DNA of 61,270 nucleotides, taken from Craspedostauros australis (lineage: Eukaryota). Under the pieces are notes generated by a model that saw only the letters and a program-made list of their open reading frames with translations, had not been told where the DNA came from and made no database searches. A program made the translations under genes and the position numbers. Where the stretch lies: the NCBI GenBank assembly GCA_030167865.1, contig JALAGF010004571.1, forward strand, positions 1 through 61,270, in the 5' to 3' direction. The first letter of the stretch is position 1. Each line of letters starts with the position of its first letter. Below are positions 1 to 61,270 of the stretch, in pieces.

Positions 1-157
1 CACACTGAATTGTCCAGGCTATTGTATGTTCAGCACAAATCGACAATAACAGGGCTTGCCCTGTCTGCATTCCTCTTTCTGTTGCTGAATTAGATATTGC
101 ACTAGTGAATGCCACATTTTCGTCCTCCGTCCTGTTGGCATACCAAGATACATCAGA

Positions 158-1206
158 ATGGCACTGGAGACCACGCAGACAACCAAGACAACCATTGCAT
201 GCAAGGGCATGGAGCTTCTGGGACAAGCGTTTGATCCTAGACTCCACACTCCACCATCGTACGGTGTGCAAACATGTTTCTGAAGCAACTTCGGAACCCA
301 CACCAAAGTGGCTGCCATGGCATGGGACGGACTGAATGAGGAAGACTTACTGCCATGGAATGCAACAATGGAGCACCTGCTATGTGCTCTCATGTTTCTC
401 AAACAATATCCAACATGGGGTGTGCTGGCAGGACGAATGGGAAAGGATGTGAAAACTGTACAGAAGTGGGCCTGGATTATTCTTCATGCATTGGCTCTCC
501 TCAGCCAAGAACTTGTAAGTGACACAACTTTGGAACATCAACAGAGGAACCACAATCTGTATGCTGCAATTGATGAATTGCGTGCCATATCTCTCACAAT
601 CTCTGCCTTTGCCAATGTTCACATGTGTTGATCTTATCCCAGATATGTTTTGAAGATCGGAAAATTGGCTGTCCACCAGGAACAACAACAATGACATCCG
701 TAGACGGTACTGACTTCCCCATCATGGAGCCTTCTTTGTATGATCCAGGCTGGTATTCCCACAAATTCCAAGCTGCAGGGCTCCGATATGAAACTTGCAT
801 CTCCATTGTGACAGGGCACCTTGTGTGGGTGGACGGACCATATCCTTGCGGGGAGTGGCCAGACATCAAGATCTATTGTGAGAAGCTCTTACATGCATTG
901 GATCCTAATGAACAGGTCATTGCAGACCGCGGGTACAGAGGTGAGCAAAGCTGCTGCTTGGATTGCACACGACGCAATGGCGTGATTCGTGCACGGCATG
1001 AAACTGTGCATAAAAGGTTCAAGAACTGGAAGTGCCTGAAGCAAAAATGGCGGCACTTACTGGAGAAGCACCAGTACACAATGTACTCGGTAGCCGCAAT
1101 CACACAATTGGAACTCAAACATACAAATCCGCTGTTTAACCTCAACCGAACAATGGGAATCATCAGGGAGATGGATGATTGGTTGGATTCCCTGGTGGAA
1201 CCGTAA
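158..1206 (+). pseudogene. PIF/Harbinger-like DDE transposase (DDE_Tnp_4-type), two exons, disrupted
   Basis: ATG at 158 with an in-frame TGA at 281-283. The HTH-like N-part reads HLLCALMFLKQYPT...KTVQKWAW. A phase-0 intron GTAAGT(515)..CCCAG(642) joins it to the catalytic part SVDGTDFPI..WYSHKF..LRYE..GPYPCG..D..IADRGYRG..RARHETV..RFKNWKCL, typical of Harbinger/ISL2EU-like transposases. Confidence 0.8.
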
Positions 1207-1260
1207 GAATAAGCAATACTCACATGCAATAAACCAACAAACTTAGAAATAGCAACAACA

Positions 1261-2000
1261 ATGAACACTCTTCAACCTATTCGTCATGAGGGCTGCTGAA
1301 ACGAAACTGCAATTGGATGTGCCAACCGAGGAAGTATCCCAGGCCAAACCAAAGTGGACTGGATGAGCCGAAATCACAAGCTCCAGGAAGAAGCCAAGCA
1401 TGGCATAATGTCCCAGCTCATGGACTCGTCTTGTGAAGCCCCCGTAGAGCTGCCTCAAATGCCCATACCTCCTCACCTCCGCCAGCTTAGCCAGAACCTA
1501 CTGGGAACCGAGCCAAGCAGAGCAGTGCGGCTGCTAGCCATGGCACACATCATGCCACATGTCAAGGCCACGGTTCCTCNAGAGCAGCTAGTATGGCTGT
1601 GCTGTGCACCATCTGCATCCAACATCCTGCAGCGCAACCACACGCCCGGCACGCTTCACCTGATCCACTATGAGGGCAGCTGGCGCCATCACGCGTTACG
1701 CCTGTGCATACATTATACATCTGCTGGCATACATGAGTGTATGCAACCACACGGCAAGGCAACACCTGCCAACAATATCCGTTCCTGCTGCATGTCTCCT
1801 GTGGAATAAACGAGGCGGTACAAAAGCGCCTTTGGCACATAGTTAAAGACTATCGTCTATATGGTAAAACAACAACAACAGAACAAGAACTGTACATTGC
1901 ATGCATGGAGAGGAAGAGAAAATCAGGTTGCAATGTCAGCGTAGTAGGTTGGTCTGCCATTAGTCGGTACAGGGAGGGTCGTGGTAAAGTGTGCAGGTGA
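1261..2000 (+). pseudogene. Possible degenerate second ORF of the transposon
   Basis: ATG at 1261 is in frame with ORF 1354..1809 except for a TGA at 1297. It may continue via a frameshift into ORF 1737..2000. No recognisable domain. Confidence 0.3.
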
Positions 2001-3887
2001 GTCACAGACGAAGCCGCAATGACCAATGCACTCGTTGTCCCAAACCCAAAGCAAGTCACAAATACACAAGGAAAGCAACAGCGAAACCTGTGAAAAGGCT
2101 GATTCCAACGAACAGCAGGAAAATCTGGAAAATAGCAACAATGGACCCACTTTCTATTCTTTCTGAGTCGCATTTACAAAAAAACGCCGTTTTCCCTTCC
2201 CCTCCCAGGCATCAAAGACGCTGCCAAACCGAAGAAGGCCAGTGACGTTGACTCTCCGACCCGCCCAACAAGAAATGACATCAATTCCGCTTCGGCATTT
2301 CTCGCTTTCAGGTCATTCGCAATTCTGGTCGTGTTGTTGGTTTTGGGTGTCGAAGAACGCCACCGAGCGAGACAATCACTCCAATCGTGCGTTTGGCGGA
2401 TTGCATCTTTGGCTTTTGTGATGGTCACAGCAATCATTTATGACTATTCTTCTGTGCAAGGTCGTCACAACAACAGTGGACTAGAGGCAAGAGTACGAAT
2501 GGACGTGATCATGACGCAATTGCCTCGTGACGCGTTGCAGGTTCGTCATTCTATTTGTGGAGAACGGGTGCCGCGGATTCCGCTACTGTCCATTCGCGCG
2601 TGAAGGCGCCTGGCTCCAAGGGGACGATCTGCGCAACCACGCAACGCAGTGCGGACAGACCATGAAGCATGACGCCAAGACTCCCCAAAGCGCCATGAAG
2701 CTTACACCGCACCAACGAGAAGCATCACCCATCGCCGCGACGAGCACATTGAGCACGTCTTTGGTGCAGTTCGGCCACGCGGACAGGTCCCGCATGCGTC
2801 GACGAACTATGTAGGCCTTGGATGTTGCTAGGGGAGCAGTAGGATAGCGCGTACGGCACCCTGTGCGCAATTCTCAGAAAGTATCAGATCATTCCGAGAG
2901 AATGGCTCCTGCACTCCCACGCTCAAGAGCGTCGATCCAGATATTCTTTTGTTTGGGACCGGCGGTGCGACAAGTCGGCGTATTGCATGCCTACCAGTCG
3001 ACGCAGGTCTAAAGATCAAACGAATGTGAAATGGTGGCAACTTGCTGAGGAGTTTGACACGGCGCCTATGCAGCAGCGTTAGGAGGCTGGAACTTGAAGT
3101 CCAGTATATAACGCAAAGTAGTATTGCCATACATGCTCCTCGCCGGCGAAACAAAGTCGTAAAGGGCTTACTGTCAACACCTCTCAGCGTGCTCCTAGAT
3201 ACAACGAGAGACGGAAGGGATGAAAATGAATCGAGATTGAGAGAGACGTTGTCTGTGGCGCCGTGGAGTTTGGTGCCTATCGAACACTGACGCGTACGAC
3301 GAGACGTTGCCAAGGCACGCTTTGTGACCTACACTTGTATGCATGTAGTCGTATCAGACTCTCATCGTCGGTACGGGCATGATCCGAGTAGTTTCCGATC
3401 ACCAAGTACCCCTGCCCTGACTGGTGAACTCTTGTTTCTGAGATCGCCGTCACAGGGCAGAAGGCGCATTGAGCAAGACAGCTGGGTTGGAGAAGTCAGG
3501 CGAGCCAACAATCATCGGGGTGAGATGCCTTCATGAATGTACACCGCACGAAAAAGTGGAGTATGGCATAATAGAAAAGATTACACTGCAGTGGACTACT
3601 GAAGAGGCAAAATTCATTTCTTCAGTGTTACACAATGAGAATGTTGATTGACCAGTCGTCGTCCGTTACTTGACTCTGGAGCCCCGCACCTCACGATGAT
3701 CCAAGATCCATCTTCTGCTATCTTTGCGTAGCTTGTACCGTCGACGATCAGTGATTGACTGCTAGCTGTTACATACTCAACACTTATCTGCTATACACAC
3801 GAGTGCTCCACGAAAGATCACATGTCTCCATCGTGACAAAGATGACACCATGACATCAGATGCTGTGTGTCATCAAAAACCGCGTCC

Positions 3888-4634
3888 TTACGCTCGGCCA
3901 CCGTCTGCTTCTGCTGAAAGTGCGCGCCTTTGCTTCCTTGATGGCCACGCTGCATCATTTACCATCGCTCTAGGAGAAAGATATGTCGTTTGCTTCGTTC
4001 TTCCGTAGTGTGATTTTTGCGTGCGTTTCGTTGTTTTGGCGGTCCTCCTCAAGTGCGGACGAGGACGTGGGTCGTGCTGCCCGCAAGCTCTGGCATCGAA
4101 CATGGCCTCCAGGATTGCCTGGACAGTCGTGAATTGAGTCTCTTGTCTGTACACCTTGGCCAGGCTCTCTGGAAATTCAACGCCAGCGGCTTGTTGGTAG
4201 CTCTGCTCCCTCAGCACCTTTTGACTTGCCTGTTGACGGCGGCGTTGCCTTCGTGCCGCGGTAGCACCGATGTGTTGCTCCAATCCACGCTGCATGCGCC
4301 TCTTCCCTGCATTGATGTCTTTGACGACTTCTCGGATCTCATGCTTGAGCATCCGTCTTTCGCACCGCGTGTACCATGAGGATTGAATCTCATCATGCGT
4401 GAAGTTGCGGTGGTGTCGAATGAATTGGACACGGACGTTGGGATGGAATCGAACCTGTTTCTTCGATGCTGTCTTCGCATCGGTGTCGGTGATGCTGGTG
4501 ATGAAGGCTCTGCCGTTGATGTAGGCTGCTCTGGTGCTTCGGTCTGTAGCGCCGTTCCTTGGTAGACAAGGCTTCCTCGCCATGGTCAGCGCGACTTTGC
4601 AAGTCGTCGGTATGTGAGTTGTCGGCTGCACCAT
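3888..4634 (-). CDS. Uncharacterised diatom-expanded family protein with N-terminal KxVxF motif
   Basis: 248-aa ORF with the pattern KKQVRF...SWY...RGLE...VLREQ..Q...LAKVY...A...A..D, which I recognise as a recurrent diatom hypothetical-protein family. Confidence 0.7.
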   Translation of the reverse strand: MVQPTTHIPTTCKVALTMARKPCLPRNGATDRSTRAAYINGRAFITSITDTDAKTASKKQVRFHPNVRVQFIRHHRNFTHDEIQSSWYTRCERRMLKHEIREVVKDINAGKRRMQRGLEQHIGATAARRQRRRQQASQKVLREQSYQQAAGVEFPESLAKVYRQETQFTTVQAILEAMFDARACGQHDPRPRPHLRRTAKTTKRTQKSHYGRTKQTTYLSPRAMVNDAAWPSRKQRRALSAEADGGRA

Positions 4635-4980
4635 CGTTTTGATTGATTGATTGATTGATTGCTGGGGTATGTGGATTTATGTGGTCGCCAGAGACTTTAC
4701 TCTTACCCTTACCCGTATGAATAGTTGCTTGGACGGAACTTATGAGATGGTCGGATTTGCCTCAGCACATCCTTTGTCATGCTGTTTTGTTCATGTTGTT
4801 TTGTTCATGTGCGATTCAGTTCGTACCAGCCCGCCACAGAAACACTTTCACGCTTTTGGTTGGAATTTGTGAACAGTGCTGACTCCGGCAGATTCGGGTG
4901 AAGTCCACCATCACGCACAGCCTCTCATGATGCGCTTCTTGGTCATTTTGCTCTCGATGTCACTGGAAACTCGCACACTC

Positions 4981-4999
4981 AGAGAGAGAGAGAGAGAGA
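4981..4999. repeat. (AG)9 microsatellite
   Basis: agagagagagagagagaga. Confidence 0.9.
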
Positions 5000-5978
5000 A
5001 CGGCATGAGCGCCAGGAAGACATTTTCGTACCGCAGCCACCACGTACCCCTACTACTCATGGACAAGCTCGCACGGGTGGACTTACCCTTGGGCCGAAGT
5101 CGCTGCAACGTCCATGCTTTCTCCGGGGAGATATCGATAAGTTTGGTCTGTCCCGTTCTCCCATAGTTGCACGGAGATGTTCCCTACGACTACGCCTTGA
5201 GCAGAGTAGCTGTACGGTACGACCTACCCAACTCTCCGCTTTGGACTTTCGTGGCTTGTTTGGTCCGCCACGACACACAACAATGGCACTTCGTGAGGAC
5301 GTTTATGGCAAGACACGGTGAGGCGCCGATCGGTAAAGTCCCTGTGGGCATGCACGAGCTGTGGTGTGCCATGCCAACGACATTGCGTCCTTGATAAGTG
5401 TGGCACTATCATGACTGCACAAGTAAGAAAGCACCTTGATTTTTACTCTTACCCCATGCTATGCACACATGCCTCGCAGGTCTTGAAGTTTCGAATCGCG
5501 CCCTCGTGTGTGCAACAAGTCGCGCCTTGGGACATCAACGCGCTCGGTAGACGAGAGGGAAGAGGAATTCGCCAAGAGAGCATGTGAATCACATTTCTGA
5601 GGATTTTGGTTAAATCATGCACTTTGTTGATGGACAAAGAACGCCATCGGTGTCGCAAGCACTCCAGTAATGGATTCCACCAGGGAGAGGGAAACAGTTA
5701 CATCCAAGTCATGGTAAGGGAAGGCCGTCAGGAACATGGCATGTCAGATCGTGCATCTGAGGCATTGGCATTTGTATTGGTGGCAGGGCAGCTCGCGGCG
5801 GTGGTGGCGCCGCCTCGGACCACAGCAATGGGAAATGCCACGGCGCACCAGAAACTTTGGACCTTGCTACCTGGTCCCATCTTGTTATTATGTGCACGAT
5901 CTTTCGCAATAGCTCGTGCTCTTAACTTGTGTTCGTGCAAATGCGGTATTGTTTTTGTACGCATCGTGAAGATATGAT

Positions 5979-6451
5979 GTGCCACCCCACCCGCGAACAA
6001 GATCCGCAAACCCTACTACTATACCTGTGCAACCTGGGTCATCTTGCGTCGTCGCGATGGGACGGAGAGAGAACTTGGCGCGACCATTGGACACTCCAAG
6101 AACTAGAGGACTTTCATGTCATTTGTGCAACATATCTGGCATCTGCACTAATGTCAGGCACACATTTATTACGAGCGACACTTCATGAAGTGAGCATTCA
6201 TGATGGAACTTTCCCTGGTCGTCACAGCGATCGTGGAATCCAGGAAGCCAACAAGAGGAGGCAAATGATCTGCAGCTTTCATGACTTCGACAGATCCCCG
6301 AAGAGATGCAGTTCAAACGCGAGTTCGTGATTATTGCCTGGCACAAGACCAACGAATCTTGCTTGATTGACCAATGCATATGTATTGAATGTTTTACTGG
6401 TGGAGACTTGATGTTCGGCTGAAGTACAGATTCCATGAGCATGGAGGACGG
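5979..6451 (+). pseudogene. Possible decayed gene fragment
   Basis: One frame is interrupted only by TGA codons (6186, 6201, 6282, 6420) and ends at a GTGAGT donor-like site. The region is locally CpG-poor. Confidence 0.3.
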
Positions 6452-7465
6452 AGGTGAGTAGGGCAGTGACGAAGATATCTTTGCACCGTGCTGAACTTCC
6501 TGCCAGGTGCAGGAGTGAGGAAGACCATGCGAAGGTGTTGGGATGGGATGCATTTAGATCAGATCAGATGGGATCAACAAATTCCAACCTTTGCAAAGTA
6601 TTATGTATGTAAGGCACGGTACTAACAGAAGGAAGATCGTCATATGCCGTGTAGAATGCTTCACGAGTACTCATAGCTCGCATCATACGAAATACTCCAG
6701 GTACTTGGTCCTCCTCACACACCCCAAACGAGCCTGTGTCGATACATTCTTCCGTCCCTCCATCATCCGCTCATTCCGGGGGGAGGGGGTTGAGTGCCGC
6801 CATGAGTCATTTTGGTGTGCTGGCGCATCCGTCTCTCCTCCTTGTCGGATGGAGCAGTTGCGCTGATGAGATGGGCTGCGAGAGAATGGCCCGTAGATTA
6901 TCCAAGAGCAGATTTCTTACGCTTTGTTCCACATCACCTTGAACATGTTGCTGGTTGAATGGTTGAATCGTATTATATGTGGCCTCTTTGGGAGGTCCAG
7001 ACGTTGCGAAATATGATGTGCCACGGTGACGTTCAGAGGTGCACATCCTTGTGCATTCTTCTTCTCCATCAGTAGAACATTGCAGCTGAAGGATGCAAGC
7101 ATTGATGTCGAGGGTGACAGTGGGTGCGGGTACGATGCCTGTCGTGATGACCGTGCCGTACCTGTAGGTCATGGACAACACGAAGTCATCTCCGTGAACA
7201 GCCGCCGCGGAAGTTCCTCGTCCCTGGTATGGATGAGTTCGTTGCAGCACCCCCGACTCGATCAATGACGGGTGGATATGACCAGCCAACGAGGCACTTG
7301 ATCGATGGAGCGATTGCCCAGTCGTCGGTGACGAGCCTCTGTGGTCCTCGTCGATTCAGCGGGGGTCTTGTGCCGCGAGTAGAAAGTCTCCCAACGATTC
7401 AGCACCTACTCCCGCGGATCCAGGACTTCCAAAACCGGCTTCGTACTCGCACAGCCCCCTGCTGA

Positions 7466-9436
7466 TCATGTGAAGTAGATCTGCATCACACGGTCCGCCT
7501 CCTGGCGGCACACGGGGCAAGTCGTCGTTCGATTCATGCACTGCACACCGCAGTCTTCGCAGACGCAGAAGTGGCCGCACGGAACGAATGCGTGCGTTGT
7601 GGTGTTCGTCATGCACACTAAGCACACCTTCCTGGCGTCGGGATTATTGTCGTCGTTCTCGTCCACCTTCACGGGTGCGTCGCCCTCTTGCCAGGACTCT
7701 TGATCCAGATGCTCCAAGGTGGTCCGGCTGACATCTCTGCTACTCACGATGGAGATCAAGTCATCCACCAACGACGCCATGACGTGGTTTCCGTTGGCGT
7801 TACCGTCAGGATTTCTGTTGCCGCTACTATTGCGGTGGCTGTTGCGGGCGCCGACGCTGCCGTCCATCGAACGGCCATGCATGGCATCATCACCACGCTC
7901 ATTCGACACTCTTGCGGATGGTGAAGTTTCGCTGTTGCTGCCGTTGCTGCTGGAGGACGCATTTGCGTGACTCCGGACGCTTCGGAGGCCACCGCAGAGA
8001 CGCTGCTTGTTGATCATGCCCTCGAGCATCTTGACGAAGAGCATCTTGGACAAGCTTCCGTTGTCGCGATTGAGGTGGAAGTTGGTCGCCTCGTCAACAT
8101 CGCCCTGCCACCCGGGATAAGCGAGCGGCGTCAGCGCATCCAGCGCCCTGAGGCGCCAATGGGTGCGATCGCCCTCGTGCACACGTTGCTTCTCCCTCAT
8201 TTTATCCACGAACTTGCCAAAGACTTCGCCGGCCACCAGCCCATCCAGGGCCGCTTGGTAGTCAATCTCCCAGTCAGGATACGAGAGCTGCAACGTGTCC
8301 AGCGTGACAATACTCGGATGTGTTCTGTCGTTGCAGAAGAGCTGCTGCTTGATTCGGACACCATCCAGCATTCGGAGGTACACCAGCTTCGTGACAGCAG
8401 TGTCCTTGTTGGCGAAGTGATACTTCTCCAGCTCTTCAATATCTTCCTCCCATCGCGGGTACGACAACCGCGGTGAGCCGCAGTCGACCTCATGACGATC
8501 GCTGGACGAGGCGAGCGATGCGGCTTGTTGCTCCAAATGGCCGCTGGCGCTACTCCCGAATACGACGCAGTCAAGAGCCTGCAGCCTCCAGTGGGATCGA
8601 TCTCCAGCGTGGGCGCACTGCTTCCTCAGGATGGTCTGGTATCGCAGATCGAAGCCGGTGCCTTTTCCGTGCGCCGTCTTGGCCGCCTCCACGTCCATTT
8701 CCCAACCAGGATACGTCAGCTCCAGCATCGACAACTCGCGCATGTGAGGATGAGATTCATCTCCCATGTGCAGCAGCTGCTTGTTGCGAAAGCCCCGCAG
8801 CATCTTTGGATACTGCAGCGACAGCGAGACCGAGCGGCACATCAAGGTCGATCCGGCGGACGTCGATGCTCGGCGATTTCGGGATCGCCGGCGATGCGTT
8901 CCATCGCTGCTGCGCCGCGCGGATGAATCCAAGGTGATGGGAGGCGCAACGTTGCCGTACGCATCTTGGGCATCGTCCAGGTTGTGATGGTGATGGCCGT
9001 GCGACAGATGCCACGCCTCCGCCTGGAGGATATCGTCGTCGCATCCCGGGTAGGTGAGATGCAGCGCATCCAGCGCGCGCAGACGGCTGTGGGAGCGATC
9101 ACCGCGGAACATCCTCTCGGATTCCTCCAGTCGGAAGAGATGCTGCTGGATGGCCTGCCCCTGCATGTGGGCCATCTCGGCCGCTCGAAAGTCCGACTCC
9201 CAACCGGGATACGACAGACCGTCGTCTCTTCGCAGAGCATCCAGACGTATCAAGTCCGGATGAGAACGGTCGCCATGGTCCATCCAATCCAGACCATCGG
9301 CAGGGATGGATGCGTACTCCTCGTTTGCCGATTCCGTGGAGGATTGCGGTATGGCTGCGGAACCGATCAAGGCAGAGCTGTGATGGTGCTCATTCATGAT
9401 GTGTGGCATCGTGTGGTGCAATGCAGGAGAAGCCAT
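7466..9436 (-). CDS. RING-finger (C3HC4, IAP/MGRN1-like) E3 ligase with six internal ~55-aa repeats
   Basis: 656-aa single-exon ORF. The C-terminal RING reads CLVC..THAFVPCGHFCVCEDC..CPVCR..VMQIY. There are six GDRSH..L..LD.L.L(S/T)YPGWE.D repeats. Confidence 0.88.
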   Translation of the reverse strand: MASPALHHTMPHIMNEHHHSSALIGSAAIPQSSTESANEEYASIPADGLDWMDHGDRSHPDLIRLDALRRDDGLSYPGWESDFRAAEMAHMQGQAIQQHLFRLEESERMFRGDRSHSRLRALDALHLTYPGCDDDILQAEAWHLSHGHHHHNLDDAQDAYGNVAPPITLDSSARRSSDGTHRRRSRNRRASTSAGSTLMCRSVSLSLQYPKMLRGFRNKQLLHMGDESHPHMRELSMLELTYPGWEMDVEAAKTAHGKGTGFDLRYQTILRKQCAHAGDRSHWRLQALDCVVFGSSASGHLEQQAASLASSSDRHEVDCGSPRLSYPRWEEDIEELEKYHFANKDTAVTKLVYLRMLDGVRIKQQLFCNDRTHPSIVTLDTLQLSYPDWEIDYQAALDGLVAGEVFGKFVDKMREKQRVHEGDRTHWRLRALDALTPLAYPGWQGDVDEATNFHLNRDNGSLSKMLFVKMLEGMINKQRLCGGLRSVRSHANASSSSNGSNSETSPSARVSNERGDDAMHGRSMDGSVGARNSHRNSSGNRNPDGNANGNHVMASLVDDLISIVSSRDVSRTTLEHLDQESWQEGDAPVKVDENDDNNPDARKVCLVCMTNTTTHAFVPCGHFCVCEDCGVQCMNRTTTCPVCRQEADRVMQIYFT

Positions 9437-10451
9437 TGTTGCGAACGTTTGGATGCGATGAATGCTTGGATGCGAGAAATGTTTGGATGAATGATGGGGT
9501 TCCGATCAGCAAGAGAATCTTCAGAACTGACCTCTTCTGTTTCTCTTCCTCTTCCTGACTTGCTGCCGTTTTGTGCAGAGAGTGTGGAGTGCGATCCTTT
9601 GCGTCTCGCCGTTCTGCTTTGTCTCTCTCTTTCTCGACTCTTTCAGTGTGCCAACGTCGTCGCTGCTGCGTTGCCGTTTCTCCTTGCTGATGTTTATCGG
9701 TAGCGTGTTGGCGAGGCTGCTGAAAGGATTGTGTGCGGCAATGGTGAGAAAAGATGCAGTTGCCTCCATGCGTGGATGTTCACCGTGGGTGTCGGCATCC
9801 ATGTCGCGAAAACTCCAACGAGGAGATCGTTCCTGTTGTGCATTCTGCAGATTTTTCGAATTGTTGACATGCATGACATCGGGTATTGTTGGTGGAGGTG
9901 GTTGACTTTTGTGGACAGAGGATTCACGATTGCCTGCGTTGTTGACATTCCTGTAGTTAACGATGATTCTCGGAAGGCGGATCACGAATAGGTGTCAGGG
10001 ACTCGATGCCCACATTCTTGTGATTGTTCCGCTCACGAATGCAGAGTACGTTTGCCGAGTTGGCCACGCGTCGTTTCTGACAACGCCACGTCACTCTGAT
10101 GAGCCCGCCATGCTTCCGCGAATCCAAACAGGTTCCGTTGGGTCTCTTCAAGTACCTTTGGATACGATTGAGAAAAGGGCCTTCTTCTGTCCGTGTTTTC
10201 GGCCTTCTCTGACGTCACAAACAACGCAGAACGGAAACAACAACAACATCCTGCCGCATGCCGATCGACCATGGTGGTGTGGAATCGAAGCGCCGAACGG
10301 TGCAACGCAACACCACGCAGCGCGATGGGACGCAATGGGAAGCAATGGGACGTAAGCGATGTCACCACAAACTCAACAAGAGCAAGAGCAAAAGCAAGAG
10401 CAAGAGCATTCCTAAAGACCACACAGAAACGTAACAGCACAGTATCCCACC

Positions 10452-11821
10452 ATGAAGTTCACCATCGCCTCCGTCGCGCTCGGCTTGGCCGCATCATGCG
10501 CATCGGCTTACCAGCCGCAGCAACCACAGCAGCAGGTGGACCGACGCGGATTCTTCGCGAAGGGCGCAGCTGGTGCCGCTTTCGCTGTGGGATCTGGCAT
10601 GATGCAGCCTTCGGCGGCGCAGGCCTTCGACTTCGGCGGTTCCATCAAGTTCGGCGACGAATCCATCATGGTTCAGAAGGCGCACGGCACGTCGGAGCAA
10701 CCAGTGCAGTCCGATCTCCTCTACGGCGTCTCCAACAAGCTGGCTGACCGCATCTGCAACTACAACCGTCACTTCGCGGAGATGGGAGGCTACTTCCGAT
10801 CGACCGCCTTCGAGGACATCGTGCTCGAAGCCAAGGGACCAATTACCTTCTACGATTCCGTGACCGGCAAGGCCCTCTTCGTCGCCCCGATCAACCGATC
10901 GCCGGAGGAGTTTGTGAAGGAATCGCAGGTGCATGGGTGGTAGGTGCATTGCAGCTTCGCACGGCGCTTTTCATGCACCATGTGTGGAATGCACACACAG
11001 GGCAACGATCACAGAATCCATCTTCTCACCGCCTTGCCCTTGAACCTCTCATTGTCATGTTCCTACCCTGCATGGTGCTGCCTGCATGATGCTGCCTGCA
11101 TGATGCTACCTGCATGATGCTACCTGCATGATGCTGCCTGCGCTCTTATTTTATTCTCCTCCCTTTTGTGGCGGCCATCGCCGTATTACAGGCCAAGTTT
11201 CAGAGACTCTGAGGTAAGAGAAGATGGCTGAAACGTTGCCCGAAGATGTCAGCAAAATCGCGGACGCGCCTTGCGTTCGTTTCCACTGCCACGCCGTCGC
11301 TCTACATCGGAGGCAATCAAGATATTATCATGAGCTGTCAATCATGAGGAGTGCAGACACGCGTCACCATTCGGCCAGCGGAACGATCATGGATCGAAGC
11401 AAATCCAAGAAATTTGGAGTCCATCCCAATCTCACTTTGTCTCTTCTTGCTCCCTTTCTCCGCGGCACTTTCGCCATGCATCATATCAATTGACCTTGTT
11501 TCGCAACACTCTTTCTAATCGACGACAATCGAGCGCAGGTTGTTTGGGAGAACGTCCGGGTGCTGAAGTCATCTGGCGAGACCGTTTCCGTTGATGGAAC
11601 ACACTTGGTAAGTTGCACTTGAAACAGGCGACGTTTGGAAGGATATTTGCTTGATGTTGGTTAAATGTCGCTGCTGGGCACGTTTGCACTTAGTGCTTCT
11701 CACCGATTGCATCTCTCACTCTACCTCTCGCCACGAATAGGGCCACAACCTCCCAGATCGACGAGGGAACAGATACTGCATCAATCTCGTGAGCATCGCG
11801 GGACAGCCAAACATCGCCTAA
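10452..11821 (+). CDS. Methionine sulfoxide reductase B-like protein, predicted plastid/thylakoid lumen; exons 10452-10939, 11192-11213, 11539-11607, 11741-11821
   Basis: Splicing at canonical GT-AG sites restores the MsrB motifs HGWPSFRD, HLGH and RYCIN. The presequence has a signal peptide ending ASA-Y, then DRRGFF, a hydrophobic stretch and AQA (Tat-type). Confidence 0.85.
11067..11141. repeat. 14-nt minisatellite (CCTGCATGATGCTR) x5 in intron 1 of the MsrB-like gene
   Basis: cctgcatggtgctg cctgcatgatgctg cctgcatgatgcta cctgcatgatgcta cctgcatgatgctg cctgc. Confidence 0.9.
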
Positions 11822-12498
11822 AGCATCACGCCTCAGGTGATCTTCTCCAAACGAGTTCTTGCAGATCACTTGCTGCCGTTGTCGTCGGTGCTGTTCTTGA
11901 TGTTGGCATCAGCGAATCGAGTACTCTGCCATGCTACAATCACGGCGGTGGGCTTCTTTTCGTCTGTGTGCAATCAGAATGACTGGAGGAAATGAGAAGC
12001 AGACTGAGCACGCTGGACTCTCCCAACCTTCTTCCCTTCAGAGCCCTCAATACTCGTAGTTGGAGCGGTACTCACCGTGGCTCGATATACATACCTTCGG
12101 GCAGCACAGCATCACACGTCACCTACACAGGGATCGGGCACATGCCTGCCGGGGCCTGATCCACGAGGACGCTATAAGAAAGCAACTCCGCAACCGCATG
12201 ATGAACAATGAGGTCGATGGGTCCTTGGCGGGCACTCCCGGACGGACAAAGATGTTTCCACATCCACGATCATGTCCGTACGTACGGTCAGCACCAACAG
12301 AAGCGAAAGAGGATCCAAGTTCGCGGCAAAGACAACGATGGCGAATGTTTCATGCAAAAAGCGGATTCCGAGCGTGAATGAACAGGAGATGAACATTAAC
12401 CAAAACATCATTCGAATCAGAGACGGTTGGCAGGAAGCAGTCTGCTTTCACGCTCAAGCACTAATAGAGGTCATTCCAATATATTACTATACACTTTT

Positions 12499-14592
12499 TT
12501 ATTTTCCCTCACTGTTGTTCTGGTGCAGCAAGCAGTCGACTACGGCAAGACATCCCAGCAGCTGCTGCCGAATGGCCAGTCGGGCGGCCGTTGTCTGCTT
12601 CGAAGTAGAGTCTTTCCAAGGTGATTGCTCCAGCAACGAAAAACACGTCGGTCTTTGCACATGGTTGCGCGAGTTGATGATCGCAGCGCGAGGGTTGTCG
12701 AGTTGCAACGGATTGGTAGGAGTATGATGAACATCTGGCCATCCGCTCATCATGACCTGGTCAAGAGCCATGATCCCTGCGCGTCTCAAAAATGGACCTT
12801 CGCCGCCCAAGGCAGGTCGCAAAGCGCCTGGAAGAATCTTGTCTGCGCTTGCGAACAATTGGGGTGCCGTGGCAGCTTCGCCAGCTGCACGAGCAGCATC
12901 GATGGAGGCCCGCGATGCTGTCAGCTCTGCTGATGTATCGCGTTGAGGGTGCGTGTGGTGCCAACGAGGGTGCGTCGGGATAGAGCTTTGCCGGGTGGGT
13001 CCGTTGATGGTGTCCATAGTCAATCGCTTGCGGGCCTCGGCGACTCCTTGATCCGTCGTGCTCCAGCGAGTGCGCAAAACGCCACCGTCTTGACACGGCA
13101 AGACGCCGGTCCCGTCCCAAGCATGGGGATGAAGCGTCTGAAGGGACTTCTGAAGACCAGCGGCAGCGAATGATGCCTTCGCGCTTGTGTGAGCGGAGCC
13201 AGTCGCGTTGGTTCCGCGGCTCTCCTTGTTCTCGGGCACCCTGGGGCGTAGATGGGCAATCGGATGGGCCTGTCTTTCATGAGTATCAGTGGCCACCGGT
13301 GCTTTTGTGACTCGAGGGCGGCACGGCTGCATAGAAGAAAGAGAAGCTTGAGATTTGCGGTCGGCTGAGATGACCTGTTTGGCCTTGGCCTCACCGCGCG
13401 TGTGATGCTGACGAACCTTGTGGCGGAATGCCTGCTTCGTCTTTTGCAAAAGCAACTTCTCATCAGTTACGATCTCATAGACCTCACCAGGTGCCGCAGC
13501 CGGAGATGAAGACGGCAGCGATTGGCCGGCTCGTGTGAGCGCGATGGCTTCTTCAGGATCAAGCCGGCGCAAGAACCGGCCTTTCTTTGCACGGATGGTG
13601 GCAATCACAGCCCTGGCGAGCTTCATCTTATCTCCACGAACTGGAGCATCCTGATACTCCTTGTACTTTTGGCGGATCAACGACCTGAATGCGATGTTGC
13701 CGCCTTGATCGTGTGAGATTGTGCCACGGCCCAAAAGCACGTCGTTCGCTCTCACTTCTGCATCCGTGACGAACATACCTTCGCTTTGCTTTGGGTTTGT
13801 TACTCCATTTGCGTTTGCGTTGATGCTTGGTCCGGTGAAGGCTCGAGGAATCTTCTCGTTAGCGAGGGTAGGGGCAGTGGCTGCAGAGAAGCTGCTGCTG
13901 GTGAGGCTGCCGCTGCTAATGTTGCTGGCGAGGCCGACGCTGGGACTGTTAGTGGAGCCGTTCGTGGTAGCGCGGTGGCTGAATGTTGCCCCATTGTTCT
14001 GGCAGCGTTCCCGATGAAGGGTGCCGGCGTCTCCAGTTGCAAACTCGCGACATGTTGGGGAAGACCCGCAGGCTGTCGCCAATCTCAAAGAGATCAACGC
14101 GTCCTCCAGCTGTTTCCCCGGAACTGAGACAGCAAGCAGAGATTGCTTGCGCAACAGTTCAGAGGACTCCACAAGCTGCTGCTGTGCTGCGGATTGATGG
14201 AATGGTTGGTTCATTTCCTTGGCCAAATCAAGGTATCTGTCCATGGTGGAGCTTGGATCAAGCATCGTCAAATCACTGACTTTTCTCGATTGTTCTGGGT
14301 GCAACATTTTCAACGATTCTTCGGGGCGTCGGGAGTGTTCTCTCACCGTGGACTGTGTTTCACAACGTGAAATGTTCTGGGGATGGGCTAGTGTTGGTGG
14401 AAGGTTTGAGCGATGGCAAAGCCGATTCAGCGTCTTTTGCAATGGGATGATATGATAGTCTCGATTGCTGGATGTGTGTTGTCTTGGTGTTTGGCTTCTT
14501 GGCGAGATTGTGAGACCATTTGGTTTTGCTTTGGCGAGCGTCGGCTTTGGCCTGCGGCCATGGCGTCCGACGGGGGAAAGCACTGTTATCAT
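12499..14592 (-). CDS. DUF6824-domain protein (diatom-expanded); true start may be ATG 14307
   Basis: 697-aa ORF containing NDVLLGRG...GNIAFRSLI...Y...K..LA..VI..I....GRFL...K.KQAFR, flanked by low-complexity sequence. Confidence 0.8.
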   Translation of the reverse strand: MITVLSPVGRHGRRPKPTLAKAKPNGLTISPRSQTPRQHTSSNRDYHIIPLQKTLNRLCHRSNLPPTLAHPQNISRCETQSTVREHSRRPEESLKMLHPEQSRKVSDLTMLDPSSTMDRYLDLAKEMNQPFHQSAAQQQLVESSELLRKQSLLAVSVPGKQLEDALISLRLATACGSSPTCREFATGDAGTLHRERCQNNGATFSHRATTNGSTNSPSVGLASNISSGSLTSSSFSAATAPTLANEKIPRAFTGPSINANANGVTNPKQSEGMFVTDAEVRANDVLLGRGTISHDQGGNIAFRSLIRQKYKEYQDAPVRGDKMKLARAVIATIRAKKGRFLRRLDPEEAIALTRAGQSLPSSSPAAAPGEVYEIVTDEKLLLQKTKQAFRHKVRQHHTRGEAKAKQVISADRKSQASLSSMQPCRPRVTKAPVATDTHERQAHPIAHLRPRVPENKESRGTNATGSAHTSAKASFAAAGLQKSLQTLHPHAWDGTGVLPCQDGGVLRTRWSTTDQGVAEARKRLTMDTINGPTRQSSIPTHPRWHHTHPQRDTSAELTASRASIDAARAAGEAATAPQLFASADKILPGALRPALGGEGPFLRRAGIMALDQVMMSGWPDVHHTPTNPLQLDNPRAAIINSRNHVQRPTCFSLLEQSPWKDSTSKQTTAARLAIRQQLLGCLAVVDCLLHQNNSEGK

Positions 14593-16641
14593 TGCTGCAC
14601 TCCTTCACACACAACGTCTGACGGAGTGCGCAATCCTCGTGCGTGGATCGCGATCCTGTTGCTGTCCCTGTTGGTGGTGGCGTTGGTAGCAGTGGCAGCG
14701 CTTGCTAATGTTGAGGACGCACTGCTCGTAGGTGAGGTACTAGCGCGAGTGCGAGTGCGAGTGCGAGCATGGAACGCGAATGTGTACCTGGTGTTGGCGT
14801 GAATGTCGACGTCGTCGTTGGTGGCCGATGGTGGCGCCCTCCGCATCAACCATCCATGGAGCACGTGGATACGAGTACAGTAGCTTCATTGCTCAACCTT
14901 CTCCCTGGGGCTGGTGTCCATTGGCTCCTCCGAGGGCTCCTGGCAGTAGTATGGAAGGTATAAGTGTCCGCCATGTCATGTTTTGTGAAGTTGTACTGGC
15001 TACCCGCTTTGTGACTTCGACGTTCGTCTTGACAAGCTGTGTCTTGATGCCATGTCGGTGGATACAAGCTTATTTCGTCGACACAAGACAAGGAGTATCG
15101 ATGGCTTCGTGAGGCTGATGGCGTGCTATTTCCATCGACTCTTGCATGCACCTGTAGGCTGCCTTTCTTCAGTCAGCCTGTGTGAGTGTGATAGCTATTA
15201 CATAATATTCTATTATACACGGGCGATGTTTGTGCAACGAGTTGCCTCTCCCTCCAGTTGCATCGTGCGAGTACGAGTACGAGTACAAATACGGGTTTAA
15301 GTTCAAGTACGCGACAGGAAATGATGGTCTGTGTGACCCCAGTTTTGGCGATATATGTTACGCCGCAAAAAGTGGCGTAACGGTGTTGGTTGGTCGTGAG
15401 GGGCTGGCTGATGCGAGAAGCACTTGTGCCGATCCTCTGTGCCAAACCTCTGTGCCAAAATGTCTTGAAAAAAGAAGGGCTGGGAGGAAGAAGGAGCCTT
15501 GCTTGCATAGAAAGTCACAGGATCAGGGACGGGGCACTTAAAATGTGTCTTTGGTCGTTGCGTCATCGCGCTGTTGGTCCATTCCGATGTCGGGGCCTCG
15601 TTCCTTGCGCGCGCTATTTCCATCTTTCGCTCCTGTCTCTCCACCCTCGCGAGGCGATGTGTGGACAGGCCAAGATGTAATGTCCTGTGAAACCAGTCTT
15701 GATGCCCCCTGGCGGTGATGGTTTTGCTTTTTAAGAGTATCATCCGACTTCCCAGCCTTCACACGATGTCGGTCTGTGAGATCTGTAGCCACAGGTACGT
15801 GAGTGGTGCCGGTTTCCGCCCGAGCTATTCCATCCGTTCCTGGACAACCGGAGACAATTGTTTGTCCATGTCCGTGTTCTTGTGGGAGGCGAAAATTGGA
15901 CCAGAAAACATCACCAGTTCTGGAAATTTGGACAAGGGAGAACAAAAGGTCCCCACAACACAACTTGGCCTTGTATCGCCTCTTGTTGGAGGGTACGACG
16001 GTCATTTTTTCTGGTCCCAATGTCCAGGTGCGCTCTTCTACCATCTTGGTGAGCAACGTACGAGCAAGGATGACAAGGCAGTAGAAGGCGAGCGCAATGG
16101 TGAGCGTCGTACGAGTCAGCGCATGGCGCGGATGGTGCCACCAAGCAGGCACTTATGATAAGTTGATTTTCTTCTCCCGCTGTAGGAGCTACTAGCAGTG
16201 ACATGCATGGGCATCGGTACGATAAAGCATATTCTCGCACTGGAGTGATGGCACGATCGCCACGAAAACCCAAAGAGACTTGCGTCGCTGGATGCTATTT
16301 CTCCGCGACACGTTTGCTCTCACCGCAGAGATCGATTCGTTCTACTATCCTCGGGGGTACTCGAGAGTATTCGAATAATATGTCCGAGTGCTTGCATCCC
16401 GCATCCTTGCAAGCGAATAGTCATGGATGGATACGAGGCACACGTGCAAGAGGAACGGAGTTGTGCCCATGCACAGCTCGTCGTCGTACTCCAAAGAGTA
16501 CAGCGGATGGACATCACAACGCGCTTCTTCTGGGTGGCAATGCGCGAGACCATGTGAGACCATGTAACACTGTACAGAAAGGCAGAGCAGCGTGATGACA
16601 CTGAGGCGATTTGGTCTGATCGTGATTTCCTTCTTCATAGT

Positions 16642-19600
16642 CTAATCTTCCATTGGAATTGCAGAGGCTACAGTTCGACTCCCACCGGCATGTGATGTGC
16701 CTTGCGTCCCACCCCCAACTGCCGCAACTGCTCCGTTCGACGACGCCGCAGTCGTGACCTCATTGTCGTCGTAGCTGCCGTTGTCTTCGCCATTGCAGCC
16801 TCCGACGTTGATGTCATCGGGAGGAAGAATTTCTACTAGCGATTTCCTCGCTGAAGTCTTGGTGGATGCAAAGAAGGATTCCAACCCAGTCTGGATGCTG
16901 GCCGTGCCGAGCGTTCTTTTGCCTCCCACATTTGCCAATCTGTCGAAGCTCTTCCGTTGCTGCATCTTGATACGACGCTGCTTGATGAGCTGCTTGGATT
17001 CTTCAGCTTCCTCTTCGGCGTGAAGCTCTCGCACCAACTGGTTGGCTCGCATTTGAATGACAAACTTGGTCAACCCAAGCTCCCGCAGCATGAGGGTTGA
17101 GGGTGCGCCCCCCTTGTTGCTTGCGTCCTGTCATTTGGCATGGCACGACAGGGAACGGTGCCATATTGAAACGAAAATGAGCGCCGCAGCGAGATGAGAA
17201 AGGACTCAACCGAAGGGAGTCAAACAGCGCCCAATCGACAGAAGTAGCAGACGTGGGGGATTATGTGGGGCAATCCACGAGGGGCCAGGTGAGATTTGCG
17301 AATCGAACATCGACTTCGTCATCAACTGAACCTTCGAACCAGTTCAAAGAAATACATCCATGTTGAACACCTCCATCTACCTACCTTCATGAAAGGCCCA
17401 AAGCCATTCACCTGCATTTGCATATTGAAAAATCCGAATTGAACCAATCGTTGCAGCAACAGGTAATCGTTGGTTTGTCCCGTCACGTCGATCATTCGAG
17501 ATTCATCATTTGTAGCACCCTCAGTTGATTTGTCCCACCACTCCGGCTGCTTGTCCCACACTTCGCCAATCTTCCTTGACCGTTCAGATGCGAGCGCGAC
17601 CTTCATTTGCATGTCCCCTTCGCTGTACTTCAAGAACAGCGATCTTGCCCTTGTTGGCATGGCAATTTGTCCAATCACCGTTTTACAGCTCTTCTTGTCC
17701 AGAAAAGAGGCGACGGAAAAGCGTTCGAATTCCGGGTGCGTCTCGACAAGCTCCTTCGTTGTGTAGGCCAGTGGCGACCCTGTGGTGTCGACGATGTTGA
17801 GCTGCTTGGCCAGGCGAGTGAGTTCCTTGCCGAACCAACCGCTAAGTTTTGGACCCAGACCGAACTCTTGCTTATGCACGGTTTTGGGCGATGCCCATGA
17901 GGATGTGGTGCTGGTTCTTCGCAGCTTTTCGAGCAACATGACACTGGAAGATACCATAGAGGTGTGCCATACACATGCAAAGACCGAAGCAGGACGATGT
18001 TTGAAGAAGAAAACAAATGCACATGTTGTTCAGTGGATGATGGAATTGAATAATCCAATTTGATGGACTGGGACACGTGCAGGTGCAGGTGCGAGCACAG
18101 ATAGAGGGGCAGAGCGTACGCAGATGGACGAGGGATGGACGCTGCTCAGCAGGACAAGCGCCGCAAGTCGCACGAGCTCTGAACCAACCAAATGAAAAGC
18201 AACGGGGCATTGTGATGTATTCGGAGGGGCCACCGAGATGGCATGCTCGGCGATGCCATGTCGAAATAGCAACGTCAACGGAAGGCAGCGGAAACCGCAA
18301 CAGCAACTTCAATGCAACAGGGCAGCAAATCAGAAAAGGACACGACACGACACGACAATATCACAATAAGATGTTCTCACCTCTTCTTCGCCAGCTTCAC
18401 CGGTTCCATCGCAAAGCTTTTGGCCGAGTCCGCAGCGTCCCTCTTCATTTCCACATCGTGCTGTGCCATTCGCAGCGACGTCTTCAGTTGCTCTGTGACC
18501 ACGGCTGAGGTGTTCCTTGCAATGGCTCGCTCGAGGGATGTCTTGACGGTGGAAAGGCGATCAGTGGCGCTTTGGTGGAAGTCGCTGGCACCCATGGAGA
18601 GCATGTTTGCGATGGACTGCCATGACGTCACATCGTATTCGACAAAACGCTTGTGTCGCTTCGTCTCCTCTTGATAATCATCCGTAGCCAGGGGAATGCC
18701 TTCGATGCAAAACGTGTACAGCATGAGAGTCTCGATCATTGTGAGTTGGAGCCCGCCCGAGGGATCTTCGTCGAGGACGAACCGATATGGTTGGTCACGG
18801 AACTTCTCTTGTGCCTTCCGCATGGCCCTGAAGATCGCGCGTTCACCTGCAGCATTCTCGTCGCGCCCTCCGGAAGTCTTTGGTAGTTCTTTGGGAAGTG
18901 TCGGTTTGATCTTGGCCATGGTCTGGCTGTCGACTGCAATGTCTCCGTTGGTCGCAGACATATTGTTGCGACTGTCGCCGCTGTTGCCAGGGCCCTTGCT
19001 ATTGGAGTGGAAACTGAGAGCGTCGCCGAGCTTGGCTTTCGCCTTGGCCTTGCCTTTGGACATTGTCTTGCTTATCTTGGCCACGGCAACTGGGAACAAG
19101 GCATCGCCCTCATTCCTTGCCGGAAGAGGCTCGAGCCCAGTGATGACCCGAAGCAGGTTCTTGCATTGTCGGCCATGCAGCTTGAGGGACTTCTTGACCA
19201 CCAGAATTTGATTGGCCACCTTGGTGAGTGACGCCACAACCTTTGGCCTGTCCCCCATGTCTTGGAATGCCTTGCGCAGCGCTAGTGTCTCCTCGTGGAC
19301 CACCGAGCACATCATCCGGCACTGATCGACGTTCCTGGTGAAGGAGGCCTTGCTGAGACCGCGGATGGACTCGGTGAGGAACGTGAAGGCTGGGTTGTCG
19401 ACATCAAGCGTGGCGTAGCCAAACTTCTCGTGTGGTCCTGCTTCTGTACACCGCGTGGGACTTTGGTTTATTGCGGGCGACGGCTTTCGTCCATCGGATG
19501 GCTCGTCTCCTCTCTGCCATGTATCTCGCTGAATTGCCAGTGCTGTTTTGATGATCACTGCTTTGGCTCGTCTCAACAGATCTTTCCGGGAAGGCAAGTC

Positions 19601-22600
19601 GATCACTTCGGGCACTGAGTTGGTGCCACTGCCGCACCTGGTAACCTGCAACAACAACGAATCATCAACCACCCATCGTGTATTCTGCGCTTCGCTGCCC
19701 GGCGTGTTCTCCTCGACTTCCGTCTCCACAAGCCCATACCCGTTGATGATCACCTTCTTGTTGATCGTCTTGACCTCCGGCAAGAGCTGGATTGTCTCGT
19801 TGAGGAAACGGCATGCGCGTTGCGCGACAGCGCGAACGCACGTCCTGGTCACTTCAGTCTTCTTCTCCTCAGTCTCCATGTTCTGCTTCATTTGGTCGTA
19901 ATCGGACTTATCGTACGGCATGCCCCACGCAATGTCTTGGTCCATGGCAATCGCCTGGCAAGCCTCCACCTTCTCAATCCAACCGTGCTTCGCAATGGCC
20001 TGCAGCAGCACGGCGTCGTGCTTCCGTGTCCACAATGGATGAGGCACACTGAACCTTCCGTCGATGATGAGATGTTCCTTGAGAATCGCTGTTGTCCCTG
20101 CGAAGCTATCGGCAGAACATGCTCGCACAGCGGAATGGACACCACCCATCAAGTCACAGTTCGTCAACAGCCGTCTTCCCAACGACAGCTTCGTCGCCTG
20201 CAACCGGTCGTTCATGAGCTGCAGGGGGGCGAACTTCTCCAGAAATTCCTTGAGCGTTGCGAAGGTCACATTCTTCGGTGTCAATGAGAGTAATCGTTCC
20301 TTCTGCGCGGAAGCATCGTCAAGGTCCTTGAGCCTTGCGGCTTCTACGTTTTGGAGCACAAGATTTGCCATGTTGGCGAGCTCTGGGTGAATCGTGCCCA
20401 CCTGTGTCAAGACGCTTTTTGGGGAATTGAACTATAGGCAGAGGAGGTTGTTTGTTTGTTTGTTGTTTGATTGTGGCGTAAGCATGCGTACGGGAGGCGC
20501 AGGATGTCGAGCGTAGGATGGGACGGAACGGGAAAAGATGAGATGAAAAGATGTAATGGCGGGCCTGTGAGTTGTTGCGTGATACATCACACACACACAC
20601 GCGCGCGCGCACAATCGTCAGGGCATACATTCGCCATTGCGTTCATTCGTCGGCTCTGTCGTTCTTTGGATCACTATTTGTGCCGTCGACTTTCTCAAAG
20701 GTGGCATGCGGCTTCTCGTATCACTGTACGATGCCATCACTTCCCCTCTGGTCTGTCGTACCTCTTTCTTCCCATGGAAAAACCTTGCTGCGATTCAATT
20801 TCATTTCGGCCATTGGAATGTGTGTGATTGTATTGATATATGTCGTAGGATGCGAATGCGTCCGTCCAACACAGGACGACGAGAGTGACAAGGAAAGAAG
20901 GAATGGATGAATGGTTGAGTGCGCGTTAGACCTGCACGGAGCGGATTCGAACCTGAATCAATCCTGCGCCAGAGAAAGGGAGCAACAGGAGCACGGTCTG
21001 GAGGCAAGCAAGTCATTCGAAGAAATCATGAGCGTCAACACGAGACGATACGTACCAACCTCGGAGTCCGACACTTCCACCTTCCACCCCCGCGGTTGCA
21101 ATGCGGACCAAAAGTCACGGTAGAAGTGCGTTTCGATGATGTCCTTGTACCTGCTCTGGGGTGTGCTGTTGTCGGTTTGCCGGGGTTCATTCACGCGTGC
21201 ATATTCAACAGAATCGGCAAAGGCTTTCGTGATCCAGGACAGATTACCAGCGATTAGCTGCTGGAGCATCGTCTCGACTTCGTCAGGGTCAACGTCGTCT
21301 TTCGCCTTCGCCTTGTGTGATGTCGTGGGAGCTTTCCCGTGTTCGTCATTTTTCTTCTCCATTTGCCTCCTCAATCTGTTCGAAACCGCTTGAGCCTCTT
21401 CTCGTGCTCCGTCGAGAAGAGACGTCAGCACAAGCGACCACCCCATTCTCCGCACCTATCAAGGCAAAGGTTGAGTTTGCCACCGTTGTCGCGAGTGAGA
21501 AAGAGGGACGGATGCACACATCAAGAGACAGAGAGCAGGTGTGACGTGATGTGATGCAATGTGAGAGGCGGAAAGAGTCGATGGCACCCCGTCAAAAGCA
21601 AACAGGAAGAGCACCATTTTACGTTCGTGAAAGTTTGCGAGATAAAAGACCGCAACAAGCTCAAAATGGAAATAGCGATCCATGGCGCCTGCGACAGCCA
21701 CAGTGATGGCAACCATCAAGTCGACATCACGTCAACATCTCCTGTTCTTACCTCTTCAATCAAGTGCGTGCTCTCAGGTGTGATCTTGCGTTGGATTTCC
21801 TCCCACCCAATGTTGCCGTATCCGTGCGCCAACAATGCCTTGACCAGGGAATCGGCTTGCGCACGTCTCCAATTGGCTGCCTTGTTACCGCCCCAGCGGG
21901 ATCTTTCCAGCTCGGATTCATCTTCCACACTGCTGTCGTCATTGTCGTCGTCATCATTGAACGCCGTGTTGTCCAGCGTACTGCCGTAACCCAGCGCCTC
22001 GTCGATGCGTTGGTGGTACTGCGTTTCGGAGTAGTTCGTTCGTTGGCGTTTCCGCCTGCGCGGCTTCAACACGACCTCCTCTTCTTCCGCAGCAGCTCCG
22101 ACCATCTTCTTCCAAAAGTCAGGATCCTCGATATCCACATCCTCATCGGTGCCTTGCTTCCCGTCCGCTGCTTGCGGTGCAACGAAGCTGGCTTTTGAGA
22201 ATGTTCCGCCTTTGGCATTGCTTGAGCTTCCTGTGTTCTTGTGGACCACGGTGCGGCTCCGTCTATCCAAGATGGAATCAATATCCTGCTGGACGAACGC
22301 GTTGCTTTCGGCCTCGGCAGTTCCAGCCTTCTCTTCGTTGAAGATGTCGTATGCACCGTGCCGCAGCAACCGCTCAACTTCATCCTTCGTGAGGCTTCCC
22401 TGCAAATCCCCATCGTGCAGGAATGAAAGGTTGGAATCAAGACGAACAAAATGATTTCAATATTGCATGTGGGAGCATGAAGAGTCAGGGCAGCCAGTGC
22501 TGTGAGAATTGAAGGACGAGGTCAAGATCCAGCACTGCATGACATAGGACGCTTCAGCCATGTAGCGAGGGCACTCTCAAATGCTCAGTGGCATCGCAGC

Positions 22601-25600
22601 GCATGTAACACAATGTACTTACGCTTTCAGATGCGCCGCTTTCGAATCCCTTCAGCACGGCCTGATCCAGACCCATCTTCAACGAGCTCATGTGGAACAT
22701 TTGCATCTCGTACGTTTTGCGAGAAAGCAGGCGATACACCTTGACGCTCTTGGTCTGTCCAATGCGATGGCATCGTGCTTGGGCTTGCAAATCATTTTGC
22801 GGGTTCCAGTCGCTGTACGATAAAAATAGAAGAGATACACGCCAGATTGTGTCAAGTGAGAACAAGGGAAACGAAACGAAACAGAGGAAAGGACCCAGAA
22901 GACGATGACGTCAGAAGGCATGAAATCACGAGGAAAGAAGGCACACGAATCTGCCCGTACATGCGAAAAGTTCACGGCCAGCAAATGAAGAGAAGGCGGA
23001 ATCCATTGGTATGCGTGGAACAAGCACGTAGTTTGTACCGTACCTGTCGAAGATGATACACGTGTCGGCAGCGGTGAGATTGATTCCAACCCCGCCAGCT
23101 CTCGTGGAGAGCAACATGACGAATGGCGGATCCTTGGCCTGCTGATCTTGGTAACGATCGATGGACTGCTGGCGTTTCTTGCCCTTGATGTTTCCGTCGA
23201 TGCGTTCGAACTTCCACCTGCGCGCATTGAGGTAGTCCTCAAGCACGTTCAGCATGATCTTGAATTGAGAAAAGATCAGAACCCGATGCCCATTCTCCTT
23301 CAGCCGCGGCAGTAGCTTGTCAAGCAGCACAAACTTGCCGGATCCCTGGACGAGAAAGTCTGCCTCATTGGAGGCGCTTTTCTGATCTGTCTTGTTGCGC
23401 AAGTCTTCCTCCGCGCCGTTGATGAGAAAGAGGTGGTTGCACACCTTGCGGAGCTGCATGGCGAGGTTGTTCAGACTGGGAGCATCCACCGCCTTGTTGC
23501 CGTTCTTGTGGAGGAACTTGACATTCTTTTCGTACAGCGCTCGGTAATACCGCTTCTGCGCCATGGTCAGCTCAACTTCGATCAAGGTCTCTTCCTTTGG
23601 TGGCACGCTGGTCTCCACATCCTCCTTGAGACGTCTGAGGATGTACGGTCGGATATTTTCGTGCAAACTGTCGATCTTCTCCTTGCTCTTCATGTCGCCG
23701 TACTTCTCTTGGAAGTCATCGAGGCTGCCGGTGCCCTCAGGGTCGATGAAATTGAGCAGACTCCAGAATTCTTCAATATCATTTTGGATGGGCGTTCCTG
23801 TGAGAAGGACTTTGTGCCGGAATGTGTGACCGCTGTTGCGCAAGCATACGGAGAGCTTGGAGTTGTGATTCTTCAATCGATGAGCCTCATCTACGATCAG
23901 GCATTCCCACGGAACAGCGGCGAGTTCATTTCGGTCGTCGGCCACCATGATCTCCGGAGTTGTGATGACGACTTGCACCATCCAACAAGGTGAGGAGCTG
24001 CGCTTCGCCTTGTTGGCGCTCTTCTTCAAATAGGACGAATTGACGCCCAACGAGCTCGGGTCTGGTTGATCCACCGGATACACGAATTCATGCTCCCGCA
24101 TCATCTTTCGGTCATCCGCAGTGCCGTGGTAGACGATAGTGTTGAGACCTGACCACGTTTCGAATTCACGGTACCAGTGCATCAAGGTGGAAAGGGGCAC
24201 GACCACCAGATAGGGACCCGCACGTCGCATTTGTTTCACCAACAGATCGACGAAGGACACCGTTTGCAAAGTCTGCTCCCGTGTGTCAAGCATATGCGTT
24301 GTGCATCGAGATGAAGTGGGATGAAATGAGGCGACGTGACGTGAGGTGAGGTGGCATGAGATTTGTGAGATTTCGAAAACTGTGGCTCAACTACGATTGA
24401 CATGGACGACACGGAGAAGAACGGTTTTGACTCACCTTTCCCAATCCCATTTCATCGGCAAGGATGAAACTTCGCTTGTTGACGTAGTTGGCCACCATCC
24501 ACGACACTCCTTCGGCTTGGTAATCTCGCAGTTGACCGCCATTGGGGAAGACGCGATCCTCCAAGATTTTCTGGTAGGCCGTGACGGATGATTCTTGCCG
24601 TTTGACGGAGTCTCCAAAGATCTTGTACGCCTTTCGTCTGGTCTCTTCTCCGCTGACGAGTCGCCTTTGCCAGTCGTTCTTGGTGGGCTTGTGGACCCTT
24701 CCGTACAGCCCTTTCAGCGCTGGCCGGTACTCGATTTCGTTGAGGATGAGGTCGCGTTCGAACTCCCAAGTGGCCTCCGAGTAGCTGAGGCCCTTCCATT
24801 TGATGAGGAATTGGCGACCGGTGCGAGAGTCGAAATCATCCGCCTTTGCATCGAAGGAGATTTTGAATTCCTTGATAGGATCGATCGCCTCTTCTTCGTC
24901 GGCGTCGGTCGGAAGTTTGTTGATCCAGACGGTGGACGACGAGTTTGACTTGGACTTGTTGGCGCTCGCTGTGGTGTTTGCTTGCGCATCAGGATCATCG
25001 AAGTAGACCTCGAGTATGCGCTCAATTTCGACGTAGCCAGGGTCGAAGTAATCGCCATCGCAGCGTTCGTCGGCGGGAATTAGAATTCCGTTGATGGCCT
25101 TTTTGAAGAAGGTGTTGAATCGCAATTTGGCGCTGTCCGTTTCCAGCAGCAAATCCTCCTGCGACTCCCATGAGACATGCAGAAAGGAGAGGTCTCTCCA
25201 CTTGATGAGGAACCGTTCCTGCAAGGTCTGGTTGGCGTTGACGTTAGCGTCGGCGTTGGTGTTGGCAGCCTTTTCGTCGGTGTCTGCCGTTGCGGCACCA
25301 TCGATGGCGGCGATGTCCTGGAACCACCGCGATCCATCATGGATTTCCGTCGTGTTCATGCGGCTGCAAATCTCCTTCCATCTGGCTGGCGTCTCCGAGC
25401 GGCTCGCCAGGATCTTTTGCACGCCGAGTTCGTCAGCGTCGTCAGCGCCATTCTGGTAGCCTTTGGATTTGCTTTTGGGGGCACCTTTTGTTGTGGCTTT
25501 CGGAGGTGCAAGATCAGAGGCATTAGAGTCCGACATCGAATCTGCGTAGTAGTCGCCGTCCTCTTCAGCGTATTTTGATTTCCGCGTTCTGGTGCTTCTG

Positions 25601-26475
25601 GTTCTGGTGGTGCCTGTTCCTGTGGTTGTACCATCATCCAAAGGTTTCGTACGTGACGTGTTGGTTGTGGAAGCACTCTTCCTTGAGGTCTTTTTGGTTA
25701 AGGCAACAGCGACGGATGAAGATCGTCCGCCGTCGGTGAAGCTTCCATCAGACTCGTCCCCTTGAAAGGTGGCATCCTCTCCTGTTGCCTGCGCAAGCTG
25801 CATGTCCACTTCGTCACTTTCTCTGACACTGCCACTGTCACTATCATCGTTGTGGTCTGCATCATCGTCAAACTCATCCACGCTATCATCCTCGTCTTCG
25901 TCTTCGTCTTCGTCATCATCACGAATATGACGACGGGACATGGAGTGCTGACGTGCCTTTGGCTTGTGTGGTGATGGCTTGAGACGCGATTTGGTGGAGG
26001 AAGGCTTGGAAGTTGTGGAACGCAACGCGCGTGATGATCGTGTTGCCACTGTGGCTGTCGCTGCCTTCGTTGTCTTTGGTATTTGCGATGGCGAAGCGAC
26101 GAGGAGATCACGAATGCTCTCCGACGGAGGATCCTTCATGCTAGACGTGAACTTGTTCTTTCTGGAACTAGTCCGGCGGGTTGATGGGTTGGACTTGACT
26201 GTCGCCGTCTCTTTTTGCTGCTGCTGCTGCTGCTGCTGTCTGGTGACCCGCTGTGAACGTGATGGCTGCGACCGCTTTCTGGTTCTGCTGTTTCGGTTGC
26301 TGGTATCAGCGTTGCTGTCAGAGTTGTTGTCATCAACGGAAGGAGAGTTATCAGCGCTATCGATTTCCACCTCCATGTCATGAGACTGCACCGAAGAATC
26401 GTTGCCGGAGTCGGTCATGGCCTGATCGTCACGGTTGTCGTCATCATGAGCGAGTGAATCGGATGCATCGACCAT
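16642..26475 (-). CDS. CHD-family (CHD6-9/Kismet-like) SNF2 chromatin remodeller, multi-exon
   Basis: Exons approx. 26475-24436, 24272-23044, 22812-22623, 22399-21752, 21455-~21057, 20431-18381, 17943-17385, 17127-16642. Two chromodomains ([32 protein letters not shown]), [44 protein letters not shown], and a SANT/SLIDE-like [18 protein letters not shown]. The start codon and the 21057-20431 junction are uncertain. Confidence 0.92.
20588..20613. repeat. (CA)n(CG)n alternating purine-pyrimidine tract, intronic
   Basis: cacacacacacacgcgcgcgcgcaca. Confidence 0.85.
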
Positions 26476-28088
26476 TGGGAAATCGTCCGATGCTGTTTTC
26501 CGTCTTGATGTTCGCTGCGAATTCCTCCGCGGGCTGCGTCTGCTTGTTGTGGCTGAAGAACTCTGCCATGCCACAATAATCGTGTGACGAGGTGAGTGTT
26601 GATTATCATGTAGAGAGTGTTGATTGGAGTGCCCAATGCAAATCAATTGGTCATTCGACCAATGAACAAATGAACAAATGAACAAATGAATGGATGTGGA
26701 GGGTGCATTTCGCGAAGGATAGAAGGAGCGAAAGGAAGAGGTGAGCGTCAGCGGATTGAAAGGAGCGAAGGGCATGCAGAAAAAGCAAGGAAGGGAGCAG
26801 GATCGAAGCACTCGTTTGCAGTGGGACGAATCGCATGACCGCCAAGTGGAGAGTGAAATCGAAAGCGAGGCGTCACGCCAAGCTCAATGCAGGTGAATGG
26901 AGGAACATGATGAATGCGATGCGCATGACGACCATGATGAATGTGAACGCACCATCTTGTCTGACAGCATGCGCTGATGCCTCCGTTGGTGCCTCCGTTG
27001 GTGAGCGTGTGCTTGTGCTTGTGATCGATGAACGACACACAGCGGGTCAATTCCAAGTGCTTCTCTGCGTTCCGCAATGAAGTTTGAAAGTCGAGCAAGG
27101 GCACTTGTCACGTAGCGTTGTGTAGCGTACTGGAGTGCTGTGTGTTGTGTGTTGTGTATGTGAGGGAGAGCCCGCGCTCCTCGACCGTCCTCAACTGTCC
27201 TCCTTCCGCAGTGTTTCGCCGCCTGATGGAGGATCGGCCGCTTCGCGCTTCTTGGTGACAAAGTGGTGACCCAAGAGAGTTGATCAGTCCATCAACCGAT
27301 GGATGGATGGATGGATGGACCGGACCACAGAGGGAAGCGCCCACTCAACTTGACGATGCGTTGTCCTGCTGGTGTGGCAGGAGCAATGAAGTGCTCCGCG
27401 CCGCTCTGGGGCTGATCAGAACGCGGTCGTGCTCGCTGAACGAAATTGCCGCCAACGGATACTTTCTTGCCTGTTCTGTCTGCCTTTGTCTGTGCTCCGC
27501 GTCAACGCCTTCTTGTTGCCGTCGCTCCTCTCAGCCTGTGACCTGCTGTCTTGCAAACAAATGGATGCAGAGGATGTGATGCATGCAACCGATGGTGCGA
27601 AATATGATGATGTGATGAATCGCAGGCGGCTCGACCACACTTGTCAATGGCGGTCACTCGTGTGATGTGCGCTGAGATCATCGACAAAGTGTTTATCGCG
27701 GAGGTGTGCATCTGGTGCTCGCGCCTGTCTGTGCTCGTCGTCGTGCTCGTGTCTCGCACACCACACCATCCCATGGTCGTCGCCAAGAATCGATCACACG
27801 ACAGCAACACTTCTTCCCACACATCCAAAACGGCAACATTCAAAACCGCGCTCGAAAAATTTAGTACCATGTCTACGCTTCTTGACACATACAATTCGGG
27901 AACCAATCAACATTTACTCCCAGCACGTTCTTTTGAATGAGGGAGGTCTACATTGGAAAATAGTACTGTACACGTACTTTTACAGAAACCGCAAGAACTC
28001 TCTCGCTCTCCATGTTCTATACACAAGTCGTAGAATATGATTTAACTTCGATTATCCTATCCTACAATAGGTTTCATGCGATGTTATT

Positions 28089-31004
28089 CTATATGCTACG
28101 ATCACTGACCAACAGCTGCTCGTTGTTATGGATCATGGAAGCCATCAATCGCACACTGCGTTCGGCCTTGTCGATGGGATTCACGTTGTCCTCGATCACC
28201 GTCTCCAGCAGGCTGTTGGGGAAGCAGTGCGAGACGCCGACGAGGATGTGCAGTTCTGTGTCGTCGATGGACAGGGACCCGCTCTGGCTCAGCGCTGTCA
28301 GGAGGTCGAATGCGGCGTGTCGTTCAGTGCCGATCGTCTCCTTGTCCACGCCCGCGAACGCGCTGCTTGGCAGGATCAGGCTCTCCTGGCGTTTGCGCCT
28401 CCAACGATTCGCGTCCGTCTGGATGATCGTCGAGCGCAGGTAGCCCTCGGAATCGTTGGCCTCCAATTGGACATCCAGCAGTTTCGGCAGCAGAGTGAAG
28501 TCTTCCACCGTCTCATCCCCCGTCAGATCAGTGTTTCTGCTTCGTGGACTCGTGCTCGTGCTAGTACTCGTCCTCTCGCCATCCTTCACGCCACGCGTAC
28601 CATCATCCGTCGACCCGACATCTTGCATCATCATCGGCGCTGACTCCATGAACGACGACTCCGCTCGCTGCCCCGATCGGCTGCGGGACAGCCGTCGCGG
28701 CTGGCTCTGCACCTTCTCCGATTCTTGAATCGTCGAATCCTTCAGCATCTCATCGCGCTGCTTCTTTTGCTGGAGCTGCTGCGCCTTGGCCTCTTCGATC
28801 ACCTCCAGCACGGCGGCCACGTACATCTTCACGGCCGACACGCGATCCGTTCCCTCTTCTCCATCGAACGCAAGAAGGTCGGACGGGATCTGATACTCGA
28901 TGAACAGCGACATCAGATCCTGCGTCAGCTTGATCTCCTTCGTCAATGAGCCGGCCGGCAGGTTCAGCAGCTTCTCGAGCTGCGGTTTGATCTGTACGAT
29001 GCAAAGCCCGAACACAGACGTCTCCAGCTGCATGGACCGGTACGACTTGGCGAACGATTGCTGTTCCAGCGACAGCGAGCTGATGGCGTCGCGGAATTCC
29101 TTGGCGCTAGGTAGGGGTGTCGTCAGCAATGGGATCAGCACCTCGTCCTTGTTCTTCACGATGATGGCGTCCTTCGGCAGGAACGTCCTGGCGCTGCCCA
29201 TCACACCCAGCACGACCATGTAGCTCGAGAATTGGTTGGCCCTGGCGGTGATCTGGTAGTTCGCTTGCTTCCCGTTCCACACGTGCTGAATCCATCCGTG
29301 CACCGTCCTGCCTCCCTTGATCTCCACCTCCGTTGAATCGTTGATGGGAATGTACATGGAGGCATCGGGACCGGCCGCGATACGCCGCGAGATGGTTTCT
29401 ATAGGAACAGGATTGCCACTGCCGTTGCTGCCGGACTCTTCGATGGCTACGACACCGGCGGGAAAGTGTCCCGGCAGCCGTACCGCGTGCGAAAACGTGG
29501 TCGCGGCATGCGCCGGTCCCAGCAGCTTCTTGTTGTTGAAGCGCATGAACTGATCGAAGTCAACGCTGGTGAGGCGCTTCCCCACGGCCTGGATGAGCTG
29601 GCTCTTCATGAGGTCCTCGACGAACAGTATGCCCTGCGTGTGCTGAAAGGCCAGCCGTTGGAAGACCTCGGCCATGAAGACGACAGTGGACTCATCGGAC
29701 GTCATGAGACATGAACCGTCGCACGCGCTGGGCTTGGGCTGGATCGCCGTCATTCCCAGCACCGTATCCACGAGCGTCGACACGAAGTTCTCATGCAGAG
29801 TCTCAAGATCCGCACCGGACAGAACTGTGGAATTGCTAAGCACGGGCGCGATGGGAAAGAACACCAACTCCATGTGCTGCTGCAGCACGGCCCCGAAGAG
29901 CTTGTCGTGCATGGACTGGACCTTCTCGCGATGGAGGTGATCATGCTTCGAAGTCGGGGCTGTCGACATGTGCCGGTACTCAGATTCGACACCGTTGAAG
30001 AATCGCTCGATACGAACCCAGAAGGCATGCAGCTCCTCGCTGAATCGGATTGCAGCTTCGGCATCCTTGTTGCGCCGCGGCGTCTTGCAAGTGTCATCAT
30101 CGCGATCGATTGTGAAGGTGGGCGTGGCGGGCATGCGGTGCTTGGTCGCATCGCTGCTGGCTCCCAGATCCGTGACGTTACGTCGCTTCGTCGGGGTGGT
30201 CGGTGAGAGCTCGAAGGCATCAAACATCCAGGATATGTCCACCGTCGTGTTGACCACCTTGGTCTTGATGGGTGGACTGGGATCCTTCTCCGATGCCGAC
30301 GTGGAGAATGTGGAGACCGTTGCCGTGCGTGGCAAGGCCGCATCCTGATATTGAGATCCCCTCCCAAACAGTACCATGGGCGTTGAGAGCTTCGATTTGG
30401 TGGCTGATGCTGATGCTGATGTTGACGCTGATGACGACGACGATGGGACCAACGACAATGAATAGTCCAGCTCGACGTTCCACACGAACTCCCTGAACTT
30501 GCGCTTGACCTTGATGGTCTCCGTTTCCACTACGGTGCGGCTGCCCGTGAATCCAGTCCCTCCGCGCGACGTCTCCACCTCATGCTCCGCAGCCACGACG
30601 CTGCGCTCCACCTCCTTGTCGAAGGAGCAGCGGATGCTGGCGTCGAAGCGCAGCTCCATCTTAGCCTTCGAGTTGACGACCGACTTCCAATCATCAAAGA
30701 GGGAGGAGAGCGTGGGCATGCCCCTGTCGAGCTGCTCCGCCGAGCCTGAGTGATCGTGTACGGCATCCAAGTCGTAGAGGTCCGCGGCATTGGCATGTTC
30801 CTGACGCATCGTCTGGAAGAGCAATGCGGATAGGTAGCTGTTGAGCGCCGCATTCGTCATGGTTTCCACCAGTGCATATTTGTCGTCATACGTATGAATG
30901 ACGTTGGGATCAGCCAACACAGGATGTCTGTTCTCATCCAAGATGTCCTGCACGGTGCTCAGCGATTGTTGGACTGCGATGTCATGTTGGTTCAGTAACA
31001 TCAT
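28089..31004 (-). CDS. Large conserved protein of unknown function (971 aa)
   Basis: Long single-exon ORF with coding-like composition and globular-looking blocks (CKTPRRN; ARANQFSSY; NKDEVLIPLLTTPLPSAKEFRDAISSLSLEQQSFAKSYRSMQL; KPQLEKLLNLP..SLTKEI..LFIEYQIPSDLL). Confidence 0.85.
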   Translation of the reverse strand: MMLLNQHDIAVQQSLSTVQDILDENRHPVLADPNVIHTYDDKYALVETMTNAALNSYLSALLFQTMRQEHANAADLYDLDAVHDHSGSAEQLDRGMPTLSSLFDDWKSVVNSKAKMELRFDASIRCSFDKEVERSVVAAEHEVETSRGGTGFTGSRTVVETETIKVKRKFREFVWNVELDYSLSLVPSSSSSASTSASASATKSKLSTPMVLFGRGSQYQDAALPRTATVSTFSTSASEKDPSPPIKTKVVNTTVDISWMFDAFELSPTTPTKRRNVTDLGASSDATKHRMPATPTFTIDRDDDTCKTPRRNKDAEAAIRFSEELHAFWVRIERFFNGVESEYRHMSTAPTSKHDHLHREKVQSMHDKLFGAVLQQHMELVFFPIAPVLSNSTVLSGADLETLHENFVSTLVDTVLGMTAIQPKPSACDGSCLMTSDESTVVFMAEVFQRLAFQHTQGILFVEDLMKSQLIQAVGKRLTSVDFDQFMRFNNKKLLGPAHAATTFSHAVRLPGHFPAGVVAIEESGSNGSGNPVPIETISRRIAAGPDASMYIPINDSTEVEIKGGRTVHGWIQHVWNGKQANYQITARANQFSSYMVVLGVMGSARTFLPKDAIIVKNKDEVLIPLLTTPLPSAKEFRDAISSLSLEQQSFAKSYRSMQLETSVFGLCIVQIKPQLEKLLNLPAGSLTKEIKLTQDLMSLFIEYQIPSDLLAFDGEEGTDRVSAVKMYVAAVLEVIEEAKAQQLQQKKQRDEMLKDSTIQESEKVQSQPRRLSRSRSGQRAESSFMESAPMMMQDVGSTDDGTRGVKDGERTSTSTSTSPRSRNTDLTGDETVEDFTLLPKLLDVQLEANDSEGYLRSTIIQTDANRWRRKRQESLILPSSAFAGVDKETIGTERHAAFDLLTALSQSGSLSIDDTELHILVGVSHCFPNSLLETVIEDNVNPIDKAERSVRLMASMIHNNEQLLVSDRSI

Positions 31005-32141
31005 AGAGTCGAGGAGTTCACATGGTGGGTGATTGGACGAATGTGAGCAAAATGGATGTGATGTGATGATGAATGACGGAGCCGGGCAAAGATGGCATCA
31101 CCAAACTTGCGTGATGTGCATGCTGGGGCAATTGCAATTCCAGTCGCAAACACGCTCCTACTTGCAACAGACGCCGCCGTGCATCTTCATTCTTCTCGTT
31201 CCCATCTCCGACCGATCAACACAACACCGAGCATCTCTGTAGCATGTCTGCAGCATGACTGGAGGCAAACGAAGTGGATGGCAAGAGAAAATGGAAAGTG
31301 AGCGCATGCACTTGGTGAGAGGACGTACCCAACTTGCGAAAGCCCCATTCATCGAAGAACTGAGAATGCGCATGAGCGCATACCGATAAGAGGAGGATGC
31401 CGATCAGCAAGCAGCCTCTTGGCATGGCCATGCGATTGTGCACAACGACGTGAGTGCGTGCTCGTATTCTGGCTGGCCTCATCATGGTGACGGCGTGCTT
31501 TAACTGCGACGCCAACGTGTGATGTGAATAAGTGATGGGTGAATGCTATCTTCTGTTGCTGCAGATAGAGTGCTGCGGATGATTGACACGACAGCATGAA
31601 TGGGAATGATGGCAATGGGAATGATGAGACATGGATTCGCACAAGCAGGGAGAGAGACATTGCCCACACTCTGCACGAGAGACTGCCAGGAACAACACGT
31701 GAGGATCAACCACCGCGGCAGAATGCCTGTCTTCGCCGTTTGAATTTGGAGATCCTCATTTTTCGCCGTTTGTGGACAAAGGAGCAAAAAACGACTGAAT
31801 CCCACGTCATGTCACATGCCGGACCAAGTCGTGCGAACCACTTGTTCCATCCGAGTTCGATGCGATTCGTGGGACTATTGTGGTACTCGCATGAGTCAAA
31901 CGAGCGATGATGTTGTCGTGACGACTGAGTCACGCTGTATGCCATTCCCGATTGAACCAATCAACGAAACAAAACGCAAGAACACGCAACCACACGGTTG
32001 ACACCACAAAATGACGCGTCTGCAACCTTGATGCTGACCAATCCATGACGCAAACACAAGAGGCAAGCGGAGATCGGCATCTGCACACAATCCAACCCAT
32101 TCGTCGACAACACCACCCATCGATCAATTGATAGCAAGAAG

Positions 32142-32756
32142 ATGAGGTCGTTCCGTTGTGCCTTGAATGGCGGTGTCACGTCCACGATACTGCTGCTACC
32201 GCTGCTGCTGCTGCTCTGCCTGCAGACCGTGACATCGTTCTCGTCGCAGAACATCGACCGACGCGGCTTCATTGCGGCCACGTTCGTTGTTGGTACCGCA
32301 GGTGCAACGTCACCAGCTCACGCGGCACCCGCCACGAAGGCCGACCTGGAGAAGTACGCGACGCAGGTGAAGCGTGCCAGCGAGCAGCTGGAAGGCGTGC
32401 CCAGGCTGATCGAATTGGAGAAGTGGGATGCCGTGCGTGCCATCCTGATCGAACCGCCGCTTGCCGATTGCTGGGCCAAGACGAACCGTCCGCTGCTGAG
32501 TCGGTACGCGGAGACTCTGGGGGATGTCGGCGGCGATGAGTTCGCGGCGTTGGAGGCCAAGGAGGAGCTCGTGGGGCATCTGCGCTACTTGGACATGGCG
32601 GTCTACAACAACAATTTCAATCCCATCACAGTGGAGGGCAAGTCTGGTGCCACCAAGGAGCTCATCCGGAGCTACTACGAGGATCCCCTCAACGAGTTCA
32701 AGGCATGCAAGAAGTATCTCGATGAACTCCTGGCGCTGCTGAAGGAAGTAAACTGA
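32142..32756 (+). CDS. Predicted thylakoid-lumen protein (Tat-type presequence), possibly PsbQ-like helical bundle
   Basis: Signal peptide ending VTS-F, then DRRGF, a hydrophobic stretch and AHA. The mature part is helical and contains LIELEKWDAVR. Confidence 0.75.
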   Translation: MRSFRCALNGGVTSTILLLPLLLLLCLQTVTSFSSQNIDRRGFIAATFVVGTAGATSPAHAAPATKADLEKYATQVKRASEQLEGVPRLIELEKWDAVRAILIEPPLADCWAKTNRPLLSRYAETLGDVGGDEFAALEAKEELVGHLRYLDMAVYNNNFNPITVEGKSGATKELIRSYYEDPLNEFKACKKYLDELLALLKEVN

Positions 32757-33433
32757 CGAATCAGCTGATGAATAGCAGTGGTATTGGTAGTACGGTATAC
32801 TCTGTGGTAGTACTGGAGAGAGCACGCAAGCATTCACATGATCAACGCTGAGCACGGCTAGAGTACTCGTTTCATTAAGTACTTTGCACAATTATCTATC
32901 AGTTAGCTGTGACGAATACTTTTGCTGTCTCTTTCGTCTTTCGTTCCTCATTGGAACGGACATGCTGTAATACCATGCTTCTACCATAACCGTAACCATA
33001 TTCTCATGCCCAGGCCCTCGATTGTCATCACAATCACATTGACGTATGTTCACATTCACTCTTGAGGACGGGCCTGCTGTTGGTTCTCCCGCGCAAATAC
33101 TGGAATGACGTGCATAGGACGTCACATGTCCACTCGTGCTGCAGTATCTCCTGGCACAAGGAGGTCTTGGGCATGGCGGGCAATCACTGTTGCCTCGTTG
33201 TGAGCAGCGGCTCTGGATGAAGACACGATCTGGCCATGGGGATTCCATGGGGTGCAGTCGTGCTAGTTGGATGACCTGCGTTGCTCGCTTCGGTCATCCA
33301 TTTGTTGACAGTGTTGTTCTACCCCTGTTTTTGTCAGTGAGCTGCGGCCACCAGGCTGCTTTTGTGTTCCATTGTTCACTCTCCACGAGCACGGAACTTG
33401 CGGCTGCAACTCATGCAATCCCGGCTCACGCGC

Positions 33434-36245
33434 TTATTCGCCCTTGAGCTTGGATGCCACAGCAGAGTTTTCCGGAATCTGCCGGATCGAATCTTCGCTG
33501 CTTGGACGTGTATCCAACGATGATGAGGAGAATTTGCGGAGCTCGGAGAGGCTCTTGCGTGACAAGGTTGGCTTTTTGGAAGGTTTCTTGCTTGGCGACG
33601 ACATGGAGAACGAGCTGAAGGACGAGGACAGGCGCTTATGCGCGCGGTCGACACGTCCGGACAGGGAGTTCCACTCGCGTCGGGACACCAGCGAGATTTG
33701 CAATCCTGCCGAGATGAACATGAGGCAGGAGATTGCTGCGTACGCCACTTGCAGCCTGCGTGAATACATGTGTGTGTGCGTGTGTGTACGTGCATGTTGG
33801 TACATGAGTTAGTATTGGATGGGAAGGATGGACAGAGTGAGATTGGGTTAGTGCGTGGTCGTTTGAAGTGCTTGTGCCATAGTATCACAAAGCAGATGTG
33901 CAGCACAAGTCAGGCACGCATCAGCAGCAGCAGTGGTATTGAGGATAAAGAGTGCGACGGAGTGAACTTACGACACGAAGTTGGTGGAGACGACTCCTAC
34001 GGAGACCGCGAGGTTGACGATGATGGTTGGAAGGGTCATCATGGAAGCACGCGAGTCGGATGGGATGTAGAGCGATCGGATGACGCCTTCGAGTGGCATG
34101 TACACACCCACGATGAGCTCGTAGAGCACGAAGGCGCCTAGCGCAATGGAGAAGGATGATGCACCCGACATGTCCACGACGCTTGGGACCATGAGGAGCC
34201 CACCGCAGAGAAGGTAGCAGAAGGCAGCGAGGAATTCGACGTCCATTGGACGGACCTCGCCTTCGCCATCGATGGTGATGGTCTTGGGTGTTCCTGACAG
34301 GTGCTGCGCGGATGAGTTCTTAGCGAGCGGACTGATGAGCATGGTGACGCCCTTGCGGATGAAGGGACTGACGAGGCCACCAACGACACCGGCGGCCATG
34401 AAGGAACCGAAGATGAGTCCGAACGCAGGAAGGCCCTGGTTGTCAAGTCCCATGGTGGCACCGACAGTGTATGCGGCCATCTTGCGGAGGATGGGCGACC
34501 ATAGAAAGACGAAGATCTGGAGCGATCCCATGGTCAAGCCCTGGATGACACCCACGCGGAGGAGACGGGAGTCAGATTTGTACTCGTTGGCCGCGTCGAT
34601 GAGGTATCTTGAGACGCTCTTCATCTGATCCACCGACTGGTTGGTGCTGCCGTAGTTCTCTGACCAGAGGAAGAAGACCACGATGAGAGCCATGGCCGTG
34701 CAAGAGACAGCGCCTTCGAACGGACCGACGTTGCCGAAGCGTTCCGCGAGGACGTGTGCGAGGTATCCGGATGCGATGGCCGCCAGGTTGCTGACCACGA
34801 CAGAATCCCTCATGATGGTCTCGTACTGATCCTTGTCGAAGCCGCGTCTTCTGTACTCCGTGTCCAGCCATGCCTCGAAGACGGAGTGCAGCATGTTGGT
34901 TGTGATTCCGCCCACCATGCGGCTGACGATGAGTCCGGAGAGGAAGGGGAACTGCTCGAGGAGGTTGATGCCAATCTCCAGCGCGCAGTAGAGGATGGCC
35001 GCCTTCTTGCGACCGAACTTGTCCACCAGCGGACCCGAGATGGGTGCTGTGACAGCTCCTGTGAGGAAGCCCAGGCAGTAGAGCGATGCGACTGAGAAGC
35101 CGTATCCTTCGTAGAGCACGTACAGGTGCGTGCCTGTGTTGCGTTGTGTGTTTGTGCATGCGTTTGTATGGGATGAGGACGTAGGATGTTGGAGGCGTGT
35201 TGAGACGATACGGTTTTGTGATGTTTTGGGAGCATGGACACCACGGAGAAGGGAGCAGACAGCGAAGCGGAAAGGACATGCCGAGAGAACATGGAACGAG
35301 AAACGCGGGAGAGGAACCGTATTTGCAAAGCAGACAATGAGAACGGTCTGTGTGAGCGAAGTTGTCTGGGATCGATTGACTGTGTGTGAATGAAGAGGTC
35401 GCGCAGGCTGTGCACATTGCGCAGGTTGTGCAGGTTGCGCAAGTCGGCTGGTTGAAGTGTTATCATCGGGCGATCGTGGATGCGGTGTTTCTCAAAGAGG
35501 CTCCAAGAGCGGCCTCTCGAGGCGTCCTTGCCTGCTTGGCTTGTTGCCCCCCTCGCTGATGAAGTCCACCTGCACTTCACTTCACTTGCGCTTCACTTGA
35601 ACTTGGATTTGCTTGGCTTGGGACATCACTCTTTGGCTGGGGCTTGCTTGGATTGCCGCGAAGTGAACTCCGACTTGTGACTTGGCTTCGCAAAGGGTCT
35701 GGCGTTCCCAAGACACCGCACTGACCACCATCGGAATGAAATCGCACAAGAGGGATTCCAAGTTTTCGCGCCCAAGCCAAACATGTGCACGTATCCAAGT
35801 CAACAACAGACTGACACGTCACGTGATGGCTGTGCAGCTTGATCGCTGGCGCTGATACCGCGCTTGCCTGTGATGCACTTGGATTGGCTTCGTGCCTGTG
35901 CTTCGTCCATCAATCCATGCATAAGCGTTGTGTTGTCGTACCTTGAAGACCGTCCGCCAGCATGATCACCAGAGTGACGAGGAGGTAGTTGACCCGAAAG
36001 GCCATGAAGGCCGCTTTCGATGGCTTTTCCATGAGATCCACATCGCCGTCAGCGTCGCTCTCGGAGATGGAGGAGGAACCGTTCGAAGACATCTCCGTTG
36101 GCGTTATCCCCGAGTCGGTCTCGTCCATCGTGGGCAGGTCCTCCGACTGTTGCTGCTGCTGCTCTTTCTTGTCCAGAGTCGTCTGCAACGGACGACGCGC
36201 AGTGCTGTCGTCCATGGTGCAGTTGGAATCCAGTGATGCTCCCAT
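33434..36245 (-). CDS. MFS molybdate-anion transporter family (MOT2/MFSD5-like); exons 36245-35942, 35133-33972, 33755-33434
   Basis: Spliced product reads YLLVTLVIMLADGLQG|THLYVLYEGYG...GPLVDKFGRKK...SVFEAW...IFVFLWSP...YELIVGVYMP...RASMM, with multiple TM segments and GT-AG junctions in consistent phase. Confidence 0.9.
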
Positions 36246-36365
36246 CGCGTCTTGTTATTTGTATTGAGTATGGTACAGCGGAGAGTGCTGAGAGTACTGT
36301 TTTTGCAGAGATGTGGGCTTTCTTGTGAGCCGATTTATTGTGAGACTGTTGTGAGACTGTTGGCT

Positions 36366-36436
36366 TGATCTGAGCTGATCTGAGCTGAACTGGGTTGGAC
36401 TGAGCTGAGTTGAGCCGAGTTGGGGTGAACTGGGTT
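36366..36436. repeat. Degenerate pentamer repeat (TGANC/TGRRY) upstream of the MOT2-like gene
   Basis: tgatc tgagc tgatc tgagc tgaac tgggt tggac tgagc tgagt tgagc cgagt tgggg tgaac tgggt. Confidence 0.7.
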
Positions 36437-38623
36437 GCGTTCGGGCGAAGTTGTGGCAATCACGACAGCGAAGGCCTTTCGATGGAATAGACAGGTAGCA
36501 GCATTAATGTGTGTGCGAAGAGAGCCGATGCGACAATGCTGCACCTGGTATTGTTGTTGTTGTCGTCGGTGTGAATGATGTGAGTGGAATCACTCTCGCC
36601 TCTCCGGAAAGGGTTGTAGTCGTTCAATGATCCGCTCTCTCCCCTCTCTTCGTTGTCCTTCGCTGGTACCTGTCTTCTTGTGTTTCGTCTTGCTTGATCT
36701 CCCGCCGGGACACTCGCGCAAATCATCCACCATCACAAAATAGCACAGGCACCACGATAGTATTCGACACACACGGGCCTCTCTGTGTTTTTTGCCCCTG
36801 CTATTTTTGGTCTTGTTTGCTTATCACGTCGCCTGTCGCATGAAACCACGCAAAGAGTCACAATAGCAATACCAGTACTAACGCCCAACCTCGCGCTCAC
36901 GCTCAAACAACGCGCCACCGTCCAGGCATCACACCAACGATCGCACAAACATTCACGACACACACACACAAGACACACCCAACGAACATCGAACCTACAG
37001 TCGTCAACGGACAAGACCTAGTGCGCTAGCACGCCACGCGCTGCGCATTCACGCCAGCCGCACCCGACTCTATTGTCGTTGGCCACGAAATTTTGCGTTC
37101 GAGCTGGCCTGTCCTATGTCCACGTGTTCAACAGCTTTTCAAATCATCGACCGTTAAGAAACAATTTAACTCCGCAATTTTGTCGTGCCGCACAAGGCGA
37201 AGACACACGACGATTTCCACGTTCTCCTTTTCGGTGTCACTTAACGCTGGGTCACGCCGACGACACACGAAGAACGATGCAAGAGTCGGAACGCGAAAAC
37301 CCCACGTGCTGTTGCCATCATTACACATAAGTGTTCCAGTGAAGAGCACGCTCAATCCAGCTTACAGACCTCAACCTCTTCTTCCGCCATCATGCACCAG
37401 CCAACCAAAAAAGGGCACAACCACGCACAGCCAAATTACTCCGACAAAAATCGCGCCCGAAAAAAGGTCTTGTGAGGCGCCATCAGTGTCCCCGTTGGCG
37501 ATCGCCTGGCGCACCCCAGCCTCTTCAAAAGACTCACTCGCGCGCCGGCAGTCCTATCCCACACGCTTCTCTGTTTTGACTCCCACCAGCGTTGTCGCCT
37601 CTTTCCGCTCGCTTCGGTGCACGCTGTGCGGAGAAAGGCACACAGCGAAAGCAGCGGATTCTGATCGGCGTTTCCACCAGCCATGAGTCCGTGTGATCGA
37701 GCAAACATCAGTGTGAGCGGAAAGCGGAGTAAGAGAGGGCTACATCAGTACCTGACTTTGTTGGCGCCACAAAATGAGATCATGGAAATGTCCAATCGAA
37801 TGCCGATGATCGGCGATTTCGCGAACCGCATCGGTCGCGTGAGCAGACGCTTCTTTCGGGGTGGGCGTTGTTCGTCTTGCTGTTTGGCACGATCGCCGAG
37901 ATCGGAAGAAAGAGAGGTGGCGCATCGTCCTTGCCACGTGATGGAGTACACGCACGAGCGCGAGCGCGAGTGCGAGTGATGTGAGATTTTCTACTTTGTG
38001 GAAGTGTTCGTTGTGCACCGTACTCGTGGCTTGCAGTTGTTCGAGGGGAATTATCAGTCCACTGCTCAGTGCATAACGCGCCGTTGTATTCCATGCCATG
38101 CATCGCAAATGATCCTGTCTCGATGGAGGTTGCTCTTCCTTCGCTGGGATCGGCGAAGTTTCGTTGGCGCAGCAGAGCTCGTAAGTATAATACGATTGTT
38201 GGCAGTTTGGGCCTTGTTCCGTATCCTCCACCGACTTTGCTTCTTGGTTGTTGTTGGTCTTGTGGGGGGTCGATGATGGCGAGTGATACTCGATCTTCTC
38301 TTGGCGATATGTCACACAAGCTGTGACATGGGTGGATCCATCGTCGACGGTGATGCTGTACTCGCATGCAGCATTGCAGATGTTCTTTCGTTGATACGAT
38401 GGCACGCAACTGGTGATCCATGCAGTGTGTGCTCGTTTCTCTTGTTTAGAGACAGTTATCGTGCATCAGGACTGAATCGCTGCGCGAATCTGTGTTCTTT
38501 GTTCCTTGATGCGAGATCAAGTTGGGCAACTGTTCATTCAAGGGCAATGTGAACGATGTGCGGTATGGCACTCCTCGTCAGCGTTCACGTTCATGCTCAC
38601 GCCAGCTCCAACACCACGACAAT

Positions 38624-39370
38624 CTATTTTGCCCACAACCCTGGCAACTGCTCCCGAAGTCGCTGACGATCCTCCGATACCGATCCCACCAACACGGCAT
38701 CGAACTTTTCCAGATCCGCACTCGCAAAGTTATCGCCGTCCGTCGTTGCCGCTGACCGAATGAAGACCGAACGAAAGCCCAACTTCTGACCAGCCACGAG
38801 ATTCTTGAAGGAATCTTCGAAGTAGCAGATGCGCGAGACTGGCACCGATGCATGCTCTGCCAGCACCTTCTCGAACGCCGCGATCTCCGGCTTGCACACC
38901 TTGTTCTGCAGGAAGTCCGTGCCGTAGACGCAATCGAAGAGATCGGCGACGCCCAGCAACTGCAGGATCTCGTTGGCCGACGACTCCGGGGCATTCGTGA
39001 AGATGACCTTGCGCTGTGGCATGGATTGCAGGACTTCGCGCAGCACGGGATCCTTGGCGAAGAAGTTGGAGGCGCCGCGACGGATGAAGGTATCGTAATG
39101 GATGGGATCAAAGTCGTATCCTTCCGCCATCAGACCGCGCTTCGTGAGGTTGTACTTGGCAAAGATGGGCTCCCAGACCTTCCGAGCCGTCGCGACGCTG
39201 TCGATGGCATCGAACTTGCCACCCTCCGTCTTCGCCATGAAGCGAAAGATGTTGTCGTGCACATGCTGCGTGTATCCATTGTCGCGATCGTACAAGGTGC
39301 CATCGAGGTCGAAGATCAGCAGTTCGATTGGTTCTGTTGCAGATGCTGCCTCTTTGAATTGTGATGTCAT
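38624..39370 (-). CDS. HAD-superfamily pyrimidine 5'-nucleotidase (SDT1/PHM8-like)
   Basis: Motif I LIFDLDGTLY, motif II IFTNA, motif III CKP and motif IV YFEDSFKNL..G..LG. Confidence 0.9.
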   Translation of the reverse strand: MTSQFKEAASATEPIELLIFDLDGTLYDRDNGYTQHVHDNIFRFMAKTEGGKFDAIDSVATARKVWEPIFAKYNLTKRGLMAEGYDFDPIHYDTFIRRGASNFFAKDPVLREVLQSMPQRKVIFTNAPESSANEILQLLGVADLFDCVYGTDFLQNKVCKPEIAAFEKVLAEHASVPVSRICYFEDSFKNLVAGQKLGFRSVFIRSAATTDGDNFASADLEKFDAVLVGSVSEDRQRLREQLPGLWAK

Positions 39371-40491
39371 GGCAGAATGAGATGGAAGGAATGATGATGA
39401 TGGTGATGATGGTGATGATCAGTCTTTGCGTGTGCTACTGCTGTTGTTGCTGCTGTTGTTGCAGCTGCTGTTGCCGACGAAGATGGAGGAGGATGCCAGT
39501 GCACTTGAGCCAAACGCAACAGCGTGAATGTTGGTCCACTCGTACCCGTGTTGGTACGGAGACGATGGCAGATGGAGGCGGTTGGGATCGTGCAAAGGCA
39601 GAGTCGTCAGTTGAGCAGGGGTTCGGATCACCGGATGTGCGCGTTTGTGTGTGATGGTGGAATGGGAGAAGTACGACCGTGGCACTGCTTGGGTGCTGCT
39701 TTCGTCACACGTCGGTGATGTGTGGATTTTGCATCGACAGAGTGGGAGGATACTGGTGTGGCCCTGGATCTTGGTTTCTTCCTTCATGGTCGTCTCCTGG
39801 ACGGTTCCCAATGTCGTTTCCGCGTCCCTTTCCGCGTCCCTTTCCGCATGAACGTGCAGCTCCAACCATGTAACACGTGCTTCCGATGTCCGGGATGGAT
39901 CTTGGTGGGAGTTGACCGCACGTTGTCGCGAAACAAGTGAGGCCAACGAATGAGCGTGTCCACGTGTTGCGCGCTTCCGTTCATCGCGATGACGTCAGAT
40001 GTCCTTTTCCATGCGCTTCTTTCTTGTTCGCATGGCGTATTGGCTAAATTCGTTTCGAAGTCTATCTTTGGGCAAACATGTTCGCGGATAGATGGACAGA
40101 CTGCGGACTTCAAGATTTGGCGCCATTCCAGGTGGAGGTTGGGGTGCTTCGTTGATGTGGTGATGGGATTTCGTCGTTTGTTCCCCTCATGTCGTTTGGT
40201 TCGTCCTTTCCATGATGATGTGAAGAGAAGAGGATTGGAACCAGATCGGGAGCCCAATCAACACAAACACAAGTGGAGACAACTTCAGCGTGACGCTGAC
40301 ATCAACGCAAACAGTTGAAACAGTTGAAATAGTTGAAACATCGGAAGAGTCAGAAGCATCGGAGACATCATACAATCAGCACCATTACCACCTGGCAGGC
40401 ATTTGAGAGGAGACAGGAAGGAAGCAGGTACCTCATTCTTCAGAGAAGCAGAATGGACAGAACGAACAGAACGAACAGACAGACGCCCACA

Positions 40492-41847
40492 ATGCCCACT
40501 ATGATGCCAACAACCACAGCCACAGCCACAGCCATGTCCGCAACCATGTCCACAACCATGATGAGCGCATTGACGATCATGCTGATGATCGGATGCTCAC
40601 AATTCGGAATCGCGGAGGCCGGCGAGCGATCCAACCCCGTGGGAGACTCCTTCGTGGTGCGACAGGGCCGACGCATGCTGAACCTGGGATCCACGTTCGG
40701 CTCTGCCCGCACGCACGCGGAGACCCCGTACGATCGCATCCTGGGCCACCCGGTGTTCCAGGTCACCACGCCCTGGGGCTCCTCCTACATGACCAACGAG
40801 CGCATCACGGAGAGGTTTTCGGGAGACGAGCGAGCGGCCGAGAGGAACAGCGACAGGAAGGCGCAGACGGCCAAGGGCAAGGGCCAGTCCAGCCGCAGCA
40901 AAGAGTTCCGCACCATCTCGGTCTACTTCATGGATCCCGAAGATGCGCTGGCCCATCACGCTGATCTCAAGCAGCTCGATCAGATGAAGGAGACCGACAT
41001 CCGCATCACCTCCACGTCCCTGGGCAAGGCTGTCCGACAGGCCGCCAACCTCAACAACGGCCTCGTCACGGGCGCCGGCATCGACGGTTCCACGGGCAAC
41101 GTCCTGCCCACCGAGGAGGGAGGCACCCTGCGCTACAAGATTCTGCCGCCCAAGAGGCAGCTCTACTACGCCGCACGGTGCATCGGCAAGGAGCGCGTGG
41201 GACTCTTCGGCTCGTCGCCCGCGGAGGATGCCCAGGCCGCCGTCTACGGCAACGCCGCCATTGAGGGAAAGAACCTGGCACGCCGTCAGATCCAGCGCAA
41301 TCCAGGCGGCGGCCGTTCGCGCAGCATCAACAAGGAGGACGCCTCGCCCAAGACGCAGATGCAAATCGAGAATGCTCACATGGATGGTCATGTCGGCATC
41401 CCCGTCTTTTACGCGCGCGGCATGCAACGCCAGCATTCCAAGATCAAGCAGCTCGTGCGCGGTGGTTCTCGTTCGGAGATTCCCCTCTTCTTCAACTACG
41501 AGGATCTGCAGAAGGCGTGGGGCGAGATGCAGGCCCGCGACGCCAAACTTCCAGCCGACCCCCAGGTCGAGGTCTTCAATCTATGGGACGTCCTCACCAG
41601 CATGGACAAGGACGAGTGGAGGCAGCGTGGCACGGTCGTCACCAACACGCCCATCGATCGCGTCAAGGGTAGCATCACCACGTCATTACGGAACAACCTC
41701 ATCACGCCCGTCAAGAGACGATTTGGAAAGCCGGAGCCAGCGGGCTTGCAGGATGTCGTCTTCGTCCCGCCCAGCAACTGCATCGACTTCAAGCAAGAGC
41801 TCACTCGTCGCGGCAACGGCAAGGCCAGGCTTCGTCCCATGCGTTAG
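40492..41847 (+). CDS. Tic22-like protein with N-terminal signal peptide (start may be 40558)
   Basis: Signal-like MMSALTIMLMIGCSQFGIAEA followed by Tic22-type blocks PVFQVTTPWGS, VYFMDPEDA, ITSTSLGKA, GIPVF, IPLFFNYEDLQKAW and VEVFNL. Confidence 0.75.
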   Translation: MPTMMPTTTATATAMSATMSTTMMSALTIMLMIGCSQFGIAEAGERSNPVGDSFVVRQGRRMLNLGSTFGSARTHAETPYDRILGHPVFQVTTPWGSSYMTNERITERFSGDERAAERNSDRKAQTAKGKGQSSRSKEFRTISVYFMDPEDALAHHADLKQLDQMKETDIRITSTSLGKAVRQAANLNNGLVTGAGIDGSTGNVLPTEEGGTLRYKILPPKRQLYYAARCIGKERVGLFGSSPAEDAQAAVYGNAAIEGKNLARRQIQRNPGGGRSRSINKEDASPKTQMQIENAHMDGHVGIPVFYARGMQRQHSKIKQLVRGGSRSEIPLFFNYEDLQKAWGEMQARDAKLPADPQVEVFNLWDVLTSMDKDEWRQRGTVVTNTPIDRVKGSITTSLRNNLITPVKRRFGKPEPAGLQDVVFVPPSNCIDFKQELTRRGNGKARLRPMR

Positions 41848-42093
41848 AGCAGAGCAGAGCAGATTGGAGTGGTGTGATAGGGTGTGGTGCGGCACATTCG
41901 ATGTCGACAGTCGGACAGACAGACGTCACCAAAGGCAGAACCGTACCATCAACAATAGTCTCGCAAAACAACAGTGCTCTCCGAGCTATTCGGCATGGAA
42001 TAAATAGTAGCTAGCATGCGCAAATACAAGCGCTTCGAGGGTACTCTGCCGTGTTTGCGAGCCGCAGCCTCGAAGTTTGCATTATTCTCAAGA

Positions 42094-43383
42094 TTATGGA
42101 TACTCCAACCTTATCCTCGTTGGCAGTATCGCTTCATTCAGGGCTTGACGGATACGTTCGTCTCCCATCGTTTGGCTCTCCAACTTGACGTACATGCTGC
42201 CGTGAAGCCGGCGTTTCTTTACTCCCATCAGAGACACCCGGACGATTGCACCATCATTGCCGTCCTCTTCACTCGTGGCGTCGCCATGTCCTGCACTGTC
42301 CCTGTCCGGATCGACGATAGGGGTCTGCTTCCATTCCGAAACATCGTGACAGTGCAGCTCGGTGCATTTGGGGCCATAGTCGTCCTCCCATTCCGCGATC
42401 TGTCGTTGGACCCGCTCATCTTCGCCGTCACCTGTTGACTTGCCAGCAGTTCCATCGTCGCTTCCATCGACAATGCTGATGCCATCTGGCAGAATGCCAG
42501 TGATGTAGTCCTGTGACACACCGCGTGGTCCCTTCTCATCCCACGTATTGAACAGGAGCACCGATCGTTCTTCCCAATCTTCCTCCTCCTCCTCATCGTC
42601 ATCGTCATCGTCATCTTCATCGTCTGATGCCCCAAGCGCTAAGACGCTGTTGGCTTCATTGCGTTCCGTGCGTCTCAACAACTTCTCGGCAGCCGCACCC
42701 ATCAACCAACGATCGTTCGGCTTGGGAACTGCATGCATGGCGCTGCCTGGGAACCGCAGCACGCGTCCTTGCACCGCTGGCACTGTCACCAACGTCACCG
42801 TCGTCTCCTCGTCGCCATTGTCATCATCAGCATTGGTATTCTCTGCCGATGACCATCCACCGTACCGATCGAATACGCACGTCGGTCCCCGCACATCATC
42901 CTCTACATCCATGTACAGCACGTGTCCCCATTCCGGATACCGCAACGTCTCATCTTCCTCCAGCTCCTGCTCGTCGATATCTGCGTGCGCATCCATGTTG
43001 AGGTACTCGTTGCGGGACCAGTACTCCACGATGGGGTACGGATCGCCCACCGACGTCAGGTACGAGTCCATCGCATGCTCCATGGGCGTCCACTGCTTCC
43101 GGTTGGCGGTGCGGTCGAAGATGGAGGATCCGTCTTGCCCGCGCTGCGCGTGGTCGAATGCCAGCTCGTCCAAATCGACGCAGGCATCCTGGGAGAATAC
43201 GTTGTCTGTGACAGTTATGTCAAATGCTCGTTTGGATGCTGCGAGTGGCGTTTCACAGGTTCGGACTCCGTGCGTTGCGATAGGAACGGTCCAGCAGAAG
43301 GTCCTTGGGATGCTCAAGAAGCAAAGCAGCAGCGGGAAGAGCACCATGCCGCCAGGTGTCCCAGCAGGGTTGATGGATGCCAT
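42094..43383 (-). CDS. 2-oxoglutarate/Fe(II)-dependent dioxygenase-like protein with signal peptide
   Basis: EYW...AHAD (HxD), HVLY, GPT.VF, GRVLRFPGSAMHAV (distal His) and RSVLLFNTW (2OG-binding Arg), plus a hydrophobic N-terminus. Confidence 0.78.
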   Translation of the reverse strand: MASINPAGTPGGMVLFPLLLCFLSIPRTFCWTVPIATHGVRTCETPLAASKRAFDITVTDNVFSQDACVDLDELAFDHAQRGQDGSSIFDRTANRKQWTPMEHAMDSYLTSVGDPYPIVEYWSRNEYLNMDAHADIDEQELEEDETLRYPEWGHVLYMDVEDDVRGPTCVFDRYGGWSSAENTNADDDNGDEETTVTLVTVPAVQGRVLRFPGSAMHAVPKPNDRWLMGAAAEKLLRRTERNEANSVLALGASDDEDDDDDDDEEEEEDWEERSVLLFNTWDEKGPRGVSQDYITGILPDGISIVDGSDDGTAGKSTGDGEDERVQRQIAEWEDDYGPKCTELHCHDVSEWKQTPIVDPDRDSAGHGDATSEEDGNDGAIVRVSLMGVKKRRLHGSMYVKLESQTMGDERIRQALNEAILPTRIRLEYP

Positions 43384-43987
43384 TCCTTTGTTGGTATGAG
43401 CACTGTTGTCGAATCCAGTGGAGCAGGGTGGAGTCGAGCAGGGGGAGAGGAGGGTTGTATGGCACTAGTAGAGGTATATTGGAGAGTATGAGAGTGTCGG
43501 TCGAGTTGGAGTGCGCCTCTCTCGATGGTGCCTCTCTTGGGTGATGTGGAACAACTGTGTTGGCTTTGTTCGCTTTGTTCGATTTGTGGTCGGTGGATTT
43601 TGTGTTGGCGATTTCGTTTGATTGGCGCCAAGGCAAATCGTGACTCGAAAGTGGATGATGTCTCGGGATTGAAGTGGAGGAAGATGACGTCATCGTCTCC
43701 AACCAAAGAGAACGATGACAAGTGATGACGAAGGTCTGCAGACGTTGTTGTTGGTCTTGTTCAACTTGGCCACATTTCTTCACGCTTGGCTTTGCAGGTT
43801 CAAAACCAACACGATCCTGCGATTCGTTACTTTCCAAGAGTGGGGAATGCCAATTGAGAGGACGTCTGGACCACACGTTTCCACGGTCGGTTTGCGGATG
43901 TTCGGAGTCGACACGATTCTCCATCTCATTACTTTCCAATAGTCTGCGCGTACTCTTTGTGAACTGAATCGAATTTGAAGTCCAACG

Positions 43988-44947
43988 ATGACTTCGAAGG
44001 CCTTCTTCAAGAAGCACGTCGAATTGCTCCGCCGATTCTCGCATGGCAATCGGCATGTGGAGGTTTGGGAGACGTCGTGCATCGTCACCAACTTCCACAC
44101 ACGCGCGAGGCAACGACTCCTCATCAACCCCGCCAATCCAGAGCTGTCCGGAGTGCGCAACTTCCCCTACTTCCCCAAGGGCGGACCGGTGCCCGAACGC
44201 AACGTCGAAACAATGCACAAGGATTGGCAGCCGCTGGGCCACGTCAGCAGCTGGGGCAGCATGGATACATCGCGCGGCATCCTCTTTCCCATCAGCGTCG
44301 TGGATGGACTCGTGCATCAGCTGGGAGGTTGGAGGTTGCGCGTGGAATGCGATTGGGTGTCCTGGAAGTTGCCCGCGTGCCCAGTGGGCACCTCGGTCCT
44401 CACATCGCCGGGCGGAGCCGACTTGCGCCAGTACTACGATGGTATCATTCATACTGCCACGCCATTCGCAGATCGTGATCACAACGCCACGTCGGAAGAT
44501 CCGGAGGCCCTGCTTCGAAGTTGCTATCGGGATTCGTTGCGCCTTGCTCAGAATCATGTGAATGCCAATGTGCCTTCGTCAGCTGGTCTTCCTAACAAAC
44601 GAAGAGAGCGAATGATAGATGCTGAATCGGCAGCGGCAGCGCGACAGGCTGGGGTTGTCATCGCCTGCCCGTTGCTGGGAGCAGGGGCCAAGGGCTTCAC
44701 TGAAACGACTGCCATGCAAGTTGCCGTTGAGGAATCCATGGACTGGATGCTGGCTTCTTCGGACCGCAATGCAAACAGTGGCCTCTCAAGTCACCCATCA
44801 AGTGAAATGCCAGGAGATGTGACAGTGGCTTTCGGATTGCTTGATGGAGGTTGGGCGCAAGAAATGGTCACCTGCATGGATGAACGGATTGGACAATCGA
44901 CTGAAAGCAGCATGGACCTTGATGGCGATGTTGCATTCAGCTGTTGA
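43988..44947 (+). CDS. Macrodomain (ADP-ribose-binding/hydrolase-like) protein
   Basis: LINPANPEL ... VDGLVHQLGG..LR.EC ... CPVGTSVLT ... IIHTATP ... LLRSCYRDSL ... IACPLLGAGAKGF, matching the MacroD-type motif order. Confidence 0.85.
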   Translation: MTSKAFFKKHVELLRRFSHGNRHVEVWETSCIVTNFHTRARQRLLINPANPELSGVRNFPYFPKGGPVPERNVETMHKDWQPLGHVSSWGSMDTSRGILFPISVVDGLVHQLGGWRLRVECDWVSWKLPACPVGTSVLTSPGGADLRQYYDGIIHTATPFADRDHNATSEDPEALLRSCYRDSLRLAQNHVNANVPSSAGLPNKRRERMIDAESAAAARQAGVVIACPLLGAGAKGFTETTAMQVAVEESMDWMLASSDRNANSGLSSHPSSEMPGDVTVAFGLLDGGWAQEMVTCMDERIGQSTESSMDLDGDVAFSC

Positions 44948-45350
44948 TCATTCATTCATTCATTCATTCAATGCTTACTGTGTACGCAGCGGCAACGGAT
45001 GCTCTGCTGGAATGCACTCGGTTGTCCTCTTTCTTCTATTCGTTCATGATGGAATGTAATACGATGTCATCCAATGCAATGGAATGCAATGCCATGTAAC
45101 GTGGCGTTGGTTGCATGGTTCGGCGTTATGGTTGATACGAGGATGGTACGGCTGTGTCTGTGCCTGCAACTGTGACCGCTCATTAACAAACATACACAGC
45201 ATGCATACACAGCATACGTGTGATACGCGTCCACATGTCCGCAAGGATTCGAAGTGGAACTATTGCACTATTCAGCTAGGACCAACCAATGCGGTGCTCT
45301 GCGATACTCTCTAGAGCAGAGATCTCTACCTACGGCAACATGATGCTGTT

Positions 45351-48300
45351 CTATGCAACAGCCCGCGGTTCGATACCCATGAGCGGACCGAACTTGTTGA
45401 GAAGAACCTTCTGGACGAGACCTCGAATATCCTGGCTCTGGACTCGAATAAGGCTACAGATCAACGGGAAGAAGTCCGATTTCAGACGCTCCATCTGGCC
45501 CTGCTCGAGTCCTTGCATCGCCTTCAGGATGCCCACGACAACGCCCGCGAACGAAGTGCAATAGATCGCCACCTTCCCGGTGCCTTCAATGGCGTGCCTC
45601 CATTCGTTGGGATCGACGGAATGACCTTCCTTCGATTCCGAGTCCACGAACTTCGTAAGGATGTCATGAATGATGTCCAGCAGGTTGTGTGCTGCGAACT
45701 TCTCTCTCTCCCATTCCACAACTGGGGACTGATCGGTCGTTTCGGCTGTGCACCTGTACAGATCTGTGAGGACATTGATGATCGAATTCGCAGCACCTGC
45801 AGACTGTGTCAGGAAGAACATGGCGCTGCCCTGCGTCGTTGATCGCTGGGCCAAATTCACCAGGTCCTCCTCTCCGACTTCTTCCATTCCAACACCCCAC
45901 GCGCTCAGCATGTCCTCCTTGAAGGCATGGTTCAGATCTCCGTCTTCGACTGCGCTCTCTGCCATCGCCCTTGATTTGTCCAGCAGTTCGACGACCTTCG
46001 ATATCTGCGCCTCTTGCATCAGTTTGAGCAACGGGACATCCAATGACGACAACGACTGCTGAAGGCAGTGGGCGGAAATACTCCTCAGCTTGAGCAACGG
46101 CACCAGATCGAGCCAATCCACATCGTCTTCTGATTTTTGCTCTGCGCGTGGAGCATATCACATAGGTGCAGAGTAAAGCAAGACAAATAACGGGGGCAAG
46201 TTGAGATTGCGGTGATGTTGACAAGACCAATGCAGGTGCATGAGTAATAGCGTGATGCATCACTGGTAGTAACATACTCCAAGTAGCGTGACGCATCACA
46301 GAATAGTGGTGGATTGCGCAAACGTTTCACTCCGTTTTGCACTGAAATCGGCACGGCTCTTTTCATCCGAGACACGATGAACAGGAGAGCGAAGACAATG
46401 GCCAAAAACCCAACCCAACCCAACCCAACCTATCTGCACGTACCTTGCAGCGGACTTTCAGAAGAATCACCATTCGCCTCGCCTCCGTTGTTTTCATTCA
46501 TGTACGGTTTGAGCTTCAGCCGAAGCAACTTCGATTGGATCTCTTCCTGCTCTCGGAGTGTGGACTCCAGGCAAGACAGGAATAGCACGAAAATATCATT
46601 GGCCCATTCAATGCAAATGTCGTCATCATCCATAGCACCGACCCTTGATTGCAGTCGGTTGAACAACCTGCGAAGTTCCATGCAGGATGTTCGAACCAGC
46701 GCCTCGCACGTGGACCACACCATAATATCAGCATCACCGTTGCCACCATTTTGAGCGGCACCCGTGGATTGCTTCTTTCCGTTGCACCATGACGAGATCA
46801 TGGCCGATATCATCGGCCAGAATAGCTGCTTCCCCTCCTTGCCATGCTGAAATGCAACCTCTGTGATGACATCAGTGAGCAGACCAAGCGCTATCGGAGC
46901 CGTTGTCGCAATCCAGCTGCTGGGGAAGGGCTGATCTATGATCTTGGCTTCGACTGATTTGTTCAAAAATTTGTACGCCTTGCTGACATCGCCGTCACCG
47001 CCGTGCCTCATGTCCGTGAAGCTCGCCTCAACGATAAGTTCCACGGGCCCGAATTTCCGCCTCGGCGATCTCTCGGACTGCCGTGCCACCATTTCGAATT
47101 CGTGCAATCCTTCATCGTTGATGGACGGTGGCAGCGGCGGTGCTTCCACCAAGAAATCGAGGCTGGAGACAGCCGGCGATTCGGAGATGATGGTCACGAC
47201 ACGAGAGGAATCAGCTTCCACAGCTGCCTGGATTGCTGGCACGATCGTCTGATCGAAGATGGCATGAACTTGTTGGATGGAGAATAGGTGCTTGTACCGC
47301 AGCACGATGCTTCGAACCAACAGCACGCTGCCTCGATGCAGGAGGCAGCCAACACCGCCCTCCACGCTCTTTTCTGTAGATTGGATGCCGCTCGCGAGAC
47401 TCTCGAAGAGCGGCCTCCACAGCACCAGTTCCAATGCCTCCTTCTCCGAAAGTCCTTCGTAGGTGTATCCGAATGCTGCGGGGTCAGTGGTTTGGGCGCC
47501 TGAAACTGGATACTCCACTCGTCGTTCTGCCAGAAGGTCGGCGAAGATGGCGACATGACACAGTGCTCTCATTGAGAGGCTTGCTGGGCTGGGCACGCCG
47601 CTACTTTGCTTGATGAACGCAAGCGACGTGCTGTACATGAAGATGAAGTCCTCTGCGTTGGCATTGCGGTTTCTTTGTTCGAATGCGGACAGTTCTTCCG
47701 TGGCGGGGCTTGTGTCATCATCATCCTTCTTCGTGCCCTCCGCTTTCTGTGATGATGTTTCAGATTCCGTGTCTGCAGCATCATGAAGCCGAAACAGCAG
47801 CTCCAGATGCTCGTCCAGCAACCGCTGCATGATGTTCAGACCCATCATGTTTATTCTGTCGCTTGGGTCGTTGGCTGCGGAGGTGATGATGCTGAACACG
47901 ATCTTCCACCCGCTCTTGAGGTTGTGAGATCTGGTCTGCACGATGTTGTCGATGCACTGCAGCACCAGCTCACGGATATCAGCGCGCGTGCCTGGATTCT
48001 CAATCACCTGCAGGAAGGGCATCAGGAACATCCGCTGGAAGTTGAAGTCGGACAGCTCCGGTTTCTCCAGGAACTTGAAACTCAGCTGCTTCAGCGAGTC
48101 CATCGCGAAGACACTGACCATCCCGTTCTTGTGACAGCCGATCGTGGCGAAGAAGTCGGACACCATCTGCCAGATCTGCTTCCACACCAACCGAGGTCGC
48201 GTGTGCATGTTGTAATCGGCGACTTCTACGAGGCGTTGCAGCGAGAAAATGCTGCTGCCTTGATCGCCATGAGCGGAGCCTGTTGTCTGGCTGATGCTGC

Positions 48301-51300
48301 CGCTACCATTGGCGGCGCCGGTGGTACCGCCGCCATTCGCGTTTGCCGCAGCGGAGGCATTGGTGTTTCCGGAGCCTTCAATCTCGGACATGGAAACTGC
48401 AACCAGCTGCCGAATAAAGCTGGCCAAACTCCTCGAACTCAGCTTGACGGTGGAGGAGAAGACCTTGTCGATCAGGACCTCGTTGACAGACTCCAAGATG
48501 GCCCGGCCGTTGTTCTCTTCTGTTTCCTTCGACAGCTCCGCCTTTGTCTGTTGTCGGAAAAGGGTGCCGTCAGCAAGCCGTTCAACGGGACGCGACTTCG
48601 TCTTTCTCGGCGTCGCATTCACGGTAGCACCATCGTCCTGCAGGAACGAGTCATCGGCGTCCAACCCAGATGCAGACATGCGCATCCTCGCGAGCTTGGA
48701 GATGCATTCCAGCACCGATCCCCAGCTTTCCTCCAAGTACTCACCATCCTGAACAGCGATGCTGAGCAATGTCTTGATTGCCGCGATATTCTTGTGCTTC
48801 ATCTCCTTGATGGATCCAAGGAATGTGAGCTTTGCCAATGAATTCACAAACGTGTCACGTGCCAGAGACATGCCGCTGTGCGCGGCGATTCGGATGGCAT
48901 ACACGAACCCGTTCAAGCACACGGCCGTGCCTCGCTCGTCGTTGGAGAATTCGAGAACCTGAGACAGAATGCCGATCATGGGTCCCCATGTCACATCGAA
49001 CATGGGCTTGACGACGTCGGCCGGCGACACGTTGTCCGTGATGGCACCGTTGCTGCCTCCAGCCGTCGTGGCCGTTGCGGTAGCTGCGGCGTTTCCACCG
49101 TTGCCGCTGGATCCCGCCCTGCCTCTGGCTGGTCGCCGCCGGATGAGCTGCTCCGTCGCTGCGAGCATTTCGTCTCTCTCCTTCTGGAACTTTCCTTTCT
49201 TCTTTTCTTCCGTGCTGGCGCCGAACAGAACATCCGGGCTGAAGAAGATGCCATCCAGCTGCGACTTGGCCACCTTCTCTCGCGCCATGTCATCCTCCTT
49301 GAGACTGAACGGACGATCGCGGATACGCTCGAAGATCCCGATGAGAAAGTCCCTGTCGAGGTCGGCACCATTCTCACCGATGCCTCTGTTGTTGGCGATG
49401 AAGGAGTCGATGGTCATGCGGCGTTCCGGCTTGATGGAAGGGTTGTGCAGATCGGTATTCAGCATGATGACCGAAAAGGCCAGGATGAATGCGGTGTCGG
49501 CGGAAGCAAAGACGTCCGGATTTTGTCGCGTGTACCGTTCCGCGAACTTTTCCATGATACGGTCGATCTTCTGCGCTTCGCCTGGCAAGCGGAAGCCTGA
49601 GAGGAAGAGGCGGATGGCCTCATCGAATTCCAACCCTGCCAGGTCCATCGCGTCGGTGTAGTAGTACAGTACGCGCACGTAGAATCCGCGGCCGCCCTTC
49701 TCAGCATCGATGGGTTCCTTTGGCACGCCGTCATCGATCTTTGGCTTGATGAATGCGGCATCCGGCTCCTTCCCGAGCACCTCTCCAGTCTGGGTCTTGT
49801 CGATCTTGTCCTTGTTGACCAGAAGAAATCTGGCCAGGCTCCTCGCATCCAGCTCCACGAATCCGTTGTCGATGAAGAAGTTGAGGCCACCCTTGATGGA
49901 CAGCGTGAACTTGACAGCGCCCAGCTCAAAGTTCTGCTCCTGGTTGCGCTTGCGATCGAAGGCGTCGACTATGCGTCCCGCCAGATCGGACGATGATGCA
50001 TCCGCGTTCGACAGGGCGGTGTGCCGCGCGAGATCATCGGTGGTGAGACCACCGCTGGTGCCCGTCGCTGACGCTTCAGTGGTGGCAGGTTGTTGCATGT
50101 CACCGTTGGCGTTGTCACCATCGAACGGATGGATCGAATTCTTGGACATATCCAGCGTGCCGCCGACGGACTCCAACTTGAGCAACGAACGAATCTTGGA
50201 TCCTGCGATGTCAATTTCCGAATGCGTGGCATCGACGTTGGTGAATTCATCATGCAACAACGACACGGGTTGCGTGGACAGTCCCAACGCTTTGAGGAAT
50301 GCTTTGAGGATGGTGACGAGGACCTCGACGCTGGAAAGGCTGACGTCAAAATCGGAGAGGGCGTCCTTGGTGGCGGTGGCAGCGGCGGCCTCCACTGGCA
50401 TCGCCGACTTGCCACCGAGCTTGGTGAGGCGGAAGACGATGTCCTTGTACAGGTTCATGGCCTCGAAGTCGCAGTCGTAGTTGAGGAAGATCTGCGTGAG
50501 CATGACTGGGTCGTTGCAGAGCGATCGCAACGATTCGAGGACGAGGGCCTTCTGCTGGAGGGAGGAGTTTGGCGAATCGAGGACCCGCAGGAAGATGTTG
50601 CTCATGAAGACTTCGATCTCCTTCTTGAGATGCGATTTGAATTTGTAGACCATGACTAGGAATATCCGTTGCGACATGAATGCGACCTGGGTGTGGTTGG
50701 ACATGCAGTTTTTGAGCATGGTGACGCAGAGCTGCGTTTGCACGAGATGGATGAAGCGTTCTCCCTGGCAGATGGCATTGCCGGCGCACTCCATGACCTG
50801 CTGCAGGAGCTCCAAGCTGAGGACCTTGTTGCGCAGAGCGACGGGATCCGTGGTGGTTGACATGGTGAAGAAGTTGACAGCGGGGAAGTTTGCTGCAAAG
50901 TTGGCCAAGGTGCTGGGCGTCTCATCTTCATCCCCGAGCCTCTTGGATGCCAACCTGCAGAGGCTGCGGAAGAGGACGAAGGCGTCCGTGTGATACTGCG
51001 ACTTTTGATCCGGATGCGCCTTCTCCATGGCCTCCATCTTTCCAAACACGGTGCGCAGGATGGTCATGAGCGCTGACTTTGCGGCATGCTGACAATCCTT
51101 CGTCTTTCCGACTAGGTAGACGTGGAAGGTCCCCCTCAAGGCAAATAGCATGCTGGCCTCGTGCACGCCGCAGTTTGGCGATGTGACGATGGCCTTGTTG
51201 CAGTTGACGACCTTCTCCAGGACGGAATCGTTGATGGACTCGCTGCACTTGCAGATCCCTTCTAGGGTGCGATGCAGGAGCGATTGTGGTGGCGGGACGA

Positions 51301-52598
51301 CCTGCGCTTCCTGCTGCTGCGCTTGTGTCTGTCGCATGTACGCCGCTCCCGAACCAGAGGTGTCATGAATACCTCCTGCTCTGCCGGAGACGTAGTGCTT
51401 ATTGACCAGGTCCGTGGTCGTGTCCAGCACCCATTGGCACGCCTTGGTAGTTTTGGAGTCATGGTTCATGACCAAGCAGAATGCCTCCAGCAAGGCTCGA
51501 ATGGCTGCGTGCATCGGTTGTCTCGTTTTGGGATCATCTTCCACGATCGCGGATGCATCTATGTTGGGCGTGTTTGCGTTTGCGTTTGTGTTTGCCTTTG
51601 TGTTTGTTGTTGTGGATGGCCCCACTGTGGATGGCCCCACTGTGGATGGCCCCACTGTGGATGGCCCCACTGTGGATGCTGCCGCTGCTGTTGCTGCCGC
51701 TGCTGTTGCTGACGATTCTGTTTGATCATTAGGCGTGGCACCTGTCGGCGAGTTTGGTTGAATATCTGTGGTTGCCAGCGTTGCCTGCGAGACGTTGATG
51801 ACATCATCCAAGTCATCGGAAGTGGAGTCTGGGTTGGTTGTGAAATCCCCCGCGGTCGATTCGAGATCGTCATCCACTGTGGCAGTTGTGACCGTCATTG
51901 AATCTGTTTCGTTGCCGTTCTCGGTGGAGTGATCATTGTGCATATTGTTGGCGTTGGTAGCGTCGCCATTGTGTTTTGCGGCCTCCGCCGCCGCTGCTTT
52001 CTCCACCTTCATCCATTCTGGTTCTTCGATGGTGCCGACGGGCGGCCATCGCTCCCTCTCGAAGTTCTTGAGGAGCAGAATTGCTTCCTGCAGCTTGGCT
52101 TGGACGGCCTGTCATGCGGTTGGAGTTGATGAGGATGTGAGTGTTATGAAGGCAGTGTTATGAATGCCAGTGTTATGAATGCCAGTGTTATGAAAGCAAT
52201 GTGATGAATGGACAGATGGGATTGAGCATGAATATGAGCATGAATATGAATATGAGCATGAATGTGTTGTGTGAGTTAAGGTAGTTCAGGTTGCAATCTT
52301 AGTGCGCTTGATAGTCCAATGCTCAGCCATTCACTTCTATTGTCTGCTGTTGTATTGAACGTTGGTGTGATAGTAGGCGCGATAGTTGATGCCATAGCAA
52401 CACCCAAACAGCCTCGTGACTCACCCGAAACCTCCTCCCTCTGAGCTCGCGCTGGATCTTGCTGGCCATCGGCAGCAGCTGCTCATGAACATACTGATAA
52501 TGCGGGCTTGCCGCGGTCTCATCATCCACTCCCTGCGTTCGATCGTTGGACAAGGCGGCTGAGAACCCAGCCAGCGCTCCGGACACCAGCGACGACAT
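45351..52598 (-). CDS. Large Sec7-domain ARF guanine-nucleotide exchange factor (BIG/Sec7 type); exons 52598-52425, 52108-46444, 46141-45351
   Basis: DCB/HUS region (FLNYDCD), Sec7 motif FRLPGEAQKIDRIMEKFA and IMLNTDLHNP, and HDS domains (FAMDSLKQLSFKFLEK.EL..FNFQ..FL.PF; NLKSGWK). Splice phases are consistent. Confidence 0.95.
51611..51678. repeat. Coding 15-nt tandem repeat x4.5 (encodes STVGP)
   Basis: (tgtggatggccccac)x4 + tgtggatg, perfect copies. Confidence 0.95.
52141..52265. repeat. Intronic tandem repeats (GTGTTATGAATGCCA)n and (ATGAAT/ATGAGC)n
   Basis: Read directly in intron 1 of the Sec7 gene. Confidence 0.8.
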
Positions 52599-53625
52599 CC
52601 TCAACGGAGAGGAGTGTGAGAGTCGAGTTGTGCTCTTTCAGTTTCTCTTTTGTATGGCCTTTGCTTGGTACCTTCCGATGTAACGTGTCTTTGGTTGCGC
52701 CAATCGCAACACAAGCAGAGTGTGCCTCTGCGGTATGACTCTGCAGGCAAGGGTACAGCGTTGCTCTGTCTCTGTCTCTGGAGAGAGGGAATGTGACAGG
52801 TAATCCGATGAACCTCGGAAGTTCGTGCCGCAAATCCAAGCCCAGTGGCAACGGCAACAGCAACAGCAACGCCGCACAACGCCACACAACGTCCGCCTCC
52901 AGTCCTTCGGAGATAGAGATCAAGGCAACCCAATAGAGATTCGTCTGCTCGAGTCGTGCTCTTGTTGGGAGCTTGAGTGGATAGTGGAGTATAATAGAAT
53001 ACGATCAACTCAATCCGCTGCGGTTGCGACTGGTATAGCTCCGTACAATAGGTCGTGCAATGGAATGGAGTACGTGTAGTATTATGGAATAGTATTATGA
53101 TGGATGCTCCAGGAAGCTGATCCAATGTCTCTCTTGTCCTGTCTTGCTTGGTCTCCAACGTGATCCACCAAGAAAAGATGTCCTTTTCTCGTCATTGCCA
53201 GTCGTTTCGTTTTGGTGGGATCCGTTGCCAACCGTTGACCTTTTTCTCTTGTGGATGTGTGTGGGGTCATGCGCGAGCTCTTCTGTGGTTGTTCGCCTGC
53301 TTGTTTCTACATTCGTTCGCAGGCTACACTATCCTTCCCTCCGATCCACAGTACTCTCCTCTCCTCTCCTCTGCACATGGACAAACAATACTATTATTAT
53401 CAACCTACCAATACTCGAATTCATCCTTCAGTGGAAAACTGCTATCATGGCAAGAATACTCACAATTGCTATTCTGAACGTATTTCTACAACGGTCGAAT
53501 GGATCTGCTCTAATACTTCATTCTACCACATCTACGAGTGTCGTAGCTTTCAATTCAGTTGCACTCTCTCCAGAGAAAGAGAGAGAGTATCGCAGAGGAA
53601 TCGTACTCGTGCGTCCATACAAGCA

Positions 53626-56606
53626 TCATATGTCCGCAGATGGCTGGCCAACCTCGTATCCTTCCTGCTGCCCAGCAGGCCTCGCCGTGTCGCCGTCTGC
53701 TGTCGCCGTTCCTGTTGCGGACGCAGCCACGCTGTGCTGGGTCAGGAGGTCCTGGGCAGTCTGGTACAGGATGGCGTTTGGCGTTTCCACGGGAGGCGGG
53801 CCCAGGATCGCGACCGTGGCTCCGTGGTGCGCGGCTGGGCCCATCACGTGGATCAGCTGGGCTGGGGCAGCTTGGACGTTCGTTCCGATGGCGGTCGCTG
53901 TTGCGATGGGAGCTGCGGCCACCAGCGTCGTCGCCAGTGCATACGTGCCGTGGGCCATGGCAGCGGCAGCAGCACTTGCGGGGGATGCCATCATGCCATC
54001 CGTCGGTGCATTGCCATGTGCGTTGGCGTTCAGACCCGTGTTCATGTTCATGTTCGTATTCGTATTCGTGGTGTTGTTGCCAACGTCAGCGTGGTTTTGT
54101 ATCGTCTGTAGCTGTGACTGTGATGTTGGTGCGGCAGCTGTTGCTACTGTTGATGTTGATGATGATTCGCCAGCACTCTTGGATCCTTTCGCTTCCCCCT
54201 TGCCAGCATCCGAGCGTTTCTTGCGCTCCAGATCGCCACGTCGTTCGCACACGTTGTGGGCGAGAGTGTTGTGGAATCCAATCTCACGACCCCAAGCGAA
54301 TGCGAGGTCGCTGAAGTTTGCGTACGGGGTGCCGCCGCTCAGGAGCAGGATCTCCACCATCGCCTGTTGCATTGTGATTCGTTCCGTTGCGATACATTGC
54401 GTTTATTGGTTGTAGCATCGCACGAGGGAAGATGCGGCATCGGGGACAATGTGAGAATTGAGGAGGCATACGACTACTTGTCGGAACATCCGGGACAACA
54501 CTTGAAGTGCGTTGGCATGACACATCGCACAATCATCAAAACATGCACGAACAAGGTGCAACAATAGATTAAAGACCATAGAGTGCTCCTCATGTGGACA
54601 ACGTACCAACTGCCTTTCCCATGACTCCAGCTGCGTTCCCAAATTCTCGACGGGGTACAACCCGCGCGCACGGCGTTCGCTGTTGCGATGCCATCCCGGC
54701 TCCCGATCGATGCCATCGCGCAGGAATGCCACCAACGGCATGATAGGCACGTCGTCGGGTGCGCGTGGCGGGTCAAGCGGGTTGTCCTTTGCGGAAATGA
54801 GCACGGGCTTGCTGGATTGCAAGCTGGACGGCTTGTAAGCGATCGAAGATGGCAAGATGCTGTCGTACACGGAATCACCCTCCGGAGATGGTGGCATGGC
54901 TGTGCCGCGCCGTCCCTTGATCTTTCCCGGTGCCATGGATGGGTAGTTCGCGTCTCGCCAATGCCGCTTGCACATGCCCTGATGGGTGCCTTGCGCTTGC
55001 TTCTCGCAGCCTGCGACCTGTGAGGAGATGGTGCGTGCATTGGAATTAGTGGGATGGAAGAGCAGGCAACCGCTCAACGCGAAATATGTGAGTTTGCTTT
55101 CTTGTTTGCTTACTTGTTTCGACATGAGCAAGATGGCATCATGTACGTATTCATTCGTTGCGACAACACCACAGTCATGGTCGTGCGCATGGCTGCATCA
55201 GAGCATAGCAGCAGACATGTGTTTGTCCATCGACTTTGCTTGGAAGGGCTTTGACAACAGGAGGTCGGGCGTTATTCCGCGGCATCCAGTGGCATTCCAA
55301 GCAACTGGAATGATCTCGCAAACAGTGATGATGATGATGATGATGATGGTGGTGGTGGCGGCGATCGAGCATAGCGCAACACGATAGCACGATGGCATGA
55401 TAGCACAATAGGACAAAGCATGCAGCAAAACGCACAGTGTTCGAATGAAAACACCATTGCATGGCAACGTACCTTGCAACGCTTGGCCTTGGCCCCGTGC
55501 CGTTGGCACATGCCTTGCGATTTGATGACTTTCGTGCATCCAGGATGACGGCACAGGCGTCTCCTCTTGGACGGCGGCTCCTGCTGCGAAGCCATGGCCG
55601 GATCGAAGCGAACTTCATGATCCATTCCAGCGTTGGGAATGGCTTCGGCGTCCACGTTGTTCTGAACCATCTGCATGGCAAATCCTTTCGCTGCTGCGTC
55701 GATGTCTTCATCGCGCTCTGCTCTCTTTCCTCCAGTCTGTATCTCCGCGGGTTCGTTCTCCTGCAACGTGCCGGTACCTACTGGAGCGCACATGAGCACC
55801 CCTGTGCCGTCTTCTGCCTGTACTGGCGGTGGCGCAACGGGATGTGCAGTCATGATATGTGCATCATGAAGTTGCTGCTGTTGGTGTTGCTCCTGCTGCT
55901 GGTGTTGCTCCTGCTGTTGTTGCTGTTGGTGTTGCTGTTGTTGTTGTTGTAGGTCTTGGTGATGCGGCATCGACTCCTGTTGTTGATGATGCTGTTGCTG
56001 TTGCTCGTGTTGTGGATGATGTTGCACCTGCTGTTGGTGATGCTGTTGCACTTCCATGCCCATCGTTTGCACCTGAGGCTGCCCCTGAGGTTGCATCTGC
56101 ATGTGGATATGCTGTTGCTGATGTTCCTGTGCGTGCAGCTGCAGGGGTGTCTGATGATGCACCGGCATCTGCTGATCCTGGTGAACGTGGCGGCCATCAT
56201 GCTGTTCTTGTTGAAAGTGAGGCTGAGCAAGGGATGGGTCCTGTGCGTGCACCTGTACTTGTGCATGTTGCTGAAGTTGTGCATGTTGCTGAAGTTGTGC
56301 TTGCGGCTGCATATGTGTTTGTGCGTGTGCTTGTGCCTGAGCTTGAATCGCTGCTTCTTCGGGGGTCTCACCTGGCACGTGAGGTACTCCGGCTGGTGCA
56401 TGAACTGTTGAATGCATGGTGTTCTCTCCCATTCCCACGGAATCAACAGCCACAGCCATAGCTATGGCTGGAGAGACATCGCTGTTGCCATCGCCGTTGG
56501 TGACATGATTGCCATTGTGTGTGTTGCCATCGTGCACAGCCACCGCTGCATGCGGCACTGCTGGCTCCACCTGATCCATTTGACCCACGTGCTCTTCTGT
56601 TGACAT
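53626..56606 (-). CDS. Q/H-rich protein with two WRKY19-like C-x4-C...C-x2-H zinc-finger repeats; exons 56606-55473, 55017-54607, 54363-53626
   Basis: Spliced product reads CRHPGCTKVIKSQGMCQRHGAKAKRCK|VAGCEKQAQGTHQGMCKRHW, with an NLS-like KRRR and a polyQ/H N-terminus. Introns are phase-0 GT-AG. Confidence 0.82.
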
Positions 56607-57656
56607 GCTTGAACAATGAAGGCTGATGTGCTGATGGGCAGCTGGAAGATTGTTCGAAGAAAGTTGGTAAGGGCTGGAAGACAGTCGATGACAATTGGAG
56701 CAACTGACAATGAAGTTGAAAACGAGGCTTTCAACTGGGTCTGATGATCTCCACGCCGACCTCCTCTCTTTGCGTTTCCTCAGTTGACTCTTGTGTCGAT
56801 TTGCTGAGAGGTCTCGATTGCTGGAGCTGCTGCTTCAGGTACGTTCCAGGCAGTGGTGCGGACGGCCGGACACTGCTGTCGCTGTACTCGCGATGCCGAA
56901 GAATACTTGATGTGGATACTTGTTGAGTCCACTTGTGTCAGTGCGAGTAGATCGTACCTTGTTGGTAGAGAGTACTTCTATTGGTATGGCAGGGTGCTCG
57001 TCAGTGCTGTGTGTGCTGAAAGCACGAGTAGTTGCAGAGTAGCTGCTCTGTGCTCGCGCAAAGTGGAAAGAGTGGGAGAAAGAAGGAACGAAGATTGAGC
57101 AGAGATGTGTGGAAGCGAAGTTGTGGAGACGATCCGAGGATGGTATCTTTGGTGTCTCATCAAATAGCTCAAACTGCGAGTTCGAGCTCCTCTCTTGCCT
57201 TCGCAGGGCCTTCTTGGTTTGTCTTGTTGTTGTTGTTGCTGTTGTGGGAGCCCACTCGCTCTTCGCGAACTTCTTGTGTGCTGATCGTGTTTGGCGCTGT
57301 CGTCCTCGTTGTTGTTGTTTCTTGTGCTTGTTGTGAATCGTGAAGAATTCTGCCACGATCTACGACTACAAGTTCTCGTGTTTGTTGTGGCGTGTGGTTT
57401 GTCAATTCTCGATACATCAACAGAAGTATTGTAAGAAACCAAAGTGTACATCGACGATGGTACTAATTTCAATCAAGTCTAGAAACTCTGATCTCCTCTC
57501 CAGAGCTCTCGCTTGTCTGGATGACGCGGCAATGTGGTTACTGCAGGATGGAAGCAGACGCATGGACCAATGGTGCTTGCAAACTTGCATGCAGCGTCGA
57601 ATGTTGGCAGTGTGTGTAGCATTCGATGCGATTGTATCAGAGGAGGGAAGAGAGCA

Positions 57657-57845
57657 TATTGATTCCAGTCCCGCACGTGACCCGACTGACCGGCGTACGC
57701 AAAGTGCGCACCTCGCGCCCACTTTCCTCCTAGAGCAGATCAAGACACTAGCAGGAGCCAAGACCGCAACTCCTCAGCTCAGCAATGTAATATCTCATAA
57801 TATTAGCGAACAACATTGATTCACACACTACTCGTCTTATTGACA
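57657..57845 (+). repeat. Putative 5' LTR (3' end ...ATTGACA at 57845; 5' end uncertain: TATTGAT 57657 or TGTCAAT 57400)
   Basis: Terminal CA lies 68 nt before the gag ATG. The partner LTR is outside the window, so the boundaries are inferred. Confidence 0.5.
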
Positions 57846-57859
57846 GTTGTTCGCTAATA
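57801..57859 (+). promoter_or_regulatory. Perfect 14-bp inverted repeat pairing the PBS position with an LTR-internal sequence (candidate self-primer)
   Basis: TATTAGCGAACAAC (57801-57814) is the exact reverse complement of GTTGTTCGCTAATA (57846-57859). Confidence 0.75.
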
Positions 57860-57913
57860 GGCAACGTTTGAAAATCTCGGTCACCAAGACCAGCATCACC
57901 AAAAATCATCACC

Positions 57914-59077
57914 ATGGCCAACAGCCACAAGAAGATCCTCGCCACCTTTCCACAGGCAATCGTCGAACCCATCGTCGGGGTACCCACATACGAGTCCATC
58001 GCAGAACTCAATGTAGTCCTCAACGCCAATGCGGCCTCNGTNCACTGCCCNCTCGGAAACGGNCAGCTTGGATACCTGGTCCTCACCGTCTCCCGAGNGG
58101 TGTACCAAGAACACTCGGCGACAGCATTCGTCGTGCCGGTCAATCCAGGACCGCACCCGAACATCCCGAACGCAGCCACTGCAGCCCAGATCAGCGCCGC
58201 CACCAGCATCCACAAGGAACAAGAGCGCCTATGGAGAGAGTACCGCGCGGTCGACAATGCCCTCAAGCAGCAGCTTCTTGGCGCCATTGAAGACCAGTAC
58301 GTGCGAACTCTCCGCCACAACATCGTAGGGTACGCCAACGTCACGACACTCGAGCTGCTGACCCACCTGTACTCCACGTATGGCAAGATCACACCGCAAG
58401 ACCTCGACGAAAACGACAAGGCCATGAAGACCCCGTACAATCCGACGGCGCTGTTCGAAGTGCTCGTCGCCCAAATCGAGTCTGCGCGCGATCTTGCGGC
58501 AGCCGCCAAAGCGCCGTACGCAGATCACCAGCTCGTCACCACGGCATACAACCTGGTGTTCCGAACACAAGCGTTCCCCGAAGCATGCCGTTCTTTCCGC
58601 GCTCTCAGTGCCGCCGACAAGACATGGGCTCGCTTCAAGAAGGACTTCGCTGCAGCTCACCAAGACCTGCGCGAAACGCAAGCCACGACACAAGACGCCA
58701 ACTTCCAAGGAGCCAACGCAGCAATCACCTCCGCGGAGACTACAGACGCACTCGCCAACCTCGCATCCGCCACAGCCGCGGATCGCAGCACAGTAGCGCA
58801 GCTCACCGAGAGCAACGCCAACCTCGTCAAGCAATTGACAGAGATCACGGCGATGGTGTCCCAACTGCGAGCCAACGCAGCCACGAGCAGCGGCACCGGA
58901 AGCAAGAAGGGAGGGCGCAAGCACAAGCACAGCTCCTACTGCTGGACGCACGGATACAAGGTGGGCATCACGCACACCAGCGCGACGTGCATGAACCCAG
59001 CGCCAGGACACCAGAAGGACGCCACTCGAAGCAACACCATGGGAGGATCCACCGACGGCGCCAAGTCGAACGCATGA
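57914..59077 (+). CDS. gag: Gag protein of the copia element
   Basis: 387-aa ORF with a coiled coil and a C-terminal knuckle YCWTHGYKVGITHTSATC. It lies directly upstream of protease/integrase. Confidence 0.88.
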   Translation: MANSHKKILATFPQAIVEPIVGVPTYESIAELNVVLNANAAXXHCXLGNXQLGYLVLTVSRXVYQEHSATAFVVPVNPGPHPNIPNAATAAQISAATSIHKEQERLWREYRAVDNALKQQLLGAIEDQYVRTLRHNIVGYANVTTLELLTHLYSTYGKITPQDLDENDKAMKTPYNPTALFEVLVAQIESARDLAAAAKAPYADHQLVTTAYNLVFRTQAFPEACRSFRALSAADKTWARFKKDFAAAHQDLRETQATTQDANFQGANAAITSAETTDALANLASATAADRSTVAQLTESNANLVKQLTEITAMVSQLRANAATSSGTGSKKGGRKHKHSSYCWTHGYKVGITHTSATCMNPAPGHQKDATRSNTMGGSTDGAKSNA

Positions 59078-59146
59078 CAAGCACGGCAGGACCACAGTAA
59101 GCAAGTAGCACTCTCTGTTACTACTTCATCATCCTGTGCTCCTGCC
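59075..59146 (+). other. Candidate stop-codon readthrough signal (UGA-CAA-GCA + 3' stem-loop)
   Basis: TGA at 59075-77. GGCAGGACCACAG (59085-97) pairs 12/13 with CTGTGCTCCTGCC (59134-46), and inner AAGTAG (59103-08) pairs with CTACTT (59121-26). Confidence 0.7.
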
Positions 59147-61270
59147 CTCGCCATAGTTGACTCTGGTTGCACTAGTCATTTCCTGCGACCTGAAGATCCA
59201 TGCATTGGCCAAACGCCCGACGATAACCCGTTGGCGGTGTCGCTGCCTGACGGATCCAGCATCCAATCTTCCCACCGAGCCACAGTCAGCATTGCCAACG
59301 TGCCACAGCACGCTTGCACCGCACGAATTTTTCCGCAGCTTTCCAGCGCGGCGCTTGTGTCGGTGGGGCAACTGTGTGACCACGGCATGACAGTTGACTT
59401 CGACCAAGAATCCGTGAGAATTCGAAAAAACGGAAACACGATTCACACCGGTTGTCGGCATCAAGTTGACGGCATGTACCGCATCGACATCCAACCGCCG
59501 AAGCCCACATCGCCAAAAATGGCCAATCACGTCCATCACACGTCAACCAAGACGGAACTGGCCAAATATTACCACCAGTGCTGTTTCAGCCCCGCGGTAT
59601 CCACGTTCACGGCAGCCATCAAGAAAGGATTCTTTTCGTCTTGGCCAGGCCTGACCGAACAAATGGTGCGAAAATTCCTTCCACCTTCCACCGCTACCGC
59701 CGCTGGGCACCTCCGACAACAGTACCAGAACACGCAGTCCACGCGCAGTCACTGCAACCACGTCACCCAGTCCACCAAGAATCCCACGGAACAACGCGAA
59801 ATCTTCATGGATGTTTATCGGCCAACAGGCAAAATCTTCACCGATCAAACAGGCCGATTCCCAGTGACGTCAAGCCGTGGATACCAGTACATCATGGTGT
59901 TGTACGACCATGACTCCAACGCGATTCTTTCACGCCCACTGCGCAGTCGGCACGCAACGGAACTCACGCGAGCGTGTGACGAACTTTTGACGGTTCTCCT
60001 TCGAAGCGGAATGACACCGCGGTTCCACAGGCTCGACAACGAGGCGCCGAAAGAACTCAAGCACCTCATCGAGTCAAAAGGTATCCAGTACCAGCTTGTA
60101 CCACCAGGCATTCATCGGCGCAACGCTGCAGAGAGAGCCATCTCCACTTGGAAAGACCACTTCATCGCAGGACTGGCCACAGCCGACGAAGCGTTTCTGC
60201 TTCATCTGTGGTGTCAACTCCTCCCCCAATGCGACATCACGCTCAACCTGATGCGACCGTCGCGAGTCAACCCACACATCTCGGCACATCATGCCCTCCA
60301 CGGCAACTTCGACTTCAACGCAACGCCAATGGCACCACCAGGCACCAAGGCCGTCATTCATGACAAACCCAGCAAGCGAGCCACGTGGGCACCGCACGGA
60401 TCCGCCGGATGGTACATAGCACCAGCACTCGAGCACTACCAGTGCTACAAGGTATATTGCAACAAAACGAGGAAGATCCGAATCACCGACACCATCGAAC
60501 TGATGCCAAGCAAGTGCGCCATGCCCACACCAACCAACGCAGAGATGGCCATCAAAGCGGCAGGCGACCTCGCCACCGCACTCACCAAGCCATGCGCACC
60601 ACTCCGGTCCATTGGCGACGAGCAACTCGGAGCACTCCAGCAGCTCAGCGACATCTTCCAGCAGGCGCTCCCCGCGACGCCCACAGCGCCACTTCCGAGG
60701 GTGCACACCGAGCCACCTCCGAGGGTGCTCACCACGGCCAGCAGTGGCACCAACAACAAACGCGTCACCTTCGCGACGCCGGCGCGCACACCTCCGAGGG
60801 TGCCCCAAACCACACCGCAAGTCACAGACGACGAAGCCGACTCCGAACCAGAATCGGACGACGACGACGACGACGACGACAGCGCCAACACGGGAGCACC
60901 TCCCACAGGCCATTCCGCAACAACGCCACGCACACGACTGCGCACCGGCACCATCCAGCGCAAGCAATGGGCACGCGGAGCCACCACCGCAAACGCAGTC
61001 ATCGACGAACGCACGGGAACGGCATACGAATACCGGCACCTCATCGCTGGCAAGGTTCATGGCCACACCCCGCAACAATGGTACACATCCTTCGCAAACG
61101 AGATCGGGCGTCTCGCACAAGGCGTCGGAACCCGCATCCCAGCATCGGCGGCAACCAACACCATCTTCTTCGTCCCAAGATCAGCAGTACCACGAGATCG
61201 CACCGTCACATACGGCCGCATCGTCTGCGCCGTACGACCACAAAAAGCGGAAACACATCGCACGCGCCTC
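59078..61270 (+). CDS. pol: Pol polyprotein (protease, integrase, start of reverse transcriptase), partial; absent from the ORF track because it has no stop in the window
   Basis: Manually translated and open to the window end. Protease: IVDSGCTSHF (D at 59159) and LVSVGQLCD. Integrase: FTDQTGRFPVTSSRGYQY...RLDNE...HRRNAAERAI. RT start: WYTSFANEIGRLAQG...TIFFV...VTYGRIVC.VRPQK. Confidence 0.92.

Follow-up and report, generated by a model that had tools for sequence, protein, structure and literature searches.

A Copia-Type Element Beside a Sec7/BIG Gene

The DNA analyzed here, called the window in the following, is one stretch of 61,270 bases. Near its right end the plus strand carries an LTR retrotransposon, of which the 5′ LTR, gag and the first part of pol lie inside the window. 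Upstream of it, the minus strand holds a Sec7/BIG ArfGEF encoded by a single open reading frame of 1860 amino acids (46430–52012). As the best named matches of this neighboring gene all come from diatoms, the top one with 80% identity, the host is a diatom, which had previously been assumed for this DNA. A second minus-strand open reading frame (55272–56606) encodes 444 amino acids and gave only a sub-threshold match to a zinc finger; the insertion site of the element is about 1 kb away from the ATG with which this frame, lying on the opposite strand, begins at its 5′ end. A tRNA scan detected no tRNA genes in the window.

The gag open reading frame (57914–59077, plus strand) encodes 387 amino acids and ends with a TGA at 59075–59077; tblastn detected gag relatives in many of the fetched loci. 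Pol follows on the same strand and in the same frame as gag, and its translation runs from 59078 to the window end at 61270, where it is cut. It contains the protease motif D-S-G (59159–59167) and the integrase residues D, D, and E at 59843, 60035, and 60131, which correspond to the invariant columns D249, D313, and E345 of the pol profile. The first reverse transcriptase motifs appear from about 61235, the core of this domain lying beyond the window end. Five single N bases are located in gag (58039, 58042, 58051, 58063, and 58098) and one at 1580; because of the five within 58039–58098, the intactness of gag in this copy can be judged only partly.

As a Pfam search with gag and the pol fragment of the window returned only sub-threshold matches, the family was assigned by means of relatives. 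When longer proteins were searched for, 258 relatives were obtained of about 1270–1430 amino acids, the named ones from Fragilaria crotonensis and Fistulifera solaris. In full-length relatives an integrase SH3-like domain (residues ∼380–530) is followed by RVT_2 (PF07727, residues ∼730–990). The domain order PR-IN-RT of the window is the one that defines Ty1/copia elements (Pseudoviridae), with RVT_2 seen in the full-length relatives. Judged from its sequence, the element is a Ty1/copia-type LTR retrotransposon with the arrangement gag, in-frame TGA, PR-IN-RT. A gag search of viral contigs gave no match.

All 40 relatives in which both the C-terminus of gag and the N-terminus of pol were available (loci L001–L077) have an in-frame stop between the two genes and no frameshift, the stop being TGA in 34 and TAG in 6. 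This arrangement points to stop-codon readthrough as the way in which pol of this clade would be made. Stop-codon readthrough for pol is unusual for Ty1/copia elements. With regard to the surroundings of the stop, many relatives have a C after it, followed a few bases later by a tract rich in G.

Limits of the 5′ LTR

The 5′ LTR comprises 189 bp (57657–57845, plus strand), starting with TATTGATTCC and ending with CTTATTGACA. Since the window ends before the 3′ LTR of this copy, both limits were set by homology, including the start, for which the earlier note gives no position; self-BLAST of 57000–57913 against the window revealed no second LTR copy. In 24 relatives the LTR starts with TGTT or TATT directly 3′ of a conserved, polypurine tract-like GAGGGTG. 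Measured from this start to the predicted primer-binding site (PBS, see below), the LTRs of these relatives are 139–269 bp long, with a median of 189 bp, and the TATTGATTCCAGTCCCGC found at 57657 of the window resembles their starts. In L023, the closest relative, the LTR ends like that of the window, in ...CTTATTGACA, and a complementary stretch of its own follows. The LTR end at 57845 given in the earlier note thus agrees, on the basis of homology, with the terminus of L023 and with the boundaries of the LTR pairs of three further relatives (L005, L014, and L077, see below).

A longer LTR starting with TGTCAAT at 57400, which forms a 7-bp terminal inverted repeat with ...ATTGACA, was also considered. 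It was rejected because the LTRs of 139–269 bp in the relatives follow GAGGGTG with TGTT or TATT, a start that is matched at 57657.

The sequence that abuts the LTR start (TGTT or TATT) in the 24 loci, e.g., in L023, L024, and L075, is a conserved purine-rich tract with the consensus (G/A)(C/T)G(A/G)GGGTG. It is likely the polypurine tract and plus-strand primer of these elements, and with its help the start of the LTR can be located in contigs with a single LTR.

A Fold-Back Repeat at the LTR End

A repeat search revealed a perfect 14-nt reverse complement between a first arm inside the LTR (arm 1, TATTAGCGAACAAC, 57801–57814) and a second arm (arm 2, 57846–57859) that immediately adjoins the LTR end. 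The two arms are separated by a loop of 31 nt (57815–57845). The helix stops at both ends, where A57800 lies opposite G57860 and A57815 opposite A57845. Arm 2 directly follows ...ATTGACA, the last base of which is 57845, and TGG is absent after this position. Upstream of arm 1, a TCAT is located at 57795–57798. The perfect complement, the TCAT near arm 1 and the lack of a TGG had all been described in the earlier note, and each of them is present in the window as described.

Perfect inverted repeats of at least 11 nt with a loop of 15–100 nt occur just twice in the 61,270 bases, and the 14-nt repeat is the longest. When the RNA from 57797 to 57913 was folded, the helix of arm 1 and arm 2 was dominant; the minimum free energy was −23.9 kcal/mol (z = −3.34), a value that was equaled by 1 of 200 shuffled sequences.

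The Hairpin in Related Elements

Related elements were collected with a pol profile (alignment A1), which retrieved 80 metagenome loci with pol identities of 33–48%. The N-terminus of gag was found in 45 of these loci, giving 46 elements together with the window. Three of them (L012, L017, and L034) were dropped as too little upstream sequence was available, so that 43 elements were examined. The 35 loci with no match to the gag N-terminus were examined by the covariance model only (see below).

A hairpin of the same architecture was present in all 43 examined elements, the window included, and each of them has a counterpart of arm 1. The pairing is therefore conserved in related elements, a point on which the earlier note had made its interpretation depend. 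The duplex is perfect over 10–14 nt in 33 of the 43 elements, over 9 nt in 7 and over 8 nt in 1, while the remaining two contain one mismatch (L023 with 9 of 10 pairs, L025 with 11 of 12). Taken together, the duplex is at most 9 nt long or broken by a mismatch in 10 of 43 elements. The loops measure 21–55 nt, apart from a single one of 92 nt, with a mode of 31. In a few elements the hairpin had to be selected by its link to the motif upstream of arm 1 (described below). The top repeat is another one in L026, L057, and L080, whose motif-linked hairpins are 9, 9, and 10 nt long, respectively. A mismatch-tolerant motif scan chose other sites in L003, L018, L019, L026, and L080, and in L021 it took a CAT anchor further upstream for the same hairpin; the motif-linked hairpin was used in all of these cases.

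The frequency of such repeats was also determined without any alignment. The best perfect repeat with a loop of 15–100 nt reached at least 10 nt in 33 of 41 upstream regions, L026, L057, and L080 being counted here with their different top repeats, compared to 1 of 37 coding windows taken from the same loci and 24 of 820 mononucleotide shuffles of the 41 regions (∼430 nt each). Two of the shuffles reached 12 nt and none reached 13 nt.

The position of the hairpin relative to the LTR end could be fixed independently in three elements in which both LTRs were found. The LTR pair of L005 is 201 bp long and 100% identical, with a 5-bp target duplication (CTCCT); that of L014 is 119 bp long and likewise 100% identical, with the target duplication TAAAC (5 bp); and that of L077 is 144 bp long with 95.8% identity. 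Arm 2 starts at the first post-LTR base in all three, and arm 1 is located 25–46 nt before the LTR end. The hairpin sequences of these elements differ from one another and from that of the window. In the LTR pair of L077, the older element (191–334 and 5494–5637), a substitution is present in the 3′ copy of arm 1, and the 5′ copy has kept its match to the PBS.

The sequence of the PBS is highly diverse. The 43 elements have 34 distinct PBS 10-mers, which differ on average at 5.7 of 10 positions in pairwise comparison, and not one of the 43 PBS starts with TGG. This diversity argues against a tRNA primer shared by the elements. Within the loop, a T is found at position 5 in 31 and at position 6 in 34 of the 43 elements, often as part of ACC(G/T)TT(T/A)A; the corresponding bases of the window (57819–57820) are A and T. 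The conserved T residues could relate to a poly(A) site or to strand transfer.

Covariation of the Two Arms

When the window was aligned along with relatives by MAFFT (A2), its arm came to lie out of register. The covariance model (R1) was therefore built from seven relatives with the window left out (alignment A3). It yielded 32 matches at E ≤ 1 in 81 sources, all of them on the plus strand (alignment A4). Beyond the loci with a gag match, the model added L079, a truncated match in L047 and a second site in L007. Run against the whole window with filters off and on both strands, R1 gave a sole match at 57790–57862, with 18.6 bits and a weak E-value of 0.11.

In alignment A4, 91.9% of the cells are paired, and 12 of the 13 pairs have changed on both sides (91 cells). 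The covariation score was 0.676 compared to 0.147 in shuffled alignments, and none of 500 shuffles reached the observed value. When the partner was slid by 1–3 columns, the score dropped to 0.05–0.11. Covarying pairs between LTR and PBS, which had been proposed as a check of the pairing, are thus present throughout the clade. As A4 was fitted to the structure it leans toward pairing, a bias of which the alignment-free repeat counts given above are free.

An Initiator-Like Motif at a Fixed Distance From the Arm

The TCAT upstream of arm 1 is part of an initiator-like motif, TCATA (57795–57799, plus strand), in which A57797 or T57798 is the presumed transcription start. At the corresponding place, 30 of the 42 distinct elements have TCA[ACT][AT], namely TCATA in 21 and TCATT in 9. 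The distance from the A of the motif to the 3′ end of arm 1 is narrowly distributed, with 16 nt in 19 and 17 nt in 21 of the 43 elements and 18 nt in the window. As the scan required a CAT within a 7-nt range, CAT is found in 43 of 43 by construction; neither the TCAHW count nor the narrow spacing follows from this requirement.

The motif TCAT(A/T) fits the Inr-like consensus TCAH+1W that has been proposed for diatoms (PMC4686930), and it also resembles the oomycete INR, YCAYTYY (PMC3599244). Across the 43 elements the perfect duplex always stays at least 3 nt away from the A of the motif, which is what an RNA starting at this base and a PBS copied anew from the primer would lead one to expect. 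As proxies of RNA ends, the ends of the 80 loci were searched for poly(A) tails or T-runs and the contigs for a start at the motif; neither was found.

Probable Priming by the Element's Own RNA

We consider it probable that the element primes reverse transcription with its own RNA in a Tf1-like manner, as had been proposed from the window alone. The interpretation is supported by the comparative evidence, namely the LTR end, the conservation and covariation of the pairing and the diversity of the PBS. Those refuting conditions of the earlier note that were examined all came out in its favor. The arms pair, arm 2 abuts the LTR exactly, the pairing covaries across the clade at a fixed spacing from the motif, and none of the PBS has the TGG of a tRNA-type site; from these observations, and by analogy with Tf1, we infer where transcription starts, where the RNA is cut and that it serves as primer.

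Transcription would begin at the TATA-less, initiator-like TCAT(A/T) inside the LTR, at about 57797/57798, and the first 15–18 nt of the RNA would fold back across the 31-nt loop. The whole predicted primer would extend from about 57797/57798 to C57814 on the plus strand. Its last 14 nt (arm 1, 57801–57814) would pair with the predicted PBS (arm 2, 57846–57859), the corresponding duplexes comprising 9–14 nt across the clade. The RNase H of the element would then cleave after C57814, and the freed 3′-OH would be extended from 57845 to 57815, resulting in a minus-strand strong-stop DNA of about 31 nt. The predicted template of this DNA is the loop (57815–57845, plus strand), consisting of the remaining R and U5. 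Plus-strand synthesis would copy the RNA primer back to DNA, so that the PBS would be rewritten from the LTR arm in every cycle. Such rewriting would explain why the two arms are matched perfectly though both of them drift.

The strongest argument for self-priming is a geometric one. The 3′ end of the primer defines the LTR boundary, and the pairing starts at this boundary in all three elements in which it was fixed independently. The main difficulty of the Tf1-like model is the very short R-U5. If the RNA starts at the motif, R and U5 together measure only about 49 nt in the window and 37–72 nt in most relatives, and little of R remains for the first strand transfer after primer removal.

Alternative Explanations

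As a first alternative, the hairpin could be an RNA or DNA structure conserved for another role such as packaging, dimerization, translation control or strand transfer, and the element would use another primer. Covariation proves that the pairing is selected, not that it primes, and a conserved hairpin of unknown role is known at the position of the PBS in fungal copia elements. According to PMC5445492, these GalEa elements ("branch 1") have no tRNA PBS, and their 5′ LTR is directly followed by a hairpin that is conserved and covaries. In this "conserved hairpin site" both arms lie behind the LTR. The first is a palindrome of 9 bp in which the last base of the LTR takes part, and a complement in U5 or the LTR was not found by the authors (PMC5445492). 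The diatom element shares with GalEa the copia type, the apparent lack of a tRNA-type PBS and a conserved, covarying hairpin at the LTR end. However, the GalEa hairpin is a local palindrome with no complement in the LTR, whereas one arm of the diatom hairpin lies inside the LTR beside the initiator-like motif. Moreover, arm 2 starts at the first post-LTR base in three of three elements, precisely the position that defines the 3′ end of the primer, and the elements offer no alternative candidate for a PBS, with TGG at the start in 0 of 43. We therefore regard a role of the hairpin other than priming as unlikely.

In a second alternative, priming would not be done by the 5′ end of the RNA; the primer would instead be the counterpart of this sequence at the 3′ LTR or on a second RNA. 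If the CAUAA-like motif acted as a poly(A) signal as well, with cleavage 16–17 nt further on, the resulting 3′ end could pair with the PBS and prime directly, in cis by circularization or in trans, with no need for a cut by RNase H. The 3′ end of arm 1 is indeed fixed at 16–17 nt from the motif in 40 of 43 elements, and 16–17 nt is a typical distance between a poly(A) signal and the cleavage site. The very short R-U5, awkward for the Tf1 model, also favors this explanation. Nevertheless, a primer of this kind would be blocked by a poly(A) tail, strand transfer starting from a 3′-end primer would have a topology with no known precedent, and the motif fits the diatom initiator consensus. Priming from the 3′ copy thus appears quite unlikely to us. 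A particular form of it, in which the CAUAA-like motif doubles as poly(A)/cleavage signal, R corresponds to the 16–17 nt primer and an un-adenylated 3′ end primes a circularized template, we hold to be decidedly unlikely; if true, it would be a mode of priming not described for any LTR element. More likely than this form is a milder version, in which a large and abundant marine copia clade would have independently swapped tRNA priming for Tf1-like self-priming and combined it with stop-codon readthrough for pol.

A third alternative is that a host tRNA, or half of one, anneals to the PBS, as is the case in copia, Ty5 and Osser, and that the complement in the LTR is incidental. The lack of a TGG is compatible with it inasmuch as primers made of tRNA halves need none (PMC6317226). 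Conserved tRNAs, however, cannot yield 34 different PBS 10-mers in 43 elements, each matched by the LTR arm of its own element, and priming by a host tRNA or tRNA half is consequently very improbable. Least credible of all is a chance match, for although 24 of 820 shuffles reach 10 nt, none reaches 13 nt, the repeat is the longest in the 61-kb window and 43 of 43 elements share its architecture. Given that the 34 PBS sequences differ and that each of them is individually compensated, the tRNA-half and the chance explanation both seem close to excluded.

Comparison With Known Retrotransposons

In Tf1 of Schizosaccharomyces pombe, self-priming has reportedly been shown experimentally, with the first 11 nt of the RNA serving as primer. 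It has been inferred for the Tf1/sushi and Tcn1 groups of the Ty3/gypsy chromoviruses. To our knowledge, Tf1 is the only element in which self-priming has been demonstrated, and in the gypsy-type relatives it is mostly inferred.

The predicted system of the diatom element resembles that of Tf1 and Tf2 in that a PBS directly adjoining the LTR can pair with the beginning, here predicted, of the RNA of the same element, which is located inside the LTR. As in Tf1, a tRNA-type PBS appears to be lacking and a fold-back hairpin would join primer and PBS. The two differ in domain order, which is PR-IN-RT (copia) in the diatom element and PR-RT-RH-IN in Tf1/sushi elements. Since the integrase precedes the reverse transcriptase and the reverse transcriptase of the relatives is RVT_2, the element is not a member of the Tf1/sushi group. 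They differ also in the primer itself. While Tf1 uses its first 11 nt, the predicted diatom primer comprises about 15–18 nt, with a duplex of 9–14 bp and at least 3 unpaired nt at its 5′ end. Compared to Tf1, the loop of 21–55 nt and the R-U5 of about 37–72 nt in the diatom clade, values derived from sequence data, are very short.

Among Ty1/copia elements, self-priming has been predicted for the plant TAR lineage, which includes Houba and Osr-1 (PMC6317226). The premise of the earlier note that copia elements normally use whole or half tRNAs as primers thus has a known exception in this lineage. The diatom element is similar to the TAR elements in being a Ty1/copia element with a self-primer, predicted from the sequence, in place of a tRNA. 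Unlike the diatom element, the TAR elements have land plants as hosts, and they belong to what is probably a different copia lineage.

With the CoDi elements, as they are presented in the main text of Maumus et al. 2009 (PMC2806351), the element shares the diatom host, the Ty1/copia order and the presence of one or no stop or frameshift between gag and pol. This main text does not describe the type of primer; "tRNA" and "self-prim" occur in it 0 times, and its sole "PBS" denotes a buffer (PMC2806351). A literature search, with most subscription journals and supplements outside its scope, returned no report of self-priming in diatom elements, and neither do PMC5445492 and PMC3601003 report it in the portions available.

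Implications

The elements described here form a large, apparently undescribed clade of diatom copia elements that probably prime themselves. It is a whole copia-type clade, represented by 42 distinct elements from many metagenome contigs and the diatom copy, with unusually clear covariation. If the interpretation is true, diatom copia elements would be independent of host tRNAs, and the tRNA-based detection of PBS in LTR annotation pipelines would miss such elements or set their boundaries wrongly. The concerted change of both arms would also be accounted for, since every cycle would renew the PBS from the LTR. Furthermore, the mode of priming would become a character with which the deep phylogeny of copia "branch 1" (CoDi, GalEa, and Ty) could be studied. 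Self-priming in diatoms would likewise bear on the idea that priming by hairpins came before priming by tRNAs (PMC3601003).

Arrangement of the Metagenome Contigs

Many of the metagenome contigs of about 5.3–5.6 kb are circular permutations with terminal overlaps and one LTR. Circularly permuted contigs were L024–L026, L031, L036, L038, L043, L053, L054, L058, L061, L065, L068, L072, and L080. One further contig (L074) contains a tandem repeat with a period of 5313, in which 3941 nt are repeated at 99.9% identity. The permuted and tandem contigs could result from LTRs collapsed during assembly, from tandem arrays or from circles with one LTR. The 7.1-kb contig of L007 contains hairpin matches at 955–1041 and 6188–6265, and its LTR-like stretches are weakly similar, with 68% identity; the two matches appear to represent two different elements of the clade located side by side.

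Follow-up and report, generated by a model that had tools for sequence, protein, structure and literature searches.

Gag and pol at the contig end

The window, i.e., the whole stretch of 61,270 bp analyzed here, is an entire contig from the 65.9-Mb eukaryotic assembly of Craspedostauros australis. Its last 3.6 kb are occupied by the 5' portion of an LTR retrotransposon, whose pol is truncated by the contig end, the 3' end of the element being absent. The following features were located in this portion:

57657..57845 (+), 5' LTR of 189 bp, which begins with TA, ends with CA and matches both LTRs of the complete sibling copies
57801..57814 (+), LTR segment, candidate self-primer, 14 nt perfectly complementary to the primer-binding position and preceded by a conserved CAT(A/T)A
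57846..57859 (+), primer-binding position directly 3' of the LTR, complementary to 57801-57814
57914..59074 (+), gag, 387 aa, ATG at 57914, with a C-terminal knuckle-like motif C-x3-G-x-H-x-C-x-H followed by MGGS
59075..59077 (+), in-frame UGA at the gag/pol boundary, candidate readthrough codon, present in 12/12 own-genome matches and 64/66 scorable metagenome loci
59078..59084 (+), spacer CAAGCAC of 7 nt, starting with C and mostly unpaired (long-range pairing 0.13-0.36 at +1..+7)
59085..59097 (+), 5' arm of the candidate stimulatory stem, from folding and family comparison
59103..59126 (+), inner 6-bp hairpin within the loop (59103-59108 with 59121-59126), family-specific and not conserved
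59134..59146 (+), 3' arm of the candidate stimulatory stem, from folding and family comparison
59078..61270 (+), pol with protease DSG at 59159, integrase and the start of RT, ending at the contig end

As had originally been predicted, gag ends in TGA, the next bases are CAA GCA, and pol continues in the same frame for more than 2.1 kb, that is over all 731 codons from 59078 to the contig end at 61270. No ATG precedes the protease motif: DSG is found 27 codons past the gag stop, and the first in-frame ATG (59387) lies downstream of it. Further landmarks of pol are the motifs at codons 254 and 319, which we take to be of the integrase type, and VDD at about codon 870. The RVT_2 profile matched pol with E 2e-07 and 31.3 bits, slightly below the Pfam cut-off of 31.6. 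For Gag no Pfam family scored above the cut-off, and neither Gag nor the protease was recognized by the Pfam and PDB searches; the Atlas cluster nearest to Gag carries the automatic name Gag. Complete siblings of 5.25-5.55 kb carry motifs of protease, integrase and RT in the order typical of copia, and in four of them direct LTRs of 188-300 bp with 99-100% identity were found together with 5-bp target-site duplications read from the flanks. In the six sibling copies examined pol is open over 1,263-1,360 codons, with one exception of 883. The window element is a young Ty1/copia LTR retrotransposon.

In a quick RT tree, the only RT phylogeny of this work and one flagged for long branches, the window clade formed one group on a long branch, separate from the other copia clades of the genome. 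The LTRs of the window family start with TA instead of TG, the sister family L026 having the TG...CA form. Three PPRV/LPRV repeats and an acidic run lie at 60700-60760 of the window, in the linker between integrase and RT, and relatives carry similar SPRV repeats. A Gln/His-rich host ORF with a WRKY19-type zinc-finger start, which probably continues past an intron, occupies 55275-56606 on the minus strand. The Atlas clusters closest to Gag and to this host zinc-finger protein are mostly assigned to Bacillariophyta, with few members assigned to a phylum at all and one of them an oomycete; a diatom is thereby indicated as the probable host.

Conservation of the stop codon

Within the own genome the TGA was kept in all 12 DNA matches (76-100% identity), and it is also present in family L021, of merely 42% protein identity. 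The four complete copies, whose LTRs are 99.0, 100, 100 and 100% identical, retain it between a gag of 386-387 aa and a pol open over 1,263-1,332 codons. A Gag profile search of metagenomes was used to extend the comparison; it yielded 89 loci, of which the best 80, with 27-53% identity in their best segments, were fetched. On the match strand 13 of these 80 had no recognizable knuckle motif and one ended before the stop, which left 66 scorable loci, in 64 of which a TGA was found 16-29 residues past the knuckle. The two scorable exceptions are L032, with a premature TAG, and L075, which has TGT at the site and is decayed elsewhere too. Among the 64 loci with TGA the protease motif followed in frame 0 in 57 and out of frame in two (L065, L105), and it was not found in five that are short, truncated, damaged or variant. 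On the minus strand of L082 a second element has TAG at the junction, with the protease motif in frame 39 codons on and the frame closing after 94 codons.

The protein clusters gave the same picture. Searches unbiased as to length revealed no fused Gag-Pol among the best 150 Gag representatives, none of which exceeded 518 aa, and no Gag in any of the best 120 RT relatives; 116 of the 118 knuckle-bearing representatives among those best 150 end at most 35 residues past the knuckle. A search for long forms yielded one fused cluster, P0121, of 1,618 aa, four records of which show W where the stop would be. This cluster is either a natural single-ORF family with TGG or the result of a gene caller reading TGA as Trp. 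With E <= 1e-30, the relatives comprise 2,092 Gag clusters formed at 50% identity. A scan of viral contigs gave no relatives among these.

The original prediction had taken the stop not to be a disabling mutation and had named a sense codon in most sibling copies as the sign of a copy-specific lesion; with TGA in 12/12 own copies and 64/66 relatives, its view is borne out. Elsewhere in the genome TGA is an ordinary stop, ending 4 of the 11 long ORFs of the window and pol in 3 of 7 copies, and each pol encodes its 9-14 Trp residues by TGG, since the frames are open under the standard code.

Reading frame and context across the junction

Seventy intact junctions (57 from metagenomes and 13 from the own genome) were reduced to 42 families less than 80% identical to one another (mean 54%); since these families are kin, p-values overstate their independence. 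In the stretch from the stop to the protease no stop codon occurs among the 1,461 codons of frame 0 of the 42 families, vs 92 and 156 in the other two frames, and when the spacers were shuffled, on average 8.6 of the 42 stayed open, with a maximum of 17 in 1,000 shuffles. The spacer has 17 different lengths, from 27 to 54 codons, all of them in frame, so that many insertions and deletions have preserved the frame of the gag stop. Constraint on the spacer at the protein level is mild (31 synonymous and 49 non-synonymous changes).

The stop is UGA in 42/42 families. It is followed by C in 33 (background 0.20), nine having another base there, and by CA in 24 (background 0.076); accordingly, the next codon is CAN (Gln or His) in 24/42, while CGG or CUA is found in 2/42. 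The 3' context originally proposed as the signal, CAR-NBA, did not withstand this comparison, as it occurs in 3 of 12 own copies and 5 of 42 families, and what is conserved instead is UGA-C(A). Type I (TMV-like) contexts are generally rare in the families (CARYYA 2/42, CARNBA 5/42), although the window copy itself fits CARNBA. Reinitiation at an overlapping stop-start was also considered and rejected: ATGA is found in 15/42 families, as expected from base frequencies, and its ATG is outside the pol frame.

Predicted stem downstream of the stop

In the window, 59085-59097 are predicted to pair with 59134-59146, starting 8 nt past the stop, with pair probabilities of 0.97-1.0. The 13-bp stem after a 7-nt spacer of the original prediction thus stands as to stem and spacer, but it consists of 7 + 5 = 12 pairs, the number 13 including one C.C mismatch. 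The enclosed 6-bp stem is likewise predicted in the window (0.60-0.67), but it is not conserved in the families. The fold of the window taken alone is weak (z = -1.84, 8 of 200 shuffles folding equally well), and only in comparison across relatives does the stem exceed chance by far.

Unconstrained folding of the 42 junctions left positions +1..+7 mostly open, while +9..+13 paired with bases at least 25 nt downstream with a mean probability of 0.84-0.96; upstream of the stop, mean long-range pairing never exceeded 0.46. A 15-nt arm slid along the junctions gained 4.6-5.2 kcal/mol over shuffles for offsets of 6-9 and 3.7 for an offset of 10; no other offset tried gave more than 1.4. A helix through +10..+13 is predicted in 42/42 families, beginning between +6 and +12 (mode +8, 17 families), with a median of 7 stacked pairs and a median span of 65 nt (37-124). 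It outperforms dinucleotide shuffles in 34 of the 42 families and synonymous resampling in 35. The arms are family-specific in sequence: against the partner of its own family an arm reaches -14.3 kcal/mol and against those of other families -8.9, the best of 10,000 permutations being -10.6; at the level of single families the own partner ranks first in only 15/42.

In the 10 copies of the window family 3 of the 24 arm columns are variable, vs 27 of 57 in the remaining spacer. The outer helix is paired in 94.7% of cells and the inner one in 81.8%, and RNAalifold drops the latter, which was therefore rejected as a conserved part. As the pairs of this family are mostly invariant, they were not counted as covariation. 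Across families, nearest-neighbor alignments based on sequence only, which are poor below about 75% identity, gave no excess of pair-keeping changes (10 of 24 double changes kept, 10.25 expected; 17 of 78 single changes, 19.5 expected). Of the conservation anticipated at the outset, the TGA and the predicted stem are therefore kept, but an alignment-based excess of compensatory changes is not seen. Pairing of the loop with downstream sequence, as in a pseudoknot, had a mean z of -0.13, with one of 42 families below -1.65.

Probable readthrough and other routes to Pol

Throughout a very large clade, and in copies that are young and intact, the predicted stem has been retained along with the stop, its frame, the C and an open spacer. 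On the strength of these sequence features the ribosome appears to cross the stop, and it is very likely that programmed UGA readthrough, the interpretation offered from the start and now supported by the TGA of 12/12 copies and 64/66 relatives, sets the Gag to Gag-Pol ratio. We infer the readthrough itself, the stem as its stimulator, its rate and the inserted residue as follows. Most ribosomes would halt at the gag UGA and release Gag, and a minority would insert an amino acid at the weak UGA-C and continue, giving Gag-Pol, which would then be cleaved by the protease. The stem, about 7-8 nt downstream, would sit at the mRNA entry channel and raise readthrough. By analogy with viruses, the residue would come from a near-cognate Trp, Cys or Arg tRNA. 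Since the inner stem is not conserved and a pseudoknot signal is missing in the families, an alphavirus-type model (UGA-C, spacer, stem) is preferable to the gammaretrovirus-type one with a pseudoknot; the original prediction had invoked both.

Pol could instead be synthesized independently of Gag, through splicing of the RNA, an internal promoter or (re)initiation, with the stem serving that route or a packaging-like role. A weak promoter at the junction of the Tca2 element (PMC2194720), an in-frame ATG in the spacer of 13/42 families and a YAG within 12 nt past the stop in 16/42 (11 expected) are in keeping with such a route. The remaining 29 families, that of the window included, nevertheless have no in-frame ATG before the protease, and the YAGs are scattered over six different positions. 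Moreover, separate synthesis has no need of a pol that stays in the gag frame from the first codon past the stop, whichever of the 17 lengths the spacer has, or of UGA-C or a constant distance from stop to stem, and we regard it as improbable.

Bypass of the stop by selenocysteine, or a readthrough dependent on a host factor or remote elements and not on local near-cognate signals, seems quite improbable. The host does possess a tRNA-Sec (anticodon UCA, 76.6 bits, L188:1500-1586, minus strand), the stop is almost always UGA, some selenocysteine sites also have a stem just 3' of the UGA (PMC3159437), and the Tca2 junction alone proved insufficient (PMC2194720). At the same time, none of six loci matched an Rfam family, those for SECIS among them, at E <= 1 (diatom forms of SECIS may escape Rfam), the site lies in a variable linker devoid of the conserved neighbors that would require Sec, and UGA-C with a stem is accounted for without it.

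That the TGA is a disabling mutation of the window copy, or UGA a sense codon in the host, has next to no chance of being right: the TGT of the decayed L075 and the W of P0121, be it TGG or the gene caller's code, are outweighed by the TGA of all own copies (12/12) and of the clade (64/66 scorable), by its ordinary use as a terminator of window ORFs and pol, and by Trp codons that in pol are all TGG.

Comparison with known recoding systems

The Type II signal of alphaviruses, furoviruses and tobraviruses (Firth et al., 2011, PMC3159437) combines UGA-C, a spacer and an extended stem and leads to a polymerase fusion; an alphavirus stem of the same geometry as ours was shown by mutation to lift readthrough up to 10-fold (PMC3159437). 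The junction described here resembles it in UGA-C and in a stem of about 10-12 bp that is set off from the stop by 7-12 nt and closes a long variable loop, and differs in residing in an LTR retrotransposon, in a next codon that is mostly CAN and not CGG/CUA (2/42), and in a structure spanning a median of 65 nt (37-124) vs about 100-175 nt (PMC3159437). The junction would work like Type II, but by the CGG/CUA codon rule it is not classed as a member. Neither retrotransposons nor diatoms are mentioned in PMC3159437 (0 occurrences).

In MuLV, a gammaretrovirus, the stop likewise lies between gag and pro-pol with a structure 8 nt downstream, and readthrough, with the purpose proposed here, yields about 5% Gag-Pol (PMC3159437, PMC2194720). 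There, however, the Type III signal is UAG-G with a compact pseudoknot, whereas here it is UGA-C and a pseudoknot signal was seen in 1/42 families.

Another copia element, Tca2 of Candida albicans (Forbes et al., 2007, PMC2194720), likewise has a UGA that splits gag from an in-frame pol, together with a predicted 3' pseudoknot. A 300-nt Tca2 junction gave 0.3% readthrough in yeast reporters, which is not above the control stop (PMC2194720), and this failure of a similar-looking junction is a caution against the readthrough reading. Tca2 represents a single yeast family with a proposed pseudoknot, while a simple stem with comparative support extends here across a clade.

The main text of the description of the CoDi diatom elements (Maumus et al., 2009, PMC2806351), as excerpted and its supplementary family list aside, deals with no readthrough, stop, context or structure, and the excerpted parts of PMC8147415, PMC3587641, PMC3601003 and PMC5009743 contain no description of such a junction. 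Within the coverage of our literature search, which lay outside most subscription journals, Repbase and GyDB, neither readthrough nor self-priming in diatom retrotransposons was described.

Probable self-priming and a second clade

Directly 3' of the 5' LTR of the window lies a site that is perfectly complementary over 14 nt to the LTR bases 57801-57814. Such a repeat, with at least 10 perfect pairs, was found in 24 of the 30 families whose upstream sequence was long enough (the other 11 of 41 were dropped from this count), shuffles averaging 6.2. In 24/24 the first base of its downstream arm is a G that directly follows CA or TA; in elements with both LTRs, the arm lies at the mapped LTR end. 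The LTR segment pairs through its 3' end with the base adjoining the LTR end, as expected geometrically of a minus-strand primer. This arrangement suggests that the copia clade is Tf1-like in priming itself. Tf1/Sushi elements are known to prime themselves, and the same has been proposed for the TAR copia elements of plants (Neumann et al., 2019, PMC6317226); the likeness to Tf1/Sushi, Tcn1 and the plant copia TAR elements (Houba, Osr-1) consists in a primer site complementary to the own 5' LTR, without a tRNA. In the excerpted text of PMC6317226 self-priming is not reported for algal or diatom copia elements, nor is it linked to a readthrough junction.

Another copia clade of the same genome shows a comparable layout: L139-L142, 4 of 40 other RT-bearing stretches, are gag-TGA-pol in frame with a hairpin. 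The context there is TGA-A (ATC, AAC or ATG), and the hairpin begins from about +7 or +8 and shows a paired C-G to T-A change. In the quick RT tree, with the long-branch warning given above, this clade stands apart from that of the window. Its sites are L139:1060, L141:850 and L142:1801 (plus strand), L140 (minus strand) and L193-L197, and a hydrophobic stretch of ~130 residues lies in it ahead of a DNCA protease-like motif. The other copia families L144, L145, L147 and L149 have single open frames of 1,746-2,558 codons, protease included. Copia elements typically rely on a single ORF, on splicing or on a frameshift. Frameshift layouts are listed in a review's passage on the 2003 survey by Gao et al.

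On balance, it is somewhat more likely than not that a very large, probably algal copia lineage combines alphavirus-type UGA-C plus stem readthrough with tRNA-free self-priming, and that the second, distantly related clade reached gag-UGA-hairpin-pol separately. Mechanisms of this type are known in viruses; their use throughout a lineage of retrotransposons, together with probable self-priming, appears to be undescribed.

Implications for the retrotransposon lineage

Genome annotation should treat copies with just this stop as likely intact and not score them as dead. Gene callers also leave the protease out of Pol: only 16 of 120 Pol records (the best 120 RT relatives) show its motif within their first 200 residues. 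Recoding research gains 42 natural variants that share one geometry and have unrelated stem sequences, and the sole studied gag-UGA-pol copia element, Tca2, is still unexplained. Since the layout is lineage-wide and the stimulator is predicted, the mechanism is directly testable in a transformable diatom. If true, LTR retrotransposons would have their first case of readthrough stimulated by an RNA structure throughout a lineage, its natural stem variants numbering in the dozens, and transposition of these elements could be tied to conditions that alter termination fidelity.
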